Part shown: positions 1 to 64,000 of the stretch, piece by piece
How the letters are laid out: every line of letters starts with the position of its first letter
Position numbering within the stretch: position 1 is the stretch's first letter
IMG/VR virus record: IMGVR_UViG_3300045988_068671
Coordinates: 20,518 to 84,517 of that record
Reading direction: 5' to 3' (one strand)
Length of the DNA: 64,000 bases
Source: a virus
Made by a program: the position numbers and the translations under genes
The notes under the pieces: model-generated
Database searches by the model: none
What the model saw: the letters and a program-made list of their open reading frames with translations, nothing else
Told to the model about the DNA's origin: nothing

Positions 1-487
1 ACATTTCGTATAAAATGTCGTGAGTTATAGAAGGATAGAATTTTTTTATATCCATTTTCAAGCAATACTTTGTTTCTTCTGGATGTTTCTATAACACCTT
101 AAACAAATCATACTCTACTTTATGAATACCTCTATTTCGTATAGAGGAATATGTTTGGTCTATAAATATACTAGTCCAAATAGGCTCCATAATATTCATT
201 ATAGCATGGTGAGTTATTCTATCTGGATAGTATGGAAGTCTAAAGATTAATCTTTCTTTAGGTTCGTATATTATAAAGGTACTATATTCAGAGGTTTGAT
301 AAATCAAATCCCTTAACTTATCGGATAATTCCTTATTTTCTTTTAATCTATTCTTATCATGCTGCTTGATTCCACATCTAATAGACTTATTTCTTCTAGC
401 TTTATCGTCAGCTAGTTCGATGTTATCTTCAGCGTATACTTTCTCGTGCAAATATCCTACACGTTTCAATTTTTTTATATATTTCAT
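1..487 (-). CDS. DGR reverse transcriptase, N-terminal part (C-terminus runs off the window start); frame continues through the in-frame TAG at 89-91
   Basis: RT motifs PYYPDRITHHAIMNIMEPIW (domain 1/2) and, after the TAG, LKMDIKKFYPSITHDIL (domain 3); adjacent TR/VR pair. Confidence 0.75.
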
Positions 488-612
488 CGGAAGCGTTCGA
501 GAATTAACCTACTAACACCCTTCATTCAACACTACGTTATCTTTTGCCTAGAGGCAAGGATATTACTTAGCAAACTAAAAAAAATAATAAAATGTTTCTA
601 AATATATAATAA

Positions 613-710
613 CTCGACATTGGAATTGGCATTGCTGACGTCATTGTTAGAATTGAAATAGCTGAGACCTGCATTGCTGCCATTATTCGCGTTGCTGCCT
701 ACTAGCAGTA
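613..710 (-). repeat. DGR template repeat (TR), non-coding, rich in AAY (Asn) codons
   Basis: 98 bp homologous to 814-911 and 29272-29365; it carries A where both copies differ. Confidence 0.8.
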
Positions 711-786
711 CTTTTTTGCCAATCAACGGTTTTTAGAAGTAATATCCTACGATTTATCATCTAAATCGATTTTTATATTGTATATC

Positions 787-2604
787 TTAAGATACTCTAT
801 TCAGAGTCCTGAACCCGACATCGGAATGGGCACCGCCGACGTCATCGTAAGAATGGAAAGAGCCGAGACCCGCATTGCCGCCACTACCCGCGCCGCCGCC
901 CACCAGCAGCGTGCGAAGCGCTGTGCTGCTTGCGTTGCAGTAATGGTAATCGCAAATATAAGTAGTAGCACTTCCTCCAACAGCGGATGGAATTATTTCA
1001 GCGGTTTCACCTAAGTCAAATGCCTTAATATAACCATCAGATGCTACTTCGTATCCTGCAACGGTTTTCTCTCCAACTACGTCGGTAAATTCCGATACGT
1101 TAGTAGTTGTATAGACAGTGCTAATCTCATTAGCAGCTGCCCTCACTATAACTACTCCGTCCAGGTTAGTCCAAATGTCTCCAAACGGATTATCGAACCC
1201 TCTCCAGCGAGGTACCTTAAATGTATGAGTTGCTACTGTACTTGTGCCATCTTGAGCTGTACATTCTGGAATAACTAAATCTTTTACTCCAGTGAAGTTA
1301 CCAAATTCATTGCAGTAACCACAAGGCGTAAGTGGATATGTTGCATTATATCCTGACCAACTTGTAGCTGCGTTAGCCCAATCTGTAACTCCAGGTCCTA
1401 AACCTCCTTGATGATATCCATCCGCAGTTAACTCTGCATTATATGCAGCCTAAGAATTAAAATTAGCATATTCAATGACATAATTCCAGTAGAATATCCA
1501 TTTGTAATATTCATAGCATAGCAATTCTGAACCAGCATTTGTTGCATATGTTCTCATAGTAGCTCTAGAAATATTAGTTCTAGGCTTTCCTAAATCACTT
1601 CTGAATATATCCTTAGTTTCTAATTCTGTAGTTAGATAATCATCGTAGTTAGCTCTATTTCCTCCACCTCTAAATGCAGTAGTAGTATTAACTACTGATA
1701 CAGCTTTTGGAGTTGCGGAGACTGTGGTATCAACTGTACTTCTGTATGCATCTATTAATAGTTCAGGAATTTCTACCCATGAATCATCAATTTTGACAGT
1801 AGAAGTTCTAACCCATCTTTTGTTTCCATCGCTGCCAGATTTTCCATAAAATTTAGGAGTATTAACTCTTACTGTTCCATCAGTTCCATCTAAGACAGAT
1901 GGAGTTTCTCCGTCTTCTTTATAAGACCAGTCATCTGGAAACAGATAGTAATTTACTACATCATTGTTTGCTACACAACCTCTATACGCTGATTGAATAG
2001 GAAGAGATTTATGCAGCAAAGGATTACCTATTCTAGTAAGTTCCGGAGATGCTACTGTAACATCCCATTCTACTCCATAGGAATATAAATCCATATTACT
2101 ATTTAGCTCAGTAATCTACTTATCAAGCTTTTGTTGTGCCTTCTACAATTCTTCCCAAGCCTCATTTAGCGCTGTAAATTGCTCTTCTAGCTTAGAACTT
2201 GAATCTGCCCATTCAGCAGTACCATCTGCTGAGAAAACTAGCATCTATCCAGATGCTCCTCCAGATGGAATATGTTTATTTCCAGAAGTAGTTGGATGTA
2301 CATAATTATTAGCATTATTAGCTATAGTACTTAACTTTTCCTTCTCAGTTTCAGTATAATTGGCTTCAGAAAGTCCCTTTCCTAACTCCTTATCTACTTT
2401 GCCTTCAAGCTCACCCTTAGTAGCTAATTCACTAATATCCTAATGCTCAGTTAAATATCCACTATCATTCTGTAACTAAGAAGTTTTAGTTGGAATTGCA
2501 TTAGCCTTGGCATATGTCGTATCTATAACATTTCCAGCACCATCGTAAGTAGCTTTTAAATCGTATGTGGTTTCCTCAACCTTTATAGATTTGATTGCTG
2601 CCAT
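787..2604 (-). CDS. DGR target protein 1: tail-fibre/receptor-binding-like, coiled-coil N-terminus, Gly-rich C-terminal VR; contains in-frame TAG (e.g. 1450-1452)
   Basis: ORF pieces 787-1146 and 1450-2094 share a frame and join across TAG; TAA at 787; ATG at 2602-2604. Confidence 0.65.
814..911 (-). repeat. DGR variable repeat 1 (VR1) at the C-terminus of the target gene
   Basis: about 22 differences from the TR, all at TR adenines; locally GC-rich. Confidence 0.8.
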
Positions 2605-2605
2605 A

Positions 2606-2818
2606 TCATTGTATTATTAAAGTTTCATCAACTACATCGTGATCTATTCCCTCTATGGAAGCAGTTAGGTCCTCAACAGCCTTCTACAATTCTGCTTTAG
2701 TAGCATAGTTCTTGAGAACTTCCTAGTCTACTCCAGAGCCTCCTCCTATACTTCCTCCAACAACTTTTACTGGTTTGGCAGAACTCTTAAACTGTCCTTC
2801 AATATAAATTGTTCCCAT
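2606..2818 (-). CDS. small hypothetical protein (about 70 aa) with one in-frame TAG
   Basis: ATG 2816-2818, TGA 2606-2608, hand translation. Confidence 0.35.
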
Positions 2819-2823
2819 ATTGT

Positions 2824-4689
2824 TTAAAATATTAATTGTTCATTTTCTCCATCTACCTCTACACTAGAACCTGGCTATAAAGCGTCTATCTTTTTCTACA
2901 ATTCGGCTACGGCCTAGCTAATTAGTTCTTCTACCTCAGCTTTGGTGTAGTATCTCTCTATAAGATATTCGCTCCTAACATATCCAGTATCTTGTAAATC
3001 TTTTTCTCCATAGGTGCAATAATAAGTATCTTCTTCAGTCTTACTATTCTCAACTAGGTCATCATAATCAGCTTGTGGTAAGCATACAAGTTTTGGTACT
3101 TCTTCAGTAATAGCAACTTGCTTGCCTCCAGCAAATAGCCTGTTATCTTCTGTGGTAAGTTTAACAGAACTCTCAATAACTTGCTCAGTTCCTGTTTCCT
3201 CAGAAGGTTCTCCAGTTGTTCCCTATTGTACTTCTTTTTCTCCAATTTTCTAAATAGTAATATCAGAAGTTTCTACTGATGTAGATTTCAAAAGCTCAGT
3301 GCTAAATTCTTTAGCAGCAGCAGCCTAATCATCCTGATATTTTTTCTAGGTAACAAATATGAAATCATCATCTCCGGTTTCAGGAGAGTCTCCCCTTAAA
3401 CTTTCTTTTGTTACGTAATCTTCGGCTATCTAATCTGATAAATCAGATAATGACTATTGAGTAGCATAAGTAGACTGAGCATTTTCCTTAGTAAGAAATT
3501 TGTCATCAACCTGCTAAATAGTATAATAAGCCTTAATATCTTCTGTAGTAACGTAGTTTCCAAGTTTTTGCAAACCTTGAACTATTTCATCAATCTACTT
3601 CTTGGAGTAATAATTTGTAGCAACCCAGGACTGATATTGATTGGTAGTATGATAATTCTAATCCAAATATTCCTTAGTAATATAAACCTTTGCATCATTT
3701 GTGACGTCATATACATAGTAATATGTATCAGGCTCTACCGTCCCTTCCTCTACTAACTTTAGATACTCTTCTTCAGTTAATGTTACTAAGTTCGGAATAT
3801 CCGATTCAGTAGCAATCTAATCTTCACCTATAAATAATCCTTCAGACCTAACGTCTACTACTAACTAGCTCTCTCCCTCTACTACAGGAGATTTTATCTA
3901 TCCAACAGTGATGCTTTCTAAGGAACCATCTCCATCTACCTTTAAAGTCTTATCTAGCTCATCTTGAATAGCCTATTGGTCTTCGTCATACTATTTCTTT
4001 GTAACAAAGACAAAATCATCTCCTTCCATTCCTTCTCCTCTAAGACTTTCTTTGGTAACAAATATGTCATCAGTTTCTTCCTTAGTATAATGGTTAGATA
4101 AGGCTTTAGATAACAAGGACTCTGGGTCCTCTAAATCTAGATCAGTTTTAGGGGCATAATTCTCAGTTAACTCTTCAAGGGTAGCATACTTGGAAAGGTT
4201 AGAGATTGTCTAGTCTAAATCCGTTCTAATCTGTACGACAGTAGTATTTAGAGCTTTCTATTTCAACTATTCCTCTATCTTTTTACCCCATTCTGCTGAT
4301 AAGTAAAACTAATCATCATCTAGGCTGTCTTCATATATATAATAATATGTTTCTGCATGAAGATATGTTTTATCTTCGTCTATAGGTTTAAAATCTTCTG
4401 TGGTATTTTTAGACCATTCCTTATATTCAGCCTCTGTACAGGTGATTATCTAAATAGATTCATAAGAAGCTTTCCAACCTTCTTTGTATTTAATCTTAGA
4501 CTTATCTACTAGCATATAAATATTTCCGTTATCTATATTTGAAACGGTCATGCCTTGATAAGCATATTTCTCCGGAATAGAATATAATTCGTCTAAATTA
4601 TCGACTACTGTTCTATTATCAAGAGGTTTAGGAGTTTCTACGGTTAAAGCAACACCTAATGTAGCATCACCTGTATATTTAAATGCCAT
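2824..4689 (-). CDS. tail-fibre-like repeat protein (about 621 aa) with many in-frame TAG
   Basis: repeated motifs (EEYLKLVEEGTVEPDTYYYVYD / EEVPKLVCLPQADYDDLVE...TYYC); ORF piece 4450-4689 ends at TAG; length divisible by 3. Confidence 0.55.
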
Positions 4690-6278
4690 TATTGTGATAA
4701 AGTAAAGTTAATTTGATGAGGTAGTGCTGAAGAGTAGGTATCCTTCTTAGTCCATACTTTATATGGGAATCCATTTATTTGTTCAGTAGAAGCTTCCCAA
4801 CCATTCAGATCGACATTCAAATATCCCAATCCTCCATCTACTGTGAAGGAATTTAGCTGAGTATTACTTCCTGGTAGTTTTATAATAGCCCTACCGCTTA
4901 ACGAAAATGTAATAGTGCCAGAAGCCTAATTAAATGGAACTAAAGACTATTTTATTAGCCCATCAGTATTTCCGGAATACCAAGGATAAGTAGCTGTTAC
5001 TTGTGCAGTTGCTGATATTGAACCAGCTTCCACCCTCTTGTCTGTAACCTCTCCCTTGTTGTTAATAAGATATTCTCCAGCAGCATAATTTACGGTACCA
5101 GAATGCACATAAACACCGATAGAATCATATGTTTCAGATTCTACAGGAGAATCATTATAGGTAATAGTTTCTTCTCTACCAGTTTCCTCTCCAGCATCAT
5201 TTTTTATAAATGTTAAAGTAGGGGTAAGTAAAGCGGATCCTACCTCCACAATCTAAGAGGTGAAGCTATAATACAACTAAGGATAAACCAAATCTCTAAC
5301 AACAGTAGGAAATAATAGAGTATCTATAATCTCATTAAACGGCTTTCCTTTCAATTTTTCGACTGTAGTTCCTTGAATAACAGTAGAAGTAGTATCATCT
5401 GGAAGTTCAGTTTGATAAGTGGCTATAGTTTCTAAACTTGTCTATATATTTGTGATATTCTTAGTATTGGAATCTACTTTAGAATCAGTGTTCTTCTAAG
5501 CTTCCTATACCCCCTTAACTTCTTCCTTTACCTCTGTTAGAGATGGTTCCAAGTCTTTTACATATATTCCAGGTAAAACTACTGTGGAAGGCTCCCCTTC
5601 CTCCTCTACTGGAGGAATTTCCTACTTAATCAGATGTATTGCATTATCCTCCTACTAAGATAGAATTACTTCTAGAGTATTATCATCCTTTATTTCTATG
5701 GTTTTGGAGTTTTTTAGACTATTAGTTATCCAATTCTAGATGTTTTTGTCAACATCTATATTTTTGATAGACTCGTTAATATCCTCTATTGCCTCATTAA
5801 TCTAGGTTATTTTCTCAGAAAGATTGTTTATGCCAGTTCTGTTAGATTCAATTTCTTCTTCGAGTTCTTCCTTAAGTACAGTAATAGAAGTTCTGATATT
5901 ACTTATATCAACTTTTATTTCCTCTATTTCTTCTGTATTAGCTTCGTACTAACTTATAAAGAATAAAGCATAATCTAAGGCATCTTTTACAGTATTGATA
6001 TTCTCTGCAACATCACTAGTATAAGTCCATTTCTATTCTATGTACTATACTAGATCTTTCTAGGCTTCTATAGTTCCTTCTATATTTCCCCAAAGAAGAC
6101 TCTATTCATCAGCGATGCCTAGATTCTTTCTAACCTTAGCTCTTTCTAATTCAGTTCTATATTCTCCAAGATAATTATTTCTTAAGAGAGGTATAGGTTC
6201 ACTTTTTATTAAATGTCCTTTCTTTCCACAAGGCTTTATATCAGCATTGCTTACCGAAGTGTAAATAGGCTGTATCAT
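4689..6278 (-). CDS. structural protein (about 529 aa), coiled-coil N-terminus, TAG-recoded
   Basis: contains ORF piece 4947-5249; TAA overlaps the next ATG (TAATG). Confidence 0.5.
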
Positions 6279-6433
6279 TATGATTCAATAATTGCTATTT
6301 AATAAATTCGTGATTATCTAATTTTACGGGTAGGTTAATAAAACAAATTAGATTCAAAATATCCTAATAATCTGGTCTATATCCCTTTCTAACCCTTTTA
6401 AGGAAATCCTCATACCTTTTAATAGCCTTTCTT

Positions 6434-7162
6434 TTAAGAGCATCCACAACCTATACGTTTATGTTCATGGTGATTGTTACAGAATCCACCGCAAGTACGG
6501 AACATCGCTAACAATCTTTCAGCTTCCATGAATTGTTTAAAGCCTATTAAATAATCTATAATGTTAAGTGTCATCCAGATAAAATCTCTTGCAAATATAT
6601 CTGCATCATGTTCTCTAGTTAAACACTTATTTAATAAAGAGTCAAAGAGTTTCTTACAGTAGTTAATATAACACTATTGCAGATTTCCTGTAAAGAACAC
6701 ATCTACCTTACATTTTTTGATAGTAGTCCCTTCTATATTTCTTTCAAGGATTTCTTTTACAGTACATTCCTCTAGCTCTCCATCTACTTCTTTATATAGT
6801 TTCTCTCCATCAGTTATATAGATAGTTTCATAATACTCCTTGTATTCATCAGATGAATTTTCATACCATTTCATATTAGGAAGAATTATGTGGTCTACTA
6901 CATAATATCCATCTTCTTTCACCTTAAATGTACAAGAGTCTAAATCCTCTGTATGGTCATTGAGAAGTACGTCTATCAAAGTAGCATCTCCTATACTAAC
7001 TTTTATGATAGTATTTAGGGTAGCACTTTCACTATACTTATAAGAATCATAGGAAGTTACTACCTCTAAATCTTCATCAATATACTATCCATATTCCTTT
7101 GAAAAGTCTTCAATAGTTATTTCCCCGTTAATCTGGGTATGTATATCAATACTAAATTCCAT
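6434..7162 (-). CDS. hypothetical structural protein (about 242 aa), Cys/His-rich C-terminus, TAG-recoded
   Basis: contains ORF piece 6674-6979, which ends at TAG; the true stop is TAA at 6434. Confidence 0.45.
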
Positions 7163-7172
7163 ATTATAATAA

Positions 7173-7907
7173 TTAAGACTCAGTAGTAGGCCATTGACCA
7201 TATTGAGCAGGAGTAGAAAATGGTTTCCACTTACCTTCTTGTCGTATACGTCTAGACATAAAAACTGAACTAAATGATAAACTAATATCTTGAGGATAGT
7301 CTGTCCATGTATATGACTAACCTTCAGGGGTCGGTGGTAGACTATTTAACTTACCAGCTGGTTTTCCATTCCAATAATAATTATAGTCATACGCTTTAGT
7401 TGGAGTAACAGTCGTTGTTTCATGTCCTTCTGAATCTACATATAGAGGATTTCCCTCCTCATCTGTTTTCTACTTATACTCAATAACTGGAGTTATTCCC
7501 TCAGTTCTAGTGTATATATTCTAGATAATAGTAGAAACATCGCTTGCTACAATCTCATAAATAGTAGTTCCCTGAGATTCGTCAGCCCCCTAGAAAGTAA
7601 ATTTAGTTCTTTTCCAGATATATGGATTCTCTTCAGTTGGAAGTTCAAAAGTATCAGTCCACTATTTAGTAGATAATTTTATCTCAGATTCTTCAGCAGT
7701 GTCAGCAGGTAAGTAATGAATCTTAATAATAATATTATTTACCGCTTCACTAGAACCAGAAAGGTCTGACACCTATTTAAATAGTTTCTTTAAATCTTCT
7801 TCCACATTTGATTTAGAACCAGAAGCATTACTAATAATTACTGAACCATCTGAAATAGGATAAATCTATTGCTAATCCTTATTATATACAATTGTTCCAG
7901 TTGCCAT
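7173..7907 (-). CDS. hypothetical structural protein (about 244 aa), TAG-recoded
   Basis: hand translation, ATG 7905-7907, TAA 7173-7175. Confidence 0.45.
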
Positions 7908-7908
7908 A

Positions 7909-10080
7909 TTAATGTATTTGTCTTATTTTGTCATTATATGGATTTCCATCATGAAGCTAAGCCAACTCTATTTCAGTTCTCTTTTCTTCTATATCCATTT
8001 GTCTATCTTTATATGTAGAATCAGATTGAGCTTTGAGCCAGTTAACCTTATATTCTAACTACATTTTCTGCTATTCTAATCCTAATCTCTACTCATCCAA
8101 ACTTTCTATCTTCTACTAAGCTTTCTATAGTTCTTGCTGTAACTGCTATGCCTATTGTGAAGTTTCTTCCAATTTTTCCTATAGCTACTATAGCTAATTG
8201 TTTTCTTCTTTACGAATCTATACTGCTTTCTTAACCTTGTATTTAAGGTCTGTAAGACTCTTAGCAGTTAGTGCTTCAAATATGATGTCAGGATCCATTT
8301 GCTGACTTTTAACAAACTCTGGAATAATAGCTTTAATAGTTTGTAAATCTTCCATTACTTCAGAGCTAGAAGTTATATGGATGTCATAATCAGTAACCGT
8401 AAAATACTCTGGAAGCGCTGTAAATATCTGCTAGTATTTATCTCCAAGTATAATAGTACCAGTCAATCCTTTCTTATATGTTATTTTAGCCTAGTTTAGA
8501 CTATCCAATAATATCTCACAAGTGATTAGGTCCATCTACTAGAAATAATGCTTGGTTACTATGTAAGAGTTAGTAACACCTTGCTTAATATTAGTTACAG
8601 CATCGTGAGTTTCTATTCCATTTAATCTTTCTCTAAATACTCCAGTTATAGATGATGTAGTTTGTTCTACTGATTGAATTGCTAATTCAATAGCCTATAC
8701 AGCCTAAGCTTTTAAGGTATCATCAAATCCATTGTATATCTAGTTAGGTGCTTGCGCTCCATCATTTCTTCCCTCCTAAGTGGAATCAATCCACATGATA
8801 CCACCCTTCTTGTATGCTAACCATTTCTACACTCTTTCTGGCCATTTTACGCCTAGGTTAGTAGGAAGCAATGACATATCCATGATTACTCCAGCAGTAC
8901 CGCTGTTAGCTATCAGGTTGTCCCTATAATAATTTAACAAGTCATATCTATCCTGTAGATGTGCACACTTTAATATCAGAGAGTACGGTTGTTGGGAACG
9001 ATTTAAGAAATATACCCCATTCACAGACAAAGAGCAGAAATTAGGATTATCTTTCGACCTCATAACAGTCTTGTCTAGACCTCTCAGAATATATATTTCT
9101 TCTCCAATTCTAATGGTATTGTATCTCTACATTACAAAATCGTCATCAGTTTCTATCCACTCTACATCATAAACAGGAATTAACTAAAATCTATGAGCAC
9201 TATATTCATTATCTGGATATCCAGGAATAGTTTCATGATTCTAATCTTCGTTTACTATAGTACAAGTGTCACCATAAACTCTTCTATAAACTGCAGCTGA
9301 ATCATCAGCTCTCCATTCATCTTTTAGTCTTTTCAAATCTTCTCTAGAGATTTCTTTTCCGTATTTAGCTAATATCTAGCTTTTACTCATCCATTTTCTA
9401 ACCACAACTCTATACGAATTTCTAACATATGGAGATTCTGGATTCCTATCTACGAAAGTATTTAAAGGATTCAGAACTTCTATTTCTATGTTAGTTCCAG
9501 AAGATGATGATTTTACTCTGAAAAATGTATAGCCAGTAATTAATAAATCTGTAAGTAACTATCGGAGTTTAGTTATTAAATCGGTTTCTCTAGACTGCAT
9601 GATATAATGAATAATATTCTATGCAGCTATCTCATATTGAGAAATAAAAGACTAATCAATGTCTTGAATAATTTTATCTAACTAAGTCTTCACGGCTTTA
9701 TCTGTAATATCTTTTCCGTCGATAAATTTCAGAATAGAATTACTTAAATGGTCTCTAAGAAATTTAACTATTCCTTTAGTTATTTCTAACTATTTTTCTC
9801 TGGTGATATTACTAATGGTATCTGAATCCTTACAAGAAATCTTCGGAAGGATAGGGGTTCCTAGATATTCCCCTACTAGAGCATCTACGTGCTTTTTTAG
9901 TAATGGTGTAAATTCTACAGAAGTAGGACTACCTATTCCAAAGTTTTCTTCCAGGTAACGAAACTATTCTGGGTCTCTCTTTCCGTTATAGTAATTATAG
10001 GCTTTCTATAATTCGTACTTATCATATACAAGCTCCGCAATAGCCTCGTTCGTCTTGTCTATCAGTTCTTTTTCTTTCAT
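7909..10080 (-). CDS. large virion protein, possibly portal (about 723 aa), TAG-recoded
   Basis: continuous frame with about 20 TAG; contains ORF piece 8827-9063; sits immediately downstream of the terminase. Confidence 0.45.
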
Positions 10081-10300
10081 AACATAAATTATGCTGTTCT
10101 GGAGGAAGTTTAGTTGCATTATAGTATTTAACTCTTTGTAACTTCCTACTTCTTAATTCTTCCTTTATAAATGGGAGAAATTCTTCATCAGGTAAATCAG
10201 CTATAATGACTAAAGGCATCTCTGACCTATCAAAGTTAAACGATACCTTATAACCAACTGGATCTAGGTTCTGAATTTCAAGCCCACCTACGTATTCCAT
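10022..10300 (-). CDS. small hypothetical protein overlapping the TerL 3' end
   Basis: ORF-track frame 10022-10483 trimmed to the internal Met. Confidence 0.25.
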   Translation of the reverse strand: MEYVGGLEIQNLDPVGYKVSFNFDRSEMPLVIIADLPDEEFLPFIKEELRSRKLQRVKYYNATKLPPEQHNLCYERKRTDRQDERGYCGACI

Positions 10301-12638
10301 TTTGTACAAGTCTCTCATATAACCTAGGATCACTTGTTTCAATTCTGTATGGGTCATCGTATTCATTTTTTTGTATGTTAGTTTCAAAAGTCTTAGAAGT
10401 TGGTATAACCCCAAATCTTTTGATTCCTCTCTCGTCGTAATAATAACCATAATCTTGGAATTGTTCAACTTCTTTTTCAACAAGCACTGGCTATCTTCCT
10501 GACAATTCCTAGTCTGCCAATTCTGTCATTCCTACAGCGGCTACAATATCGAATTTACCTTTATTCTCATCATTATATCCAGTAAATTGGTCTAACATTT
10601 CTTCAAACCATATAGTATGACAGAAATCCTCAATAAAGGCTGCTGTCAAATCAGTATGTTGTTCTATAATAGTTTTGGTAGCGGGTGTTCCGTACTATTT
10701 AGTAGTTCCATTCTTGACGTCTGTTAGAGTAGCTCTAGGTCTTTTCATAAAGTAGTTTAAACAACCCTTTTCTCTAGCCCAGGTAATCATACCTACACGG
10801 GTAGCTTCTATGTTTATTCTACAATTATAGTATCTAGCTAAACACATAGCTATTTTATAGGCTTCTCTAATGTCATTAGGTCTGTCTTTATACATAGCAA
10901 CATACTACGGTTCGTTTAGACCAAATGCTCTTCTTTTTATAGTTATACAGAAATCAGAAGGATCTCTTGTTTCTTTTGAAGTTTGACTAGCTCCTATATC
11001 AATACCGTCTATTCCTGCAACATATAAATCATGCATTTCTTTATACGCTGGAGATTCAAATTCTTCTCCCCTTTCCTCAGCTTCCTGTCTAAGTTTATCC
11101 ATCTATTCTTTATACAAATCAGACCATACAGGATGTTCAAGTATCTTTACTTTTCCGTTAATATTAGGAATCCATTTAAAACCATCTATATTATCCTAGG
11201 TGTGTTTATTGTTTTTATAGAAGTAGTCTATGTATCCAGATTCTGGTCTTGGTCCTATTTTCTTAAGTCTTATATTAGCTAATTGGTCCGCAATAAGAAT
11301 CTTGTTAAACTTGTTGACACCTTCAAGATTAAATGCTTCTTCTGCATTCCAACATCGTTCTGCACACTTCTTTAGATAGTCATCTGGAACCGCTAATAAG
11401 TTATCACGCTCTTCCTATAGATACTTCTTATATTCTACTGTATTACATACACCCCTATGGTCCATGTATTCTGAATTTAGGGACTAGACAAAATACGGAA
11501 TGAAGAATCCACTTTCAATAGTAGTTCCATCCTATGTATAATTATGTCTAAATGGAAGAACTTTGTAAGCTTTTGGATTGTAATATATCTTCTTAAGACC
11601 TGCTAATGGAGCACCCATATCACCACCAGTACCTCCAAATAACATTGTTCCACGAGGTTTACCCTGAACTTCACAAAGCTCTTGCCCCTGCACTACAGCA
11701 GTATCTAGTCCAGGCCAAGACCCTGCTTCATCATATATTAATAAGTCAACACGGTCTCCACGAATATTAGATGCCTTAGCTCCATTTATTCCAACTACTT
11801 CTGATTTAAATCCAACATCCTCAAACTGTCCGTTTACCTTAATCTGTTTACCAGACTTTTTTCTTAAGTCTTGGTCAATCAAACGTAGTTTGAAGAATCC
11901 CCCTCCTGTACAAGTATTCAAGAATGTTAAAGCATTATCAAACTTACTAAAAGTACCTTTAAGGAAGGTATCATTAAAACAAGTAATCATTACTCTGCTT
12001 CTTCTGATTACTGAATACATTCTTGCAGATAAGGATGCATTTATTTCAGAGAATCCAATAGAACGAGCTTTCATTAGAGCTGCGTGTTTATGCAGGACTC
12101 TAGCCATCTACAGATAATGAAAGAACATATAATGAGATGCGAAAAATATAGGAAAGTCACTACTTGTTCCTTCTCCAGATGCTTTGTTATCATCAATAAT
12201 AGGAAGCTAGTAGAAGTTTAGGAAGAAATAGTTATCTCCAGTAATTGTATAACCATTAACAGTCATTCCATATTTACATCTTCTATACTATTCCTTCCAA
12301 AACTCATTATATCTCTTACTATCTTTTAGATATGGACAATACTTTCCAGTTTTTCTATATACTTCTCTAGTCTCAGTAAACCAGTCTGGGTCGAAGTCAA
12401 GACCATGTGTCTCATCTATTGGTCTATATCCAGTTATTTCATAAGATAAAGTAGGGTCAAATACTTCTATCTTATCTCCTCTTTTTACATCCCAATAATC
12501 AGCATTTTTGTCCCTTTCTTCTCTTATCTTCTATACTAGTTCTCTAGCTTCTTTGGCATCCTCTTTTTGTTCTTTCTCTCTTACCTAATCTACTATATTC
12601 TAGATTTCTTCAGGTAATATTTTTTTCTTTCTAGGCAT
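10278..12638 (-). CDS. terL: terminase large subunit (about 786 aa) with about 12 in-frame TAG
   Basis: Walker-B-like GDRVDLLIYDEAGSWPG, C-terminal nuclease-like region; ORF pieces 11532-12107, 10905-11102, 10695-10895 and 10278-10487 are co-frame. Confidence 0.7.
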
Positions 12639-12640
12639 AA

Positions 12641-13207
12641 TTAAAAGTCTCCTGGGTCAAAGCCGTCTGTAGCTCCACCTCTTACAGTAGATTGTTCTGT
12701 AAGCTCTTTCTTAACCTGCTCTTCTAGTGTTACTAATTCTTCATGAACTTTATGAAGAGTAGCCATTTCTTTCATTACCTTTTCAGCTTGAAAGACGGGT
12801 TTGCCATTATTATCACGTTCATTTAAATCTACTATAGTATCAAAATAATCAATAAACTAGTCAGCTGCTCTTTTAGCTGCTTCTAGAAGTTTTATTGATT
12901 TGTTAGAATCCTACAATGCTCGGTATTTTCTACAGGCTTCCCTGAATAACGGGTCATTAAATTCGGATTCAGATAGTCCAGAGTCACTAATAGCTTCATC
13001 ATGTCTTTCATGTTCTGAATATTGGCTATAAGGACTCTTCCAATCAATAGCTAGATAAATGTAAGACAATTCTCTAGTTACTCGTTCCTTGTCAACAGAT
13101 TTATCTCTCTGTATCAAAGCCTTAAACTCTTTAACTAGAAGAAGCTCTGGTTCATTTATCTCTAACTATTTAGTTAAAGTGTTATAATTAAATACATTCA
13201 TACTCAT
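12641..13207 (-). CDS. possible terminase small subunit (188 aa), TAG-recoded
   Basis: position immediately upstream of terL; TAA overlaps the terL ATG; contains piece 12911-13117. Confidence 0.4.
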
Positions 13208-13237
13208 CAATCATTAACATTAACATCTTTAATCTTT

Positions 13238-14455
13238 TTATTTCATTTTAGAACCGCATTTACTTACTTTCATTTTAGAACCACAAGCATCCTTCTTAGC
13301 ATACTTTGTTCTATCTGGAACCCATTTTCCATTTTTGAAATTTCCCTTGTGTCCCCTGTTCGCCATAACCTCCTGGTCATTATATTTATTAATTGATACG
13401 GAATCTCTGGACGCTTCATCCTTTGCAGATTTCATATCCTTTTTATACTAAGCTCTTCCAGCTTTGAACTTGTCAACTTCATTAGCTTTCTTAGTAACCT
13501 TAGTTCCTTTCTATGCTTTTTGGCAAGCTTTGCAGATTCTTCCTCCCTGTTTAAAATAAACAAGTTCCTCTCCTTCTGGGCATACTCCTTTTAATTTTTT
13601 ATAGTATTCTAGTTTAGCTCCAAGTCTAGCCATAACTCCGCCTTGCATCTTCTACATAAATTCTTGATACTTGGCTTTGATTCCATCTTCTCCTAATTGC
13701 TGAGCATATTGTTCTAAATCCTACTCAGATTGTAATTGTATTCCTTGTGCTGCGGCATCCTGTATTAAGTATGCCATAAATGCTTTTTGTAATTCTTCCT
13801 AATTAGCCATTGCTCCTCCTTGTTGATATTTAACTCGTTGCTATCTAGCAGTTGCCTTTGGTATATGTTCCCAACTTCTCTAATTTTTGAGCTATTCTGG
13901 AGTTAGTTTCTGCCCATACATATTAGTTGTAGGCGGCTTTATCCATTGTTCTTGGATAGTTCCAGTATGCTCTCCAGTTTCCTAGTCTACTTGATTTTGG
14001 TACGTAGTAGCTCTTTTTCCGTCTTGACTATATGTAACATAGGGATTATTCATTACTGGAGTTCCTACCTCTACTGTTGCTTTCTTTCCATTAGCTAACT
14101 ATGTTCCATACACTCCTTTCCCCCATTTGAATTGAGTTAGTCCTCTCTTTCTGGCTTCTCTAAATGCTGCACCAAACCCCTAGACTCCTCTTAAGTCGTC
14201 GTTTTGAATTTGTTGCTAAGGTGCATTTATTTTCTTAGGAATAGTAGGAGTAGACGGCTTTAATCCTAATATAGGTTTTTGTTGTATAGCTGGCACAGCA
14301 CTTCTTTTCTTCTACTATGCAGTATTTCTAATAGAGTTCGGATTACTTTGCCAAGTCTAATGCAACTGTTGTAAAGTTCTTCCGTCTAACTCTGCGTCTC
14401 CATATATAGTCTTGATATGCTACATTAACTCTGGATCAAATTGTATTTTCGCCAT
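13238..14455 (-). CDS. Gln/Lys-rich hypothetical protein (about 405 aa), TAG-recoded
   Basis: C-terminal piece 13238-13435; continuous frame upstream with many TAG. Confidence 0.45.
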
Positions 14456-14665
14456 TATTCTTCTACTTTAATTAAGTCTTTTGTATTAAATACTGCTTCC
14501 TGCATTAATCCAGAATCAGTAAACCATCTACATCTTAGTCCTCGTAATCCTTGGTTATCTTTAAATAAAGCTGCTTCTCTTCTTAGAACAAGCATAACTG
14601 GAGAGTGCATTACTTTACACTACCGTAAAGTAACACAATCCCCAGGCTTAAAATAAACTTTTTCA

Positions 14666-15283
14666 TCAATTGTTTCCATGCTTCAATTCGTCTCTTCTTT
14701 CAGTTAGTTTCTCATTAACTACAGCCATGATTCTATTCTCATTAACTACTACAAATCCTAGTTTATAGAATGGAACCATACATTCGCTAGCTATTGTATA
14801 AAATACAATATCTCCAGGCTTCAAGAACTCACACTTGTGTCCTACTTCTATCACAGTTCCTACTTTAATAAATTGTTGTTCTTCTTCAATTTCTCCAGTC
14901 TCATTAGATTTATAAGTAGGAGTAAATCCACCTAAATCAGTAATAAGACCACTTTTAGTAGTTTTTATTTTTTGGAATGGGTTTCGTTCAAAAGGTTTAA
15001 TTAATGCATACCCATACATCGGCATAATTTCAAGTCCATTCATATCGTTAGATAATGACTTAGCGTAATCCTCTAGTGCCTGATTATGTTTGGAGAATTT
15101 ATCCTCTAACTCATCTACTGCGGTATTAAACTTCTCTTGTTTTTCTCTTAATAATGTTTGGTCTGCAGCTTCTCCATTTAAAATAAAATGTTCTCCCGTA
15201 CCTTCCATTCCAGTTAATGATAGTGCTAGTTTTTCGTTACTGTTTAATTCTGTTCTTAAAGTTTCCATAATCCATTTTACCAT
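14666..15283 (-). CDS. hypothetical protein (205 aa)
   Basis: complete ORF with TGA stop and no internal TAG. Confidence 0.55.
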   Translation of the reverse strand: MVKWIMETLRTELNSNEKLALSLTGMEGTGEHFILNGEAADQTLLREKQEKFNTAVDELEDKFSKHNQALEDYAKSLSNDMNGLEIMPMYGYALIKPFERNPFQKIKTTKSGLITDLGGFTPTYKSNETGEIEEEQQFIKVGTVIEVGHKCEFLKPGDIVFYTIASECMVPFYKLGFVVVNENRIMAVVNEKLTERRDELKHGNN

Positions 15284-15666
15284 TTACATAAATCACAATG
15301 TTCATCTTCAATTCTTGTTTTATTCTCTAATATACAACCACATTCATCGCACACTTCCCCAACAGATGTTTGTAATTTATGGGAACAAGCGTCACAAATT
15401 TTTAATCTTTTGGTTGCCAAATCTTGATTTATTCCGAATATATTGAAATATATACTTTTCAATATTGTCAAAGGTTTAGTAAATATTGCTTTAATCCACT
15501 TCCATATCATATCTTTTTCCTCCTTTGTTTCCCTATTTATATTTTGGACAGTAAGTATATAATGCTTATCTAGTTTATATAATATAGGAGTTCCATAAAT
15601 TACCATTTCCCTGCTGGACAATGTTTCTTTTCGTTTGGAATCTTCTTCTCTAGTAAACATCCACAT
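15277..15666 (-). CDS. Cys-rich zinc-finger-like protein
   Basis: C-terminal CxxC...HCDLCKW, paralogous to 15600-15815. Confidence 0.45.
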   Translation of the reverse strand: MWMFTREEDSKRKETLSSREMVIYGTPILYKLDKHYILTVQNINRETKEEKDMIWKWIKAIFTKPLTILKSIYFNIFGINQDLATKRLKICDACSHKLQTSVGEVCDECGCILENKTRIEDEHCDLCKW

Positions 15667-15815
15667 CCCTTTATATACCCTTCTTTAGGGCTTATACTTA
15701 TATCATTATTCTTTGGATTTAGATACAAATGCCCATTACATAATCCATTATCTTGGTCACATATTGGACAGCGTCTACATATCTCAAATCTTTCTTCTAT
15801 TTCCTCTAGTGTCAT
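15600..15815 (-). CDS. Cys-rich zinc-finger-like protein
   Basis: CRRCPICDQ...HCPAGKW. Confidence 0.4.
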   Translation of the reverse strand: MTLEEIEERFEICRRCPICDQDNGLCNGHLYLNPKNNDISISPKEGYIKGCGCLLEKKIPNEKKHCPAGKW

Positions 15816-15817
15816 AA

Positions 15818-16732
15818 TTAATATTCAATACGTTGACGTTTTCTTTTATTTTCTGCCAATATAGATTCCTTCTTATAGAAGGCTAGCATTTTTATAACCT
15901 CATCTTTTAGATATGGCAAATGATATACTGTCATATTATCATTATGGTCGAAATGTACCAAAACCAAATCCTCTATTTCAAACTCTGGATTTTTCTTTTG
16001 AATCATCCAAGCATAAGTACTTAATTGTAAAGTATAGTGCCAGTAATTAACATCATCTAAATTATTTAGAGGATATTTCATCTTAACAGAAGTTTTAGTT
16101 TTAGAATTGAAGAAACTCTTAGTTTCTATTTTCTTATTGGTCTTCCAGTCTCCTATAATTATCTTATTTCCTCTTTTAACTAATAAGTCAATCTGTCCTG
16201 CTATTCTTAGCTTTCCATCATCCGATACTCTAGATATTAAATACTCAGGATATACACCATTCTCTAAGTCTAATTCATTGTGGTCTTTTATACACTCGAA
16301 CTTGCCACCTATTTGATATTTACTAAGGTCTATGTTCTGTTTCTTTTTATAGAAAGAGTTTTCCAAATCTGCATGGATTTTAGTTCCCCTCTCGCATGAG
16401 TTTCTATTCTCTAAATCCCAAGCATCTAAGATAGCTTGTTGCTCTTTATTAAACTCGTCTTCTGTAATGTTATGAAGTTCAAGTAGAACTTTATCAAATT
16501 TCTTAGTGTTTAACAAAGACTTTTTTTCTATAGCCCAATCTTCTTTAGGTAAGAGTTTCTCTAGTGCTTTATATGCTGACCAGAACTCCTTATCAAATGG
16601 TTGGGTGAAAGAATGAATTAAAGTCGTTACAGATATAAACTTCTGTTCTGGCTTTGTAACATCATAATAAATATGAGCTTCTTCCTCAAAAGCTATGTTC
16701 CCATTTTGTTTTGTAATTTTACTTTTGTCCAT
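15818..16732 (-). CDS. PD-(D/E)xK family nuclease-like protein (304 aa)
   Basis: motif GQIDLLV...IIIGDWKT. Confidence 0.5.
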   Translation of the reverse strand: MDKSKITKQNGNIAFEEEAHIYYDVTKPEQKFISVTTLIHSFTQPFDKEFWSAYKALEKLLPKEDWAIEKKSLLNTKKFDKVLLELHNITEDEFNKEQQAILDAWDLENRNSCERGTKIHADLENSFYKKKQNIDLSKYQIGGKFECIKDHNELDLENGVYPEYLISRVSDDGKLRIAGQIDLLVKRGNKIIIGDWKTNKKIETKSFFNSKTKTSVKMKYPLNNLDDVNYWHYTLQLSTYAWMIQKKNPEFEIEDLVLVHFDHNDNMTVYHLPYLKDEVIKMLAFYKKESILAENKRKRQRIEY

Positions 16733-16846
16733 TAGTCATAATTCATTTAATCATTTATCACATTTATCTATATTTATTTGATACTTTTCAAGTATATTAA
16801 TATTCTTTGTAAGATACAAATCAATAAATAATACATTATATTAAAA

Positions 16847-17188
16847 ATGTCTAATATGACAAAAATGGTAACATTTGGATGTCCAATTTTTAAAAATGGG
16901 TCAGGCATCCATATTAAAGAGAAAAACAAAGGCAAATTTACTGCCTCTGCTAAGGCTTCAGGATAGTCTGTACAGGAACATGCTAAATCTGTACTAAACA
17001 ATCCTAATGCTACTCCTCTTCAGAAGAAGCGTGCTAACTTTGCTAGAAACGCGGCTAAATGGAAACACGAAGATGGAGCTAAGATACATAAACCAAGTGG
17101 ACATAGATCTATTCTAGATAATGGATGGATTCCTACTACTAGATTAAAGAAAGGAAATTATGGATTAATTAAAACAAGAAAGCAATGA
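16847..17188 (+). CDS. small basic protein with one in-frame TAG (16964-16966)
   Basis: hand translation; ends TGA. Confidence 0.35.
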
Positions 17189-17459
17189 ACGCTGTAGTTA
17201 AATTAATTAAAGAATTTATACTTAAGATATATCTTTATTTACTATTTATATTTAATAAGTAATATGGACTATAATAGAGCAACTCTTTATGCGGCAACAG
17301 GTCGCACTCTCTTACTTCCTGGATGGAGAGGATATTTTTATTGGGATTATTCTAAAAAGGAATTGAATTTCAGAAACGGAGATTATCATTTAGATAATAA
17401 ATAGCTTAGAGAAAAAGGAGTTATGGAGAGAACTGATTGGTACTATATTATATAACAAA

Positions 17460-17500
17460 ATAGGCGAGCCTAGAGATTAGGTTCGCCTATTATTATTTAA
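17460..17500. terminator. hairpin AGGCGA...TCGCCT plus T/A run, possibly a bidirectional terminator
   Basis: seen in sequence. Confidence 0.35.
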
Positions 17501-17694
17501 CATTATACTTTGTATCATAAGTACAAGTGATTCTATTTATGCCATCCTCCCACCAAGGTTTATCTGATGGCTATCTAATACCACTTGGGATGGTTATTGT
17601 AGGAGTAGAAGTTTCTACTATAGCATCTACTATTTTAAATAATGTATCCAAGTCAAATTCTGGAAATTCATTATGTAAGTTTGTCAATGTCTTT

Positions 17695-17931
17695 TTAAAG
17701 TCTATCATATCCCTCAAATGTATTATCAATTATTGCTTTTTCTAGTGTAGTGTCTTTATATAGTCCATTTTTAATTAGATTTCTAACTGAATTGTCAACT
17801 ATATTCCATATATCAATCAGTAATGATTTATTCTCCGGAACACTTCTAAGTGCACTTTCTAAATATCCGGCTTTTATCATATTTATTAGTTGACCATTAA
17901 TAAAGACTTCAAATTTAAATTCTTTATCCAT
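17695..17931 (-). CDS. hypothetical protein (78 aa)
   Basis: ORF track. Confidence 0.45.
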   Translation of the reverse strand: MDKEFKFEVFINGQLINMIKAGYLESALRSVPENKSLLIDIWNIVDNSVRNLIKNGLYKDTTLEKAIIDNTFEGYDRL

Positions 17932-18099
17932 ATATTTTAGTATATTACACTTAGTCTATTTAATTCATCTAGGTAATCTAGAAACCATTGTTCATTTTGT
18001 TTTCCTTCTTCTGCAACAATCTCAATTAAAGATTCTGCTGCTAGGAGTATAGTTTCAGATAACTCTTTTAAATTTGGCTTAGTTAGTTCATTGTATTTA

Positions 18100-18414
18100 T
18101 CAGTCAAGTTTAACATAATCCATCCAGTCTTTTATATATGATTTACATTCCTCTAAATCTGGATAGATACTTGCTATAGTGCAACCTGTTTTTGGATTCC
18201 TAAAATGATGAAGTTTTGCTTCCTCATTTTTCTCCTCTTCTATATTTCTATTTAATGTTCTATTCCAGTAGTTGTATTTCTCATCTAGCATTTCCTTATC
18301 ACATTCTTCCAATATTTTCATATTGGGATTACTCATTATTTTGTCATACTTTCTTTTTAAATTAGAAACTTTGACAACATCATTACCATTCAATACGACT
18401 GCACACTGTTCCAT
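18100..18414 (-). CDS. hypothetical protein (104 aa)
   Basis: ORF track. Confidence 0.45.
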   Translation of the reverse strand: MEQCAVVLNGNDVVKVSNLKRKYDKIMSNPNMKILEECDKEMLDEKYNYWNRTLNRNIEEEKNEEAKLHHFRNPKTGCTIASIYPDLEECKSYIKDWMDYVKLD

Positions 18415-18638
18415 TTCACTACTTTATAAGTACATATCTTACCTATCTGCTTTCCTTGAATACTTATTTGTGGAAGAAAGTAGCAGACTTGATTCTCAAA
18501 TTCTTGAGGTACAAATATGTAATCAAATCTACATCCAACTACCTTATCGCAAACTTTATTCCAATCATCTCCCTCTTCAATAATAAGGGTCTTAGCTCCT
18601 GTTGGAGTTACAGCATAATTCTCATTTAACTTTATCAT
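18390..18638 (-). CDS. hypothetical protein (82 aa); the track ORF's N-terminal extension is tRNA sequence
   Basis: trimmed to Met at 18636-18638. Confidence 0.4.
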   Translation of the reverse strand: MIKLNENYAVTPTGAKTLIIEEGDDWNKVCDKVVGCRFDYIFVPQEFENQVCYFLPQISIQGKQIGKICTYKVVKWNSVQSY

Positions 18639-18655
18639 AACTATTAATTTTGGCG

Positions 18656-18727
18656 TTGCCCTACTAGGATTCGAACCCAGACTAAATGATTTAGAGTCAT
18701 CTGTGCTGACCATTACACCATAGGGCA
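18656..18727 (-). tRNA. amber suppressor tRNA, anticodon CUA (reads UAG); resembles the window's tRNA-Gln
   Basis: full cloverleaf: acceptor TGCCCTA/TAGGGCA, anticodon arm GATGA-CTCTAAA-TCATT, T-loop TTCGAAT; D-arm identical to tRNA-Gln at 33540. Confidence 0.8.
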
Positions 18728-18864
18728 GTATTTATTTCTCTTTTAGAGATTTATTCTCCGCTGCCAATTTCTCTAGTTCTTTCCTTAGCTGTTCGTTTTC
18801 GTGAAATAAAGCCTACATGGTTGCATTTACATTAGCAAGAAGTATTCTTATTTGAGCTATTTGT

Positions 18865-19266
18865 TCATACATATGCTTTCAGTTGTTCTATTTTCATAGT
18901 TACCACATTAGATAATGCCATTCTGAATTTAGTAATTCCAGCTCTTACTGATTCCAATTTTCCACTTTCCAAACATTCTTGAATTTTATTCAGTTCGGAT
19001 TCCCCTAGATATTCGCAGACATCTATAAATAAATCATCATCTAAAGATTCTAAGTATTTCTGGAATTTGCCCACTTCTTCATTAGCTAGACAGCTTTCCT
19101 CTTTCTATCTCTCATAAGATATTAATAAGAATAAAGAATCATCTGTAGATTCCGCTTTAATGGTTAGACCATTACTTGATAGATAATACTCCTAGTTCTT
19201 ATTAATTGCATCAACGAGATTCTTAAACTCGTCCTAATTTAGTAATGTTTCTAAGTCTGTAATCAT
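18865..19266 (-). CDS. hypothetical protein with 3 in-frame TAG
   Basis: piece 18865-19074 extended upstream in frame to ATG 19264-19266. Confidence 0.45.
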
Positions 19267-19585
19267 AATTGTCTCTTTTTTAGTTATATACAACAATACC
19301 TTCTGAAAAGTTAAATACAAAGTTAAAAAATTCTAATTCTAATATTATACATATTTCATTTAGTTATCCGCAAATGGGTACAGGTACTTTATATAAATAG
19401 CCCCCTGGGGGTTTAATAAATTCGGAATTTATATACAGGTGAAAATTACCTAGATTCCGAAAATTATATGAGAGACTGTTATGGCGGTCCACAACCCCTT
19501 TAGTCCCCCCCCTGTATATTGATATAAAACTAAAACAAAAACAAAAGTAACTCACAGTATTAACAAATTAAAAATTTTTAGTATT

Positions 19586-20032
19586 ATGACACTCGAAGAA
19601 TTAAAGAACAGTAATCTCAGCGTAGAAGAACGTGCTAAATCAGTGGTAAACTCATTAGGTTTGGAAGGTAATGAACGTTCAGTTGTTGTCGGCTTGAAGA
19701 AGGGCGATAAGTTCCAGATTGTTGCTATGAACAAAATGGAATTGACAAACAATACACAAAGAGAAGGACAAGCAAGATTTGTGCCCATCACTTTCACAAC
19801 TGACAGCGGTGCATCAATTGGAGCTAAACACTTCGCTGGCGTAACTATCGACGACGAAGCTCCTGCTATTGGTTCTACTCCTTTGGAAAATGCAAATTTC
19901 CTTGTTTGGTGCATTGACCATAAAGTAACATTTGTGGTAAAGAGCATTACCTCTGAGGACATCGAAGCACACGGAGGAGTTCCGGCTTACACCAAGAGAA
20001 CTTACAAACTTGAGGTTGAGGATTACGAGTAA
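19586..20032 (+). CDS. hypothetical protein (148 aa), first gene of the plus-strand arm
   Basis: ORF track. Confidence 0.55.
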   Translation: MTLEELKNSNLSVEERAKSVVNSLGLEGNERSVVVGLKKGDKFQIVAMNKMELTNNTQREGQARFVPITFTTDSGASIGAKHFAGVTIDDEAPAIGSTPLENANFLVWCIDHKVTFVVKSITSEDIEAHGGVPAYTKRTYKLEVEDYE

Positions 20033-20083
20033 AAGATTGGGGAGAAATCCCCTTTCTTTTATATACAAATAATCTTTGTAGTT

Positions 20084-20278
20084 ATGGACACGAGAAAAAA
20101 GTTCAGAACGAAAAAGTGTTTGTATAGCTGGGGAATAATCTATGACCCAAAGACTGGAGAAAAGTTAAATCTCAAAGCTGATAGAGTTTATTGCAAAACT
20201 TCAGAAGCATGGGTTATGACTTATCAAAAGTCAGAAGAAGACATTCCAAAAGTAATAAGAATTGTCTTTGTAGATTAA
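20084..20278 (+). CDS. hypothetical protein (64 aa)
   Basis: ORF track. Confidence 0.35.
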   Translation: MDTRKKFRTKKCLYSWGIIYDPKTGEKLNLKADRVYCKTSEAWVMTYQKSEEDIPKVIRIVFVD

Positions 20279-21071
20279 CACGACTCTCTCGTGTATAAAT
20301 AAGTCAAACGTGCAACTCTAAGGTATTACGAGTATAAATAAAATGCCCATATGAACTCCATCATTGGAACATTGGTCAACGGAGAAATCAACAACAAAAC
20401 AAAAAAAAATCAAAACCGAGTTAACTTTTGTAGTAGTTTTAGTTTTTATGTCTGGCTGATAGGAAAGACTATCATTTCTTTTGAAAATTCAGTTTCACAA
20501 AAGAAAATATGGGCAAGTAAGGAGAAGAATGTTCCACAAACTCAAAGGCAGATTTTCCTACTTTTTCCAGTTTTCAAAAAATCGCCAGTAGGACGAGTTT
20601 TATAACTCATACTACAATGATTATTTACTCTAACATTAGCCTATAAAAAGGCAACAAAAAGCGGGGTTACGCAGATAGCCCAATATCCGAAAATAACTGC
20701 TATTAATGAAAATGAGAGTTCGCAAACTTATCTCATGAGTAAGGAGGATTGAGCTATAAGATTGGTCACTTATAGCAATATATGAAAGTACTGCTGACAT
20801 ACCAGTAGACCATGTATGTCATATTTTTATATGTTATGCAATTGTATTAGAAGTTGCCTGGTATAAGCCGCTAGATTAATAAGGCTAGCTGATAAGAGGA
20901 TACCTCATAAGGGTATATTTCCTACCTCGAACTCAGTCGCAAGAATATGGATTAGCTACCTATATTCTTAGTGAACGTTAGTAACGTAGCTATTTGATTT
21001 TCAGTATAGGAAACTGAGAATTAAGTAGTTGAATAACTCTCTATCTTATACTAGTTGCCAAGATAGAGTTT

Positions 21072-21141
21072 TCCCCATTAGTATAATGCATTGCGCCTTC
21101 CTCTAAAGAAGGAGATTCTGGTTCAAACCTGGAGTGGGGAA
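21072..21141 (+). tRNA. second amber suppressor-like tRNA, anticodon CUA; D-arm atypical
   Basis: perfect anticodon arm CCTTC-CTCTAAA-GAAGG, T-loop TTCAAAC, acceptor TCCCCAT/GTGGGGA. Confidence 0.55.
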
Positions 21142-21284
21142 CTTAGTATTTGAGGACTACAGCTACTTGTAGGCTCTATTTGCTGTTAAGGACTATAATG
21201 GGTACGCCCAGAGACTATGTAATTGTTGTGAAACAATTCAAAGGAGAGTGGCACAGGAAGGTCTTTTGATAGTGTTCATTTTTT

Positions 21285-21310
21285 ATCCCCACAGCGGTGG
21301 GGATATTTTT
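21285..21310 (+). terminator. rho-independent terminator ATCCCCAC-AGCG-GTGGGGAT plus T5
   Basis: seen in sequence. Confidence 0.5.
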
Positions 21311-21404
21311 AAAACTCAGCTTAGGAGAGTATAAAATACCATCTGATGAGACTAGGACGAAATATACTTTGTATATAATGGTATAACTAATTAAAACTAA
21401 GAAG

Positions 21405-21632
21405 ATGAAAAAGAGATATATTATTCCAGATGAATTGAGATATTCCTCAGCAAGTTGTGGTTTTGAATGTCATAACTTTGAAGAAGTTCTAGAATTTGCA
21501 AAATATTTCCATTCTATTAATTGTCCTTTTAAAGTTGATGGTTTATACATTGAGCCAGAAGGACAGCTAATGCCTCTAAAATATTTTTCTGAGCAACGAG
21601 ATATATGGGAATATTTAATGCTTGAGTTTTAG
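21405..21632 (+). CDS. hypothetical protein (75 aa; ends TAG)
   Basis: ORF track. Confidence 0.35.
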   Translation: MKKRYIIPDELRYSSASCGFECHNFEEVLEFAKYFHSINCPFKVDGLYIEPEGQLMPLKYFSEQRDIWEYLMLEF

Positions 21633-21956
21633 ACAATATACAGAACGCCTATCGCTGTAAAGACTGGCAAACGCTCACAAGTTACTGTGAGCAAAAGATT
21701 GCACATGAAGATTGAACGCAGAAACATGTGGGAACTAAAGAAGAGAGGTCAGGCAGTTCAAGGTAGTTCCGCTTAGTGTTTATCCTACTAAGTATCACTA
21801 CACGGTCAGGTTGGAAGACTGACATTTAAAAAACTCAATAACTTCCCAAGACATTGAGGGCACCAGTTTCTTTATTATAAAACGCGCGCAAACTATCTAA
21901 TAGATGTGAGTTGCTGCTCATAAAGTTTTAGGTGTAAAATGCAATACTAGTTATAT

Positions 21957-22292
21957 ATGAAAGAGATAAAAATTCTAGAAACAACAAAAGTTCTCTCTGA
22001 TAGAGAGGCTGATTTACTTTGTTCCATATTATGGTCTTTAGGTATTTATCCAGAGATTACAGCACTTGAAAGGAAAAATAGAAACATTACACTGGCGAGT
22101 ATTCTTCCAGAAATGCAACCTAGGACAGCTAGCCGTATTAGAGCTATGTTGGATGATCAAGTTTATATCTCTCTCAACATTTTCATGGAAAACTATTCTT
22201 GGCGTGATTTCATGAAAATGCCTGGTGTTGGAAGGAAATCGCTAAGTGATTTAAGATCAGTTTTGCAAAAGTACGGATACAAAACATTCTAA
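21957..22292 (+). CDS. hypothetical protein (111 aa)
   Basis: ORF track. Confidence 0.5.
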   Translation: MKEIKILETTKVLSDREADLLCSILWSLGIYPEITALERKNRNITLASILPEMQPRTASRIRAMLDDQVYISLNIFMENYSWRDFMKMPGVGRKSLSDLRSVLQKYGYKTF

Positions 22293-22421
22293 CTCGACTT
22301 CGCGAGTATAAATAGGCTTTAGGCGGAGAGCGGTAGGTAGAATAGTCTACCTACGTAGTGTAAAATACTTGCTATTTAGCAAACAAATGTGTAGTATTCT
22401 ATAAATAAAAATTAAATATTT

Positions 22422-23612
22422 ATGGAAGACAAAGTAAAAGAATTTAGAGACAAAAATCCTATACTAGACTTCCTAGCAGGATTTATTCCTGGAGTTGGAG
22501 AAGCATAGGACGCACATGATTTTATTCATGCCGCAAAAGATAAAGATTATATAAGTATGGGTTTAGCAGCTACAGGCTTAATTATTCCAGGAATCACAGG
22601 AGGGCAAATAAAGAAACTTTCAAACGTTTTAATAAAGAAAGGTTGGCGAGAAACGAAGGGAAGAATATTTGACCCATAGGGAGTTGAATACATTAGGAAT
22701 AAAGAAGGAAAACTTCAAAGCTTATCATCTTACAAACAGACTCAAGCCGTAGAAAAAAGAATTGAGGAAAATAAGTCTAAGGCTAAAGCCAGATCTAATC
22801 AACAAAAGAAAGTAATCAAAGAACATAACGAAGAAGCAGAAAAGTTTAGACTTCGAACGGGACTTGATTATTCTTTAGAAAATTGGCAATCACTAGCTTC
22901 AGGACATAAGATGTCACAAGAGGAAATAGACTTATTCACCAAAAAAGCTTTTCCCTAGTTTGTTCAAACTTATAATGAACTAATTAAGTCTGGTAAGCTG
23001 ATAAGATAGCCTAGTGGAAGATATACTGCTAATGGAAGGAAGAATCTAAGCAACATAGAAACTATGTATTATATCTAGGCAAACTCTCCTCAAGGTAAGA
23101 ATCTTTTATATAATGGTATCACAATGAGGTCTGGAATTAAGGATAAACATAGTTTTGAAACCGGAAAAAATAACCAGAATTATGAGAAATGGTTCAGTTC
23201 TAATCCCAGAGGAGCAAAAGCTTACGGAGACTTTGCAATCTGGGGACTACCAGTTAAACCTTCTATAATTAATCCCAACTGGGATGACTAGATTAGGCTT
23301 ATAAAAAGGCAGAAAGCTAATCCATCTTCTAATAATTGGGCAGGAGGTCCAATAGGTGCTTATTTAAGCAAGGATAGAGCACGTTCTGTAAATATGTCTG
23401 AAGGTGTTCTTACAGACGATTATGCAACATAGGTTCTTAATTCTGACCCTATAAAAGGAGTATTTACTATAGTAGGTCCAGATATTCCTGTAAAATCTGT
23501 ATTTGGAGGATCTGGAATGTATGATGTTAGTCCCAAAAAGCTATATAATCCATTCTTATCTCTTACCATGATGGGAATGCTAGGTTATAAACATTTAAAT
23601 AAAGATGAATAA
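22422..23612 (+). CDS. hypothetical protein (about 396 aa) with 7 in-frame TAG, in a region the ORF track shows as empty
   Basis: single frame ATG-to-TAA, length divisible by 3; TAG at 22506, 22677, 22956, 23007, 23076, 23289 and 23430. Confidence 0.55.
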
Positions 23613-33611: not shown

Positions 33612-34477
33612 CTAAATACAGCTTCGCTAGGGAGACCTAGCCTTGCATACCAAGAGGCGGTAAAGTCAGCTGAATAAATCCGTTGCGGTATTACCTAGTA
33701 ATAATCTAAAGCTAGCTAAAGAATAACTAGGAACATAGGGGTAGTAAGGCTGTATTTCTAAATTATATAATTATGGATAAGGAGAATTACAGAAAAGTAG
33801 TTAAAATCTGTGAGAAAGGCAGATGTAAAGTGAGAGAAAATTCATTTGGAGTTTGTTGGTGTGTAAGATGTGGTAAATTACACTCTGATGCTCCAGCTAA
33901 GTTAAAACCTGAAGAGCAAATCATAGTAAAATGAAAGTGATAATTAATAGCTGTTTACTTACAGAACTACTAAAGAATTTCCAAACTTCTCTAGATAATA
34001 TGAGAGTTATTGGAGAAACGTATTCTGTAGAAGATATGAATGAGCTGGTTGAGGAGTTTGCTAAGTTTAACATAAAGCCTGATGATATTATCGGTAAAAC
34101 TATAATATTTAAATGTCAATCAATAAGTGCTTATGCTTAACGTAACTTCTTTCAATATTGGGGAGATAACTAGTAAAGTATCTCTAAATACTCCCAGTAG
34201 CGGAATAATCCAGAGGTCTCATCCTAGAAGTAAATTCGTAAGGTTTCATTCTAGGTCTTCTATGTCAGAATACGCATTCTCTAGTAGACCAAGACTAAGT
34301 AAGGATGGGCCAGAAATTGTAGTATTGCAGATTATGGTATTCGGTAATGATGAATTGCTGGTTGAATATGTCTGCGAACAGGAACTAACAGTAGAATAGG
34401 TTATTAGACCGGTAAATAACCTTCCGTAGCCAGTCGGACGTTGGGAGCTTATAGTCCTACGATAGTGAGACTAAATC

Positions 34478-34552
34478 GGACCTATAGCTCAGCCAGGTCA
34501 GAGCAACTGACTCATAATCAGGAGGTCGGGGGTTCAAAGCCCTCTAGGTCCA
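34478..34552 (+). tRNA. tRNA-Met(CAT), elongator or Ile2-type
   Basis: loop CTCATAA; G1-C72. Confidence 0.8.
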
Positions 34553-34567
34553 CTAGAGAATTAAAAA

Positions 34568-34984
34568 TTGGAATTTATGAATTATCAGTATTTCGGATTG
34601 TTTTTAAATGAACATAATAGGAATGAGCTTATGAAAATCATTTTTGCTAATCCTATTATAGCTAATCTGGTCCTTCAAAGAGGAAGTACTTTATATCTAG
34701 ACCATTGTACTCTGCTCCACAGAAATCAAAACGACAAAGAGATATATGACTCTCTTGTAAAGAAGATTGATGAATCATGGATGGTAGAAGTAAATGGGAT
34801 AGGTTTCTCTAACAAAGCAATAGCTTTTAGAGTTACTATACCAGACTTGCCTTGTGCAAATGCTAAGCCACATATTACTATTTGCACAATCAATGGAGGA
34901 AAACCAGTTGATAGCAATGGAATATGCGAGTGGATTTCTATTCCCAAACTCAATATTTGTTGTGAAATAAAATTAGTGAAATAA
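34568..34984 (+). CDS. hypothetical protein (138 aa)
   Basis: ORF track. Confidence 0.45.
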   Translation: MEFMNYQYFGLFLNEHNRNELMKIIFANPIIANLVLQRGSTLYLDHCTLLHRNQNDKEIYDSLVKKIDESWMVEVNGIGFSNKAIAFRVTIPDLPCANAKPHITICTINGGKPVDSNGICEWISIPKLNICCEIKLVK

Positions 34985-35433
34985 TGTGGTCAAGAGAAAG
35001 TCCAATGAAAGAATATGCCAGGAAACATCCTGGCTGTTCTCTTCAAGAGTATTGTGAATACTTAGATAATATTGCTAGAGAGGAAGCAGAAAGAAGGAGA
35101 CTAAAAGAAGAAGAAAATAATCAACTTCTAAAAAGTTTTGAGGGAAAATGCTTTCAAATAAACTTCAATAGACAATCATTTGGTTATTTCAAGATAACTA
35201 AAGATATTACTGCCTTTAGAGAAGATGTTAAAGAAGATTTCTATGAAGTTTTCATAGATAGCAATACAACTAGAATAAGTCTTGAAAAGAAGAGAATGAT
35301 AAATCGTTATTGGCTTCCTGGGCAGGGAAGTGAAAAGTGTACAATAGTTCCTGAAGAATTGTTCAATAAGGTAGTCGAGTATTATCAAGAGATGTGTACT
35401 ATGGCTGAGAAAATAAGAGACAGGGAATTGTAA
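34984..35433 (+). CDS. hypothetical protein (149 aa)
   Basis: ORF track. Confidence 0.45.
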   Translation: MWSRESPMKEYARKHPGCSLQEYCEYLDNIAREEAERRRLKEEENNQLLKSFEGKCFQINFNRQSFGYFKITKDITAFREDVKEDFYEVFIDSNTTRISLEKKRMINRYWLPGQGSEKCTIVPEELFNKVVEYYQEMCTMAEKIRDREL

Positions 35434-35437
35434 CCTT

Positions 35438-35519
35438 GGGGTAGTGGCGGAATTGGTAGACGCGCTAGACTTAGGATCTAGTACAGAAATGTGTGAGGGT
35501 TCGAGTCCCTCCTACCCTA
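35438..35519 (+). tRNA. tRNA-Leu(TAG)
   Basis: class II; loop CTTAGGA. Confidence 0.8.
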
Positions 35520-35750
35520 CAACTTTTATTCGATTATAGATTATGAAAGAGTTAAGTGAAATTATTCAAGAATTGGTAGAAAATAGCAACTCCATGAATC
35601 AGATTGATTCAAAAACTGCTATACAGTACGTTGTGGAGGCTTACGAAGCTGGAATGGATAAGGCTAAAGAACTTATCAAAGACAGTGGAGAACTTTAATT
35701 AACTGAATGTTCTGAAACATTCATATTAAATAATAATTAAAAATAAAGAA

Positions 35751-36935
35751 ATGAACAAAGTTTGGATGTGTTCCGGGTCTACATACACCCAAGTAGGCTC
35801 AGGTTACAAGGTTTCGGAATCTCTTCCGGTTGGTATTTACAGTATTAGTCTGACAATGACAGGTTATCACCTGGATAAGTATGCAGACAAGTTCGTATTT
35901 CCGTACAAGATGTATGGACTGCAGGAAGATTTCATAGACCATGTAATCAAAACTTATAATAACACAGAAGGAAACTTGGGAATCATGTTTACTGGTACAA
36001 AAGGTACTGGAAAGACTGTCACAGCTAAAGAATTAGCTAATAAGTTGAACCTTCCTGTTATTATCGTAAAGGATATGGGAGACCATAATCAATCTATGAT
36101 TGAGTTTCTCTCTGGTATTGAGGGAGACTGTGTTCTCTTCCTAGATGAGTTTGAAAAGAACTTCAGCGAGTCGGATTCTACAATCCTCCAAATTATGGAT
36201 GGAGTTTATAACTCTAAGTATCGTAAGGTATTCTTGTTGACTACTAATGCAATGTCTATCAACGAGAATATGGTAGGACGTCCGTCTAGAATCCGCTACG
36301 TCAAGAAGTTTGAAAATCTTGATTTGAAGGTTGTAAACGAATATCTAGACGATGCCCTGGAGGTTCCAGAAGCACGTCAAGATTTACTTGACTTCATTGA
36401 TTCTTTGACTATATCAACTATTGATATTCTCAAAACTATAGTTAATGAAGTTAACATTCATGGAATTGAAGGTTTGAAAAAGGCTAAGAGTTTCTTCAAC
36501 GTAGTAACTAATGAGTATGAGTATTCTTGTATCAGAGGTTACGCTTACACTGGAGAAATTGAACAAGACAAGAATAAGTTCTCTATTGAAAACTTCTCCA
36601 AGGCTGTTGAGAGATTTAATAATCCTATACCTAAGCCTATTGTTGATGACGAGGATAACTGTACTATAGAGGAAAGAAAAGCCCTCAACGAATACTATGA
36701 GTATCGTCGTCATAACTTCCACAGCCTGTCGTATAACTTTATCTATTCTTCTACCAAGTTCAGCAATCTTAAGGTAGGAGACGACTTCTACAATGACGAG
36801 ATTATCGCTATTGACAAGAAGTTGAATGTTATTGTTACTAAGGACGGTGGCGAAATTAACTACTGGTGGATTAAAGATCCTAACAGTAAACCATCTCTGT
36901 ATCGTACAGGAAGATACGATTCTTTGGTACTTTAA
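35751..36935 (+). CDS. AAA+ ATPase
   Basis: Walker A GTKGTGKT, Walker B VLFLDEFE. Confidence 0.7.
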   Translation: MNKVWMCSGSTYTQVGSGYKVSESLPVGIYSISLTMTGYHLDKYADKFVFPYKMYGLQEDFIDHVIKTYNNTEGNLGIMFTGTKGTGKTVTAKELANKLNLPVIIVKDMGDHNQSMIEFLSGIEGDCVLFLDEFEKNFSESDSTILQIMDGVYNSKYRKVFLLTTNAMSINENMVGRPSRIRYVKKFENLDLKVVNEYLDDALEVPEARQDLLDFIDSLTISTIDILKTIVNEVNIHGIEGLKKAKSFFNVVTNEYEYSCIRGYAYTGEIEQDKNKFSIENFSKAVERFNNPIPKPIVDDEDNCTIEERKALNEYYEYRRHNFHSLSYNFIYSSTKFSNLKVGDDFYNDEIIAIDKKLNVIVTKDGGEINYWWIKDPNSKPSLYRTGRYDSLVL

Positions 36936-36940
36936 AAACT

Positions 36941-36960
36941 GGGGAGCTAGTCTCCCCTTT
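36941..36960 (+). terminator. GGGGAG-ctagt-CTCCCC plus TTT
   Basis: seen in sequence. Confidence 0.5.
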
Positions 36961-36962
36961 AT

Positions 36963-37036
36963 GTCTGGATGCCTGAGTGGTCTAAGGGAACGGTCTGCAA
37001 AACCGTGTTTCGTGGGTTCGAATCCCACTCCAGATT
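36963..37036 (+). tRNA. tRNA-Cys(GCA)
   Basis: loop CTGCAAA. Confidence 0.8.
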
Positions 37037-37066
37037 CTACACTAATTTATTTGCCTATGGACAGAA

Positions 37067-37485
37067 AATTAAGAAGAGAGCTTTCTAAAAGAAAGTGGAT
37101 TTCTAGAGCTAAAAAAGTTTATAACTCTTGCGGGAAGTTCTATATCCCGGTAAACGGAATTAAAGCCAGTGTTCAGTATAATGTTCCTATTTTCAGAAAT
37201 AGAGCACTGAGAATTTGTGAATCAATTACGGATTTTCTTAATGATTCCAAGTATGCCAAAATGCTTAAGAATTGCACTTCTCCCTACAGAAGTAAGATGA
37301 TGCAGTACGAATATAAGAAAGAGAATAGAAAAGATAGATATAAGGCTAAGAAAGATATCCAGGAAGGTATTCAGGAATATGAGTCCAGGGACAATCTTTC
37401 ATGCTCATCATGTATATTCTATGATGGAGGTCTATGCGAGAAAGGATTATTAACGACAGATGATTGTCCAGAATATTGGGATTAA
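37067..37485 (+). CDS. hypothetical Cys-rich protein (track ORF trimmed past the tRNA)
   Basis: ORF track plus tRNA overlap. Confidence 0.45.
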
Positions 37486-37847
37486 TTATGGATAAATATA
37501 TTAATGGAAATTTAATAAAGAGGATACTAGTTTTTAAAACTAGAAAACATCCAGAATGGAAGCATAGAATAGCGGATACCAAATTTTTATTCTGGAAAAG
37601 GCATATTGATTATTGGTATCTTCTAGACCCATGCTTTGGGACTTACTCTGAGAAAGGGATGCTCGAATCAATTAGTAAGAGAACGTCCTTCTACAAGGAT
37701 GGAATAGTATACCAGAAGCCGCATATTATTCTAGAGTTCTCTGAGAGACATGATGAGTCTATCTATTTTGATAGTGATGAGGAAATGGAAGGCTGGCTTG
37801 AGTCTTTCAGGCAAGAATTTGGAAAACCATTTATGTATATAGAATAA
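37464..37847 (+). CDS. hypothetical protein (127 aa)
   Basis: ORF track. Confidence 0.45.
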   Translation: MSRILGLIMDKYINGNLIKRILVFKTRKHPEWKHRIADTKFLFWKRHIDYWYLLDPCFGTYSEKGMLESISKRTSFYKDGIVYQKPHIILEFSERHDESIYFDSDEEMEGWLESFRQEFGKPFMYIE

Positions 37848-37968
37848 TACCTTTATCCCAGTTTAGAGCTTAGCTCAAGTAGTGAAGAACAGTAGCTATT
37901 GGTTAAAACGAGGTGGAGTGCCAGACGAAAGACTGGAATTAACATAGTTTAACTTTGAATCTCCGACT

Positions 37969-38310
37969 ATGCGGAGTATCATTATGGCAGAATTGATTTT
38001 CTTACCTAACGGAAAATGCGATTTGAAATTTCATGCTAACATCAAAAACTTTAAAAGAGTTGAGATTGTGAAGCATAAGAAGAACTTCTTCAGGGTCTAT
38101 GTAGACCGCAACGATAGCGTTTATGACGTGAAACGGTGCGAAGTCATCACTTGGAAGACCATAGAGAGAGGGAAAAGAAAGGTGAATGTTCCTGACAAGG
38201 TTGACGAGGTACGTGATGTACATCTGTTTGACAAGACTAAGGGAAATCCGTTCAAGATTGCGGTTACTAAAATAATCGGCGAGATTGAGGCACAGGAATT
38301 ACTATCTTAA
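37969..38310 (+). CDS. hypothetical protein (113 aa)
   Basis: ORF track. Confidence 0.45.
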   Translation: MRSIIMAELIFLPNGKCDLKFHANIKNFKRVEIVKHKKNFFRVYVDRNDSVYDVKRCEVITWKTIERGKRKVNVPDKVDEVRDVHLFDKTKGNPFKIAVTKIIGEIEAQELLS

Positions 38311-38347
38311 GATAGCGTTTAGGAGAGTATCGTATAACTCTCCTTAT

Positions 38348-38422
38348 GCAGATGTGGTGTTAATGGTTTGAGCACGTCAGACTTCCAATCTGAAGGGGAG
38401 AGTTCGAGTCTCTCTATCTGCA
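38348..38422 (+). tRNA. tRNA-Gly(TCC)
   Basis: loop CTTCCAA. Confidence 0.85.
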
Positions 38423-38427
38423 CATTT

Positions 38428-38499
38428 GTAGGTATAGCACAACGGTTAGTGCATCGGCTTGCCATGCCGAGGATGTGAGTTCGATTCTCATTACCTACT
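38428..38499 (+). tRNA. tRNA-Gly(GCC)
   Basis: loop TTGCCAT. Confidence 0.85.
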
Positions 38500-38514
38500 C
38501 AAAATTTAAGTTTT

Positions 38515-38817
38515 ATGAAAATAAAGTGTACAGTATGTAATAAAGAATTTTATTATGGAGACCATAACTCTCCAATGTTTATTGATGAGGTTTGGAACAA
38601 GATAATAAATTACTTTAAGCTAACCAATTTTGAAAAAGAAGCTGCAAAGAAATTCTCCTCTTATTACAAAGGGGGAGGTAAAGATTATTATCCAGACCAC
38701 CATGTGTTTATCTGTAGCGAATGTGCGGAGAAGGCTCTAGGTAGGGAAATAACTGATAAGGATATTAATGATTCATTATTTAATATCCCATTTAGAGAGA
38801 AGTACTTTAAATCTTAA
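38515..38817 (+). CDS. zinc-ribbon protein (CTVC...CSEC)
   Basis: ORF track. Confidence 0.45.
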   Translation: MKIKCTVCNKEFYYGDHNSPMFIDEVWNKIINYFKLTNFEKEAAKKFSSYYKGGGKDYYPDHHVFICSECAEKALGREITDKDINDSLFNIPFREKYFKS

Positions 38818-38818
38818 T

Positions 38819-38903
38819 ATCCGTGTGGGTGAATGGTTTAGCCATCAGTCTGCAAAACTGAAAAGAGAAATCTTTAATGAGGGTTCGAATCCCTCCACGG
38901 ATT
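38819..38903 (+). tRNA. unusual tRNA: GCA (Cys) anticodon with a 17-nt class II-type variable arm
   Basis: acceptor ATCCGTG/CACGGAT, TCAGT-CTGCAAA-ACTGA, variable stem AAAGA-GAAA-TCTTT. Confidence 0.6.
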
Positions 38904-38923
38904 CTAATTTTAAATTTAAAAAT

Positions 38924-39559
38924 ATGGCATATATTTATTGCATTACAAATTTAATTAATAGCAAGCGATACGTAGGAAAAACTACTACTTCTATAGAAGA
39001 GCGCTGGAAGGAACATTGTTATGACTTTTAGAAAGAAAGATGCAACAAAAGACCTTTATATGATGCCATGAATAAGTATGGTGTTGAGAACTTTATGATA
39101 GAGGAATTGGAATATGTAGATAGTAACTCTGAATTATCTGAAAGAGAAATCTATTGGATAAAAGAGCTAGGAACTTATGGTTCTAATGGGTACAATGCCT
39201 CTAAAGGAGGAGATGGCACTATTCTATACAATCATAGTGAAATTGTAGAATTAGCTAGATTGGGATATACTAGTTCTTAGATACAAGAAAAAATAGGGTG
39301 CTGTAAAGACACTATTTACAAAGTTTTGAAGGCAAATAATATAAAAATTAGAAAAAGTAACGCAAAGTTAATTGCTTAGTATGACTTAGCAGGTAATTTT
39401 ATACAGGTATTCTTTGGTTCCAGAGAAGCTTAGGAATGGTTAATTAATAACGGAATTACTGACAATAAATCTGCATAGAGTCATATTATAGGATGCTGTA
39501 AGAATAAAACCAAATCATAGTATGGCTACATTTGGAAATATCTTCCAGAGCCTATTTAA
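38924..39559 (+). CDS. GIY-YIG homing endonuclease with about 6 in-frame TAG
   Basis: YIYCITNLINSKRYVGKT ... YNASKGG; ORF pieces 38768-39031 and 39068-39280 are co-frame across TAG. Confidence 0.6.
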
Positions 39560-39705
39560 TCTTTAAATCACTGTTTCGACATTTTCAGTCTAAATGCCGT
39601 GTCTGGAGACGTTACCAACCAGTCGTGCTATACGGTTAGAATAGTCCGTGCCTCACTGGTGATAGAGGCATCCCTGGGTAGCGGATGTAAAGTGGCTACC
39701 AATAT

Positions 39706-39784
39706 CGTGGAGTAGAGAAGTGGTCATCTCGCTAGGCTCATAACCTAGAAATCGTCATAAACGGTTCGAATCCTACCTCCGCAA
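39706..39784 (+). tRNA. tRNA-like element: CAT anticodon, C1xA72, aberrant T-stem (possible degenerate or initiator-like)
   Basis: D-arm GAGA/TCTC, CTAGG-CTCATAA-CCTAG, TTCGAAT. Confidence 0.3.
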
Positions 39785-40028
39785 CGAAACTCCTTTTGTG
39801 GCTCTGAATTAGATTAATTATTAACAATTTTAAACTTTGATGTTATGAAGAAAGTAATTAATGTTGTGAAGAAAGCTGCTAAGTGGTATTTTGAACAGAG
39901 TTCTAAGAGCTATACATGGTTAGTTTCTGGAACTATTCCGCCTCCTTATAGAGGTCTAGAGTAAAGATACTACTAAAAGGTAAGTACCAAAGGGGTACTT
40001 ATCTACACCCGTGGAGAAAATTAACTAT

Positions 40029-40100
40029 TGGGGTATAGTTCAAAGGTCAGAACTTTTGACTGTTAATCAAAGAATCATGGTTCGAGTCCATGTGCCCCAG
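40029..40100 (+). tRNA. tRNA-Asn(GTT)
   Basis: loop CTGTTAA. Confidence 0.85.
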
Positions 40101-40629
40101 CTATTGACCTTATATTAGATTATGCATCAGTGTGATTATTGTTGTTGGTACTACAGTGGAAATTGTGATTGTCCATATGTAATGAAGAAACAAGCGTGTG
40201 AAAATGCTTTGAAAACTAAAGAGAGAAATGAAAGACCTATTAGAAAAGTACAAAATGTTTCAAACTCCAAAACTAGCTAATGAGATTTCATGGAAAGACA
40301 TGAAGGAATTTAACTCTTATATGAAAGAAGTAGTTCGTGATTATAAGATTAAACAGGCTAAATCAATTTAGAGTGCTAGAAACGTAATAATATCCTGACC
40401 TGGCAAGGTAAAAATCCATTCGGGGTTTAAGTTGAAGCCAGTCCCTGCGGAATCATAAAGACCTTTTCTGATACGATAGTCGATGAACTGAGAGAGTAGT
40501 ATGGTTGCGGACTTATGCTACTAGAACATGATTCAAACAAAAAAAACTTATCTGGTGTTGTTAAGTTGTGGAATCTTAACAGTGGAAATTTATGGGTATG
40601 TCACCAATTAAAAAGAAAATCCCAAAAAT

Positions 40630-40702
40630 GGGCCGTTAGCTCAAATGGCTAGAGCGCTGGTTTTGCACACCGGAAGATAGGGTTCGAGTCCCTGCGTGTC
40701 CA
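40630..40702 (+). tRNA. tRNA-Ala(TGC)-like with G3:U70 but a partly mismatched acceptor
   Basis: loop TTTGCAC. Confidence 0.45.
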
Positions 40703-40910
40703 CAAACTTTATTTAAAAAATTATGAAAGTATATGTAGTTGTAGTAAATTATCACCAGCTAATGCTCCTCAAAATTATGAAACTGATTGCCAAATCTTCT
40801 TAGACAAGAAACAGGCAGAGAAGTATAAAGAGGCTAAGGAAAAAGAGTTTCCTATTAGATGGGGAGGAGAGTATAATCATTGTAAACTAATTAAAAAGCA
40901 TTTGTAATAT

Positions 40911-40983
40911 CGCGGGATGATAGCAGAGGTAGCTAGTCAGGCTCATAACCTGAAGGTCGTCGGTTCGAATCCGACTCCCGCTA
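40911..40983 (+). tRNA. initiator-type tRNA-fMet(CAT)
   Basis: near-identical to E. coli tRNA-fMet (CGCGGG...AGGTCGTCGGTTCGAATCCGAC), C1 unpaired. Confidence 0.75.
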
Positions 40984-41014
40984 CTAAGTTATTTTTAACA
41001 ATTAAAATTAGATT

Positions 41015-41440
41015 ATGGATTTCAAGAATCTTACAAAGGAATCTCTTCCGAAAGAATTTCAGGAGAGAATCGAACGTTTCAATCGTTTATTCATTGAAGC
41101 TGGTGATGGTACATTTGAAGAAAATGACCTATTTGGTTATGAAATGGGTTGTATAAAGCAAGCCTTATCGTTTACCGAGTTTTTCAAAGAAATGAGTCTA
41201 GAGGAATGTAAAGCCTTCTATGAGAAATATCCTAGCTTATTTGAGCTGATTGAGGCTATCAAAGACAAACTTCCGTACTTTGATAATGGTCATAGTGGAA
41301 ACTCTATGAGCATGAGTTGGATGCTATACAGGTGTTATAAGGAGAAACCCGAACTTGTTCCTTATATGCACGGTTGTTTAGCCCAACTTGTTGGGGACGA
41401 GGGCTATCATGATAACCGTTCTGATGTTCCAAAACTATGA
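41015..41440 (+). CDS. hypothetical protein (141 aa)
   Basis: ORF track. Confidence 0.45.
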   Translation: MDFKNLTKESLPKEFQERIERFNRLFIEAGDGTFEENDLFGYEMGCIKQALSFTEFFKEMSLEECKAFYEKYPSLFELIEAIKDKLPYFDNGHSGNSMSMSWMLYRCYKEKPELVPYMHGCLAQLVGDEGYHDNRSDVPKL

Positions 41441-41730
41441 GTGTAATACAACAAGTTTATTTAGCTGAAGCTGGTTATTCTATTTACATAAAGGGAATTA
41501 AACCAGATAAGGATAATGAATGTTCTGGTGAGATTACTATAAATGGTAATCCCACTAGATTAGAGAGAAAAGAACGCTATCATATTGATGGCAGTATGCT
41601 TGTAACTGACAATTACCACATTCCTATGGACTTTATAATTAATTTTCTACAGGCCAATGGTTGTATAGAACAGAAGGATGGTAAGATGTATGTTGTATTA
41701 AAGGAAGTAGAATTTAAACCTAATTACTAA
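41437..41730 (+). CDS. hypothetical protein (97 aa)
   Basis: ORF track. Confidence 0.45.
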   Translation: MSVIQQVYLAEAGYSIYIKGIKPDKDNECSGEITINGNPTRLERKERYHIDGSMLVTDNYHIPMDFIINFLQANGCIEQKDGKMYVVLKEVEFKPNY

Positions 41731-42308
41731 TGTTATCTATATTATTCTCAGAATTTAAGGAATGGGGTTGTCCTAATTGTGGATGTGATTCTGTGACCAG
41801 TGGTTGTTTCTCTTGCGGAGGAGTTACCTCTGGAACTTGCAGACATTGTAAACTAACATTCGAAATAAGAAGTGATAACGGAAAAGGCATAGTGCAATAT
41901 GGCTCTCATCCAGAGAATCCTTCTGATCCAAATTCGGAATCCGTAATGGAGTATGCTCATCGTATTGCTCATCCTAGGTCCGGTGTTTCTGCCTGGCATT
42001 GGGAACCAAAAGACATTCGTCCAGAGGAAGGAGAATACTGGAGTTCTAGAGGTGTTGGATATGATTTATCTGGATTCGTAAAAACTAAAGCTGCTGGTGA
42101 ACGTATATTAGCTATGGTGCATGAGGTTTTGGGAACTGATAAGTGTGAGACTTATTTAGACTATAGACCTAGTGAACCAACTTGGATTCAATTTAAGTTC
42201 CAGTCTAGCGAGTTTGACTTAGAAAAGTTGGATAAGCTATCTAGAGAAGCTGATAGAGTAGTTACTAAGGAAATATTAAAACAGTGTTTACATGGCAAAA
42301 GTAATTAA
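41730..42308 (+). CDS. Cys-rich hypothetical protein (192 aa)
   Basis: CPNCGCDSVTSGCFSCGG. Confidence 0.45.
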   Translation: MLSILFSEFKEWGCPNCGCDSVTSGCFSCGGVTSGTCRHCKLTFEIRSDNGKGIVQYGSHPENPSDPNSESVMEYAHRIAHPRSGVSAWHWEPKDIRPEEGEYWSSRGVGYDLSGFVKTKAAGERILAMVHEVLGTDKCETYLDYRPSEPTWIQFKFQSSEFDLEKLDKLSREADRVVTKEILKQCLHGKSN

Positions 42309-42591
42309 TAAGACAATCACAACACATCTTACAAATATGAAAGATGGAGATGTAGCTGAGATTGTAAATTGGTTCTGTGACGAGGAAATGGAGCCTGGAA
42401 CTATAGTTCAGAGGTACGGAGATGCTTTAATTATCATTGGTGGGCGTAGCGGTCTATGCTATCCTAAGCTGTTTACTGTTGAGGATACGCGTCGTTTGCT
42501 TACTTGTAAGGTCACAATTTTGCCTCCTGGCTCAACTATAATGCTATAATTTCTTTTCTCCAGTTTTCTAATCAGAGATAAACTGGAACAT

Positions 42592-43154
42592 GGGCCTACT
42601 TGGATTTGACAGGCGATTACGAATTATAAGGACGTGTAGAGCGCAATCTCTTTAAACGAAGAAAACAAATAACTGCAGAAATTGCACCTGTAAGAATGGC
42701 AGCCTAAGCTGCTGACTTATTAATAGACAATATTAATCAAGTCGGGTTAATGGGGAGACCTAGAAACAGAAGAGGTTTGTATCTAAGTGTTATAACGAGA
42801 CCTTCAGGGAAGAATCATAGTACCTACAGGTTACAGTGAAGCTTAGATGCATTAACTTGAAAGCCAAAGGTTAGTAGAGCTGAAATCTCCACTGCCTATC
42901 TATGGGCTACAAATAGACGTTCTCCAACGTAAATGGAGTGGTGGAAGAATGACTTCTAGTCAGCCCCCAGTTTGGTAGTTTGTAAATTAGTTAGTAGGAG
43001 GACTGCTGGTTCACCTCTACTGTAAAGAATCCAGCTCTTCTAATAAAACTATCTAAATGCTAGAACTCACTAGCTGATGTAATAAAAATGAGACGCACGT
43101 TATCCTTGTAATAAGGGTTGTTTGGACACGGGTTCGACTCCCGTTAGGTCCACA
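42592..43154 (+). ncRNA. ssrA: tmRNA (ssrA-like); tag reading frame 42675-42707 (AEIAPVRMAA-stop)
   Basis: 5' GGGCCUACUUGGAUUUGACAGGCG and 3' GGACACGGGUUCGACUCCCGUUAGGUCCA closely match E. coli tmRNA termini; G3:U70. Confidence 0.7.
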
Positions 43155-43178
43155 TGACAGGGCTATAGTTCAACCGAT

Positions 43179-43250
43179 TGGGATGTAGTTTAACGGTTAG
43201 AACAAGAAACTGATAATTTCTAGACGGCAGTTCAACTCTGCCCTTCCCAA
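43179..43250 (+). tRNA. tRNA-Ile(GAT)
   Basis: loop CTGATAA. Confidence 0.8.
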
Positions 43251-43340
43251 CTAACACTGTAAATAATATGTAGAAAATTTCTGAACAAATCAAACAACAA
43301 GTAAAAATCCTCAGAGAAATATGGTACTGGGATTAAATAT

Positions 43341-43380
43341 CGAGGCTGTGGTGTAATGGCTTGCATATCACACTGTCATT
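43341..43380 (+). other. 5' half of an interrupted tRNA-Asp (acceptor, D-arm, anticodon stem and loop CTGTCA)
   Basis: pairs with the 3' half at 44036-44074. Confidence 0.5.
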
Positions 43381-43400
43381 AAAATTAATTAAACTTATCT

Positions 43401-43952
43401 GTGAATCGAGAACAATCTCTTAAATTGTATTATGAGAATCCTAACCACTGTAAGGAATGTGGTAAGGTAATCGAAGTACTAGATAATCAGAGGGTCGCAG
43501 ATGTGAGGAAGAAACAGTTTTGTAGTCATTCGTGTGCTGCTTCTTACAATAATAGAGGTAGGATAAAGCACGATGAAAACAAGATATGTCCTAGATGTGG
43601 TAAACCTAAGCATAAAGATTCAGAAATGTGTCGTAGTTGCTGGGAAGAACTTAATGGAATTGGTAACAAAACATTAGGTTATTATACATCTGGGCAGAAG
43701 TACTTATCATCTAAATGTCAAGAAATAAGGACTAATGCTCGTAGAGTATTAGAAAGTTCCGAACGTGAGAAAGTATGTCAATATTGTCATAATCATGAAT
43801 TTGATGCAATACTTGAAGTACATCATCTTAAAGGAATATTAGAATTTGACGAAGACACTCTTATTAAGGAGATTAACAACGAGAATAATTTAGTATGGTT
43901 ATGTCCGAATCACCATATTATGTTAGAGAAGGGTTTAATTAGTCTGGAGTAA
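43401..43952 (+). CDS. HNH homing endonuclease
   Basis: HHLKG...NLVWLCPNHH. Confidence 0.7.
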   Translation: MNREQSLKLYYENPNHCKECGKVIEVLDNQRVADVRKKQFCSHSCAASYNNRGRIKHDENKICPRCGKPKHKDSEMCRSCWEELNGIGNKTLGYYTSGQKYLSSKCQEIRTNARRVLESSEREKVCQYCHNHEFDAILEVHHLKGILEFDEDTLIKEINNENNLVWLCPNHHIMLEKGLISLE

Positions 43953-43963
43953 TCCAGTTACAC

Positions 43964-44035
43964 CGAGGGTTAGTTCAGTGGTAGAATAGTGCACTGTCTA
44001 TGCGAAGGTCACCAGTTCGAGTCTGGTACTCTCGG
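43964..44035 (+). tRNA. tRNA-Asp(GTC), intact copy
   Basis: loop CTGTCTA. Confidence 0.75.
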
Positions 44036-44074
44036 CACTGTGAAGGTTGGGGTTCGAATCCCCCAGCCTCGGCA
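44036..44074 (+). other. 3' half of the interrupted tRNA-Asp
   Basis: TGTGA-AGGT-TGGGG TTCGAAT CCCCC-AGCCTCG-G. Confidence 0.5.
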
Positions 44075-44079
44075 TTTAT

Positions 44080-44152
44080 TCCCCTGTAGTTTAGTTGGTT
44101 AGAACACGTGATTTGTAATCTCGAGACCTCGGTTCGAATCCGAGTGGGGGAT
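44080..44152 (+). tRNA. tRNA-Thr(TGT)
   Basis: loop TTTGTAA. Confidence 0.75.
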
Positions 44153-44179
44153 CTTAACCATTAAATTAGATTAATTTTT

Positions 44180-44854
44180 ATGACTAGATTAGAAAAGTAT
44201 TTAGTAGCAACTGCTACTGAGATTATCGAAGCGGAAACAACTGTTTCTCGCTACTTTGTCATTGGAAACGTCAAAGTTAGAGTATCAGACCATTTAAGTA
44301 AAATGAGTGATGCAGACTTACAAGTGATTATTCCATTGAACGGAGGGACTAAGTATATAGTTACTGTTAAGGATAGTCCTGGAAAATTTCTTGTATGGAA
44401 TGCAACTCAAATAAAAGACTTTATTCCTTCATTGCAGATTATTAAGGGCTTGAAGGAAGGAGTGCAACTTAAGCCAAAACCTAAAGACTCTGCAGTTCAG
44501 AAGATTCAGCTAGCATTAAATAATAGTAATACCGATGGAGGTTCGTTAACGTTTGATGGTACTATTATTGAGTCTAGATTGAAAGAAAAGCAACTTACTT
44601 CCAAACAGCGGGAAGTTTTCAGGAGAACTAAATCTACTTGGGATATTTCTCAGATTGGGACATTACCCAGTATGATTAAAGTAGATTTAGGATTGTCAAA
44701 TGGTTCTGTAAACGAAGATGTGCAGATATTTCTAACTTGTACATCTTTAACCTACAAAGAAATTCTGAACATTTATAAAATAATAGTTGTTGATAACCGT
44801 ATGGTTCCAACTATTAAACTGTTGCAAGAAGCTTATAGCTTGATTGTGCAGTAG
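44180..44854 (+). CDS. hypothetical protein (224 aa); ends in TAG, which acts here as a stop just before a tRNA
   Basis: ORF track. Confidence 0.5.
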   Translation: MTRLEKYLVATATEIIEAETTVSRYFVIGNVKVRVSDHLSKMSDADLQVIIPLNGGTKYIVTVKDSPGKFLVWNATQIKDFIPSLQIIKGLKEGVQLKPKPKDSAVQKIQLALNNSNTDGGSLTFDGTIIESRLKEKQLTSKQREVFRRTKSTWDISQIGTLPSMIKVDLGLSNGSVNEDVQIFLTCTSLTYKEILNIYKIIVVDNRMVPTIKLLQEAYSLIVQ

Positions 44855-44857
44855 GAT

Positions 44858-44929
44858 AGCGCCATCATCTAATGGTTAGGATTCAGGCTTTTCACGCCTG
44901 CCATACGGGTTCGAATCCCGTTGGCGTTA
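44858..44929 (+). tRNA. tRNA-Glu(TTC)
   Basis: loop TTTTCAC. Confidence 0.85.
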
Positions 44930-44935
44930 CTATGT

Positions 44936-44968
44936 ACCCCAGCAGCGAAAGTTGTTGGGGTATTTTTT
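44936..44968 (+). terminator. ACCCCAGCA...TTGTTGGGGT plus T6
   Basis: seen in sequence. Confidence 0.5.
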
Positions 44969-45307
44969 GTTTAATTTAATTTGTGTTTAATGCGAAAAAC
45001 ATTTGAATTTGTAAAAGTGGGAGGAGTCTGGTTTTATTGGTGGCCAGACTTCGATGGAGACCCAGGAGAGTTGGCTATGGTTGGCGGGGGCTGACGATCT
45101 TCTTGATTCTCTTGATGATAGATTTGTTAGGTTGCAGATGGTTGACCCTTCTGTAGCTAAGATTGTTCTATCTAAGATTGAAGAAGATGAGAATGGAGCT
45201 ACTTACTTGTGTAAAAGTAAGAATTATAACGATAGAGTTTGGATTTGTCCAGTAACTCTACTAGTATTTAACGAATATCCTCAAAACATTTATTTGTCTG
45301 AATTATA

Positions 45308-45757
45308 ATGAAAACATTAGATGAAATCGTAAACAATTACGAAGAATGGTCTGTATTTCTTGACGATAGATTTGGAGTTAGATTAGCTCAATTTCTGACA
45401 CAGGAACAGTTAGAGAAAATAGGTTTTAAGTGGAATAGTGATGAACCTTATCCTGAACCCAAAGAGTGGACTAGAGAGAATATTCTTTCCCAACTTAAAG
45501 AAGATGTAGAGTTCGGATTTGAAAAAGCCCTTGACAAGAGAGGTATTTCTGCAAGTCTGATGTTTGCTGTAGTTCTTAGATGGAATAGAGTTCTTGAGGA
45601 AGGCTTGGAGGATTATCCAGAGGATAACTATGCTATGTATTTGCCATTATTTAAGGCTACTGCGGGAAAGTATGGCTGGGAGAATCCTATCGGAGATGAT
45701 AGTGGAAGCGAGGACTATTATAACGAAGAGTATGATGAAGGATTGTACTGCGATTAA
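45308..45757 (+). CDS. acidic hypothetical protein (149 aa)
   Basis: ORF track. Confidence 0.45.
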   Translation: MKTLDEIVNNYEEWSVFLDDRFGVRLAQFLTQEQLEKIGFKWNSDEPYPEPKEWTRENILSQLKEDVEFGFEKALDKRGISASLMFAVVLRWNRVLEEGLEDYPEDNYAMYLPLFKATAGKYGWENPIGDDSGSEDYYNEEYDEGLYCD

Positions 45758-46373
45758 AGTCATTGCCGAAGCTCTGGAAGATTATGAAAATAATTTCAAC
45801 CATAAGATAAATATCTTAGAAAGCAAGATTATTCTCTATGAAAAGGAGAGAAAAGCTATTATAAGACATCTTAAGGAAGGGAATATAGAATTATTAAAGA
45901 GTTATTTTGGAATTGAAAAATGAAGGAATACTACCTGATTAAGTGCAGAAATAATATCCCATTCATTATAGGTCAGTATGATACCGAAGAAGATGCCAGG
46001 AAGGCGAAGAATCGTGAGAATCCTAATTCCGAGCTTATGATAGTAGTTAACATAGAAAAGGATAAGCCTGAGAAAACATCATGATTACTGAGATTTCATA
46101 CGATAAGGACTTATTAGGAAAGGAAGTTAGGGGTACAAATACTTCCTACTGGGGTATATCAGCTTTACAGGCAGGCCACGATGACATCCGCCAAGATATT
46201 TCAAAATATTTATTTAGAGACTGTGTGGTAGATAGTGGACATAAAGGGATAATTATAGGGTTCGAAGATAATAACCAATTCTTTGATTACTATTATATAG
46301 TCTATGTCCCAGAACTTGATAAAGTTGTTTATCAACTATGTAATGATGCAAGATTTATTAATTCTATTGAGAT

Positions 46374-46871
46374 ATGAAAAAGAGAGTTTTAATTATTTTA
46401 ATGATTAGTATTGTATTCGGATTTGCAACTGGTTATTCCTTGCACCACTGGATACATTCTGCGAGGTTTCCAGAGGAGAAAATTATGCTGATGCCGGAAC
46501 ATCCATTCTATTTGATGGAGGAGGTGAATGAGGAAGTATTGTATAATACTCTTAAACACTATGATTTCCCAAGTCCTGCTATCATAACAGCTCAGGCTAT
46601 TCTAGAATCTGGTAACTTCAAGTCTAAACTTTGTAAGGACAACAATAATTTGTTCGGACTGTATAATTCAAGAACGATGTCCTATTTCAAGTTTGATAGT
46701 TGGATAAGCTGTGTATTTGCTTATAAGCAATTTATTCTAAGTAGGTACGATCCAGAAGAGGACTATTATAGATTCCTAGATAGGATTGGATATGCCGAAG
46801 ATTCTCTATATGAGAGTAAGGTTAAAGAATTAGAGTTAGATATTATCAACAAGTATGGAAGCCCAGATTGA
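46374..46871 (+). CDS. peptidoglycan hydrolase (glucosaminidase/FlgJ-like domain) with N-terminal TM; candidate SAR endolysin
   Basis: AIITAQAILESGNF...NNLFGLYN. Confidence 0.6.
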   Translation: MKKRVLIILMISIVFGFATGYSLHHWIHSARFPEEKIMLMPEHPFYLMEEVNEEVLYNTLKHYDFPSPAIITAQAILESGNFKSKLCKDNNNLFGLYNSRTMSYFKFDSWISCVFAYKQFILSRYDPEEDYYRFLDRIGYAEDSLYESKVKELELDIINKYGSPD

Positions 46872-47086
46872 AAAGGCTATTGAGCTTAGAAAACAAGCTA
46901 ACTTTAAGATTTTAACTAGACTAGCTCAAATCATAGAATGTAGTCCACATTTGCGATTCCAGCAAATATTATCTAATTACAAAGTCTGTGAATTAGGTAA
47001 GGATAAGTTCTATGAGGAGAGTATAGAAACTCTTAGGAATTTAGAAGGAGAAATGAACAAAAAGTTGAACACTTAATAGATTTAAA

Positions 47087-49102
47087 ATGGAATTTAAGAA
47101 TTTTAAGAAAGATGTAGAAGCTGCTTTCAATAATATGATTGCAGAAAACCTGTTTGTTGCTAATGTTGATAAAGACCTCCTTTGGATGGGCTATCTTCTG
47201 TCGTTTGAAGATGAAACCGTTAGACAAGACCATAACTGCAATGCCTGTAAATCTTTTATCCGGCATTATGGTAAAGTTGTAGCGATTGACCCTCAAACAT
47301 ATAAGACTAAAACATTCTGGGATGATGTGCACACTCCTGGATACGAGAAAACAGCACAGGCTCTAGCTAAATTAGTTAAGGAAGCTGGAATAGGAGATGT
47401 CTTCATTCAAGATGTGAACGAATTTCATGGTTGTGACCATAATGTTCAACTACTCCCTGATGGAACAACTAGAACTTGGACACATCTGTACGTAACTATT
47501 CCGAATAACTTCAAGTTCAACAGGCGAGTTCATGGTTTTGACTCTGCTGCCGGTTACAGGGGAGATGTCAGAGCAAGAGCTGGGGTATTTGAACGCTCTA
47601 TCAGCGAGCTTAAGCTGGAGGCAGTTGAAACTGTTATTGAGCTTATAGAAGGAAATAATCTCTATAGAGGTGCAGAGTTCTTGAAGAGTTTGGAGGAATT
47701 TAGAAGAACACTAGTTACTGCTCAAACTCTGAGTCCAGAAGTAAGAACTAACTATTGCTGGTTAAACTTTAAGTCTCCTATAGCTAAGATTAGAAATACG
47801 GCTATGGGAACTTTACTTATTGATCTAAGCAATGGTGTAGATCTGGAGAAAGCCGTAAGAGCGTATGAAAACATCATGGCTCCTGCTAACTATAAGAGAC
47901 CTACTGCTCTTATTACTAAGAAACAAATTGAAGCCGCTCAGAAGAAGGTAGAAGAGCTAGGTCTTACTGATGCACTTCCTCGTCGTCATGCTCATGTGGA
48001 AGATATTTCTGTGAATGATGTTCTATTCGTAAATAGAGATACTAGAGCAAAGATGAAGGGAGGAATGTTTGATATGCTCTCTGAGACTTCTACAGTAAAT
48101 CCAAAAGAGTTTACCAAAGCCCAAGAAGTTTCTGCTGATGCCTTTGTCAAGAATGTACTTCCAGGAGCTAAGGAGGTTTCTATCTTGGTAGAGAACAGAC
48201 ATATTCCCAACTTTGTTACTCTGACTGCTCCTGAAAATCCGGATGCTGGACAGTTGTTTAAGTGGAATAACAACTTTGCTTGGGTTTATAATGGTTCTGT
48301 AGCCGATTCCTTCAAGGAGAAGGTAAAGGCTGCTGGTGGAAATGTAGACGGTTTCATGAGATGCTCTCTTCACTGGTTTAACTATGATGACCTTGACCTT
48401 CATGTAACCGAACCTGGTGGAAGAGAAATCTATTATGGAAGCAAAACTGGTTATACTGGAGGAACTCTTGATGTTGACATGAATGCAGGTTCCGGAAAAA
48501 CTAGAGATGCTGTTGAGAACATCATATGGACAGACCCTAGCAGACTAAGACCGGGAGATTATGTGGTAAGAGTGCATAACTTCTATAAGAGGGAAAGTAT
48601 TGATTTTGGTTTCGAAATGGAAATCGAGATTAATGGAGAACTTCACAAATTCCAGTATGGAAAAGTAGTTCTGAGCAAGGAATACATTGAAGTTGCTCGT
48701 ATCCATGTTGATGGACAAAGAAACATTTCCATGACTCCTACTATTAAAGAGGGTTCTACATCGTTCAAATCTACTAACGAGTGGGGAATTGATACAATGA
48801 AATTCCAGAAGGTTTCTTGTATTATGTTCTCTCCTAATCATTGGGAAGGCAACGCTATAGGAAACAAGCATCTGTTCTTTATGATAGATGGATGCAAGAA
48901 TCCAGACCCTGTTAGAGGTTTCTTTAATGAATATCTGAGAGCTGACCTTGAAAAGGAGCATAGAAGAGTGTTTGAAGCTCTTGGTTCTAGAGCAAAAGCT
49001 GAGTACAGTGATGACCAGTTGAGTGGATTGGGATTTTCTAGCACATCACACAATGATGTTGTTGTAAAAGTTGATAATAAATCATTTAAAATCATTTTCT
49101 AA
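47087..49102 (+). CDS. large hypothetical protein (671 aa)
   Basis: ORF track. Confidence 0.5.
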   Translation: MEFKNFKKDVEAAFNNMIAENLFVANVDKDLLWMGYLLSFEDETVRQDHNCNACKSFIRHYGKVVAIDPQTYKTKTFWDDVHTPGYEKTAQALAKLVKEAGIGDVFIQDVNEFHGCDHNVQLLPDGTTRTWTHLYVTIPNNFKFNRRVHGFDSAAGYRGDVRARAGVFERSISELKLEAVETVIELIEGNNLYRGAEFLKSLEEFRRTLVTAQTLSPEVRTNYCWLNFKSPIAKIRNTAMGTLLIDLSNGVDLEKAVRAYENIMAPANYKRPTALITKKQIEAAQKKVEELGLTDALPRRHAHVEDISVNDVLFVNRDTRAKMKGGMFDMLSETSTVNPKEFTKAQEVSADAFVKNVLPGAKEVSILVENRHIPNFVTLTAPENPDAGQLFKWNNNFAWVYNGSVADSFKEKVKAAGGNVDGFMRCSLHWFNYDDLDLHVTEPGGREIYYGSKTGYTGGTLDVDMNAGSGKTRDAVENIIWTDPSRLRPGDYVVRVHNFYKRESIDFGFEMEIEINGELHKFQYGKVVLSKEYIEVARIHVDGQRNISMTPTIKEGSTSFKSTNEWGIDTMKFQKVSCIMFSPNHWEGNAIGNKHLFFMIDGCKNPDPVRGFFNEYLRADLEKEHRRVFEALGSRAKAEYSDDQLSGLGFSSTSHNDVVVKVDNKSFKIIF

Positions 49103-49104
49103 TT

Positions 49105-49479
49105 ATGTTTAAACAAGCGTCAAAAATGAAGTTGCGTTTCGCAACTAGTAAAGGTAATCTGAGTGTAGAAGATTTGTGGGACTTGAGCCTGCCAGTATTG
49201 GATAAATTAGCCGTTTCTTACGATGAGGAACTAGCTAAAAGTCCAAGAAAGTCTTTCATAACTAATGATACTCCCAGCAATACCGAACTTGAATTGAAGT
49301 TCAATATTGTGAAGGAGATTATAACGGATAAGCTAAAAGAGAAGGCTGATAGAGAGACAGCTAAGAATAAGGCTGCTGAAAAGGCTCGCCTGACGGAACT
49401 GTTAGCTAAGAAACAATCTGAGAAGTTAGAAAGCTTGTCCGAAGATGAAATCAAACGGAGACTCGCCGAACTCGGGTGA
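49105..49479 (+). CDS. hypothetical protein (124 aa)
   Basis: ORF track. Confidence 0.45.
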   Translation: MFKQASKMKLRFATSKGNLSVEDLWDLSLPVLDKLAVSYDEELAKSPRKSFITNDTPSNTELELKFNIVKEIITDKLKEKADRETAKNKAAEKARLTELLAKKQSEKLESLSEDEIKRRLAELG

Positions 49480-49872
49480 GTGTGTAGTATTAAAGACTGT
49501 CAGTCCACAAATCTTAGACAGACTAAGAGAAAGTGGGTTGACAGTTTGTATTTGTTGCGAATTTGAAGGAGTAGCCTGGTTGACATTCAGTCCTGGACTA
49601 CCCTTTGATATTCATGGAGAGGGTTACGATTTTGAAGAGCTTGGGTTAATAGGCACAGAAGCTAATCTAAGATACTTTGAAAAAGTTACCCCTAACTATA
49701 TTGATTGTGGAACTGATGTTGATAAGTTTATTAACACCTGTCTACAGTTTAAGTAAGTTAACAGTTTTTAACTTTGAATTTAACAATTCGGAGACTAATC
49801 TAGTAAGAAGATTAGAAAAATGATACTTTAGGATTATCTCTCGGTAGCGGTTCGTGAGAATAGCTACCATAT

Positions 49873-49957
49873 GCCCGGATGGTGGAATTGGTAGACACGT
49901 CAGATTTAAGCTCTGATGCCCATTGAGGGCGTGTGGGTTCGAGTCCCACTTCGGGTA
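49873..49957 (+). tRNA. tRNA-Leu(TAA)
   Basis: class II; loop TTTAAGC. Confidence 0.8.
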
Positions 49958-50299
49958 CTATAAAATGTTTTGATATGGAAAGATACATAAAAGAACTAGT
50001 AGAGATTTATACTAGCAATACTCTTAAGTCAAAAGAGGAGCTAGAAAGTTTGAAGAAACTTATTATGAATGCTCATAGAGCTGGTTTCATAGCTGGAGAA
50101 GAATCTATAGTAAATGTAATTGATAAGTTAACAAAATGAAAGAAAGTGTATTTTTTGGAAACGAAGGATTGACTTCTACATCTGCTAACTATTATGCTAA
50201 TGTTGCGCAGGAAATGATTCAGGCTGCTACTGAGCGTCTGAATAGTGTGAGGTTCTATCAAGTGTTTGTAGCCTCTATAGGAGGTGGGAGAAGCAATTA

Positions 50300-51049
50300 A
50301 TGACAGTAGGTCAAACTTCCCTAGACTTTATTAAGGACGACTTAGAAAAGTCAGCGGAAATGAATAGCTTCTGTGCTTGGGTGCGGGAGGCTATTAAGAA
50401 AAAGGAGGAATTGATTTCCTATACTACTGCTTGCTCTATCGAAAAATGGGCTAGAGAAAACAATGTTGAGATTCCAGAACAACCTCAATATCCAGATTCA
50501 CCTATTAAGGCGGATGAAAAAGAGGTAATGGATTCATGGGATGCCAATAAGAGAAACAAGTACCTAAGACTTGAAGCGTTTGCTTCTACTTATGGGAAAT
50601 ATATTCACCCAAAAGGAGCTTTTAGTAAAGCTAGAAAAGATGTTCATGCTGCTGAAAACTGCCCAATCTACAGGGAAGGAACTGGTAGAGACTTAATTCT
50701 CTATTACCAAGACCCTACTATTAAGGTAGAGGACGTTGATACGATGTTTATGTCTCTTCAAGATACGTATCGTTCTTATGAAAAAGAACTAAACGCTATG
50801 AAGGCAGAACTTAAAGAGACTGTAAATAAACTTGATATGACTAGAGAAAGGGAATATCAAGATAGAGTAGCAGAATTTAAGGCTGACTATGAGAGATATA
50901 ATTCTAAAATGCAAGAATTTAGAAGTCAGTTTAATAACTGGAGAACGTCTGAACAGGAGAGAATCTCTCAACTAAAGATTACCTTGCCAACGAATCTTCT
51001 AGGAATTTTCGAAGAAATTAGGAAACAAGGCGATCCCTCCTCTAAGTAA
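50300..51049 (+). CDS. hypothetical protein (249 aa)
   Basis: ORF track. Confidence 0.5.
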   Translation: MTVGQTSLDFIKDDLEKSAEMNSFCAWVREAIKKKEELISYTTACSIEKWARENNVEIPEQPQYPDSPIKADEKEVMDSWDANKRNKYLRLEAFASTYGKYIHPKGAFSKARKDVHAAENCPIYREGTGRDLILYYQDPTIKVEDVDTMFMSLQDTYRSYEKELNAMKAELKETVNKLDMTREREYQDRVAEFKADYERYNSKMQEFRSQFNNWRTSEQERISQLKITLPTNLLGIFEEIRKQGDPSSK

Positions 51050-51439
51050 TTAGAGGAATTTTCTGTAGGAAGCTAACAATTTATATATACGTTAGGAATA
51101 ATATATGAATCTTTATTTGGAAATCTAAGGATTTCTGACTTACACATTCGCTGGTCTCACAAAAATCTTGAAATTACTCTCTTATTGAGAGTCTTTGTCT
51201 TAGTCTTCGCTAGTGTGACCAGGTCTTCGACTTTGATTTCATCTTTGCCTGCGTGTTAGCTTCCTACTATAGCTCACCAACCAAGTTGTTGGAGGAGTTA
51301 CGAAGCCCTGTTAAGGGTTTCAGCATTTGCTTCAGTTACAAGTAATCTTTAAACTTGGTGACTATTATCCCAAATTCTCAACAAGATGAAGAGGGAGGTT
51401 GGCCGACCTAATAACGGTACAAGCTCTTCGGAGTGATAG

Positions 51440-51490
51440 GAGTGGGGAAAGTATCTGAGAAGCACAGATACTGGAACCACTCTTTTTTTT
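51440..51490 (+). terminator. nested hairpin GAGTGG[AGTATCTG-agaagca-CAGATACT]CCACTC plus T8
   Basis: seen in sequence. Confidence 0.55.
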
Positions 51491-51528
51491 GATAGATAAA
51501 ATGTTTAACTAATTAAAATTATTGAAAA

Positions 51529-51693
51529 TGAAGAAGTTACTATTGCTTTTTGTGTTAGTTGCTGCTATGTCAGCTTGCACACACAAGACTCAACCGGCAA
51601 CTGTAGTTGCAGAAGACTCTGTTGTAGTCGTTGAGAATGTTGCAGACACAACTGCTGTCGATTCTATAGTATCTAACGATAGTATTCAGTAAG
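51529..51693 (+). CDS. small lipoprotein (54 aa, lipobox AMSAC)
   Basis: hand translation. Confidence 0.4.
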
Positions 51694-52735
51694 TATGGAT
51701 TTCATCGCAACTAGAGTTAGTGAACTCCTAGAAAAGGTTTCACCCATTAGACGATGGCTTATTTCCGATGTTGCGAATGAATACTACCGTGAAGGTTATC
51801 AAGATGGTCAGAAGCTAGTCTATAGAAATGTATTGAAAGGTAACGCATTGAAAGAATTTATTGAAATTCTTAATCATTGCGGAATCAAATTGAGTTACAA
51901 TCTGCGGAAAGGAGGTTTAATTGTCAGTGTGAGATCTGACAAACTTCCCAATCTGCAACGTCTCGTTGAATGTTATAAAAATGAAAGTAAAGAAGACAAG
52001 AAATTTCAGTGATGCCCCACCTCTTGATGTTCAGTATAACTACATCATGGAGAACTTTGACTTTGACAAGGTTCTAGAATATATGAGTTGGGACAAGAGT
52101 CATAGAACATATGACGATGATGGGAAATGTGTAGGAAAGTCTCCTTGGAGGATGTATATAAGTCCTGGAGAGTATAGAGTTCCATCTATTTCTGACCTAA
52201 GAGCACTAGCTAGAGACTTACTTACGCAAGTAATAAGAAATTATAGAAACAGTAAATCAACATTTGTTTCTATATCTACTGGGCCATTTAAGGCTATGTG
52301 TAGATATGGTATGCTAGAGTTGGTTGGTGTTATAGAATCTTGGAGCGGTGATTGAGTTCAATGAAGTGTTCTGTTTAGATTTAAAAGATGATTTTGAGGA
52401 ATTAGGAAGGCATGAGAGAAATTTCGAGCTAGATGAATTCATTCAGAAGGATTTGAGTAGAGCTTTTGCTTTTGGTTATTGTCACTTAGATTGGATAAAA
52501 GAAAAAATGTGGTTTCCAGTCTCTATTAGAAAAGCCTTGAGGCATCTTGGAGATAATTTGGAAGACTTTATTCCACAAATTAAGTGGCTTAATGGGAAGT
52601 ATGGAGCTGTAGGAAAGAGAGTTAGAATAAGTGATTACGCAAACTATATTTTAGATAATATATTTTGTGATAACCAAGACGACCTGCTAAAGATAGCAAT
52701 ACTACTAGGAACTAATCTCAGGACTAATACTCAGA

Positions 52736-53197
52736 ATGAGTAATTTAGAGGTCTTTACTGACGGAGCTTTTAGTTCATCTAGAAATACAGGAGGAGTAGG
52801 AGTTGTATTCGTAATTGATGGGAAAAAATCCTATGAATTTAGCAAGATGATTCCAAATACTACTAACAACAAATGTGAGTTGTTAGCTGTAATATATGCT
52901 CTCAATGCAGTAAGCCGTAAGATAGAATCTCTTACTATCTATTCAGATTCTCAGTATATCATAGGATGTGCTACAAAAGGATGGAAAAGAAAAAAGAATG
53001 TAGAGTTGTGGAACTTATATGACAAGGTTTTTGCTAAGGCAAGCCAGTTTTGCCCTGACATAAAATTTTGTTGGGTTAAGGGACATACTTCAAATTCTGA
53101 TTTCTCTTCTGAGATGAATAATTTAGCAGATAAATTAGCAGTTGAAGCAAGTCAAGAATATGAAACTAAGAAAGAACAAAAACAAGAGACTCATTAA
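52736..53197 (+). CDS. rnhA: ribonuclease HI
   Basis: TDGA...ELLAV...YSDSQY...WVKGH...NNLADKLA. Confidence 0.7.
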   Translation: MSNLEVFTDGAFSSSRNTGGVGVVFVIDGKKSYEFSKMIPNTTNNKCELLAVIYALNAVSRKIESLTIYSDSQYIIGCATKGWKRKKNVELWNLYDKVFAKASQFCPDIKFCWVKGHTSNSDFSSEMNNLADKLAVEASQEYETKKEQKQETH

Positions 53198-53592
53198 AGA
53201 GGCTATGAAGTTCTATCCGTTTGATTATGGTTTTGTTCTCTCCCTAGAGAAACAAGCTTTAATTAGAATGTATGAATACTTCAAAGTATCTAGAATTGCT
53301 GAAGGTAACGAAGTTGTTGAAAAGAATCTAAAACTCGCACTAGGACTTTTAGATATTGTTCTAGAGATAGATTCTGCCTATCATTGTGATTTCAGACCTG
53401 GGTCTGAAGGATTCGTAGATAGGCACATAAACATTAAGAACTGGAAACGATTCTGGCCTAAAGCTGCTGATCTTGATTTGAGTAAACCTATTCTTCAAGA
53501 CCATTTGAGAAGAGAAAAAGCCTGGTACTTGTACAATAAACTTAGGTTTGAACGTATGAGAACTTGGTGGGATTAATTTAACTAATTTAATT

Positions 53593-54609
53593 ATGAAGAG
53601 AATTTTTAGTATTATTTGTTTGTGTTTGATGTGTGCATTTGCTAGCGCACAAGTTGTTGAGACTGGAAGTATGAAGGATAACTGGTATATTTCTGGTAAT
53701 GTTGGAACTACTATTTGGGATAACCATAGAAGTTGGGCAGAACCAAATGATGTACTAGTAAACATTGCTATTGGTAAGGAGATTACTCCTATCTTTGGCT
53801 TGGAGTTAGACATGATGGCTGGAATGAACCAAGGAAATAAAACATTCTTTGATTCACATAATTTGACAGCTAACGTTACTACCAATCTTACTAACCTGAT
53901 ATGTGGATATAACGGAGATAGACGTCTGTTTGAGCCTATATTAATCATTGGTGCTGGTTGGTATCATACTTATGGAGGTGTCTATAATAATGTATCCGCC
54001 CGTGGAGCCGTTAGATGTAACTTTAATATCTCTAATAGATGGGCATTAAATGTTACTCCTGAGTATATGTTACTTCCCAAGACTTCCCCTCTGAATCATG
54101 AGTTTAACATCTATATTGGTGCTACCTATCGCTTTAAGTCTAGCAAAGGGGACTTTCCAATTATGAAGTTGTATAGTGATGCCGAGGTTGAAAGCCTAAA
54201 CGCTTCTATTAATGAGTTGAGAGCCAAGAATGAGGAACTTATGGCTCGTAAACCAATAGAAATTGTTAAGACGGACACAATCGAAATTACTAAAGTAGAG
54301 CTTTTGACTCCAAAAATTCAATTCCTTCAAAATTCTTCAGAGATTTCTAAAACTTCCAATGTGGCTGTCTCAGAACTAGCTTCCTATATTTCTAATAGTG
54401 GAAAAACTTATGTGATTGAGGGATATGCTTCGGAAGAAGGTCCAGAAGAGTTTAATAATAACCTTGCTGTAGCTAGGGCAGAATCTATGAAGAAGGCTCT
54501 GATTAGCTATGGTGCTCCAGAGGATAAGTTGGTTGTTAAGGGATGTGGAATTACCACTGAATTTGGAGATAATGAATTTAATCGTATCGTAATAATTTCT
54601 GAACAATGA
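53593..54609 (+). CDS. outer-membrane OmpA-family protein (signal peptide, OmpA-like C-terminus)
   Basis: VIEGYASEEGPEEFNNNLAVARAESMKKAL. Confidence 0.6.
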   Translation: MKRIFSIICLCLMCAFASAQVVETGSMKDNWYISGNVGTTIWDNHRSWAEPNDVLVNIAIGKEITPIFGLELDMMAGMNQGNKTFFDSHNLTANVTTNLTNLICGYNGDRRLFEPILIIGAGWYHTYGGVYNNVSARGAVRCNFNISNRWALNVTPEYMLLPKTSPLNHEFNIYIGATYRFKSSKGDFPIMKLYSDAEVESLNASINELRAKNEELMARKPIEIVKTDTIEITKVELLTPKIQFLQNSSEISKTSNVAVSELASYISNSGKTYVIEGYASEEGPEEFNNNLAVARAESMKKALISYGAPEDKLVVKGCGITTEFGDNEFNRIVIISEQ

Positions 54610-55046
54610 AGTATAAGAAAAAAGTAGCTTGGTTAAAGGCAAAGCAAGCATGGTGGGATAAACAAGGAAAAGATTTTCAGGCTGCAACTACCAGACCTGG
54701 GTCTGTTAAAACTCGATAAATCATGGTTGCATTTATAATTGTGTGCATAATGTTTGCCGCGTATATTTATTATGACCCGTATGTAGACATTACAGAGGAT
54801 AATGTACTACTATGGTATAATAAAAGTGGCAATAGAGAATATATTATTCTATGGTCGAGAAAAACTTAATTAAGGCATTTGTTGCCGTTCTGTTAATCGT
54901 TGTGATTTACAACGTCAGCTTATGGTTATTATCCGAATCATTGTATGCTGCAAATATCTTGGGGTTGTTACTATTACTAGTGGCAATCCCAAGTTTAGTT
55001 TATAGGATATTCAAATACATTAAGAAACATTATTTAAATAAGGAAA

Positions 55047-55874
55047 ATGAAGACAATTATTAAGCTTTTGTGTGTATTAACTTTGGTGTTTGGCTTGTCT
55101 AGTTGTGGCTACGAGAGAATTGATGCTGGTTACGAAGGCATTAAGGTGAATCTATACGGAGACGGTAAGGGAGTAGACGATGTGTCTCTTGTTACTGGCG
55201 CGGTGTGGTATAATCCTGTTACTACGGCTGTATATGAATATCCTACATTCGTACAGACTGTGGACTATCCTCCTTTCAGTATTAATGCTAAAGATGGATC
55301 ATCATTTACTGTAGACCCTACAATTTCTTTGAAGATTGTTGACGGGAAATCACCAGAAGTATTTAAGAAGTATAGAAAGGAAGATATTGTAGAGGTAATT
55401 AACACTACTTTGTATAATTACGTAAAGAATGCTTTTCGCATTCAGCTGAATAACTATACTACTGATGAACTAGTAAGTAAACGTGAGGAGTTTGAGAAGT
55501 CTATAGAAGATAGACTGTCAAAGGAACTCTTGGCTGAGAATTTTCAGCTTGAACAAATGACTTCTGGTCTTCAATATCCACAGACGCTAGTCAATTCTAT
55601 TGATGCTAAGAATGCTGCAATTCAACAGGCTTTGAAGGCAGAGAATGAAGTTAAGACTATTGAGGCAGAAGCTAAAAAGAAAGTAGCAGCTGCACAAGGA
55701 GAGGCAGAAGCTCTTAAGATTAAGGGTGATGCAGAAGCTGAATATAATAGAAAGATTTCAGCATCTTTGTCAGTTCTCATAGTTCAGCAGGATATGATTA
55801 AGAAGTGGGATGGAAAACTTCCTACTTATGGTCAGGTTCCCACCTTATTTAAAGACGTAGCTAATAACAAATGA
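55047..55874 (+). CDS. SPFH/prohibitin-like lipoprotein (lipobox LSSCG)
   Basis: band-7-like core plus AEAEAKKK coiled coil. Confidence 0.55.
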   Translation: MKTIIKLLCVLTLVFGLSSCGYERIDAGYEGIKVNLYGDGKGVDDVSLVTGAVWYNPVTTAVYEYPTFVQTVDYPPFSINAKDGSSFTVDPTISLKIVDGKSPEVFKKYRKEDIVEVINTTLYNYVKNAFRIQLNNYTTDELVSKREEFEKSIEDRLSKELLAENFQLEQMTSGLQYPQTLVNSIDAKNAAIQQALKAENEVKTIEAEAKKKVAAAQGEAEALKIKGDAEAEYNRKISASLSVLIVQQDMIKKWDGKLPTYGQVPTLFKDVANNK

Positions 55875-56190
55875 TGTATCTAGTAATATGCACTGTGATG
55901 GTAATCATCACGGTGCTTATCTTGAAAGATACCCATGTAACCGTTTATTACAATGGGTATAGCAGAAGTGTGGCACTTATAGAAGAAGACTATGACCTTA
56001 AAGTTCCAGTGTGGCTAGTTTTAGTAATACTAATCCTAGGATTTATCCCAGTACTGAACATTATGCTATACACAGTAGGATATTTATTCTATATAGTTCA
56101 TGCTGTGTGGAATCCAGACAAGTTGTCTGGATATACACATAAGTTCAATCTAAGAGGAAATAATTTTCTAACTAGAATAGTGAAGAAGAT

Positions 56191-56715
56191 ATGGAAATTC
56201 TTAAATGTATGTGTATAACACTGAGACATCTTAGGCGAATACTTAGACATAAGTTTTGGGTAGCTTATTACTGTTTTCAGTTAGGTTTATACAAACAGGG
56301 CATCTTGCACGACTTATCTAAATTCGGATGGTATGAGTTCTCTCGTTCTGTAAAATTTTACGATGATGACACATCTCCCTTAAACAAGGAAAAAGAAATT
56401 CTAGGATATTCTAGGTCTTATTTACATCACAGAGGAAGAAATCCACACCATTATGAATACTGGGTAACTAAGCTAGACATTGGCGGTGTTCCAGTGAAGA
56501 TGCCTAAAGAGTATGCTCTAGAATTGGTATGCGATTATCTGGCTGCTGGTAAAGTATACAACGGTAATAGTTTTCAAGGAGAATATAACTGGTGGATTAA
56601 GTATATAAATTCTCCTAGGGCTATCCATCCAGAAACGAAGGAATTTATCACTCAGTGTTTTAAGAATTTAGCTAGTGGTAAAGGCATGAAAAGTTTATTA
56701 ACAATTAGTTATTAA
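56191..56715 (+). CDS. hypothetical protein with possible HD-like His motifs
   Basis: LHDLSKF ... HHRGRNPHH. Confidence 0.3.
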   Translation: MEILKCMCITLRHLRRILRHKFWVAYYCFQLGLYKQGILHDLSKFGWYEFSRSVKFYDDDTSPLNKEKEILGYSRSYLHHRGRNPHHYEYWVTKLDIGGVPVKMPKEYALELVCDYLAAGKVYNGNSFQGEYNWWIKYINSPRAIHPETKEFITQCFKNLASGKGMKSLLTISY

Positions 56716-56728
56716 AATAATTTTTAGA

Positions 56729-58291
56729 ATGGAAATAATTAATGCAACAGATGGCTATAAATTGGGCCACCATAGAATGTATCCAGAAGGTACTGAACAA
56801 GTTTACAGTAATTGGACTCCTAGAAGTAACAAATACTTTCCAGAAGCCACTGAAGGTTCTGTAGTATTCGGAATCCAATATTTAATTAAGAAGTATCTGA
56901 TTGATGAATTTAATCAGAATTTCTTTGGATTGCCCAAAGAGAAAGCTGTAGAAATGTTTTATCGAAGAGTTCATAACTTCGTGGGAATTGAGTCCGTAGG
57001 ATATAAACATATTGAAGCCTTGTATGATTTAGGTTATCTTCCCATTCGCATTAAAGCGTTGCCAGAAGGTTCAATATGCCCTATTAGGGTTCCTATGATG
57101 ACTATTACTAATACAAAGTCAGAGTTCTTCTGGTTAACTAATTATTTAGAGACTTTGATTAGTTGTACTCTGTGGATGCCTTGCACCTCTGCTACTAGAG
57201 CAAGACTCTATAAGAATGAACTTAAAAGACACGCAGTACATACTGGATTTCCAGAAGATGTAAATCTGGATTTCTTGTGTCATGACTTCTCTATGAGAGG
57301 AATGGCTGGTTTAGAGGCCGCTATCATTTCTGGTATGGCACATATGACTTCGTTTGTTGGAAGTGAGACCATTCCAGCTATTGCTGCTCTAGAAGAATAT
57401 TATGGTGCAAATTCTGACAATGAATTAATTGCCGCCACTGTTCCAGCTACAGAACATTCTGTAATGTGTGCTGGTGGAGAAGAGGATGAACTTCAAACCT
57501 TTAAGCGATTAATTAACGAATTGTATCCATCTGGGTTCGTTTCTATAGTTTCTGATACTTGGGACTTCTGGAATGTTATTGAAAACTTCCTTCCCAAATT
57601 AAAGAAGGATATTATGGCTCGTGATGGACGTGTAGTTATTCGTCCAGATAGCGGAGACCCTGTTGATATTATTTGTGGTTTAAGAACTAATCCTCACTTC
57701 CATACTAGAATGAAAGAGGGTAAGTATTATTGTTGCTACGCTCCATTTAACGATGATGCTGAGTATGTAGAAGTTTCAGAAGGTCAATACTACGGTGCTT
57801 ATTATATGCTTGGTAAGATTTTTGGATGGAATACTACTTCTAAGGATTATCGCTATCCTAGTACGAAAATAGGTTTGTTGTATGGTGATTCTATCACTCT
57901 TGAACGTCAGAAGCAAATCTATATGCGACTTGAGAATGCTCATATGGCAGCTTGCAATCTTGTTCTAGGAGTAGGTTCATTTTCATATCAGTATGCAAGT
58001 AGAGATAGCTTAGGCTTTGCAATCAAAGCTACTGCTTGTGTAGTTAATGGAGAATTGAAAGAAATATTCAAACATCCTAAAACAGATGATGGAACTAAAA
58101 ATTCTCTTAAAGGTCTAATTGCTGTCTATCAGGACGTTAATGGCGTTTACTATGCTGAAGACCAGGTAACTCCTGAGGTAGAAAGCGGAGGCTGCTTAGA
58201 GACTGTGTTCGAAGATGGCGTCCTTAAAAAGGAGTACACTCTTAAAGAAATTAGACAGCGGATTAATGAAGGGCTTTATGGAAAGTTTTAA
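56729..58291 (+). CDS. nadV: nicotinamide phosphoribosyltransferase
   Basis: NAMPT-like N-terminus DGYKLGHHRMYPEGT and overall length. Confidence 0.75.
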   Translation: MEIINATDGYKLGHHRMYPEGTEQVYSNWTPRSNKYFPEATEGSVVFGIQYLIKKYLIDEFNQNFFGLPKEKAVEMFYRRVHNFVGIESVGYKHIEALYDLGYLPIRIKALPEGSICPIRVPMMTITNTKSEFFWLTNYLETLISCTLWMPCTSATRARLYKNELKRHAVHTGFPEDVNLDFLCHDFSMRGMAGLEAAIISGMAHMTSFVGSETIPAIAALEEYYGANSDNELIAATVPATEHSVMCAGGEEDELQTFKRLINELYPSGFVSIVSDTWDFWNVIENFLPKLKKDIMARDGRVVIRPDSGDPVDIICGLRTNPHFHTRMKEGKYYCCYAPFNDDAEYVEVSEGQYYGAYYMLGKIFGWNTTSKDYRYPSTKIGLLYGDSITLERQKQIYMRLENAHMAACNLVLGVGSFSYQYASRDSLGFAIKATACVVNGELKEIFKHPKTDDGTKNSLKGLIAVYQDVNGVYYAEDQVTPEVESGGCLETVFEDGVLKKEYTLKEIRQRINEGLYGKF

Positions 58292-58718
58292 CCATCCATT
58301 TGGAAAAGAGGCTTGCAAGAAACGACTATTAGAAGAGTATCATAAATACAGAAAGCTAATAGTCGCTTTCGATTTTGATAATACTATTTTCGATTACCAT
58401 AATACTGGCGGAGATTATAGTTGCGTTATAGAACTACTTAAAGAATGCTCACTTCTAGGTTTTGAAATGATTTTATTCACCACTGATGAAGATGATTATA
58501 AAATTATGGCAAAGCAGACAATTTGTATGCGATTAGGAATAGCAAATATTACTTCTAATACTTTATCTGCTCCAAACATTAGTAGTTCTATATTCTCTAA
58601 ATCTAAGAAACCTTATTACAATATCCTCCTAGATGATAGGGCAGGTCTAGAAGAAAGTTATGAAATCTTAAAATATGTAGTAGATGAAATTAAACTTAAT
58701 CAACAAGGAAATCAGTGA
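58215..58718 (+). CDS. HAD-superfamily phosphatase-like protein
   Basis: FDFDNTI motif. Confidence 0.5.
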   Translation: MASLKRSTLLKKLDSGLMKGFMESFNHPFGKEACKKRLLEEYHKYRKLIVAFDFDNTIFDYHNTGGDYSCVIELLKECSLLGFEMILFTTDEDDYKIMAKQTICMRLGIANITSNTLSAPNISSSIFSKSKKPYYNILLDDRAGLEESYEILKYVVDEIKLNQQGNQ

Positions 58719-59493
58719 AATTAAGTACGATGTTACTAGATTTCCTGATGGAGAGCCTCAGTTTTTCCTTACTGAGGAATTAAACAGAAAGGAATCTATT
58801 GATGTCATTTGTAGAATATCTAATACTGAGGATTTATTCCTCTTAATGCAAGTAGGAGATATTTTAGATAGACAAGAAGTAGAATGGGATTTACATATTA
58901 CTTATTTAATGTCTATGCGTATGGATAGAGTAATGAGTTTTAATCGTCCATTCTCCTTGAAAGTAGTATGTAATATGTTAAATAGCTTAGGCTATAGAAA
59001 CATATATGTTCTTGAGGCACATTCTAGTAGAACTTTTCATCTTCTTGGTGACAGATGTTTACCTTGGGAATTTGGACACTACTCTTGGATTCCAGCCCAA
59101 AGTAATATCGTGTTCCCAGACCATGGGGCGAAGGACAGATATGGAAGTAACTATTCTCACTATGGTTATTTAGTCTTCAAAAAGGAAAGAAATCTAGAGA
59201 CTGGAAGAATTGAGTCCTTTGAAATAGAGGAGTCTAAGAATTGCTACTATTCTACATTTGTGTTCATTGATGACTTGTGTGATGCTGGAGGAACTTTCCT
59301 AGGAGAGCTTAAGGTTCTCAAAGAGAGATATCCAAATAGCAAGTTTATCATAATCGTATGTCATGTAGTTAATGATAAAGGCCTGGTTAATATGTGTAAT
59401 AATTTTGACCAGGTTATTGTATCTAATTCTCATAGGGATATTAATTATCGTCCCGGCAACGAGAACTTAACTGTAATAGACGTTTGTAAATAA
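58684..59493 (+). CDS. prs: ribose-phosphate pyrophosphokinase (PRPP synthetase)-like
   Basis: FPDGE ... VFIDDLCDAGGTF. Confidence 0.65.
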   Translation: MKLNLINKEISEIKYDVTRFPDGEPQFFLTEELNRKESIDVICRISNTEDLFLLMQVGDILDRQEVEWDLHITYLMSMRMDRVMSFNRPFSLKVVCNMLNSLGYRNIYVLEAHSSRTFHLLGDRCLPWEFGHYSWIPAQSNIVFPDHGAKDRYGSNYSHYGYLVFKKERNLETGRIESFEIEESKNCYYSTFVFIDDLCDAGGTFLGELKVLKERYPNSKFIIIVCHVVNDKGLVNMCNNFDQVIVSNSHRDINYRPGNENLTVIDVCK

Positions 59494-60429
59494 CAAAATA
59501 AAATGGTAATTGAAGGTCCTTTTTACAGACTTACTCCCATTAGTGAATCTTCTCCGAGGTTTGACTTGGAATTGTTGTATGATATTGGTGGGAAAAATCC
59601 GAGAAAAGAATTTAAAGTGGAGGGCTACGGCTATCCCCTAGAAGCTGCTATAGAGCGATGTCGCCATTATGCAGTAAGAAAAAAGTTCGGAAAAGATGAA
59701 GTTATAACTTTAGGTAGGTACTTAGATGAGTTTAAAAAGGCAAAGGAGGAAATTAAACTCGAAGTCTCAGGAGATTCAGGAGATTCTAGCGGAGAGGCTG
59801 AATAAGCTTTGTAGATTCTTAGATGAGGAATATGACGTTAATTGTGGAGGGTGTTGCTATATAGCATACTGTCTAGCCAGGCTACTAAGTAGAGATAAAT
59901 TCAAGTTCAAAGTCATTATTTACGAGGATTATGAACTAGAAGAAAAGTTTAGCGAAGTAGAGAGAAGTCATTATCATTATGCGATTTCTATTGGAAAGTA
60001 CACCATAAACGCAGCAGATTGTGATGATGACGATAGCTTTTGCAGAAATGTGTATACTGGTGTAAAAGCTTCCGAACTACTATCTCACTATCAGAAATGT
60101 AGCTGGAATGACTGTTATAATACTCAAAAGAATCAATTCATTTTTAAGACTATAAAGGTATTTTATGACGACCTCACGGAGGACTTACGAGAAGGATAAA
60201 CAGATTGTGCATACGCATGATAAGTTTATCTACTGTAGTTCAGTATATCAAATATGGAGCTGGGGAGCTGCTCTAATGGAAGAAAAATACTACTCTTCTA
60301 ATAAACCCATTGTATTGAAAAAGAATCAACTATGCTGTAAGAGGAAGAAATACTCTCTGCATAGGTTCTTTGAATTACAATTTGCTCCCGAAGAATATTT
60401 AATTAATAACGGTTTTAAAATTGTAGAAA

Positions 60430-61014
60430 ATGAAACAGGATGTGATTGAGTACATGGTAGACTCATTTGTAGACTTTAAGGGTGAAGAACGTAAAATTGT
60501 AGCTTGTGCTTTAAGTCAGGCTGCTGAAGTAAGTGAGGATGATTGTGTCTTAGCAGTAGGTTGGGTGGCTCCCGATGAATACATATGCACAAATGATCCG
60601 GACTATGCTAGAATCTGTAGAGTAGTAACCGTTGGTATTGCAGTATGTAATCCTAGTGATACCTTCGATTTGGCTAAGGGACAGAAGAAGGCTTACGATA
60701 AGGCTCTTCATGATCCAAAGTGTCCAGCTATTTATACTACATCTAGAGGTGTAGCAGGTAAAGTGCTGGTAAAAGCATTCTTGGAACAGGAGCTTACTTT
60801 CTTGAAAGAAAATCCAGAGCGTATCATTAAGGGATATAACCAAATGAAAGCTCGGTTTGAAAGAAAAGAAGCCCTCAAAAATGAAATCAAAAATCTCTCT
60901 GATAAAGAGAAGCAAGCTTTGAATCTAGCTAAAGAAGGTATAGATGTAGTTAAATGCGCTGAACTGGTAACTAAAGCCAAGGCAATAGGCGTTGATCTGA
61001 ATGAACAGGACTAA
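60430..61014 (+). CDS. hypothetical protein (194 aa)
   Basis: ORF track. Confidence 0.45.
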   Translation: MKQDVIEYMVDSFVDFKGEERKIVACALSQAAEVSEDDCVLAVGWVAPDEYICTNDPDYARICRVVTVGIAVCNPSDTFDLAKGQKKAYDKALHDPKCPAIYTTSRGVAGKVLVKAFLEQELTFLKENPERIIKGYNQMKARFERKEALKNEIKNLSDKEKQALNLAKEGIDVVKCAELVTKAKAIGVDLNEQD

Positions 61015-62094
61015 GTTTTGCTATATCTTAATAGCCTTGATGGGATTGTTAATTATTTATTTGCTAATACCTAAGAAGGAAACCACAGTTTCTCCACCTA
61101 ATGTGCAGGAAATAGTAAGGGATTCTATAATTAGAGATAGCATCTATATAGTTAACGATTCCATCGTGGAGAAAATTAAGTATATAGACAAAGAGTATGA
61201 TGAGAAAGTATCTACTATTATGTCTAGTTCTGATAGCATCAATTTGTGCTTTTTCTCAGAATACATCGACCGTTACAATAACCAGCGAGCAACTAAAAAC
61301 AACTAATCTGATATTTGCTGAGCATCAGAAGTTGTCTGAAACTGTTCCGTTATTGAATAAGCGAATAACTAATCTAGAACTAATAAATAAGAGTTGGGAA
61401 AAAACGGATTCTCTTCGTAGAGTTCAGTTACTGTATTATGGAAACATAATTGAAGATAAAAATAGATCTATTGAAGGTCTTAATAAGTCTTTAAAAAAGA
61501 AGCAGAATGTCATTAAATATGGCACTGCTGGTTCATGTGTATTAATATTATTATGCCTATTACTGAAGTAATGTTTAAGGACAAAGATGGTTTTCACTAC
61601 AAACATCCTGAACGTAGCTGCACTAGGTGTAAGAATTACCCTTGCTTGCCTAACATGGATAAGCTGCAAGGAGACTTCGCTTCTTATGGTTGTAGGAAGT
61701 TCGAGGATATTAATACATTTGAAGTGTGGAAACCAAAGAAGTAACTTACCATGTCAAATTTGTTGCTGAATGTGAGGACGGGATGGGATACGCTAATTAT
61801 GTCTTTGAAAGGCTAGAATATGATAATCTAGATTACAAGGATATAATGTGTGTTCGATTCCCGAATTGGAACCAGTGTTCTATGAAATTAGGAGATGTCG
61901 GCTATGTTTCACTAAGATACGTAGAAGAAGGCATCGATAAATGGTACGATGGTAAAGATTTTGTTCCATACAAGGATAGTAATATAATTTTCTTGAAATT
62001 TATTCATGAAAAGCCTATCATTGAAGATGGACAAATATTATTAGATTAACATTAAAAAGGAGATAAACTATGAAGTATTTTTAAAGAATAATTT

Positions 62095-62958
62095 ATGACT
62101 GTATTAGGAGATAAGCTGAGAGAGGCTTTGAGCGATAAAGCAAACGACGTTAATAGCTATGTATGGAAAGGACCTAAGGTAAATGGGGTCCAGGAGGAAA
62201 TTAAATTGGTAGACGCAGGTTATGACCAGCTAAGACGATTCTACAATCATTGTGAACAAATGTTGTACAACTCTGATACCAAGAATCCGGGTCGTGTAAC
62301 ATTACTCGGAATTGTGTCCGACCAAATACAAAGATGTCGTGCAGAGCTTCTTATTAGATGGCTTAGAGCTGAAAAGCAATACACAAACACACGTTGTTTG
62401 GAAGACTTGAAAGCTGTTATCAAAAACAATAAGGAAGTGTTAACTAATGAGGCTATTAAGGTCTATCCAATTGGAGAGATTCTTAATGGAATCCCTGTAG
62501 AGTTTAGAGAAGTACCAGTAAGTTTAGTTATGGATGCTTGTTTAGATTCCTTGGGATTGTTTGACAACTCTCATTTGACGCTTAACTTCATTGTAAAAAT
62601 GGGACTGTGGTTTACACAGCAAGAAATGCAGAAAGACTTGTATCGTAAAGACCCAGTGACAGGTAAAGCTGTTAACAGACTGTTAGTAGTAAGTAAGGAA
62701 CTTCGTTTGAATCCTTCTATAGCTCTGAAAATCTGTGATACTGGATTAAGTTATGCTGAGTTTAGATCTATGTGTAGATTGAAACGAGATAAATATGCTA
62801 ACTTAACTAGTGATCAGCTCAGACTGCTATCAAACAAAGTTCTTTATCGCTTCCAGAATCAATGTGAAAGTCAAGCCAAACAGTGGAAGGACAAAATGGA
62901 AGAAATTAAGAAAGTTGCCGAACTTAAAGGTTGGGACATCACTAGAAATATAGACTAA
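62095..62958 (+). CDS. hypothetical protein (287 aa)
   Basis: ORF track. Confidence 0.5.
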   Translation: MTVLGDKLREALSDKANDVNSYVWKGPKVNGVQEEIKLVDAGYDQLRRFYNHCEQMLYNSDTKNPGRVTLLGIVSDQIQRCRAELLIRWLRAEKQYTNTRCLEDLKAVIKNNKEVLTNEAIKVYPIGEILNGIPVEFREVPVSLVMDACLDSLGLFDNSHLTLNFIVKMGLWFTQQEMQKDLYRKDPVTGKAVNRLLVVSKELRLNPSIALKICDTGLSYAEFRSMCRLKRDKYANLTSDQLRLLSNKVLYRFQNQCESQAKQWKDKMEEIKKVAELKGWDITRNID

Positions 62959-64000
62959 TGAAGGACCTTTTTACTCCTGTCACTCGTGATGAGCGGCAGG
63001 AGGAGTCCGTCAAAAAGTGGATTAAGTCCAAAGGAAGAGGTACAATAGTTGCTTGTACTGGGTATGGAAAGACTAGGGTTGCTACTATTATTATAGGAAA
63101 ACTTATTTCTAAGTATCCTTCTATCAAGGTATTAGTAGTCGTTCCAAATTCTACTTTGCAAGAACAATGGTCTGGAATCCTAGACAGTTTGGGATATGGA
63201 TTGAATGTCGAAGTTGGAATTATTAATTCCATGGCAAAGAACGGGTATGATTGTGACCTTCTAATTCTGGATGAAATTCACAGATGTCCTGCTGATACTT
63301 TCTCTTCAGTATTTACTAAGGTAAAATATAAACTTATTCTTGGCTTAACTGCTACTATAGAGAGACTCGATGGAAAGCACAGTATCATAGAAAAATACTG
63401 TCCAGAGATTGATAATATTTCTATAGAAGTAGCCAAAGCCAATGGTTGGGTATCAAACTTTTCAGAATATCAAGTTATAATAACGGTGGACGACATAGAC
63501 TTGTATAGAAAATATAACAAGGAGTTTGTTCAACATTTTGAATATTTTAACTTTGATTTTGACTTAGTTATGAGTATGTTAGGTCAAAACGGATTTGTCA
63601 ATAGGGCTAAGTATAGGGACGAACTATGTAACCGAAACAGCAAGCTGGATAGGAAAGAAGTTTTCAAAGAAATTACTTTTCATGCTACGGCATTTATGAG
63701 AGCTTTGCAGAGTAGGAAAAAGTTCATATACAATCATGCTAAGAAGCTAGAAATAGCCAAGAAGATAATCAAGTATAGGTCCGATAAGAAAATCATTACC
63801 TTTTCAGCTAATGTGAAAATGGCTGAAAGCATAGGTATAGGATACGTTTATACTGGAAGAGAGAGTAAAAAGAAAAACAGAATAACTATAGAGGAATTTT
63901 CCACACTTAGCTCTGGAGTACTTAATAGCGTCCAGCTAGCTAATGAGGGTTTGGACTGTAAGGGTTTATCTGTTGGTATTGTTCTTGGTCTAGATTCCAG
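62958..64000 (+). CDS. SF2 (DEAH-box) helicase, partial; runs off the window end
   Basis: Walker A ACTGYGKT, LILDEIHR, GLTAT. Confidence 0.65.
   Translation, partial: MKDLFTPVTRDERQEESVKKWIKSKGRGTIVACTGYGKTRVATIIIGKLISKYPSIKVLVVVPNSTLQEQWSGILDSLGYGLNVEVGIINSMAKNGYDCDLLILDEIHRCPADTFSSVFTKVKYKLILGLTATIERLDGKHSIIEKYCPEIDNISIEVAKANGWVSNFSEYQVIITVDDIDLYRKYNKEFVQHFEYFNFDFDLVMSMLGQNGFVNRAKYRDELCNRNSKLDRKEVFKEITFHATAFMRALQSRKKFIYNHAKKLEIAKKIIKYRSDKKIITFSANVKMAESIGIGYVYTGRESKKKNRITIEEFSTLSSGVLNSVQLANEGLDCKGLSVGIVLGLDS

Follow-up and report, generated by a model that had tools for sequence, protein, structure and literature searches.

A putative mobile HNH endonuclease cassette within a gut phage tRNA-Asp gene carries its own spare tRNA-Asp

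How did a phage tRNA-Asp gene come to be interrupted in its anticodon loop by a nuclease gene and a second, complete tRNA-Asp? The question is raised by a locus in the window, which is the whole 64,000-nt stretch of DNA analysed here (IMG/VR virus record IMGVR_UViG_3300045988_068671, positions 20,518 to 84,517). A sequence-only reading had described a tRNA-Asp split by an HNH cassette with an intact second tRNA-Asp, and the sequence was confirmed to be as described. Two explanations were offered there, a homing cassette that brought a replacement tRNA and an intron-like element. The best reading is that the insert represents a mobile nuclease cassette inside a gut phage tRNA-Asp gene, which breaks this gene and carries its own spare tRNA-Asp. 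In its specific form, to which a probability of roughly 0.8 is given, it would be a two-gene homing cassette, which has an HNH homing endonuclease gene and, behind it, a tRNA-Asp of its own (Asp2), and which breaks the resident tRNA-Asp gene (Asp1) and replaces it.

All features of the locus lie on the plus strand. The 5' half of Asp1 (43341-43378; tRNA positions 1-37, CGAGGCTGTGGTGTAATGGCTTGCATATCACACTGTCA) is identical to the uninterrupted genes of related contigs, and the 3' half (44038-44072; positions 38-73, CTGTGAAGG...CCCCCAGCCTCGG) also matches them; both are read as relics, which would serve as the left and right homology arms. The whole cassette between them is 659 bp long (43379-44037), is missing from the empty alleles and has the same junctions in the occupied contigs. 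It begins with an A/T-rich leader of 22 nt (TTAAAATTAATTAAACTTATCT, 43379-43400; estimated earlier at about 20 nt), the first ~15 nt of which are conserved in the diverged cassettes L069, L071 and L073. The HNH endonuclease gene follows (43401-43952; 183 aa, GTG start, TAA stop), an open reading frame whose assignment is supported by Pfam, fold and dN/dS. Behind the stop codon is a spacer of 11 nt (TCCAGTTACAC, 43953-43963), which is the 5' leader of Asp2 and is retained where the HNH gene has been deleted (L091, L040). Asp2, a complete tRNA-Asp(GUC), occupies 43964-44035 and is supported by Rfam, ARAGORN and covariation; it is followed by the junction dinucleotide CA (44036-44037), the same as the end of the 5' half. 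Because CA is common to both ends, the insert could be placed at 43379-44037 (the 37/38 site) or at 43377-44035 (the 35/36 site), and the insertion point is resolved only to this interval of the anticodon loop. The two halves proposed earlier therefore stand with boundaries ambiguous by CA; their 3' end at 44074 does not, as G73 is at 44072.

The joined halves form a 74-nt tRNA-Asp(gtc) in ARAGORN at default thresholds, in which the D stem is weak (3 bp) and the T stem has 4 bp. Related IMG/VR contigs carry the joined sequence as one uninterrupted gene; the halves are thus not a chance resemblance, and the proposal that together they give a tRNA-Asp(GUC) is borne out by both lines of evidence. 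The 7-bp direct repeat CTGTGAA at 43399 and 44038, which had also been pointed out, does exist; its significance did not hold. In the window there are 8 copies of the heptamer, where 8.8 would be expected, and the repeat was not found in the same cassette of L071, L069 and L073. A target-site duplication was ruled out by this chance frequency and lack of conservation.

The encoded protein carries an FCS/MYM-like zinc finger at its N-terminus, a zinc ribbon in the middle and the HNH domain at its C-terminus. A search for homologs gave 175 proteins at E < 1e-5. Residues 126-182 matched Pfam HNH_2 with 22.0 bits (cut-off 21), and the aligned homologs matched HNH_2 in 17/17 cases and HNH in 15/17. 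The residues C126, C129, H141, H142, N159, N163, C168, N170 and H172 are invariant. In the AlphaFold model (pLDDT 87), a beta-beta-alpha arrangement is seen at 139-176; the folds most similar to it are those of the Gme HNH nicking endonuclease (4h9d, probability 0.97) and of SciA of phage T5 (9qgx), with weak E-values of 0.06-0.07. Protein and profile sequence searches of the PDB returned only zinc-finger noise and a weak match to the LtrA endonuclease domain. The beta-beta-alpha-metal motif with its conserved His, the Asn/His ligands and the CxxC pairs place the protein in the HNH endonuclease superfamily. The dN/dS of 0.03-0.06 shows a gene evolving under purifying selection, as judged from codon substitutions.

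Asp2 scored 53.4 bits with the Rfam tRNA model (gathering score 29), and ARAGORN also called it as tRNA-Asp(gtc). It has the anticodon GUC and the discriminator G73; the CCA end is not encoded. Among 13 distinct variants, five pairs showed compensatory double changes, a number reached by 0/500 shuffles, and 94.9% of the cells were paired. Asp2 thus combines a cloverleaf above the family threshold with covariation and with the anticodon and discriminator of its isotype. Moreover, it differs at only 2-6 of 72 nt while the synonymous sites of the nuclease gene are saturated. These data show a constrained tRNA under purifying selection. The molecule is atypical: the anticodon loop is CUGUCUA (U37, A38) in 13/13 variants, which departs from the usual bacterial tRNA-Asp loop CUGUCAC with a purine at 37, and the pair 27:43 is mismatched in all 13. 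It is nevertheless predicted to be a functional replacement for Asp1. Asp1 and Asp2 are 64% identical; positions 37, 38 and 41 differ, as does the 5' strand of the stem, and no run common to both exceeds 7 nt. None of the related loci examined lacks an intact Asp2, and these include every degraded one. One contig (L078) has an Asp2-type tRNA alone, which could be either an ancestral state or an end state. Another (L079) was considered as the native source of Asp2 and was ruled out, since it is a decayed cassette.

The comparison with related phages lacking the insertion, suggested earlier, was carried out on 34 IMG/VR contigs with the 5' half of Asp1. The insert is present in 24 of them, while an uninterrupted tRNA-Asp is found at the same place in the other 10. 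The uninterrupted gene (...CACACTGTCA directly followed by CTGTGAAGGTTGGGG...) is identical to the joined halves in nine contigs (L003, L004, L009, L011, L012, L014, L020, L023 and L031, whose genes the 5' half of the window also matches exactly) and diverged in L027. Scans for Asp2 and for the nuclease found neither in the nine close empty contigs. The clearest pair is L042 (occupied) and L003 (empty), in which the flanks are identical and the insert is the sole difference. The same cassette junctions were also found in GenBank MT836666 and in Logan/ENA assemblies. Related genomes either have or lack the insert at one precise site, a polymorphism typical of homing endonuclease genes.

The sequences around the occupied sites point in the same direction. 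The cassette of the window is 100% identical to those of L042, L047, L049 and L057, in whose flanks identity is no more than 50-85%; the change is sharp and falls at the cassette or close to it. The identical tract beside the cassette extends to ~45000 in L047, L057 and L046 and ends near 44000 in L042. An element more alike than its flanks, together with co-conversion tracts of variable length, is expected of homing, and the identical cassette in diverged backbones carries this signature. On this comparative evidence, the cassette is shown to move as a unit between diverged phage genomes. Moreover, the 5' halves of the window and L062 are identical although their nuclease genes differ at dS = 0.9, so diverged cassettes came into the same Asp1 allele separately. 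The junctions CTGTCA/TTAAAA... and ...CTCGGCA/C (slash at the junction) recur with nuclease copies of 81% (L071), 72% (L069) and 60% (L073) amino acid identity, each inside its own diverged Asp1. The cassette is evidently old and widespread. Together with the compensatory evolution of Asp2, and with deletion variants that retain Asp2 and lose an Asp1 half, the empty and occupied alleles with the same flanks and the identical cassette in diverged backbones support the earlier suggestion of a homing cassette with a replacement tRNA.

Another history might also be considered, in which a single illegitimate recombination was followed by ordinary descent and general recombination among co-infecting phages, and Asp1 is no target of the HNH protein, which does something else or nothing at all. 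Phage HNH proteins have several roles, and the cleavage of Asp1 is deduced from position and population pattern only. Phage tRNA arrays are also prone to recombination, as seen in the T-arm-mediated fusion of L049 and in mosaic identity profiles. This history is nonetheless unlikely. It does not agree with the sharply bordered identity of the cassette in diverged flanks, with two cassette lineages (dS = 0.9) in an identical Asp1 allele, or with a junction that recurs in four or more diverged Asp1 backgrounds. Strong purifying selection acts on the nuclease, and time and again its relatives sit next to tRNA-Asp: distant homologs (53-71% amino acid identity) directly adjoin tRNA-Asp in the tRNA arrays of other phages (L070, L082, L085 and L089).

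The fate of the interrupted gene supports the homing cassette from another side. The 5' half is missing from L040, where a GIY-YIG gene overwrote it, and from L041/L067, L064 and L091; all of these retained Asp2. The 3' half is damaged in L063 (T loop deleted), L049 (fused to the next tRNA through the T-arm, with the 3' acceptor strand lost and Asp2 retained), L062 (1-nt deletion) and L092 (acceptor G->A). All that is left in L079, a close relative of L080, is Asp2 and 9 nt of the 5' half. The joined halves failed to score as a tRNA in 4/11 variants (L063, L049, L071 and L080). By this evidence neither half of Asp1 is needed. The nuclease gene also decays: it is frameshifted in L068, truncated in L041, L064 and L040, reduced to a remnant of ~110 nt in L080, and gone in L079 and L091. 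The genomes compared thus show the decay of the Asp1 halves and later of the nuclease gene, with Asp2 always kept, and such degenerate copies belong to the invasion, fixation and decay cycle of homing endonuclease genes. In most genomes the halves are still intact and mutually complementary, with anticodon stems such as TCACA/TGTGA, CCACA/TGTGG and CCTCC/GGAGG. This is attributed to recent and repeated homing into intact alleles; selection for a tRNA that can be re-joined would fit equally. The joined halves of L072 could be forced into a tRNA-Lys(ttt) with a poor stem, which might be a decayed Asp target or a different target; an exact search of IMG/VR with its 5' half gave no match.

With halves that are intact and complementary in most genomes, the insert might instead be a self-splicing group I-like intron at 35/36 or 37/38, which restores Asp1 and encodes the nuclease as its homing enzyme. 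If the boundary is shifted by CA to 35/36, U becomes the last base of the upstream exon and G that of the insert, as in the group I rule. Moreover, self-splicing group I introns at 35/36 of tRNA-Asp(GUC) exist (PMC13011429). This explanation is very unlikely. The search for a group I core proposed earlier was run, and neither Intron_gpI (RF00028) nor any group II or other intron model gave a match at E <= 10 in 43330-44085 or 42500-45000; no intron match reached the gathering score in 18-51 kb (33 kb). The ORF (552 nt) and Asp2 (72 nt) take up 624 of the 659 nt, and because they fill the insert, the 35 nt left give no room for a ribozyme. In L069, the insert with the same content is only ~490 nt long. 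The first 60 nt contain no sequence that could pair with the exon end CUGU as P1; the last 72 nt fold as a tRNA, and their covariation supports the cloverleaf and not P7/P9. The intron mode of ARAGORN did not join the halves. Finally, genomes without the 5' exon (L040, L041, L064, L091) or the 3' acceptor strand (L049) persist and retain Asp2. The insert thus shows neither the catalytic core (P3-P9) nor the need for both exons that would be expected of a group I intron, and these results tell against the intron-like reading at 37/38.

It is even less probable that Asp1 is a split tRNA, in which RNase P and RNase Z release Asp2 and thereby free the 3' half, after which the halves would be ligated by an RNA ligase or would pair in trans. 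The 3' half does abut the end of Asp2, so that processing of Asp2 would free it, and the halves stay complementary across several lineages. However, the 5' half would remain attached to the 552-nt nuclease mRNA, with nothing behind position 37 to serve as a processing site. The leader of 22 nt that follows the 5' half is A/T-rich and the Asp2 acceptor strand before the 3' half is G/C-rich; by inspection TTAAAATTAATTAAACTTATCT and the acceptor strand GGTACTCTCGGCA are not complementary, and they could not form the helix with a bulge-helix-bulge motif that is seen in archaeal split tRNAs of the Nanoarchaeum type. One half is lost or damaged in many genomes, and the failure of 4/11 joined variants as tRNA also speaks against this explanation. 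An assembly artefact or chimera is the least probable: these are metagenome assemblies, in which repeated tRNA-like sequence can mislead assemblers, but dozens of assemblies, made independently in various studies and with various pipelines, agree on the structure base for base (GenBank MT836666 from Mexico, several IMG/VR projects, Logan SRA assemblies and GTDB MAG contigs), and there are lineage-specific variants.

For the two-gene homing cassette, the following mechanism is proposed. When two phages infect the same cell, the nuclease of one would cut or nick the intact Asp1 of the other, which lacks the cassette, in the anticodon loop or close to it; the position of the insert and the population pattern suggest this activity. 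The break would be repaired from the cassette-bearing genome, with the Asp1 halves and the neighbouring tRNA genes as homology arms, so that the cassette would be copied in. The occupied allele would then be immune because its target is split. Asp2 is probably cut-resistant as well, since the insertion site is exactly where it departs from Asp1 (CUGUCUA and a different stem, against CUGUCAC). The tRNA-Asp beside the distant homolog in L082 has the same CUGUCUA loop; in L070 and L085 the loop is the ordinary CUGUCAC, and immunity through the loop change is thus not a general rule. Without any RNA splicing, Asp2 would take over the function of the broken Asp1; a genome with a broken Asp1 would depend on Asp2, which would therefore outlast the decayed nuclease. 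The end result would be the replacement of one tRNA-Asp allele by another. As to the origin, it is a guess that the first cassette was captured by illegitimate joining at the CA microhomology. A tentative extension, with the odds against it, is that the cassette is a self-spreading tRNA replacement module with addiction, in which CUGUCUA possibly confers both immunity to the cassette nuclease and resistance to host anticodon-loop nucleases which act on ordinary tRNA-Asp. If so, the nuclease would spread an anti-defence tRNA allele through gut phage populations, and a nuclease plus a spare copy would be a general third route into essential genes, beside introns and inteins.

The cassette shares properties with several known systems. 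The SegB of phage T4 is a homing endonuclease in a tRNA cluster, which recognises a tRNA gene motif and drives the preferential inheritance of its own gene and of neighbouring tRNA genes (PMC2330249); its homologs are widely linked to tRNA genes (PMC13096335). The cassette likewise has a nuclease gene inside a phage tRNA array, a putative target in a tRNA gene and tRNA-linked relatives. However, SegB is a free-standing GIY-YIG enzyme which recognises the T-psi-C motif and lies between genes; whereas the cassette encodes an HNH protein, lies within a tRNA gene and leaves this gene split. The tRNAs carried along by SegB are homologous alleles, whereas the cassette tRNA is a spare for the gene that it broke. 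The HNH enzymes also include nickases such as I-HmuI and the enzymes of phage T5. The T4 MobE is a free-standing HNH homing endonuclease with intronless homing (PMC2790892). With such free-standing HNH enzymes, the cassette would share the HNH domain, the proposed cut or nick of the endonuclease-free allele, repair from the carrier, co-conversion and a resistant carrier allele. The genes of such enzymes are located in intergenic DNA or introns, and the allele that resists cutting is simply a homologous version of the target; whereas the cassette lies within its putative target gene, and the copy predicted to be resistant is a second gene, only 64% identical, inside the cassette itself.

Genes in pieces are also known, including the nrdA of Aeromonas phage Aeh1, which is split by mobE, and the T4 gene 39/60; in both of these, the protein pieces reassemble and stay functional. 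The cassette similarly places a homing endonuclease gene inside a functional gene, with two flanking pieces and no intron or intein. In contrast, its RNA halves have no visible means of rejoining and decay, and the function would pass to the arriving spare gene. Group I introns were reported in the anticodon loops of bacterial tRNAs, including 35/36 of tRNA-Asp and tRNA-Asn in Patescibacteria (PMC13011429; reviewed in PMC3984707). The insertion in the anticodon loop of a tRNA-Asp(GUC) is shared with these introns, some of which carry homing endonuclease genes, and a U before the insert and a G at its end would formally agree with them if the boundary is shifted by CA. In contrast, the cassette has no ribozyme core or model match and no P1 partner in its first 60 nt, a tRNA forms its 3' end, and neither 'exon' is indispensable. 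Integrative elements enter tRNA genes with the help of an integrase, and a copy of the short displaced 3' segment, which they bring along, makes the same gene whole again. Like them, the cassette is a mobile element that would target a tRNA gene and bring sequence preserving the tRNA function; unlike them, it has no integrase or att-type repeat and supplies a whole, different tRNA gene. No description of a split or interrupted tRNA gene arranged in this way with a phage homing endonuclease was found in the open-access papers searched.

Homing endonuclease genes are known to spare their carrier in two ways, by residing between genes or by residing in a self-splicing intron or intein. The cassette would add a third way, which is to enter a gene, break it and supply a spare, and it represents a new form of free-standing homing endonuclease. 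It also offers a concrete and datable mechanism for the turnover of tRNA genes in phage tRNA arrays. All the stages can be seen in natural genomes: the intact target, the fresh insertion, the decaying halves, the decaying nuclease and the new tRNA alone. Moreover, the putative nuclease-sensitive and nuclease-resistant tRNA genes form a testable natural pair. With standard tRNA finders, Asp2 is the only one of the two to be called and the split gene goes unnoticed, so that neither the event nor its relics can be seen in the annotation.

Some further observations concern the phage itself. A 186-kb contig carrying the cassette was binned as a Bacteroides MAG, and one copy of the cassette has a Bacteroidota-type promoter; a Bacteroides/Bacteroidota host of the phage is thus possible. 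The window also has a GIY-YIG gene beside its second tRNA-Cys. Megablast gave matches to only two records, both of them unannotated 'Bacteriophage sp.' entries, and the PHROGs matches of the neighbouring proteins were uninformative. General features are common to the phage and the Zeta crAss-like phages (PMC12386605). A neighbouring protein of 671 aa gave tblastn matches in many unrelated large phages, with ~44% identity.

At least 27 tRNA genes were found by ARAGORN in the window, and they form a co-directional array around a split tRNA-Asp(GUC) gene (Asp1). The source is a large uncultured human-gut phage, with related contigs of 95-192 kb. As read from the sequence, the Asp1 5' half (43341-43378, + strand) covers tRNA positions 1-37, and the 3' half (44038-44072, + strand) covers positions 38-73. 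The joined halves were recognized as tRNA-Asp(gtc) by ARAGORN at default thresholds, and the uninterrupted gene is present in 10 contigs, which bears out the sequence-only reading that the two segments are halves of one tRNA-Asp(GUC). The HNH endonuclease gene and complete second tRNA-Asp that it placed between them were also confirmed. The halves are 659 bp apart, and the insert (cassette) includes: a 22-nt A/T-rich leader, the called nuclease ORF of 183 codons (43401-43952, +), an 11-nt spacer, the complete tRNA-Asp(gtc) (Asp2; 43964-44035, +; Rfam 53.4 bits), and a CA dinucleotide. The 5' half of Asp1 also ends in CA, and the insertion point can therefore be placed at any position between 35/36 and 37/38. 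ARAGORN detected no intact tRNA-Asp gene other than Asp2 in the 64-kb window.

An exact search of IMG/VR with 31 nt of the Asp1 5' half revealed 34 contigs. The insert follows the 5' half in 24 of them; in the other 10, the 5' half runs straight into the 3' half, so that an ordinary tRNA-Asp precedes the next gene. Comparison with related phages lacking the insertion had been suggested earlier, and the occupied contig L042 and the empty contig L003 have the same flanks on both sides, the insert being the sole difference. Nine close empty contigs did not appear in the scans for Asp2 or for the nuclease, and thus both genes come and go together. The insert is also present in GenBank MT836666 (stool, Mexico), which is unrelated to the window upstream of the 5' half; the switch to identity falls precisely on the first tRNA base. 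Both the split gene and its empty site are thus real.

Sliding identity profiles of the window against nine other occupied genomes indicate that the insert behaves as a mobile unit. The cassettes of L042, L047, L049 and L057 are 100% identical to that of the window, with neighbouring DNA of only 50-85% identity; the flanks of L049 are barely alignable. The identical tract stops close to the cassette in L042; in L047, L057 and L046 it continues downstream for roughly another 1 kb, covering tRNA-Thr and the gene after it. Variable co-conversion during break repair gives this pattern. The cassette of L062 represents a second lineage (nuclease 89% amino acid identity, dS 0.92 to the window), and its Asp1 5' part is identical to that of the window; the same Asp1 allele was therefore entered independently by diverged cassettes. 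More diverged cassettes have nucleases of 81% (L071), 72% (L069) and 60% (L073) amino acid identity. Each interrupts a different, diverged Asp1 (anticodon stems CCTCC/GGAGG, CCACA/TGTGG and TCACA/TGTGA, respectively), and their junctions are the same (CTGTCA joined to TTAAAA..., and ...CTCGGCA joined to C).

The Asp1 halves are relics, and the clearest evidence comes from variants among the relatives. The 5' half and most of the HNH gene were overwritten by a GIY-YIG endonuclease gene in L040; the 5' half was removed by a larger deletion in L041/L067 and L064; and all sequence upstream of the Asp2 leader is missing in L091. In L049, the 3' half is joined via a common GGTTCGAATCC to the T arm of the tRNA that follows, and thus its acceptor strand is gone; it has lost its T loop in L063, is short by one base in L062, and has a mutated acceptor base in L092. 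The nuclease gene carries a 10-nt frameshift deletion in L068, and only about 110 nt of it are left in L080; L079, a close relative of L080, retains only Asp2 and nine bases of the 5' half. The joined halves no longer score as a tRNA in 4 of the 11 variant types, and Asp2 is intact in every one of these degraded relatives. This is the homing endonuclease gene cycle of invasion, fixation and decay, at the end of which one tRNA-Asp allele has taken the place of another. L064 (3545-3680) and L091 (about 4375-4440) have some 130 additional nt (AAGGCTTCTGGATGGATAAGG...), absent from the window, between the Asp1 3' half and tRNA-Thr. L091 (DXLM01000001.1, 186,052 bp), with a decayed cassette, was submitted as contig 1 in a 'Bacteroides sp.' MAG; probably the phage genome was binned together with its host, or in place of it, and the label merely hints at a Bacteroides host.

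Both cassette genes are under selection. The dN/dS of the nuclease against close relatives is 0.03-0.06, and Asp2 is little changed where the nuclease gene has reached saturation at synonymous sites. The 13 Asp2 variants have compensatory double changes at 5 base pairs, with the cloverleaf kept and every acceptor, D and T stem cell paired; none of 500 shuffles reached the observed pairing values. The anticodon loop CUGUCUA (U37, A38) is invariant, and 27:43 is unpaired in all variants. Asp2 is thus a constrained tRNA, but an atypical one. The window protein matches Pfam HNH_2 barely over the curated cut-off; among 17 aligned homologues, all match HNH_2 and 15 match HNH. The invariant residues include: two CxxC/CxxH pairs, an HH pair, Asn residues, and a final His. 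The best structural neighbours of the AlphaFold model (pLDDT 87) are HNH nucleases, namely the Gme nicking endonuclease and phage T5 SciA, with weak E-values. An FCS/MYM-like zinc finger and a zinc ribbon make up the N-terminal part and presumably bind DNA. In the diverged cassettes of L071 (3020-3080) and L072 (3030-3090), the HNH frame has lost its stop codon and continues into the first Asp2 bases, giving an overlap of the two genes.

A tRNA assembled in trans from the two halves is as unsupported as an intron, since the sequences adjoining the halves are unable to pair and the 5' half would remain joined to mRNA. The sequence-only reading had also considered an intron-like element at 37/38. 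When the CA is shifted, the sequence before the insert terminates in U and the insert itself in G, and self-splicing group I introns were recently described at 35/36 of tRNA-Asp in Patescibacteria (PMC13011429). However, no intron model, group I or II, matched at E <= 10 in two permissive scans, and none did at the gathering score over 33 kb. Only 35 nt of the insert lie outside the ORF and Asp2, no guide sequence for a P1 helix was found in the first 60 nt of the insert, and covariation identifies its 3' end as a tRNA. Moreover, genomes without one or other 'exon' survive. The intron is therefore rejected.

The other proposal, a homing cassette in the anticodon loop with a replacement tRNA, is supported by the empty and occupied alleles, the mobile unit, selection on both genes and the decayed halves. 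Anatomy and population behaviour are well supported; the cleavage specificity is predicted, and use of Asp2 in translation is putative. When a cassette-free phage co-infects, the HNH enzyme might nick or cut its intact Asp1 close to the anticodon loop, and repair would copy the cassette from the carrier, with the Asp1 halves and neighbouring tRNA genes as homology. The occupied allele would be safe because its site is split, and Asp2 because it differs at positions 37, 38, 41 and the opposite stem strand. Asp2 and Asp1 are identical at 47 of 74 positions with no shared run longer than 7 nt, which would also prevent recombination between them.

The cassette probably arose from a free-standing nuclease adjoining a tRNA-Asp. 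Homologues of 53-71% identity directly adjoin tRNA-Asp in other phage arrays (L070, L082, L085, L089); the tRNA-Asp of L082 has the Asp2 loop CUGUCUA, and an Asp2-type gene stands alone in L078. As a guess, the first capture may have happened by illegitimate joining, with the CA as microhomology. In contigs of the L082 type (243-375 kb), the CUGUCUA-loop tRNA-Asp (1855-1927), with different stems, is upstream of the HNH homologue (2001-2726; 55% identical). In L089 (2001-2619), the 3' end of the homologue overlaps the 5' end of an Asp1-like tRNA of only 33.8 bits. L072 has a cassette (2440-3180; nuclease 65% identity, Asp2 intact) flanked by tRNA halves with acceptor GGTGTAT/ATGCACC and an anticodon no longer readable, which ARAGORN forces to Lys(ttt) when joined. 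This is either a decayed Asp target or evidence of cassette entry into another tRNA.

Genes split by homing-endonuclease insertion are known for proteins, the pieces of which still work together. The cassette differs from known systems in its insertion inside an RNA gene that cannot be re-formed, and in the complete, diverged spare gene within the mobile unit; no published description of this arrangement was found in the open-access literature. The nearest system is T4 SegB, a homing endonuclease in a tRNA cluster; it recognizes a motif of a tRNA gene and takes adjacent tRNA genes along (PMC2330249). Linkage to tRNAs is widespread among SegB relatives, which can amplify a tRNA gene countering a defence system (PMC13096335). 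Homing without introns is also achieved by free-standing HNH enzymes, for example MobE (PMC2790892).

Other features were observed in the window. Both tRNA-Cys (36963-37037, 38819-38904) and tRNA-Tyr (27082-27166, 27778-27862) occur twice. A GIY-YIG endonuclease gene (38921-39370, +) is immediately 3' of the second tRNA-Cys, and the two may be another nuclease-plus-tRNA unit like the HNH/Asp2 cassette; a T-arm scan found no relic tRNA halves. This gene has in-frame TAG codons at 39029-39031 and 39278-39280, as does its L040 homologue; the HNH gene has none. Two tRNAs with CTA anticodons (amber suppressors, labelled Pyl by ARAGORN) are at 18655-18727 (-) and 21072-21142 (+), and thus this phage probably translates TAG as an amino acid. 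Three RNAs above gathering scores are grouped around one suppressor tRNA: RAGATH-14 (20849-21042, +; 183 bits), the RAGATH-1 hammerhead ribozyme (21313-21382, +; 68 bits), and the Pistol ribozyme (22292-22360, +; 63 bits). A tRNA-like gene with loop TTTGCAC (Ala, UGC; 40630-40702, +; Rfam 39.5 bits) was missed by ARAGORN. A tmRNA gene with long insertions (42592-43155, +; Rfam RF00023, 68.8 bits against a gathering score of 47), also unreported by ARAGORN, is located just 5' of tRNA-Ile and is deleted in L041/L067.

Follow-up and report, generated by a model that had tools for sequence, protein, structure and literature searches.

A predicted extended NARP1 counter-defence operon with an embedded HAD-fold gene in a gut crAss-like Bacteroides phage

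We read this locus of a gut crAss-like Bacteroides phage as an extended NARP1 operon for counter-defence, in which a gene for a small HAD-superfamily protein lies between the two core genes of an NAD+ reconstitution pathway (Table 1). The best overall explanation, to which we give a probability of about 0.45, is that the HAD protein feeds ADP-ribose (ADPR) to Adps. The core chemistry is established for characterized homologues, from which we infer it for this locus: a defence NADase of the host would split NAD+ into nicotinamide and ADPR, Adps would transfer the pyrophosphate of ATP to ADPR to give ADPR-PP, and Namat would combine ADPR-PP with nicotinamide to re-form NAD+. The HAD protein would take the phosphate off a phosphorylated ADPR species unusable by Adps and regenerate ADPR, with ADPR-1''-phosphate (ADPR-1''P) as the prime candidate substrate. 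It would probably widen the range of NAD+ breakdown products that the phage can recycle. A sequence-only reading of this DNA had proposed that the phage reconstitutes NAD+ by a pathway whose middle enzyme is unusual, and that proposal was borne out.

Table 1. Predicted genes of the extended NARP1 operon (positions in the window)
Feature	Position	Strand	Length
Namat (nicotinamide ADP-ribose transferase, NAMPT fold), second enzyme of NARP1	56729..58291	+	520 aa
HAD-superfamily phosphatase (predicted), accessory enzyme embedded in NARP1 operon	58278..58718	+	146 aa from M22
Adps (ADP-ribose pyrophosphokinase, PRPS-like fold), first enzyme of NARP1	58684..59493	+	269 aa

Three overlapping genes had been placed at 56729-59493 of the window, the 64-kb stretch of DNA that was analyzed, and they are indeed present there as three open reading frames on the same strand. 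The peptides FDFDNTI, FPDGE and VFIDDLCDAGGTF were all found in the encoded proteins, each of which has significant family matches. In the ORF listing of the window, the longest frame for the HAD protein spans 58215-58718 and has 167 codons for amino acids; because homologues of HAD have only 143-146 aa, the true start is probably M22 at 58278. From this start, the HAD gene overlaps the Namat stop codon by 14 nt and the Adps start codon by 35 nt, indicating that the three genes are tightly coupled. With a length of 441 nt, it is the sole separation between Namat and Adps. Promoter-like sites between 54.5 and 60.5 kb were not in excess (18, versus 22 in shuffles) and do not define the limits of the operon, and the terminator-like matches in this region fall within genes. 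DUF5662, a candidate fourth member of the cassette, had no PDB match and is present in only 10 phage records, with 0 of 10 matches annotated; its single-sequence AF2 model had a pLDDT of 41 and was unusable.

The 520-aa protein had been read as a NAMPT-type NadV. Its membership of the NAMPT family was confirmed by matches to Pfam PF04095 and PF18127, and it also matched phrog_448 (1e-181). Its best PDB matches, 9W5X and 9W5W (E 4e-150), are structures of SPbetaL1 Namat (PMC12774641), and human NAMPT was matched at 1e-63. Similarly, blastp gave 474 bits to SPbetaL1 Namat versus 196 bits to human NAMPT. The selectivity-clamp helix of published Namats has the motif GSX-phi-X-phi-X-phi-TRD, with aromatics at the X positions (PMC12774641). 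The helix of the window protein reads GSFSYQYASRD, in which the X residues are F, Y and Y and S replaces T; the same pattern is seen in Namats of crAss, Bacillus, Vibrio and Mycobacterium phages, and human NAMPT has GSGGGLLQKLTRD there. In the clamp loop, the published rule has an Arg at position 3 stack, or else the residue at position 4 when it follows Lys or Tyr (PMC12774641). With presumed loop boundaries taken from the alignment, the window protein has SNKY against TSRV of SPbetaL1, which would be consistent with Lys followed by an aromatic residue. An insertion of about 30 aa follows the RPDSGDP loop. By its clamp motif and nearest relatives, the 520-aa protein is a predicted Namat, and its identification as NadV was not upheld.

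The third protein, although Prs-like and a match to phrog_619 (1e-51), missed the curated cut-offs for Prs, scoring 59.6 bits versus 113 for TIGR01251 and 50 versus 296 for NF002095; the Pfam Pribosyltran model gave 17.2 versus a cut-off of 26.3. The characterized Adps genes of DyoEdafos, SPbetaL1 and ICP1 were reached by tblastn, and blastp gave 63-83 bits to Adps versus 40-49 bits to Prs of B. subtilis or E. coli. In ICP1 Adps, the functional residues of the remodelled PP loop and catalytic hairpin are K185, D212, D213, C215, D216, S220 and F221 (PMC13586617). The window protein keeps F18, R87, H121, D161, K185, D212, D213, C215, D216 and F221 of ICP1 Adps and has T at S220. Its PP loop is of the Adps type, and F221 and C215 set it apart from the canonical Prs of B. 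subtilis and E. coli. Judged by these features, the third protein is a predicted Adps (ADPR pyrophosphokinase). Thus, of the Prs assignment made earlier, the resemblance to Prs stood and the identity as a PRPP synthetase did not; domain searches supported the NAMPT family for the first protein and not Prs for the third, because no curated Prs model was reached. Weak PRTase matches of Adps to PADLOC models reflect generic similarity of the PRTase fold.

Given Namat as the first protein and Adps as the third, the core of the pathway is highly likely to be NARP1 rather than NadV plus Prs, and it would use ADPR and nicotinamide via ADPR-PP, not PRPP and NMN. As in described NARP1 operons (Osterman et al. 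2024, bioRxiv 10.1101/2024.02.11.579819; PMC12774641, PMC13586617), both core enzymes are encoded by adjacent, co-oriented genes in a phage genome, and the clamp motif of Namat and the PP-loop and catalytic residues of Adps are kept. The window differs by the addition of a third gene, for a HAD phosphatase, between the core genes with overlapping frames, and in gene order, because Namat precedes Adps here and follows it in SPbetaL1, ICP1 and DyoEdafos. It is very improbable that the operon encodes a genuine NadV (Nampt) together with a genuine PRPP synthetase, converting nicotinamide to NMN in a NARP2-like salvage, with HAD as a phosphatase of NMN or nucleotides. Such a salvage route would be in keeping with the labels of NCBIfam NF006629 and PHROG, which call the 520-aa protein a phosphoribosyltransferase, with the weak Prs similarity of the third protein, and with the nicotinamide-PRPP activity that Namat is reported to retain to some extent in vitro. 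It is contradicted by the clamp motif of the first protein and its nearest relatives, which are characterized Namats, and by the Adps-specific residues and missed Prs cut-offs of the third; moreover, a NAMPT-like gene adjoining a Prs-like gene is the operational definition of NARP1. A low-sensitivity motif scan found no NMNAT/(H/T)xGH nucleotidyltransferase or Nudix signature in window ORFs of at least 80 aa across 64 kb, and NARP2 (Nampt plus Nmnat) was rejected on the lack of an Nmnat signature in the window and the Namat motif of the NAMPT-like protein.

HAD genes accompany NARP1 in many other genomes. The order Namat-HAD-Adps was found in 74 of 77 IMG/VR loci, and HAD-Adps in 2 further loci. 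The order is Adps-Namat-HAD in Bacillus phages and in Phass-1, and Adps-HAD-Namat in Vibrio phage VPT02 and Aeromonas phage PhAER-3; in Lak megaphages, HAD and Adps lie together and Namat is 100-220 kb away. In cellular genomes, all three genes occur in 47 of 76 loci, in every order, and 25 of the 76 HAD homologues lie away from NARP1, in neighbourhoods that have nothing in common. The three-protein cassette is conserved in more than 130 independent loci, which is far beyond chance. HAD is optional, because crAss-like cr85_1 has Namat directly before Adps with no HAD between them. The conserved linkage argues for functional coupling, and we consider it likely, with good confidence, that HAD is an accessory phosphatase of the pathway.

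The middle gene had also been described as HAD-family on the strength of FDFDNTI, and this description held. Its product has the HAD fold, with all four catalytic motifs (DxDxT, S/T, K and DD) intact on a Rossmannoid fold, and is capless; the motifs and fold suggest an Mg2+-dependent phosphomonoesterase. Its only structural neighbours are BT_0820, which is uncharacterized, and generic HAD phosphatases, the second-best neighbour being the 3'-phosphatase domain of T4 Pnkp. Sequence and profile searches of the PDB gave nothing significant beyond 2OBB (E 0.014). The model for the BT0820 family HAD-type phosphatase (NF046079) scored 20 bits (E 7e-4) versus a cut-off of 165 bits, making this family a structural relative only; BT_0820 (PDB 2OBB) has about 20% identity to the window protein, and the phage HAD family differs by an additional, conserved helix at the N terminus (NHPF...RL..EY). 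A literature search on BT0820 yielded no functional data; no substrate is known for BT_0820, so that no function can be carried over to HAD from this match. The neighbours in BFVD are uncharacterized phage HADs and weakly scoring proteins labelled nucleotidase or 5'-nucleotidase.

A small phosphatase gene is likewise embedded in the three-gene NARP1-AP operon, which encodes Adps, a Macro-domain Adpp and Namat, in that order; Adpp is an ADPR-1''-phosphate phosphatase (Osterman et al. 2026, bioRxiv 10.64898/2026.01.28.702374). The Macro phosphatase is present in 15% of NARP1 operons and lets them overcome aRES, a defence system of the RES-domain NAD+ phosphorylases, whose product is ADPR-1''-phosphate (bioRxiv 10.64898/2026.01.28.702374). 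The X position of Adps-X-Namat is filled by HAD in VPT02 and PhAER-3, exactly where NARP1-AP has Macro, and among related T5-like vibriophages it is filled by either Macro or HAD. Vibrio phages phi 3 and VPT02, members of the same subfamily, are syntenic on both sides of the middle gene, which is Macro in phi 3 and an unrelated HAD in VPT02; identities are 63% for Namat, 45% for Adps and 60% for RNA ligase. The two phosphatases are not homologous: the window enzyme has the HAD fold (Asp nucleophile, Mg2+), whereas Adpp is a Macro domain. Identification of the middle gene as a Macro-domain Adpp (Poa1p-like; PF14519, PF01661, PF20016) was rejected on its HAD fold. An HMM of 8 published Adpp sequences detected no Macro Adpp-like ORF in the 64-kb window at E<=1, and no Macro ORF was found in 87 HAD loci. 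Analogy and gene context lead us to propose, tentatively and at somewhat less than even odds, that the specific substrate of HAD is ADPR-1''P; on this reading, HAD would correspond in function to the Macro-domain Adpp of NARP1-AP without being its homologue.

The hosts of the two kinds of operon also differ. HAD operons occur in Bacteroidota, Bacillota and Lak hosts, whereas the hosts examined in the Macro table are Proteobacteria; the terms Bacillus, Bacteroides and Prevotella do not occur in Macro table S1 (bioRxiv 10.64898/2026.01.28.702374). The aRES system reaches its highest frequencies in Bacillota (10.4%) and Bacteroidota (4.7%), and its listed carriers include B. thetaiotaomicron, B. 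cereus, Paenibacillus, Cohnella, Tenacibaculum and Mucilaginibacter. These two phyla are the host groups of HAD operons, complementary to the Macro distribution, a correspondence confounded by phylogeny. In RyDEP-extended NARP1 (Adps - RyR-domain glycosidase - Namat; PMC13232231), the gene of an accessory enzyme again lies between those of Adps and Namat. RyDEP acts as a glycosidase on cyclic ADPR signals and cleaves them, converting a defence-derived ADPR derivative to linear ADPR for NARP1 (PMC13232231), whereas the accessory enzyme of the window is a predicted phosphomonoesterase of unrelated fold. The searchable literature contained no paper tying a HAD enzyme to NARP1.

At locus L163, an Adpp-like Macro gene (E 2e-35) and HAD lie in one operon, which argues against simple redundancy of the two and suggests that their roles are not identical. 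HAD might therefore be coupled to NARP1 and act on another phosphorylated NAD(P)+ breakdown product instead of being a simple stand-in for Macro Adpp, a proposal that we hold to be unlikely. It could remove the 2'-phosphate of 2'-phospho-ADPR, formed by NADases acting on NADP+, or of NADP+ itself, in which case the NADP pool would enter NAD+ reconstitution; or its substrate could be some phosphorylated form of ADPR generated by a defence system that is yet to be described. Many defence NADases also cleave NADP+, the neighbouring T4 Pnkp domain removes ribose phosphates of the 2'/3' type, and the strong linkage to NARP1 fits any substrate that yields ADPR. However, no sequence or structural feature marks specificity for a 2'-phosphate, a drain on NADP(H) could harm dNTP synthesis of the phage, and the in-situ swap of Macro Adpp and HAD favours the same function for both.

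We likewise doubt that HAD is a (deoxy)nucleotide phosphatase, either a general enzyme of the nucleotide pool or one that destroys the trigger of an NAD+-depleting defence. In the latter role, it would block cleavage of NAD+ to NMN and AMP, which NARP1 cannot repair; the parallel is Metis, which cleaves NAD+ in a manner beyond repair by NARP1 and in which MisB, a HAD phosphatase of the host, dephosphorylates m6dAMP. Some members of the HAD family, in phage contexts other than NARP1, are fused to PF15891/DUF4406 nucleoside 2-deoxyribosyltransferase-like domains, suggesting that the substrates are generic nucleotides or sugar phosphates, and the 5'-nucleotidase labels in BFVD and the 25 solitary cellular copies would also fit. 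Yet PF13419 (MisB-type HAD, Metis) matched only 2 of 40 family members, at E 0.12, and PADLOC models gave no defence-system match to HAD. Small-nucleotide HADs are usually capped, whereas this one is capless. Moreover, a generic nucleotidase would be unlikely to stay beside Adps and Namat in many lineages of phages and in five or more gene orders, or to take over the slot of Macro Adpp. The bonds attacked by HAD phosphatases are those of phosphomonoesters, not glycosidic or diester bonds. From knowledge of the HAD family, roles as an immune-signal degrader and as an inorganic pyrophosphatase were set aside, host pyrophosphatase being abundant in the latter case, as was hydrolysis of ADPR-PP, which would be futile.

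NAD+ depletion is among the commonest anti-phage strategies of bacteria, and phages counter it chiefly with NARP1. Macro Adpp and RyDEP are already known as accessory enzymes that broaden the range of compounds recycled by NARP1; HAD, as a supplier of ADPR to Adps, would make a third, unrelated one, suggesting that phages repeatedly recruit enzymes that return off-pathway NAD+ fragments to NARP1. The present RefSeq and PHROGs labels for these genes (NadV/Nampt, "phosphoheptose isomerase" and Prs) hide the pathway. HAD is conserved among Bacillus phages and among crAss-like and Lak phages, the most abundant ones of the human gut; NARP1 operons with HAD abound in these groups, and aRES is at its most frequent in their hosts. 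If HAD is an ADPR-1''P phosphatase, it would be a clear case of convergent counter-defence and would imply that RES-type phosphorolysis of NAD+ is an important pressure in gut Bacteroidota. A different substrate would point to undescribed defence chemistry; were it another NAD(P)+ product, HAD-bearing NARP1 operons would signal uncharacterized NAD(P)+ depletion in Bacteroidota and Bacillota.

The 520-aa protein of the cassette belongs to the NAMPT family (PF04095 and PF18127; phrog_448 at 1e-181). Its best PDB matches were 9W5X and 9W5W (E 4e-150), the crystal structures of SPbetaL1 Namat (PMC12774641), the enzyme that forms NAD+ from ADPR-PP and nicotinamide; human NAMPT matched at ~1e-63. 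Namats carry a specific clamp-helix motif, GSX-phi-X-phi-X-phi-TRD, in which aromatic residues at the X positions stack against the ADPR-PP adenine (PMC12774641). The window protein has GSFSYQYASRD at this site, as compared with GSFTYQYNTRD in SPbetaL1, GSFTYQHNTRD in DyoEdafos, GSYTYQYVTCD in ICP1, and GSGGGLLQKLTRD in human NAMPT. After the RPDSGDP loop, it also has an insertion of ~30 aa (LRTNPHFHTRMKEGKYYCCYAPFNDDAEYVEV...; residues ~322-356), which is absent from the SPbetaL1, ICP1, and DyoEdafos Namats and is present in a shorter form in other crAss-like Namats.

The 269-aa protein is Prs-like, yet it scored below all curated Prs thresholds (TIGR01251, 59.6 vs 113 bits; others far lower). 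It matched phrog_619 at 1e-51, and it scored 63-83 bits against the Adps (ADPR pyrophosphokinase) of DyoEdafos, SPbetaL1, and ICP1; scores against the Prs of B. subtilis and E. coli were lower, at 40-49 bits. Of the residues that structures of ICP1 Adps show to be important (PMC13586617), F18, R87, H121, D161, K185, D212, D213, C215, D216, and F221 are retained, and S220 is replaced by T; F221 and C215 set Adps apart from canonical Prs. A low-sensitivity motif scan of ORFs of at least 80 aa found no NMNAT or Nudix signature in the window. Together with this absence, the Namat and Adps assignments identify the predicted pathway as NARP1 (ADPR to ADPR-PP to NAD+). The sequence-only reading had taken the two proteins for NadV and Prs, a pairing that these identities contradict; its HAD assignment for the middle protein holds, and its quoted peptides all lie within the three ORFs.

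Positions of the cassette genes and neighboring features in the window
Feature	Position	Strand	Length	Remarks
RNase H	52736-53197			just upstream of cassette
OmpA-like outer-membrane beta-barrel protein	53593-54609			upstream of cassette; C-terminal OmpA domain, signal-peptide-like N-terminus
SPFH/Band 7 protein	55047-55874			upstream of cassette
DUF5662 protein	56191-56715	+		PF18907, E 1.5e-28; ends 13 nt before Namat
Namat	56729-58291	+	520 aa	
Namat insertion	57690-57800			
HAD, longest form	58215-58718	+	167 aa	
Adps	58684-59493	+	269 aa	

The three co-oriented ORFs overlap in the window. The HAD ORF most likely starts at M22 (58278), because its homologues are 143-146 aa long; from this start, it overlaps the upstream stop codon by 14 nt and the downstream start codon by 35 nt. 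The phage is crAss-like, with the Steigviridae relatives DAC15, DAC17, cr126_1, and cr111_1, and an SPFH gene lies near the cassette in cr126_1 as well. The DUF5662 protein has HD-like histidine motifs (HDLSK, HH..NPHH) and no match in a PDB search. Its position upstream of Namat is kept in 49 related loci, and in one locus (L076) it lies between HAD and Adps; it is present in just 10 phage records and could be a further accessory or a mere neighbor. Relative to the window, L037-type contigs are 100% identical in Namat, ~74% in HAD, and 66% in Adps, whereas L008-type contigs (comparison set L008-L080) are 99-100% identical in HAD, 98.5% in Adps, and only 90% in Namat. This mosaic implies putative recombination breakpoints within the cassette among closely related gut phages.

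The middle protein had no significant Pfam match and only a sub-threshold NCBIfam match, to the BT0820 family (20 vs 165 bits). In an alignment of 40 homologues, the four HAD motifs were invariant or nearly so (D32/D34/T36 in FDFDNT, T68, K111, and D119/D120); an N-terminal helix peculiar to the family and a DYHxxGGDYS flap were also conserved. Fusions to nucleoside 2-deoxyribosyltransferase-like domains (PF15891, DUF4406) occur in four of 20 long family members, and those two with readable contigs lay in phage-like, non-NARP1 contexts, suggesting that the family may act more broadly on nucleotide or ribose-phosphate-type substrates. The fused members are among P0201, P0230, P0179, P0125, and P0175; one is fused to a GIY-YIG nuclease domain, and P0201 adjoins YopX and DNA ligase.

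The HAD gene is closely linked to NARP1. The order Namat-HAD-Adps was found in 74 of 77 IMG/VR loci and HAD-Adps in two more, three of the remaining loci ending at contig edges. The crAss-like GenBank phages cr126_1, cr111_1, and DAC15 share this three-gene order, the Bacillus Bastillevirinae BPS10C and NotTheCreek have Adps-Namat-HAD, and Vibrio phage VPT02 and Aeromonas phage PhAER-3, with the remotest homologues, have Adps-HAD-Namat. In Phass-1, the order is nicotinamidase-Adps-Namat-HAD (L091 881-4396); a nicotinamidase directly upstream of Adps is odd, as it would use up the nicotinamide needed by Namat. A regex did not find the clamp motif in the Phass-1 Namat-like protein; the phage is of the code-15 clade, and the protein may be imperfectly translated. 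In the Lak megaphages (Lak-B5, L006; Lak-A2, L007; genomes of 540-550 kb), HAD adjoins Adps, and Namat lies ~100-220 kb off. Among bacterial contigs, sampled as one genome per species, all three genes occurred together in 47 of 76 loci, in every possible order; four further loci were partial or truncated, and 25 had HAD alone, without common neighbors. HAD is optional: in crAss-like cr85_1, Namat is followed directly by Adps, SPbetaL1 and ICP1 have no HAD gene, and Adps and Namat from a Paenibacillus suffice on their own to regenerate NAD+. HAD was present in 82 phage records, as compared with 1373 carrying an Adps-like gene (~6%).

RES-domain aRES defense proteins phosphorolyze NAD+ to ADPR-1''P, which NARP1 cannot use; in 15% of NARP1 operons, the Macro-domain ADPR-1''P phosphatase Adpp, usually encoded between Adps and Namat, restores the pathway (NARP1-AP; Osterman et al. 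2026). HAD, by its motifs a phosphatase, is likewise embedded in a NARP1 operon. Vibrio phages phi 3 and VPT02, of the same subfamily (Ermolyevavirinae), have syntenic surroundings (RNA ligase 60%, Adps 45%, Namat 63%, and two more genes 33-43% identical), and the slot separating Adps from Namat is filled by Macro in phi 3 (Adpp HMM, E 2.5e-46) and by HAD in VPT02 (E 1.9e-49), two genes that show no similarity to each other. By the Adpp HMM, neither the window nor any of 87 HAD loci had a Macro ORF, and a Macro gene was present at one of ~240 HAD loci. In the published Macro table, the terms Bacillus, Bacteroides, and Prevotella do not occur, and the hosts in part 1 of 4 are Proteobacteria (Osterman et al. 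2026). aRES is commonest among Bacillota, at 10.4%, and Bacteroidota, at 4.7%; the taxa listed with it include B. thetaiotaomicron, B. cereus, Paenibacillus, Cohnella, Tenacibaculum, and Mucilaginibacter (Osterman et al. 2026). HAD operons come from these same host groups. HAD enzymes can hydrolyze anomeric sugar-1-phosphates, as E. coli YihX does with glucose-1-phosphate. The shared operon setting, the slot swap, the near-absence of Macro at HAD loci, and the host distribution suggest that HAD would be a non-homologous counterpart of Macro Adpp, with ADPR-1''P as its putative substrate.

Other substrates are suggested by the stand-alone copies, the nucleoside-transferase-like fusions, and a phage-like metagenome-assembled contig (L163 3139-5200) that encodes an Adpp-like Macro, Adps, two small ORFs, and a HAD cut by the contig end. 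This contig is the sole locus found with both accessory phosphatases, and their co-occurrence hints at distinct specificities. HAD might thus be a 2'-phosphatase with 2'-phospho-ADPR or NADP+ as its substrate, or a nucleotidase clearing a defense trigger, like the host HAD MisB, which removes m6dAMP in Metis; against the latter, the window HAD had no similarity to PF13419 or any PADLOC model.

NARP1 (Osterman et al. 2024), NARP1-AP (Osterman et al. 2026), and the RyDEP extension (PMC13232231) are already published. Because no paper in the searchable literature pairs Namat, Adps, or NARP1 with a HAD enzyme in an accessory-phosphatase role, the sole joint mention of NARP1 terms and HAD being the unrelated MisB, NARP1 with a putative HAD-type associated phosphatase appears to be new. 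Two genes are irregular: the HAD frame of L076 (5986-6934) is apparently interrupted (ORF of only 78 aa; tblastn alignment of ~142 aa), and the annotation splits cr85_1 Namat (L088 2995-4515) into two CDS (2995-3147 and 3169-4515); pseudogenization, recoding, or assembly errors could account for both. In the RefSeq phage records surveyed (L001, L002, L004, and L005), HAD is named "phosphoheptose isomerase" after phrog_1238, its PHROGs family, probably a misnomer; elsewhere it is labeled "polynucleotide kinase", "hydrolase", or "haloacid dehalogenase type 3". In RefSeq/PHROG, Namat goes under the name Nampt and Adps under Prs, and these current labels obscure NARP1 in crAss-like and Bacillus phages.
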